Assembly: GCA_038046645.1 (NCBI GenBank) | Contig: JBBSVU010000025.1 | Coordinates: forward strand, 1 to 13,792 | Reading direction: 5' to 3' | DNA: 13,792 nucleotides | Source: an archaeon | Lineage (GTDB): Archaea > Iainarchaeota > Iainarchaeia > Iainarchaeales > 0-14-0-20-34-12 | Part shown: positions 1-13,792 of the stretch, in pieces | Layout of the letters: every line of letters starts with the position of its first letter | How positions within the stretch are numbered: position 1 is the first letter of the stretch | The notes under the pieces: model-generated | Database searches by the model: none | What the model was told of the DNA's origin: nothing | The model's input: the letters and a program-made list of their open reading frames with translations, nothing else | Translations under genes and position numbers: made by a program

Positions 1-50
1 AAGCAATCTTTGATACGGCATTCAAAGCAAGTTAATCGCACAAGCATAAA

Positions 51-431
51 TCAGCCTAAAAGAATAACATTATTTAATCCTTTGAAATGTTTGTCGCTTG
101 TTACTAATACTGCATCATTAGATTCAGCTGTTGCCTTTATTGTAGCATCTATAAATCCTAATCCATATTTTACAGTGAGATCTGCAGCTTCTAATGCTAT
201 TGAGCCATTAAGATCAATAACTGTATTGTATTGCATTATTTGGGCGACAGCTTCAAGGGCAATTTGTTCATTTTTAGTTGCCCTTATTTTTTTGTAAACT
301 TCATAAAGTATGACAGAAGATACTAGATACTCTTTCTTATTTGCCTTTTCAATGTATTTTGCATATTTATCTGCTAGGGGTCCATTTGTAAAATATTCTA
401 TCCAGCCATAGCTGTCAACCAAAACGCTCAT
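51..431 (-). CDS. vapC: PIN-domain ribonuclease toxin (VapC family)
   Basis: 126 aa with PIN acidic motifs VLVDSYGWIEYF, LYEV, FIDATI, VTSDKHF; overlaps the upstream antitoxin gene by 17 nt. Confidence 0.93.
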   Translation of the reverse strand: MSVLVDSYGWIEYFTNGPLADKYAKYIEKANKKEYLVSSVILYEVYKKIRATKNEQIALEAVAQIMQYNTVIDLNGSIALEAADLTVKYGLGFIDATIKATAESNDAVLVTSDKHFKGLNNVILLG

Positions 432-627
432 TTTCGTACCTCAAATTTCTTGTATCTAATCCAGAAATCATTCCACGGCTTTCTTTCATTTTTTTGTTAG
501 GTATCACATACAGAATTCCATTTTTTTCAATCATAGCCATTTTTTCTCCAGATCTTATATCTAATTCAGCTCTGACTGATTTAGGTATGAGAATCTGAAA
601 TTTTGGTGAAACAGTAACAGTTTCCAT
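415..627 (-). CDS. vapB: AbrB/MazE/SpoVT-type antitoxin (VapB)
   Basis: 70 aa; N-terminus TVTVSPKFQILIPKSVRAELDIRSGE is the swapped-hairpin AbrB signature; directly upstream of a PIN gene. Confidence 0.9.
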   Translation of the reverse strand: METVTVSPKFQILIPKSVRAELDIRSGEKMAMIEKNGILYVIPNKKMKESRGMISGLDTRNLRYENERFG

Positions 628-644
628 AACATCACATAAGTATA

Positions 645-701
645 TTATGCATCGATATATAAATAGTTTACCTTTATGTGATCGATGGCATAAAAGTAAA
701 C
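645..701. promoter_or_regulatory. Promoter and putative autoregulatory operators of the minus-strand vapBC
   Basis: Minus-strand TTTATATA at 656-663, about 30 nt before the ATG at 627. Two ATCGAT-centred palindromes 30 bp apart (651-656, 681-686); the second is a 36-bp imperfect inverted repeat at 666-701 (GTTTACCTTTATGTG-ATCGAT-GGCATAAAAGTAAAC). Confidence 0.65.
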
Positions 702-770
702 CTTAGGTTGCTTTTCCCCTATTTTTTCTATTACCTTTTGATGCAGCCTTTTGATGAAATCAATCTTTGA

Positions 771-802
771 GTTATATTTATAAATATAATTGTAAATATA
801 AC
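771..802 (+). promoter_or_regulatory. TATA box with overlapping palindromic operator for the plus-strand vapBC
   Basis: TTTATAAA at 777-784 inside the perfect palindrome TTATATTTATAAATATAA (772-789); extra half-site TAAATATAAC at 793-802; ATG at 808. Confidence 0.6.
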
Positions 803-807
803 TAGGT

Positions 808-1020
808 ATGAAGACTATTGCAGTTAATGATAATACCTTCCAATTACTCCAAACTTTGAAGGAGAAGGAAAAAGCGCCATCTTTTGATGTGCTTATCCTA
901 AAAATCGCATCAAAGGAGAGCAAAGTACCTAATTCCATGCTTGGTGCTTTGAAGGGCAAGATGAAACCGTTTTCTGAGAAAGATAGAAAGAATTTGTGGG
1001 AAGATAGGGAGCGGGTATAA
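808..1020 (+). CDS. vapB: Antitoxin, archaeal VapB of the KTI-x-V (RHH/DUF217-like) type
   Basis: 70 aa, MKTIAVNDNTFQLLQTLKEKEKAPSFDVLI pattern; its stop overlaps the start (TAATG) of the following PIN gene. Confidence 0.8.
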   Translation: MKTIAVNDNTFQLLQTLKEKEKAPSFDVLILKIASKESKVPNSMLGALKGKMKPFSEKDRKNLWEDRERV

Positions 1021-1400
1021 TGAGAATTGTTTTAGACACGTTTGCATGGGTTGAATACTTCACTAATCCTAAACGAGGAAAGGTTGTTGAAGATTATTTT
1101 TCAGATAATGAGATTTTTACCCCTGAGATTGTTCTGATTGAGCTTAGCTGCAAAGCATCTAAAGAGGGCTGGGCTTTTGATAAATGTCTTCATTTTATAA
1201 AGGCTAAATCTTCAATTGTCTCCTTTTCTGAAACTCTTATCAAAAGTGTCGGCAATATTTACGTAAAATTAAAAAGGAGGAACCAAAACATAAGCTTGGC
1301 TGATGCGATAATTTATACTACGGCTATTCTTTGTGAGGCAAATGTGCTTACCGGAGATAAACATTTTAGGGGATTAGAGAATGTCTTATTCTTAGATTAA
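1020..1400 (+). CDS. vapC: PIN-domain ribonuclease toxin (VapC family)
   Basis: 126 aa; VLDTFAWVEYF, LIEL, LADAII, LTGDKHF motifs. Confidence 0.93.
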   Translation: MRIVLDTFAWVEYFTNPKRGKVVEDYFSDNEIFTPEIVLIELSCKASKEGWAFDKCLHFIKAKSSIVSFSETLIKSVGNIYVKLKRRNQNISLADAIIYTTAILCEANVLTGDKHFRGLENVLFLD

Positions 1401-2021
1401 TTACTTCTGTTTTGCAATTTTCTTGGCAATCCAGATTCTTTGCAGTGCAGTGAAGTTTGTCAGAACAGCAAGTACAAATAAAACCCACACCAAGTACATT
1501 ACTTTGATGTAAGCAAGCAAAATCCCCGCAAAAAGCAAAATTAACCGTTCTGCCCTTTCAAAATACCCGCCTTTAATCTCTTCTTTAGCAATTTCTTTTT
1601 CCTTTGCCGCAGCTTTTGCATAGCTTGTCATTAAAGAGCCGAAAAGGCAAATATATACAAATAATGAAGAACTGAAATAAAGCTCACCGACTTTTAACAA
1701 AGGCAGGTTAAGGAAAAGCATGCTGAATAAAATAATGGCTTCAACATACCTGTCAACAATTGTGTCCAAATAAGCGCCAAATTTTGTTGCCCTTCCTGTT
1801 ACCCTAGCTACTGATCCGTCTACTAAATCCAAAAAGGCAGCGATTGCGAATAATGCAGCAGCCTCCAAAAATTGCTGCTTTATAATAAAGTATGCTGCTG
1901 CCAAAACAGGCAGAAGCGAAAGCAATGTCCAAGTGTTTGGGCTTAATCCGAATTTGCTGAATAAAATCCCAATTTTTATTGAAATTTTATTGAATTTTTC
2001 CCTTTTTTTATATAAAACCAT
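1401..2021 (-). CDS. CDP-alcohol phosphatidyltransferase, probably archaetidylinositol-phosphate synthase-like
   Basis: Family motif DLVDGSVARVTGRATKFGAYLDTIVDR, plus SPNTWT, TSYAKA, GYFERAER and LQRI as in PI(P)/AIP synthases; multiple TM segments; ino1 nearby. Confidence 0.88.
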   Translation of the reverse strand: MVLYKKREKFNKISIKIGILFSKFGLSPNTWTLLSLLPVLAAAYFIIKQQFLEAAALFAIAAFLDLVDGSVARVTGRATKFGAYLDTIVDRYVEAIILFSMLFLNLPLLKVGELYFSSSLFVYICLFGSLMTSYAKAAAKEKEIAKEEIKGGYFERAERLILLFAGILLAYIKVMYLVWVLFVLAVLTNFTALQRIWIAKKIAKQK

Positions 2022-2102
2022 ATACTAGTGTTTAATACACAAGTTTTTATATTCTTTTATAATAGCAATATTATTAATATAAAACACAGAGGTGCAAGAA
2101 AA

Positions 2103-2681
2103 ATGTTAGAATTAATTGTTGGGGTTGTATCGGCAATCGTTTTGTTTTTGATTGTCGTTGGAGTAATATTTACTTACAATTTTTTAGTATCTTTAAGGGC
2201 CAGGGTGGATAATGCCTGGTCACAGATAGATGTTCAATTAAAAAGAAGGGTAGATTTAATCCCAAATTTAATTGAAACAGTAAAAGGCTACGCGAAGTTT
2301 GAAAAATCAGTCCTTGTGCAGGTTACAAATGCAAGGACTTCAATGATGAGTGCTACAAGTGCAAAGGAAAAGGCTGATGCCAATAATATGCTTACAGGCG
2401 CTTTGAAAAGTTTGTTTGCTGTTGCAGAAGCATATCCTGCATTAAAGGCAAATGAGAACTTTATATCCTTGCAGGAAGAGCTTTCAAGCACAGAGAATAA
2501 AATTGCATATGCCAGGCAATTCTACAATGATAGTGTAATGAGTTGGAACACAGCAATTTTGCAGTTCCCGACAAATTTAATTGCAGGCATTGTAGGAATG
2601 TCCAAGCAAAAGGATTACTTTGGTGTTTCAGAAGCAGAGCGAGCTGTGGTAAAGGCAGACTTCTCTGATCTCTCTAAATAA
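2103..2681 (+). CDS. lemA: LemA family protein
   Basis: N-terminal TM helix, then NAWSQIDVQLKRRVDLIPNL, AEAYPALKAN, ENKIAYARQFYN; start moved to ATG 2103, which follows SD-like GAGGTG at 2089-2094. Confidence 0.95.
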   Translation: MLELIVGVVSAIVLFLIVVGVIFTYNFLVSLRARVDNAWSQIDVQLKRRVDLIPNLIETVKGYAKFEKSVLVQVTNARTSMMSATSAKEKADANNMLTGALKSLFAVAEAYPALKANENFISLQEELSSTENKIAYARQFYNDSVMSWNTAILQFPTNLIAGIVGMSKQKDYFGVSEAERAVVKADFSDLSK

Positions 2682-2701
2682 ATTTAGGCAGTGAATGAAA
2701 A

Positions 2702-3601
2702 ATGAGCTTTTACGAACAAATATCTGCCAATAGGGCAAAAACTATTGGCCTTTTTATTATTTTTTTCATATTGCTTGCAGTTTTGGGACTGATATTTAGC
2801 TATCTGTTAGGCAGTGCTCTTTTAGTAATGCCCATATTTTTCATATTTTCAATTCTTTATCTTCTGATTTCCTATTTCGCAGGAGATAAAATTGTTTTAG
2901 CTATCTCACAGGCAAAAGAAGCTGATCCAGCAAAATACCAGAGATTTCATAATATAGCGGAAGAAATGGCAATTGCAGCAGGAATCCCAAAACCAAAATT
3001 ATATGTGATTAATGATACTGCAATGAATGCATTTGCAACAGGGAGAGACCCGCAACATTCTGTTGTTTGTGCTACGACAGGTTTGCTTGAAACCATGAAT
3101 AGGGATGAATTGCAGGGAGTAATTGCACATGAAATGTCGCACATAAAGAATTTTGATATTAGGGTAATGATGCTTACTGCAGTATTAGTCAGCTTTACTG
3201 TTTTATTGAGTGATTTATTGCTTAGATTTGTTTTCTATGGTGGTTTTAGGTCTAGGAACAATGACAGCAAATCAGGGGGACTTTTCATTGTTTTGCTGAT
3301 TTTTGCAGTTATTCTCGCAATTCTCACGCCTATAATTGCGCAATTGATTAGATTAGCAATTTCAAGAAGCAGGGAATATCTTGCAGATGCATCTGCTGCT
3401 GAGATTACGAGGTATCCACAAGGTTTAGCATCAGCGCTTGCAAAGATTGCAGGGGATAAAGAAGTTTTGGAAGCAGCAAATAAGGCAACAGCTCATTTAT
3501 ATATTGCAAATCCTTTGAAAGGCCAGAAATTGTGGATGATGTCTTTATTCTCAACGCATCCTGATATTAATGATAGAATTAAACGTCTGAGAGCAATGTA
3601 A
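2702..3601 (+). CDS. htpX: Membrane zinc metalloprotease HtpX (M48)
   Basis: NAFATGRDP, HEMSH zinc motif, SRSREYLAD, STHPDINDRI; usual lemA-htpX operon. Confidence 0.95.
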   Translation: MSFYEQISANRAKTIGLFIIFFILLAVLGLIFSYLLGSALLVMPIFFIFSILYLLISYFAGDKIVLAISQAKEADPAKYQRFHNIAEEMAIAAGIPKPKLYVINDTAMNAFATGRDPQHSVVCATTGLLETMNRDELQGVIAHEMSHIKNFDIRVMMLTAVLVSFTVLLSDLLLRFVFYGGFRSRNNDSKSGGLFIVLLIFAVILAILTPIIAQLIRLAISRSREYLADASAAEITRYPQGLASALAKIAGDKEVLEAANKATAHLYIANPLKGQKLWMMSLFSTHPDINDRIKRLRAM

Positions 3602-3624
3602 TTTTCTAATTAGTACTTTATTTT

Positions 3625-4107
3625 TTATTTTATTTTTTCAAAAATTCCTTTTTTTACATTCTTTTTTGCATTGCTCCATTTTAATATTTGGCCGTTCATT
3701 GTGATATAAATGCCGCGTGGAATTGTCTGAACCTTGCTTACGGCACATCCTAAATTAAACAAAGCGTCAGAATTATCCTTAGCATAGGGAACCATTGAAC
3801 CAGTCAATACTATTGTTTTATTTTTTATTCCTTGTCCAAGAAATCTGGCAGTTTCTGCCATTGTAAATGTCCCATGCGTAATAATTATTTTATCTTCCTT
3901 GCATTGTTTGCATTTTTTCAGAATTAGTTTTCTGTCAGAATCAGTTAAATCTCTGCTGTCTTTTAACATTAATTTTTCAGTATTTATCTCCAAAGTTACG
4001 TTAGCTTGTTTTAGCATTTTAGGCACATGTGTTTTCCTTGATTTAAGTTTGCGATCATTGTCGATATTGTCAATTGTGCCGCCTGTGATGAATAGTTTTA
4101 TTGCCAT
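3625..4107 (-). CDS. Short asparaginase N-terminal-domain protein
   Basis: ITGGTID, DSRDL, ITHGTFTMAETA, LTGSMVP, DALFNL motifs; 160 aa, no C-terminal domain. Confidence 0.85.
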   Translation of the reverse strand: MAIKLFITGGTIDNIDNDRKLKSRKTHVPKMLKQANVTLEINTEKLMLKDSRDLTDSDRKLILKKCKQCKEDKIIITHGTFTMAETARFLGQGIKNKTIVLTGSMVPYAKDNSDALFNLGCAVSKVQTIPRGIYITMNGQILKWSNAKKNVKKGIFEKIK

Positions 4108-4174
4108 GATATATTGCTGTTTTTGGTTTTATTAATACTTTCTAAATGTTAAACCCTAAAGTTTACTTTTTTCA

Positions 4175-4210
4175 TTCAGCGGAAATCTGCTCTTTCATTG
4201 CATTTATAAA
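4175..4210 (+). promoter_or_regulatory. Conserved upstream cassette with TATA box (copy 1), before the LAGLIDADG gene
   Basis: TTCAGCGGAAATCTGCTCTTTCATTGCATTTATAAA; 30/36 identical to 9393-9428; TATA ends 21 nt before ATG 4232. Confidence 0.8.
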
Positions 4211-4231
4211 TCAGAAAATTCGATTTTAATA

Positions 4232-5266
4232 ATGAAAGCAGTTGTAACCTTTAATCAGTTTATCAAGGCTTTTCCAACAGTTACTGAAAAAAGTAAAAAG
4301 TTGGCTAGGAAAATTCTTCCCCTGTATCCCTCTGTTGAATTAGCCCAGATTGTTGGAGCGCTTTTAACTGACGGGCACGTTGATTGGTATACTTCTGATG
4401 GGATGCCAAGAACACGACAAATTCGATTATATTCTAGTAATAAGGCCGAATGTATCTGGTTTGTTGAGCTGTGCAAAAAAGTTTTTGGGGTAAAAGGCAA
4501 GGTTGTTGCATATATCCCAAAATATGGAAAATTCAAATTGCAGCCTTACAAAGCAATAGTAAACAAAGCTGTTGTTGCTAGGATATTAATTCTTGCGGGG
4601 GCTGTTGCCGGAAATAAATCAAATCAGGGTTATAAGATCCCAGAGTGGATTATGTATTCCAACACAGAAATTAAAATAGAGTTCCTTAAAACTATTTTTA
4701 CGTTTGATGGCTCAAAACCATACCCTAGAAAAAATACATGGACAATTCATTACTCTGCTAGTGTAAATCCGAGATATTTGGAGACTACCCTAACTTTTTT
4801 TGAACAGCTTAGATTCCTGTTGGCCCAATTTGGGGTAGTTATGGGTGAAAATCCTACCAAATACCATAAACTTAATGGGAATGTGATGGTTATCACATCA
4901 ATATCCTCGAGAAAATCAATAACTAATTTTTATCGATTTATTGGTTATCTTAATCCAATAAAACAAAAGCGCTTAGAATTCGCAGTTGCTAATATAAGTA
5001 GATTAGCCAGAGTTAAATGCAAGACCAATCTTTTAGAAAATATGAAGAAAATATTTGGCACAGATACTGATACTCTGGGTTTTATAAATGTCTTTTTATG
5101 TTCTAACTATACTTATCGACAATTCGAACATTTTAGAAGAGGGGAGTCAGTAATTCCCATTGAAATATTGGCTCTTGCTGAACGGATAACCGAACGAAAA
5201 ATTACTCTTCCATTATGGATTGATTTTTTGATATCTCGTTTTATCGTTCCCTCTCTCCAGATATGA
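4232..5266 (+). CDS. Free-standing two-motif LAGLIDADG (intein DOD-type) homing endonuclease with possible C-terminal HTH
   Basis: Motif 1 ELAQIVGALLTDGHV; KIPEWIM...IEFLKTIFTFDGS motif 2; FYRFIGYLNPIKQKRLE typical DOD end; no intein splicing termini seen; C-terminal YTYRQFEHFRRGESVIPIEIL looks HTH-like. Confidence 0.85.
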   Translation: MKAVVTFNQFIKAFPTVTEKSKKLARKILPLYPSVELAQIVGALLTDGHVDWYTSDGMPRTRQIRLYSSNKAECIWFVELCKKVFGVKGKVVAYIPKYGKFKLQPYKAIVNKAVVARILILAGAVAGNKSNQGYKIPEWIMYSNTEIKIEFLKTIFTFDGSKPYPRKNTWTIHYSASVNPRYLETTLTFFEQLRFLLAQFGVVMGENPTKYHKLNGNVMVITSISSRKSITNFYRFIGYLNPIKQKRLEFAVANISRLARVKCKTNLLENMKKIFGTDTDTLGFINVFLCSNYTYRQFEHFRRGESVIPIEILALAERITERKITLPLWIDFLISRFIVPSLQI

Positions 5267-6347
5267 ATTCCTCTACCATTTGCTTTGCAATAGTTGGGGG
5301 ATAATGATGGGGTGGATGTTTCATAACATATGCTGATATGGATATAAGTGCACCAGAAATCTTTCTATCTAATGCTAGTTTACAGCAACGGATTGCATCT
5401 ACTGCAACGCCTGCAGAATTTGGTGAATCCTCTACACTTAATTTCAAATCAAGATGAATTGGCACATCACCAAACTTTCTGCCTTCAATTCTGATAAAGC
5501 ACAATTTATTGTCTTTCTGCCATGGAACATAATCGCTTGGCCCTATATGAATATTCTCAGCTTCTAAAGGTACTCCTAACATTGCTTGGACAGCTTCAGT
5601 TTTGCTGATTTTTTTGCTTTTCAATCTTGCCCTTTCTAGCATGGATAAAAAATCAGTGTTTCCGCCAGTATTCAATTGATAGGTTCTATCAATCTTTACT
5701 CCTCTTTCCGTAAAAAGTTTAGTTAATGCTTTGTGTGTTATTGTGGCGCCCAGCTGGCTGCAAATATCGTCCCCAATGCAAGGCAGTTTTGCTTTTTCAA
5801 ACTTCTTTTCCCATTCTGCATTTGAAACAATGAAAACAGGCATGCAATTGATGAAAGCTACGCCTGCTTCTAAACAAGCATTTGCATAATACTCAGTTGC
5901 CTGCTGGCTTCCAACTGGCATATAATTAACAAGAACCTCAGCCTTTGCTTTTTTCAATTCATCAGCAACATCCACAGGTTTTGTTTTTTCATCAACCCTG
6001 AAACTCTGGTCTTCAGGATAATCAAGCATATGCGAGGCTACTCCATCTAAAACAGGGCCTTTTTGTACAATTACACCAGTTTTTGGAACATCCTTGCAGA
6101 ATATTTTTGTACAATTAGGTTTTGCAAATATTGCTTCGGATAAATCCTTTCCAACCTTTCTTTTATCCACATCAAAAGCAGCAACAAATTTAATATCCTT
6201 GATTTTATATCCGCCTAAAACATTATGCATCAATCCAGGAATTGCTTCATCGTTTGAATCAACATTTTTGTAATAAAATCTTCCCTGCACAAGTGAAGAA
6301 CAACAGTTCCCAACACCAGCTATTGCAACCCTAATTTCTTTTCCCAC
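5241..6347 (-). CDS. ino1: myo-inositol-1-phosphate synthase
   Basis: VAIAGVGNC Rossmann motif, NYMPVGS, GDDICSQLGAT, YQLNTGGNTDF, KKISKT, HIGPSDYVPW, EDSPNSAG; GTG start with SD-like GGTGA upstream. Confidence 0.96.
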   Translation of the reverse strand: MGKEIRVAIAGVGNCCSSLVQGRFYYKNVDSNDEAIPGLMHNVLGGYKIKDIKFVAAFDVDKRKVGKDLSEAIFAKPNCTKIFCKDVPKTGVIVQKGPVLDGVASHMLDYPEDQSFRVDEKTKPVDVADELKKAKAEVLVNYMPVGSQQATEYYANACLEAGVAFINCMPVFIVSNAEWEKKFEKAKLPCIGDDICSQLGATITHKALTKLFTERGVKIDRTYQLNTGGNTDFLSMLERARLKSKKISKTEAVQAMLGVPLEAENIHIGPSDYVPWQKDNKLCFIRIEGRKFGDVPIHLDLKLSVEDSPNSAGVAVDAIRCCKLALDRKISGALISISAYVMKHPPHHYPPTIAKQMVEEFISGERER

Positions 6348-6408
6348 ATTTTCACCATTTGAATTTCAAAAATACTTTTTGATTATTTCTATGATCTTTA
6401 ATTAATTA

Positions 6409-6450
6409 TGCTATTTTACAGCTATAAAATAGTAGTTAATAGCTATTTAA
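6409..6450. promoter_or_regulatory. Twin AGCT-centred palindromes, putative PadR operators in the divergent ino1/padR promoter
   Basis: CTATTTTA-CAGCTA-TAAAATAG (6411-6432) and AATAGCTATT (6438-6447); centres 21 bp apart. Confidence 0.55.
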
Positions 6451-6474
6451 ATAATTTTCCACTCTTTTTTATTC

Positions 6475-6792
6475 ATGCAGCTTGACGATTCAGCAGAATT
6501 CAAAAGGTTTGATAGGAAACTCACAAAGGAATTGCTCTGGCTTTATATTCTTTCAATCCTGAAAAAGAAAAATATGCATGCATATGCCTTGCGTTCTGCA
6601 ATACAAAAAAAATTCGGTTTCTTGCCGGGGAATGTTACCGCCTATGTTGTGCTTTACAAATTGCAAAGCCGCAATTTTGTAAAAAAGAAAGCGTCAGGAA
6701 ATAGGGTTATTTATTCCATTACTCAAAAAGGAAAAGGATTGTTAAAAGATGCTAAAAATTATTTGGAGAAAAGAATCAGATTGATTTTTTGA
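6475..6792 (+). CDS. PadR family winged-helix transcriptional regulator
   Basis: LYILSILKKKNMHAYAL...PGNVTAYVVLYKLQSRNFV...RVIYSITQKGK pattern. Confidence 0.9.
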   Translation: MQLDDSAEFKRFDRKLTKELLWLYILSILKKKNMHAYALRSAIQKKFGFLPGNVTAYVVLYKLQSRNFVKKKASGNRVIYSITQKGKGLLKDAKNYLEKRIRLIF

Positions 6793-6816
6793 TTTTTTGA
6801 AAAGATTTCTTTTTTT
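6785..6816 (+). terminator. Oligo-T tracts, probable archaeal intrinsic terminator of padR
   Basis: Runs T6, T6 and T7 at and just after the stop codon. Confidence 0.4.
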
Positions 6817-6902
6817 GCAAAGGATTAATTTCTTCATGTGCCACTGCTGCTGGATTTTGGTTTATTGCGCTGTTTTTATCTTTTTTGCTGCATTATTCTT
6901 TT

Positions 6903-7820
6903 ATGCCAGATATACTTCGCAAGTATCTTGATAATAGAAACTTGCCTTTGTCTAAATCTGTTGAGGATACATTAAATACTGTTTTGGAGGATTTGGCAAA
7001 GCAGCCTGAGAATATGAAAGACGGGCTTTTTAGGCCTGAGCTGATTTCTTCATGTGCGGTTGCTTTGAATGGTTTATCCCGAATTAAGGACCCTGTTAGG
7101 CTTTTCAGGAATTTAGGTTTGGTTTTTGAAAAAAGGGCAGAATGTATTTATACAAGAACTGTGGCTAATGCATTTAATCGGCTATACTTGGATGCAGTTA
7201 AGCAGAAAAAAGGAAAAGAGGTTTTGGGTGTCTGGCTTGGTTTTGAGAATCCTTTAACCAAGGCATATGCAAGCAAATATGTTCCTATTAAAGAATTGAA
7301 AGTTCTTCTTTCTCACCCTAATCATGTTGTTAGGGGTGTTGCTTCTAAGGTTTTAGGTTTACGCAAGGATTTTTCTGTTAGGCGTGCAAAAGCCATTTTT
7401 TCAAATCCAAAGTCTAATGGTCTAGTTATTTCAGGTGTTGCTGAAGGTCTGGCTTTACGTAGAGATTTTTCTATTAGAAGATTAAAAGCCTTTTTTTCAC
7501 ATCCTAATGACAGGGTTAGGTTTGGTGCTGCTAATGTATTGGTTTCTAGAAAGGATTTTTCTGTTAAGGAATTGAAAGGTCTTTTGTCTCATCCTGAACC
7601 TAGTGTTAGATGGAAAGCGGCAGAAGCTTTAGTCTCACATAATTATGTTTCCGCTAAAGAGCAAGGTGAATTTTTTTCCCATCCTGATGAGATGGTTAGA
7701 TCAGGTGCAGCTGCCGGTTTAAACCCTAAGGAAAGTAAATCTAGATTAGCGCACATTCATGGCAAAAGAGGTTATAGAAAAAGAGAAATGAAAAGGCGCA
7801 CTCGTCAGCTAAGGCTTTAA
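6903..7820 (+). CDS. HEAT-like repeat protein with basic C-terminal tail
   Basis: Five repeats of about 30-32 aa (e.g. ELKVLLSHPNHVVRGVASKVL, RLKAFFSHPNDRVRFGAANVL, ELKGLLSHPEPSVRWKAAEAL); ATG 6903 preferred over TTG 6885. Confidence 0.8.
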   Translation: MPDILRKYLDNRNLPLSKSVEDTLNTVLEDLAKQPENMKDGLFRPELISSCAVALNGLSRIKDPVRLFRNLGLVFEKRAECIYTRTVANAFNRLYLDAVKQKKGKEVLGVWLGFENPLTKAYASKYVPIKELKVLLSHPNHVVRGVASKVLGLRKDFSVRRAKAIFSNPKSNGLVISGVAEGLALRRDFSIRRLKAFFSHPNDRVRFGAANVLVSRKDFSVKELKGLLSHPEPSVRWKAAEALVSHNYVSAKEQGEFFSHPDEMVRSGAAAGLNPKESKSRLAHIHGKRGYRKREMKRRTRQLRL

Positions 7821-7908
7821 AATTTTTTTGAATAAGCACAATAAACTAATTTGAATTTAATCAAAAATTTTTAATATTAAAAACAAATTTCAATTAACCG
7901 CAATTTGA

Positions 7909-8385
7909 TTAACTTCTTCTTGGAGTAGTTCTCCTTGTTTCTTTTCTTTTATCCCAAGCTTCTTTTACTGCTTGATAGCCTTTTTTCCCTGCTTCAGCAG
8001 CAAATCTTCCTGCTTTTTTTAAATTTTCAGGCCCTGCAGCTGCAGCACCTAAAGCTACTGCCCCGCCATAAGGCGGATACAATAATGCCCCTCCAACCCC
8101 GGCACCGATCATTGCAGCTTTTCTGGCAGTTTCACCTGTAGCCCTGCCTTTTCTCCAGCCTCTTTTTCCTTTGGCATAAACATAAGCAGCACCTGCGCCT
8201 GCTGCAGCACCAACCCCTCTTTTTGCAACCTGTGATGCAGCTTCTTCAACAGTATTTGCTACATTAGCCCTAAAATTTGGGCTTACTGCCATTGCAGTTC
8301 CAAATGCAGCAGCTCCTGCTATCCCTGCAATAATTGCAGCCCTTTTTACTTTCTGCCCAAATGTCCTTCTTCTCGGCCTTGGCAT
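7909..8385 (-). CDS. Hypothetical Gly/Ala-rich basic membrane-associated protein (glycine-zipper-like)
   Basis: 158 aa; Arg-rich N-terminus, hydrophobic AAIIAGIAGAAAFGTAMAV, GxxxG runs; GCA-rich host-like codons; purine-rich GAGATGGT upstream. Confidence 0.75.
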   Translation of the reverse strand: MPRPRRRTFGQKVKRAAIIAGIAGAAAFGTAMAVSPNFRANVANTVEEAASQVAKRGVGAAAGAGAAYVYAKGKRGWRKGRATGETARKAAMIGAGVGGALLYPPYGGAVALGAAAAGPENLKKAGRFAAEAGKKGYQAVKEAWDKRKETRRTTPRRS

Positions 8386-8464
8386 TTTACCATCTCATTT
8401 CAATCTTTTGATAAATAAATATTTTCCCAATGTTTTAAATATTGGTTCTACTGAAGGTGTGAGG

Positions 8465-8593
8465 TTATAACTCTGCAAGTTCTTTGTAAAATTCTTTATA
8501 TTCTTTCATATGTGCCTTTACTATGTTTTTTATGTCCTTCCATTCTGCCATTGTAATAGGCTCTCTTTTCCCCTTTATCTTCATTATTTTCAT
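8465..8593 (-). CDS. Unannotated 42-aa protein, putative Doc antitoxin
   Basis: Hand translation MKIMKIKGKREPITMAEWKDIKNIVKAHMKEYKEFYKELAEL; SD GAGGA at 8601-8605; 53 nt downstream of doc on the same strand; amphipathic C-terminal helix ending ELAEL. Confidence 0.7.
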   Translation of the reverse strand: MKIMKIKGKREPITMAEWKDIKNIVKAHMKEYKEFYKELAEL

Positions 8594-8646
8594 CTAAAAT
8601 TCCTCATTCCTTTTATAATTTCAAAATTTCTGATTTTAAAATTGCA

Positions 8647-9009
8647 TTAACCCTGTCGCGTATGGTTTGCTATCCAAGTTACAATCTCCTCAATGCTTGT
8701 TTTTGGTTTTACTGACCAGACAACAACATTAAACCTTGATGTTTCTCCAACCACTAATTTTTTGCCATTTAATTCCAAAAAAGCCAGCATAGATTCAAAT
8801 GCAGTTCGTTTATTTCCATCAGCAAAAGGATGCCTTCTTGCAATTTCCATAAGAAGGATAGCTGCCTTTCTATCGATTCCTCTTGTATTTGCTACCTTAA
8901 AAACAACATACTCAAGTTCTGCATCACTCCTTAAAATACCTTCATGAACTTGCTTGTTTATGCTGATAATAGCCTCTTTTGCTAGCGTTTTAGCATAAAT
9001 TCTTGCCAT
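8647..9009 (-). CDS. doc: Fic/Doc family toxin (Doc type)
   Basis: HPFADGNKRTA motif (Doc-type NKR); ATG 9009 lies about 25 nt after a TTTAAA TATA-like box. Confidence 0.9.
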   Translation of the reverse strand: MARIYAKTLAKEAIISINKQVHEGILRSDAELEYVVFKVANTRGIDRKAAILLMEIARRHPFADGNKRTAFESMLAFLELNGKKLVVGETSRFNVVVWSVKPKTSIEEIVTWIANHTRQG

Positions 9010-9015
9010 GTATTT

Positions 9016-9034
9016 ATTCTGTAAATTACAGAAT
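9016..9034. promoter_or_regulatory. Perfect palindrome, putative operator of doc
   Basis: ATTCTGTAA-A-TTACAGAAT between the TATA-like box and the doc ATG. Confidence 0.55.
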
Positions 9035-9117
9035 TTAAACATATCGCCATCTAAAAGGGCATATGGTTTAGCATTGCGAATTTGTAGCAGTTATGTTCCT
9101 TAACTATTTTGCTAATA

Positions 9118-9267
9118 TTACCCTTTAATTAAAAGAATTATCCCTAATGCCAAAAATATCAATCCTATATATGGCGTTGCAATATCCACAGGGGCAGGCA
9201 AAACCTTCATCCCTGTTCCAACAGCAATCCCAATCATGAATAATGCAACAGCATGCCTATCAGCCAT
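9118..9267 (-). CDS. Unannotated 49-aa two-TM small membrane protein
   Basis: Hand translation MADRHAVALFMIGIAVGTGMKVLPAPVDIATPYIGLIFLALGIILLIKG; strong SD AAGGAGG just upstream; host-like codons. Confidence 0.8.
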   Translation of the reverse strand: MADRHAVALFMIGIAVGTGMKVLPAPVDIATPYIGLIFLALGIILLIKG

Positions 9268-9392
9268 AATATCCCTCCTTTAGTGAATAATAAATAATTG
9301 AATTTTATGCTAGTAATCTTAACCGTGTGAGCGAGAAATCTACCGCCTTTAGACTGTAGATGAAAGTGAACTCCCAACAGTAATCCTTCCTG

Positions 9393-9428
9393 TTCAGCGG
9401 AAATCTACTCTCTCACAGTCTTTATAAA
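9393..9428 (+). promoter_or_regulatory. Conserved upstream cassette with TATA box (copy 2), before tnpB
   Basis: TTCAGCGGAAATCTACTCTCTCACAGTCTTTATAAA; TATA ends 23 nt before ATG 9452. Confidence 0.8.
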
Positions 9429-9451
9429 GCCCAAAAAGCTTTTATTTGTGC

Positions 9452-10582
9452 ATGTTGCTCACATATAAATTTAGGATATATCCCTCAAAGCAACAAGAAC
9501 AAAAACTATTTTTTGTTTTGGATAAATGCCGTCTTACATACAACAAACTGCTTGAAATATTAAACAAACAAAATAAAATAAATCAAGCAGAGATACAAGC
9601 AGCAATACCTAAACTAAAAGAACAATATCCAGAACTAGATGGAATATACTCCAAAGTACTGCAGTATGAATGTTATAGGCTCTTTTCAAATCTACGGGCA
9701 TTGTCAAGGCTAAAGAAGAATGGAAAGCATATAGGCTGTTTAAGGTTCAAGGGAAAAGACTGGTTCAAAACATTTACTTACAACCAGTCAGGCTTTGTTC
9801 TTGAGATAAAAAATAAGAAATATAACAAGTTAAATCTCTCAAAAATAGGTTCTCTTTCGATAAGAACCCACAGAATAATAAATGGAGAAATAAAGCAGGT
9901 GCAGATAAAGCGAGAATGCTCAGGCAAATGGTTTGCCTTATTATGCATTTATATTACCGAACAAAAAAAGCCAAAATCAAAAACAAACAAATCAATTGGC
10001 ATAGATTTAGGAACAATAAACTTCATTTATGATTCTGATGGAAATCATATTGATCATCCTATGTTTCTTAATAAATCATTAAAGAAGCTAGCAGCAGAAC
10101 AGAGAAAACTTTCTAAGAAAAAGAAAGGCTCAAGCAACAGAATAAAACAAAAAATAAAAGTAGCTAGAGTGCATGAAACAATCTGCAACCAAAGGAATGA
10201 TTTCCTGCATAAGCTATCAAGAAAATATGTAAACAACTATGATTTCATAGCAGCAGAAGATCTGAATATAAGAAGCATAATAGAAAAATCATATTCAGCA
10301 AAATACATTATGGATGCGTCTTGGAACTCTTTTTTACTGATGTTGAAATACAAGGCTGAAAGCGCTGGTACTTCATTTGTAAAAGTAAACCCAAGGGACA
10401 CAACAAGCAAGTGTTACAAGTGCGGAACAATAGTTAAAAAACCATTATATGAAAGAATACATAAATGTGCTTGCGGTTTTGAAATAGATCGAGATTACAA
10501 TGCAGCATTGAATATATTAAAATTGGGTCTGGACAAGGCCTGTATGCCTTTGGAGCTTCTCAATAGAGAAGCGATGAATTAG
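9452..10582 (+). CDS. tnpB: TnpB RNA-guided DNA endonuclease
   Basis: TYKFRIYP N-terminus; RuvC-I IGIDLG, RuvC-II AEDL, zinc finger CYKC...CAC, RuvC-III DRDYNAALNI; all three catalytic acids present. Confidence 0.96.
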   Translation: MLLTYKFRIYPSKQQEQKLFFVLDKCRLTYNKLLEILNKQNKINQAEIQAAIPKLKEQYPELDGIYSKVLQYECYRLFSNLRALSRLKKNGKHIGCLRFKGKDWFKTFTYNQSGFVLEIKNKKYNKLNLSKIGSLSIRTHRIINGEIKQVQIKRECSGKWFALLCIYITEQKKPKSKTNKSIGIDLGTINFIYDSDGNHIDHPMFLNKSLKKLAAEQRKLSKKKKGSSNRIKQKIKVARVHETICNQRNDFLHKLSRKYVNNYDFIAAEDLNIRSIIEKSYSAKYIMDASWNSFLLMLKYKAESAGTSFVKVNPRDTTSKCYKCGTIVKKPLYERIHKCACGFEIDRDYNAALNILKLGLDKACMPLELLNREAMN

Positions 10583-10636
10583 GAAGCCACGGGCTTTAGC
10601 CTGTGGAGGATGTCACTAACTAAGTTTTATTTAAGC
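10520..10636 (+). ncRNA. Predicted TnpB omegaRNA (reRNA): scaffold to 10616 plus flanking guide of about 20 nt; 5' boundary uncertain
   Basis: Stems GGTCT/AGGCC (10526-10540), GCTTCTC-AATA-GAGAAGC (10555-10572) and the right-end hairpin (10587-10606), ending in TCAC; position matches known TnpB reRNA architecture. Confidence 0.7.
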
Positions 10637-10655
10637 TTTGCTTAGAATATACTAT

Positions 10656-13600
10656 ATGGCAGGTACTTTAAAATATGGCATTTTTCTGCTGGCCCTTTTA
10701 TTTTTAATTAGCGGCATTAATGCCCAATTCTGCGCTTCGAATGAAGAATGCCTTACCAACCAAGAATGTTTGGCAGGCATTTGTGTTCCATCTGAGGAAA
10801 ATGATGTCTGTTTCCAAAATGAAGATTGTGCTTCAGGCCTTGTTTGCAAGGAAGGGATTTGCCAAAAACAAAGCAAAGGGTTAGGTGCATTAGCTAAAAA
10901 TATTGCAGAAGCCCAGCCAATTTATGCTGTTGGCTCAGCAATAATAAAAAAAATTAAAAGCTGTGAAAGCCCAGCAGATTGTACTCCGGAAAAAGTTGGC
11001 GGCAAATTAGGCTATACCTGTTTAGATAAGTCCTGTGTTGAAGGCTATGATGGTTATCCCTGTTTTGGTGCAGATAATTGTTTAGGTGGGATATGCAGTG
11101 CTTCTGGTTTTTGCAGTTCTATCGGCGGTGAAGGTTATGCATGTTCTGCTGATTCAGGTTGCCAAACAGGTTTTTACTGTTCAGAGAATTCCTGCAAGGA
11201 TTCAGCAGTTAATGTAAAGGTATTTTTTGCTGAAAGCCAATATCTGAAACAAAGGAGATATGCTGCATTTTTGGAAGGGTTCCATCCTTTGCTTAAGGAT
11301 AATTTCAGCAAGGATAAAAAAAATCCGATTGTTTTAACTGTTTCAGAAAATGTCCCAAACAGCTATTATTCAAATTATTTGGTATATCCAAAGGTTTCTT
11401 ACCCTATTTCAGGCCTCGCATTGGATCTTTCTTTTGGCTCGCAGAACAAGCCAGATGTTTCTTTTAAAGGTTTAAACCCTGCAGGTTTTACTGTAAAGCT
11501 TACAGGAGAACAAGAGCCCTATTTTTTAGAGCTTATTTTTAATTCTGACAAAAAGGATGCGATAACGCAAGGAAAAGTAGTAAAGAAGATCTCTGGCAGC
11601 ATTATTTTTACCTATTCCAAGTTATGGCCTGCAAAGGAAATAGAAATACCAGTAATTATTTTTAACAATCCCTGTAAGATTGAAGCAGCAGAATCTGAAA
11701 CAGCACAGACATACTTAGATCTAATTGAATGTTATGATGCAAGGATAGCAGCAGCAAAGGTAGATTATGCTGCTGAATACAAAAAGGCAAAGCAGGCATT
11801 TGATGGCAATCTGTGGAAGTTTGTAGAAGAAAAGCCTGTTTATTTTGTAAATTTTGCAACGCTAAAAGAAACACTTGAAAGATACAATAAATTTGATTAT
11901 TGGGGCATTAAAAAGGCGTTATTTGAATCAGATTCCATTGTCGTAAGGGATGAGCAGGAGCTTTTGGGCAAGAAAAGTGTTCAGGCAGAACTTGCATCGC
12001 AATTTATGCTGCTTGAAGAAATCCCTGATAAATACGGCAATTTTGTAAATAATGCATTTTCAGATAAATTGGCTATTTATTCAGTATTGGAAAATGAAAT
12101 CCCAAAACTGCCAGAAGAAACAAAAAAAGAGTTATCTTCAGTCATTGTTCAGGATAAAAAAGTTACTCAAGCAGCATTAAACAAATGGGCAGCAGAAAAA
12201 AAGATGATGAAAGACCCGTTTGATAAAGCTAACAGGGATGAATATATTGCAAAAATAATAGAATTGGAAAAAACAATAATAAAAGACACTTCCTATAAAG
12301 TTTCATATTCTAATACTCAATTGACAGATTTGGAAACAAAGCTGCAAGAGGCTGCAAAGAAATATAGGGCTGCATTGTTAAGTGATGCACAGGTTTCAAC
12401 CGCAGAAAATGAATTGAAACAGGTATTAAATGAAATTTTGGATGGGCATTATGGTTCTGCCACTGAGATAATAACGAAATTTGAGGCAGAAATAAAAAGG
12501 CTTGAGGAAGAATCTGCAGCATTAAAGAATTCCCTTACCAATTCCATAGGCCTTGATTCACTGCAATCACATGCAATAAATCCTCTTACCTGGGTTGGCA
12601 AGCCGTTTGAATTACTTGGCGCGTTAATATTTGGCGGCTCTGCATTCGCATCAGAAGAGGAGATTGCAAAAGCCAAGTCAAAGGTAGAATACAGGATTGA
12701 ATCATTGGAAAAACAGAGGTATAATTTAATTAACCACATAATTCCTGAATTGGGCAAAGGTAAATCTTTGTTAGGTATTTCTGCTGATATTACCTTAAAG
12801 CTTAAAAATTTCGCTTCAGATTCAGACTCGCAGAAATTTAAAGAATTTGATTCTGTGCTTGAAACATTTGAGAATAATGAAGTAGTGAGGACAGAATACA
12901 GGAAGCAGCATCTGCTTTTGAACAAAAGTTTCTTGCTTGATATGGCTGATGCATCAACATATTTTTCTACATTGCATGCGCTTGAGCTTGAAAGGGATAC
13001 CCTGCTTGGCACAGAAATTCTTTTGACTGCGCAGAAAGAGGAAATACTGGAAGGCAAAGAGCTGAGGGAAGAAAATTTAGTAAATTTGATTAGGAGAGTA
13101 GTTAAGGTTTCAGAAGATGAGGTTCAGCAAACAATATCGCTTGCGAATAAACTTGGTGAAGAAAGAAAAGGGATTGAAAAAATATTAATGCAGTTGAATT
13201 TAGGAACGCCTTTGGCTGAAATTGTTGATGCAAACAAAACATTGAATAAAACGGATTTTGACCTTGTCGAAGGATACTTCTTGAGAGTAAATAATGAAAT
13301 TTATATTTTGCTGCAGGATTATGATGAGGAAACAAATGAAGCTACAATAAGGGCTTTCCAGAATGGAATAGGAAAAACACAGATTAAGGCAAAGGTTGGT
13401 GAAACAGTTTCTTATCCTGAAATTCCAGGATTATCAATTGCATTGGAAAGCCATAGCAAGGAAGGTGTCACTGATATTATAAAAGCAAGGATAGTGCACA
13501 ATTCCTCATGGAAAGAAAAACCTCTTACCGCCTGGAATTTTACAAACAGGATTGTATTTGATGTCCCAAAAGCAGGGGCGTATGTTGCAATTGATTTAAG

Positions 13601-13790
13601 TGATGAGAAATACGGTGTTGAATCCCCGCATATCTATGTTTTGTTTTCAAATGGCGGCATAAGTTATAATCAGGCTGTGAAAGAAATAGAGGAGGAAGGA
13701 AAAAGCCTTCTGGATTTGTATGATGAAATACTTAAATTTTTCAGAGGAGTATCCGGAATCAGGGATAAAGGCAGAGTTGCAATATATTAG
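10656..13790 (+). CDS. Large secreted/surface protein (1044 aa) with N-terminal Cys-rich repeats and long helical/coiled-coil region
   Basis: Signal peptide MAGTLKYGIFLLALLFLISGINA; about five C-x4/5-C...C-x4-C modules; Glu/Lys/Leu-rich helical middle; internal hydrophobic segment; TAG stop at 13788-13790; TATA-like TTTATTTA about 25-30 nt upstream. Confidence 0.8.
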   Translation: MAGTLKYGIFLLALLFLISGINAQFCASNEECLTNQECLAGICVPSEENDVCFQNEDCASGLVCKEGICQKQSKGLGALAKNIAEAQPIYAVGSAIIKKIKSCESPADCTPEKVGGKLGYTCLDKSCVEGYDGYPCFGADNCLGGICSASGFCSSIGGEGYACSADSGCQTGFYCSENSCKDSAVNVKVFFAESQYLKQRRYAAFLEGFHPLLKDNFSKDKKNPIVLTVSENVPNSYYSNYLVYPKVSYPISGLALDLSFGSQNKPDVSFKGLNPAGFTVKLTGEQEPYFLELIFNSDKKDAITQGKVVKKISGSIIFTYSKLWPAKEIEIPVIIFNNPCKIEAAESETAQTYLDLIECYDARIAAAKVDYAAEYKKAKQAFDGNLWKFVEEKPVYFVNFATLKETLERYNKFDYWGIKKALFESDSIVVRDEQELLGKKSVQAELASQFMLLEEIPDKYGNFVNNAFSDKLAIYSVLENEIPKLPEETKKELSSVIVQDKKVTQAALNKWAAEKKMMKDPFDKANRDEYIAKIIELEKTIIKDTSYKVSYSNTQLTDLETKLQEAAKKYRAALLSDAQVSTAENELKQVLNEILDGHYGSATEIITKFEAEIKRLEEESAALKNSLTNSIGLDSLQSHAINPLTWVGKPFELLGALIFGGSAFASEEEIAKAKSKVEYRIESLEKQRYNLINHIIPELGKGKSLLGISADITLKLKNFASDSDSQKFKEFDSVLETFENNEVVRTEYRKQHLLLNKSFLLDMADASTYFSTLHALELERDTLLGTEILLTAQKEEILEGKELREENLVNLIRRVVKVSEDEVQQTISLANKLGEERKGIEKILMQLNLGTPLAEIVDANKTLNKTDFDLVEGYFLRVNNEIYILLQDYDEETNEATIRAFQNGIGKTQIKAKVGETVSYPEIPGLSIALESHSKEGVTDIIKARIVHNSSWKEKPLTAWNFTNRIVFDVPKAGAYVAIDLSDEKYGVESPHIYVLFSNGGISYNQAVKEIEEEGKSLLDLYDEILKFFRGVSGIRDKGRVAIY

Positions 13791-13792
13791 TA

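Follow-up and report, generated by a model that had tools for sequence, protein, structure and literature searches.

Selfish nuclease genes share a promoter box with recombination and repair genes in an order of DPANN archaea

The window analyzed here, a stretch of 13,792 nucleotides, comes from a tiny groundwater archaeon with a genome of 1.17 Mb. A free-standing LAGLIDADG endonuclease gene and the tnpB gene of an insertion sequence (IS) lie within it, each behind a copy of the same promoter module. The features are as follows.

4111..5231, plus strand: LAGLIDADG cassette (box and gene), 1.12 kb, absent between the same flanking genes in the congener G001
4175..4196, plus strand: regulon box copy 1, 22 nt (TTCAGCGGAAATCTGCTCTTTC), from the window match and the genome-wide pattern and PWM
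4203..4210, plus strand: TATA box TTTATAAA of the LAGLIDADG promoter
4232..5266, plus strand: free-standing LAGLIDADG endonuclease gene, 344 aa, with a LAGLIDADG_3 Pfam match
9320..10616, plus strand: TnpB-only element of the IS200/IS605 family
9338..9361, plus strand: left subterminal hairpin of the IS with a decayed 6-bp stem (10 bp in the copy on contig C14)
9393..9414, plus strand: regulon box copy 2, 22 nt, ∼70 nt inside the IS left end
9421..9428, plus strand: TATA box of the tnpB promoter, from its sequence and the genome-wide TATA offset
9452..10582, plus strand: tnpB, 376 aa from the ATG
10553..10629, plus strand: IS right end with a hairpin at 10587-10606 (-6.9 kcal/mol, z -2.07)

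Direct counting over 4175-4210 and 9393-9428 gives 30 identities in 36 positions, with six mismatches (positions 15, 20, 24, 25, 27 and 28) and no gaps. The first 14 positions (TTCAGCGGAAATCT) are identical and both 36-mers terminate in the TATA box, whose last base (4210 or 9428) is separated from the ATG (4232 or 9452) by 21 nt in the LAGLIDADG gene and by 23 nt in tnpB. From the 21-nt gap, the LAGLIDADG mRNA is likely leaderless. This recount reproduces the alignment and spacings given in an initial annotation of the window, which had also stated that the motif precedes no other gene there, that copy 2 lies within the IS ends and that copy 1 has no IS hairpin nearby. All three statements hold: the 14-mer, with up to two mismatches allowed, occurs at just these two places in the window; the IS ends enclosing copy 2 were placed by left-end alignment of the copies, BLAST to those copies and the loose ends of the contig; and the resemblance of copy 1 to the IS copies is confined to the 43-47 nt box region. 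In shuffled sequence the 14-mer matched 0.12 times on average, with at least two matches in 3 of 200 shuffles, and a 14-nt repeat within 13.8 kb, taken alone, is only mildly unlikely to occur by chance.

The LAGLIDADG_3 match of the first nuclease spans residues 148-238 (E 3.5e-7, 30.8 bits against a cut-off of 22.5), and a second motif, ...GALLTDGHV, is recognizable by eye, unscored, near residue 40. Contig C49 of G001 matches the window at 3621-4110 and again at 5232-5397, with ∼12 nt in between, as confirmed by alignment of the junction. With its last codons the gene overlaps the flanking inositol-1-phosphate synthase gene at the 3' end of the latter. Close orthologues were found in 3 of 60 other genomes, belonging to three different families, and this genome contains no paralog. 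Presence and absence at a fixed site, together with the patchy spread among relatives, show at the level of sequence comparison that the LAGLIDADG gene and its box form a mobile 1.12-kb cassette.

The second nuclease has Pfam matches that are all above cut-offs (OrfB_IS605, 2.5e-25; Cas12f1-like_TNB, 2.1e-21; HTH_OrfB_IS605, 5.6e-9), and an alternative TTG start at 9446 would extend it to 378 aa. The genome holds at least eight copies of the IS, with TTAAC as the left flank. Several copies share the same ends, which carry subterminal hairpins and no terminal inverted repeats. Contig loose ends at 9319 and 10616, with many-fold contig depth, agree with the copy alignment in setting the ends, and by this evidence the IS is shown to be mobile. 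Besides its decayed left hairpin, the window copy carries a 17-nt insertion and may no longer be able to move. A partial second box core (GCGAGAAATCTAC) lies within 9330-9343 of the left end, and no match to the Y1 transposase TnpA (PF01797) was found in the 89%-complete assembly. The right end gave a below-threshold match to HgcC (RF00062; 26.1 bits against a gathering threshold of 50, E 0.012), which falls at the position expected for the guide (omega) RNA of TnpB. TnpB-only elements of the IS1341 type, which have an omega RNA, are alike in their TnpB domains, subterminal hairpins, fixed short left flank (TTAAC in this genome), many copies and end-keeping deletion derivatives. What sets the window IS apart from known TnpB-only elements is a left-end promoter that copies a host repair-regulon promoter, an arrangement for which our literature searches found no paper.

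The pair of cassettes is considered real because the box belongs to a genome-wide family. With promoter geometry, the 22-nt box TTCA(G/C)NGGAAATCYACTCYYC occurs 27 times in the genome, each time ∼6 nt before a TATA box, and its operator consensus reads TTCA-G/C-N-GGAAATC-Y-ACTC-YYC. Of 26 sites detected with a relaxed pattern, 25 have a TATA-like octamer at the same offset. The 22-nt PWM gives 28 genome hits at or above 20.9 bits and then drops to 14.2 for the next, compared to best scores of 18.3, 17.4 and 12.6 in the reversed genome; this matrix was trained on the sites it scores, and its independent evidence consists of the control and the score gap alone. One hit (C7:31364) has neither a TATA box nor a downstream ORF, leaving the 27. 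The copies are single, dispersed and oriented toward a gene. An ORF begins 16-24 nt past the TATA box in 18 of the 27, and the usual distance of ∼20-24 nt suggests leaderless mRNAs. Archaeal TBP/TFB promoters have an A/T-rich TATA box ∼25 nt before the transcription start, preceded immediately by a purine-rich BRE. By its predicted parts, the 36-bp cassette has the make-up of a full promoter module of this kind, composed of a 22-nt operator, a 6-nt BRE-like spacer and the TATA box.

Scanning the genome for the box revealed a narrow set of downstream genes instead of functionally random ones. The host genes are radA (Rad51/RadA, Pfam 4.6e-92), nurA (NurA, 1.6e-13), nre (Nre_N/Nre_C, 1.3e-78), a gene for a Cas4-like nuclease (Cas4/PD-(D/E)XK, 1.7e-8), mcm and herA (HerA/DUF87), whose products both bear inteins, and a gene for a 504-aa PolB-fold protein. 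Each of the seven host genes to which a function could be assigned belongs to DNA recombination, repair or replication. The selfish genes comprise six Pfam-supported LAGLIDADG genes, eight tnpB starts and two mini-derivatives of the IS that lack tnpB. A further box-preceded protein of 327 aa is LAGLIDADG-like by eye alone, and no function could be assigned to three others (87, 264 and 56 aa). Even with E as high as 5, the 504-aa protein matched nothing in Pfam, and a genome search with PF00136 returned the canonical 886-aa frame alone. Its predicted fold (pLDDT 89.9, from a 29-sequence alignment) was compared to the PDB using Foldseek; the best 50 matches are all archaeal family-B polymerase chains or engineered variants (E down to 6e-13, TM by query ∼0.5), which exceed the protein by ∼250 residues. 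According to the model, the gene product has a shortened PolB fold, without sequence membership in DNA_pol_B.

One reading of this family is that the box acts constitutively to strengthen promoters, as an extended upstream or BRE-like element and not as the operator of a switchable regulon, and that the nucleases simply have a good local promoter. The fixed distance between box and TATA is what would be expected of a core-promoter element. However, only ∼27 promoters in 1.17 Mb carry it, the function-assigned cellular genes behind it are all of one kind, and no box was found within 200 nt upstream of PolB, two PCNAs, DNA ligase or both orc1 genes (scores at most 0.6 bits). MCM falls inside the set, the checked core replisome genes outside it. 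A constitutive element should mark other promoters too, and none appears among the 28 hits. We regard this reading as unlikely.

The box is also present in relatives. G001 has 17 strict hits, including sites before the MCM, RadA, HerA, NurA and PolB-like orthologues, with differing flanks. Across the order, the core CA(C/G)(C/G)GGAAA with TATA geometry precedes radA in 19 of 30 genomes, as compared to 1 of 30 reversed controls, and 11 of the 30 radA promoters lack it by this definition. For the PolB-like gene, 26 of 29 genomes have the core between -54 and -67 and the other three have near-variants; information content there is highest on CACCGGAAAT. The strict pattern finds no box in 32 of 41 relatives, and by these comparisons the box is diverged or lost in part of the order. 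The initial annotation's expectation that orthologous nuclease loci would carry the motif is borne out in other families: orthologues of the window LAGLIDADG gene (59, 52 and 46% identity) each have a local box variant, and tnpB genes of other kinds are box-preceded in another family. In the relatives overall, the box was found before four LAGLIDADG genes, two different tnpB genes, two DNA methylases, a PIN gene, a DUF2204 nucleotidyltransferase and an intein-bearing DEAD helicase. Judged from promoter sequence, the box probably acts in cis to define a regulon that extends through an order of DPANN archaea.

This distribution bears on a second alternative, that the box is scattered mobile DNA, such as a promoter-bearing IS end or MITE, which landed by chance, with the LAGLIDADG gene taking a tnpB promoter. 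Ten of the 27 copies do lie in the IS or its mini-derivatives, and the sequences upstream of radA and of the 87-aa gene are identical over at least 110 nt, which indicates that this genome permits the copying of promoter regions. Outside the IS, though, similarity between copies ends at the 36-47 nt module, and near copy 1 there is neither an IS end nor a hairpin. The box also sits at orthologous radA and PolB-like promoters across many families with diverged flanks, which argues for vertical conservation, not recent scattering. The specific proposal of the initial annotation that the LAGLIDADG gene had captured a tnpB promoter is not supported either, since copy 1 resembles the radA promoter (83.7% over 43 nt) as closely as it does the IS copies (80.9% over 47 nt) and the orthologues carry the variant of their own host. 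Scattering therefore appears very improbable.

Known ORBs form inverted clusters beside orc1. A third reading, that the box is an ORB-like replication site for Orc1/Cdc6 loading at dispersed origins and is not transcriptional, is hardly credible, given that the boxes are single, dispersed, gene-oriented, chromosome-wide and locked to a TATA 6 nt away, with no cluster at an AT-rich region in this genome or three complete relatives, rather than inverted clusters at a duplex-unwinding element by orc1. The likeness to ORBs and mini-ORBs consists of a 12-13-nt core, TTC-N4-GAAA(C/T), as found in the accessible text of the ORB studies (PMC1904270, PMC3089459, PMC1868953). Without gaps, TTCAGGGGAAAT agrees in 9 of 12 positions with TTCAGATGAAAC, the core of the S. 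solfataricus mini-ORB oligonucleotide (PMC3089459), a degree of similarity that chance can produce. The box also contains the TTC...GAA cores that were emphasized for the ORBs of Pyrococcus (PMC1904270). One box also lies in the 440-bp region upstream of an orc1 gene.

The sequence comparisons show the box family and the fixed geometry of its copies, the genes that the box precedes, its retention at orthologous promoters, and that both elements are mobile. The reading we favor, with a probability of roughly 0.75, is that one putative DNA-binding regulator runs a recombination and repair regulon that selfish nucleases have joined. A single sequence-specific protein would most likely bind the box just upstream of BRE/TATA and set TBP/TFB recruitment for all box promoters together. 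The regulon would comprise RadA, HerA, NurA, Nre and the Cas4-like nuclease (recombination and double-strand break repair), plus MCM and the shortened PolB-fold protein, and may respond to DNA damage or a cell-cycle phase. We infer the regulator, its inducing signal and the transcription starts at box promoters from this arrangement. TnpB cleaves sites that lack its element and favors retention of that element through homologous recombination. The selfish DNA-cutting elements share the operator, which is built into the IS left end and moves with the LAGLIDADG cassette, so that the nucleases would be made while the host makes its homologous-recombination machinery. A cut at that time could be converted into a copy, by homing or by TnpB-assisted IS retention, which would be the benefit of the shared operator to these elements. 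The repair-gene set and the orthologous loci thus support the suggestion of the initial annotation that both nucleases respond to one host regulator tied to damage or recombination. Its description of a homing-nuclease regulon needs correction: the proposed regulon is primarily one of host recombination and repair, and the selfish genes appear wired into that programme. Literature searches found no description of such a box.

Among known systems, the closest comparison is the Sulfolobales DDRE, which, in the accessible text of two reports, is bound by a non-initiator Orc1/Cdc6 paralog and switches a leaderless gene set after DNA damage (PMC6061795, PMC5817253). Like the DDRE, the box is a short conserved promoter element of genes that are here predicted to be leaderless, and its 3' part, TACTCTC, equals the final bases of the 20-nt consensus that MEME gave for Sulfolobus (...TACTCWS; PMC6061795). 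The essential Sulfolobus hexamer ANTTTC, as given in what was available of that report, is on neither strand of the box consensus, which offers GATTTC/ATTTCC alone (PMC6061795). The targets differ as well: the DDRE targets named there are ups, ced and tfb3 genes, as opposed to radA, herA, nurA, nre and mcm here, known from promoter sequence, and the accessible part of a further report describes the repair genes of Sulfolobus as not induced by UV (PMC2246294). Nearly every genome of this lineage encodes two Orc1/Cdc6 paralogs. At ∼7 of 28 loci a divergent box is found no more than 120 nt from the Orc1-A start, and in genomes G000 and G001 it is located farther off; this hints only faintly at an Orc1/Cdc6 paralog as the candidate regulator.

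In the bacterial SOS response, the LexA operator is also found on integron integrases, prophages and ICEs, and these selfish elements thereby become active when DNA is damaged and recombination is under way. The regulon proposed here is similar in that one operator is common to recA-type repair genes and selfish elements. It differs in the domain of life, in TATA/BRE in place of sigma-70, in an unrelated operator with no LexA here, and in its passengers, here an IS with a guide-RNA nuclease together with homing endonucleases of the LAGLIDADG type. Eukaryotic E2F/MBF G1/S regulons join MCM with RAD51-type genes through one promoter element, and a comparable pairing of MCM with a RAD51-type gene under one element is predicted from the box promoters of this archaeon.

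The two cassettes that the initial annotation had described were recovered as described: the 36-mers align without gaps, are identical at 30 of 36 positions and share an exact block in their first 14 nt. Both terminate in TTTATAAA, and the gap from TATA to ATG is 21 nt for the first gene (ATG at 4232) and 23 nt for the second (ATG at 9452). As the initial annotation had it, the first of these genes encodes a 344-aa LAGLIDADG protein (LAGLIDADG_3 at 30.8 bits, above the cut-off of 22.5), and the second a 376-aa TnpB with OrfB_IS605, Cas12f1-like TNB and HTH_OrfB_IS605 domains. The motif had been noticed before no other gene of the window, and the 14-mer, with up to two mismatches, indeed occurs there at these two sites only; the shuffle mean was 0.12 matches, and two matches were reached in 3 of 200 shuffles. 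The features of the window are as follows.

51-431, minus strand: PIN-domain gene
1020-1400, plus strand: PIN-domain gene
4175-4210, plus strand: first 36-mer, before the LAGLIDADG gene
6475-6792, plus strand: PadR-family regulator gene
8647-9042, minus strand: Fic/DOC-family gene
~9320-10616: TnpB-only IS200/IS605-family insertion sequence (IS), TTAAC immediately to its left
9393-9428, plus strand: second 36-mer, before tnpB
10638-13790, plus strand: large Cys-rich secreted protein, first 1050 aa before the contig end, weak DUF7107 match

The genome assembly (G000; 1.17 Mb, 25 contigs, 35% G+C, 89% complete), of which the window is one whole contig (C25), contains the exact 14-mer nowhere else, with 16 sites at one mismatch, mostly TTCAGGGGAAATCT. 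The pattern TTCANNGGAAATCN has 26 genome sites, 25 of which continue with ACTCYYC and, after a variable 6-8 nt, reach a TATA-like octamer that keeps a constant offset. A position weight matrix of the 22-nt putative operator just 5' of TATA, here called the box, gave 28 genome matches of at least 20.9 bits, the next best scoring 14.2, and the reversed genome gave 18.3, 17.4 and then at most 12.6 bits; 26 of the scored sites were the training set, so that the independent evidence is this control and the score gap. One match (C7:31364, 23.2 bits), with neither a TATA nor an ORF downstream, was not counted as a promoter. The 27 boxes with promoter geometry all point toward the next gene, and in 18 of them an ORF starts 16-24 nt past TATA, a spacing that implies probable leaderless transcripts. 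Core variants GGAAA and GGCAA coexist within single genomes. Twenty GGCAA-core matches in G000 are not promoter sites, and the reversed-sequence control is thus inadequate for such 10-mers. Per-genome tallies of the two core variants are accordingly no measure of box number, and a comparison of box variant with residues of the aligned Orc1-A and Orc1-B orthologues was discarded on these grounds.

Genes and elements of G000 with a box

RadA: Rad51, 4.6e-92
MCM, 1225 aa: intein with LAGLIDADG domain (locus L003)
NurA
HerA, 1198 aa: intein with LAGLIDADG domain (locus L005:5157-8753)
Nre: Nre_N, 1.3e-78
Cas4-like PD-(D/E)XK nuclease
PolB-fold gene, 504 aa: no Pfam match
Free-standing LAGLIDADG genes, six including that of the window: Pfam-supported
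327-aa gene: LAGLIDADG-like by eye only
tnpB starts, eight: two complete and contig-internal (in C14 and in the window), one shortened 307-aa ORF, five running off contig ends
tnpB-less mini-elements, two: left end, box and right end retained
87-, 264- and 56-aa genes: no assigned function

Genes of the radA/herA type, which the initial annotation had raised as possible companions of the nucleases in a genome-wide scan, thus stand behind boxes as well. Unrelated housekeeping classes are not represented among the 27, and no box lies within 200 nt of canonical PolB, the two PCNA genes, DNA ligase or either orc1/cdc6 gene (best 0.6 bits). Because the box is present at the repair set and absent at these core replication genes, the set is one of recombination, break repair, MCM and selfish DNA cutters, not of replication generally. 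A constitutive element of promoter strength is an improbable account of the box, since it leaves this narrow, coherent set unexplained. The 264-, 56-, 110-, 61- and 327-aa proteins have no significant Pfam family. The 87-aa protein likewise has no Pfam match, and its single-sequence model (pLDDT 70.8) has no Foldseek match at E ≤0.001 and VIA-align Z ≤5.8; PC4 and Pur-alpha appear among its weak matches only, and it is left without an assignment. The 504-aa protein, modelled from 29 orthologues (pLDDT 89.9, pTM 0.88), has archaeal family-B DNA polymerases as its Foldseek matches (E 6e-13, TM by query ~0.5), and a language-model look-up agrees. It is ~250 residues shorter than the matched polymerases and is missed by the PolB Pfam model; we class it as a PolB-fold protein that is probably not a working polymerase. 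The radA genes of several relatives, with frames of 861-1334 aa (G025, G027, G041, G045, G003, G010 and G033), are apparently interrupted by LAGLIDADG-domain inteins. With those in MCM and HerA, the regulon's own genes are homing-endonuclease carriers too.

Conservation across the order separates the box from its surroundings. Among 40 relatives, the strict 18-nt pattern is present in eight (17 sites in the congener G001, five each in G012 and G023, one each in five genomes), and its reversal is found in none of these genomes or G000. In G001, boxes precede the orthologues of MCM, RadA, HerA, NurA and the PolB-fold gene within intergenic sequence that has diverged from G000, with box positions 5-6 varying (CAGG, CAGC, CACC). 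Upstream of radA, CA(C/G)(C/G)GG(A/C)A followed by TATA at 14-24 nt occurs in 19 of 30 order genomes, against 1 of 30 in the reversed control. Of 61 genomes, 52 carry the PolB-fold gene. Among 29 of its promoters, 26 have the core 54-67 nt 5' of the ATG and three have one-letter variants of it; information content peaks at CACCGGAAAT and again at TATA. By this footprint, the box is predicted to be a vertically inherited protein-binding site. Box-preceded genes of relatives are again a mixture of DNA-metabolism and selfish classes: four LAGLIDADG genes and two different tnpB genes, together with two DNA methylases, a PIN gene, a DUF2204 nucleotidyltransferase and an intein-bearing DEAD helicase. 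One more, a TBP gene, lies at an atypical distance of 119 nt and was left out. The box as a scattered mobile promoter, or as a tnpB promoter captured by the LAGLIDADG gene (the alternative that the initial annotation had offered), is very unlikely, as it is contradicted by the conservation at orthologous host promoters and by the lack of similarity past the module.

In many order genomes, ~90-110 nt separate the box promoter from the radA start codon (L055-L082, ~130 nt upstream of radA), with conserved GC-rich hairpin-like segments (e.g. ...GCACCCGCAAGGGGGC...CCAAA...); such a leader is a possible leader RNA element. The radA leader of G000 and G001 is short, at 33 nt.

In G001 (C49, ~760-790), the two neighbours of the LAGLIDADG cassette in the window, an asparaginase-like gene and an inositol-1-phosphate-synthase gene, adjoin ~12 nt apart, and window positions 4111-5231 (box, TATA and nearly the whole gene) are absent from that site. 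The gene has no paralog in G000. Clear orthologues (59, 52 and 46% identity) are limited to 3 of 60 other order genomes, from three different families, and a local version of the box precedes each. This patchy distribution is best described as that of a putative mobile homing-type gene travelling with, or quickly re-acquiring, the host operator. In contigs of four public DNA runs, no empty-site allele was found, with no join across either the LAGLIDADG cassette or the IS.

The extent of the IS was set by copy alignments and BLAST, and contigs of the public runs switch to differing flanks at 9319 and 10616, with a many-fold pile-up over the element. The second cassette had been placed inside the IS ends, and its box does begin 70 nt in from the left end, as against 53 nt in other copies; the window copy carries a 17-nt insertion, and its left hairpin keeps 6 of 10 bp. 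At the right end are an 8-bp hairpin and, in the place expected for a guide RNA, an HgcC RNA match below threshold. A Y1 transposase was not found in the 89% complete assembly. Two mini-elements (G000:C1:61118-61382 and C6:~211150-211480) consist of the IS left end with box and TATA, followed by the terminal 75-100 nt of the right end, and a joined form in public contigs has joints 9343>10347 and 10369>10521. From the box promoter of a mini-element, transcription would yield only the guide-RNA-like right end. IS copies make up at least ten of the contig ends in G000 (the starts of C2, C4, C6, C10 and C20, both ends of C9, and the ends of C11, C16 and C23), and this one family is the main reason for the fragmentation of the assembly.

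The box ends 6 nt 5' of TATA, at about -60 to -38 from the expected start, the region where archaeal factors that influence TBP/TFB recruitment bind. One putative regulator acting at all 27 promoters would be the economical reading, and the content of the regulon argues for a tie to recombinational repair; possible signals include DNA damage and a cell-cycle phase. The homing endonuclease and TnpB would then be made alongside RadA, HerA and NurA, when the recombination machinery is present. TnpB is reported to cut element-free sites, with recombination then restoring the IS, and we infer that such co-expression may benefit the selfish nucleases. We class the box set as a probable archaeal DNA-repair regulon defined by a promoter element and carrying selfish passengers.

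An Orc1/Cdc6 paralog is a tentative candidate for the binder. The box sequence TTCAGGGGAAAT agrees with the mORB oligonucleotide core of S. solfataricus, TTCAGATGAAAC, at 9 of 12 positions (PMC3089459), and TTC and GAA, the cores emphasised in Pyrococcus (PMC1904270), both occur in it. According to PMC6061795, the non-initiator Orc1-2 of Sulfolobus is a damage regulator that binds a promoter element; the 20-nt MEME consensus given there ends in the heptamer TACTCWS, which equals box positions 14-20 (TACTCTC) at equal offset, a likeness that may be coincidence. Nearly all 61 genomes have two Orc1/Cdc6 paralogs, those of G000 being encoded at C6:154398-155522 and C23:8688-9866. At ~7 of 28 loci, a convincing divergent box-promoter is found no more than 120 nt from the Orc1-A start, driving, by position, the PolB-fold gene in G033 and G049, and any core match lies within 300 nt of Orc1-A at 9 of 28 loci against 4 of 28 reversed controls; this minority pattern is too weak to name Orc1 as the regulator from adjacency. 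Two further results count against an Orc1 binder: the box lacks ANTTTC, the essential hexamer in Sulfolobus, and in G000 and five near-complete relatives box cores occur only as dispersed single sites, with no origin-like clusters or pairs. A role as replication-origin site is contradicted by the geometry and is hardly credible.

A more far-reaching possibility would be an SOS-like or S-phase-like regulon in a DPANN order, in which one of the two universal Orc1/Cdc6 paralogs has turned transcription factor on a mini-ORB-like box just 5' of BRE/TATA. Its targets would be RadA, HerA-NurA, Nre, MCM and an inactivated PolB, and the TnpB IS, LAGLIDADG genes, restriction-modification methylases and toxin genes would have gained the operator repeatedly and hence cut only during recombinational repair. 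We put the probability of this full reading at roughly 0.2. On that reading, the Sulfolobus regulon differs in being without the recombination machinery itself, which the DPANN regulon would contain.

Bacterial SOS regulons include LexA-controlled mobile elements. They and the Sulfolobales DDRE/Orc1-2 regulon are functionally the closest systems. The box regulon is a member of neither, and the motif, targets and factor of both differ or lack a counterpart identified here. In a literature search, with subscription journals and supplements outside it, neither the box nor any repair regulon in DPANN archaea was found described, and no tnpB or LAGLIDADG gene was found reported to share the promoter of host repair genes. 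The sharp, easily scored 22-nt operator allows a regulon around RadA, HerA-NurA, Nre and MCM to be defined from sequence alone in uncultivated small-genome archaea, and the 36-bp oligonucleotide is a concrete probe for isolating its regulator. It also suggests a route by which TnpB and homing endonucleases may cut cost and raise success, namely copying a host repair promoter, as an archaeal counterpart of mobile elements under LexA. The box-preceded 87-, 264- and 56-aa genes and the PolB-fold protein are candidate new recombination or repair factors.

Further sequence features adjoin some boxes. Some main boxes have a partial second core (GGGAAATCT or GGAAATCT) 28-55 nt on their 5' side, which may mark tandem sites: in the IS left-end hairpin region (window 9330-9343), before the PolB-fold gene and before one LAGLIDADG gene (G000:C6:74239 and G000:C24 ~11797). 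At the main repair genes, the box is immediately preceded by a polypyrimidine/polypurine palindrome (e.g. TTTCTTTTTCTCTTCCTAAGAGAAAAAGAAAAG), which could be a bidirectional T-run terminator, an insulator or a second operator. It occurs in G001 before MCM, RadA, HerA and NurA (loci L021, L030, L046 and L048) and in G000 as follows.

C6:27745, minus strand: radA
C6:8319, plus strand: 87-aa gene
C6:153961, minus strand: 56-aa gene
C6:121516, plus strand: MCM
C17:26662, minus strand: a further palindrome locus

In G000, the regions upstream of radA and of the 87-aa gene are identical over at least 110 nt, and this shared stretch has more TTTCTCTTTTCTTTCGGCAAC-type repeats.
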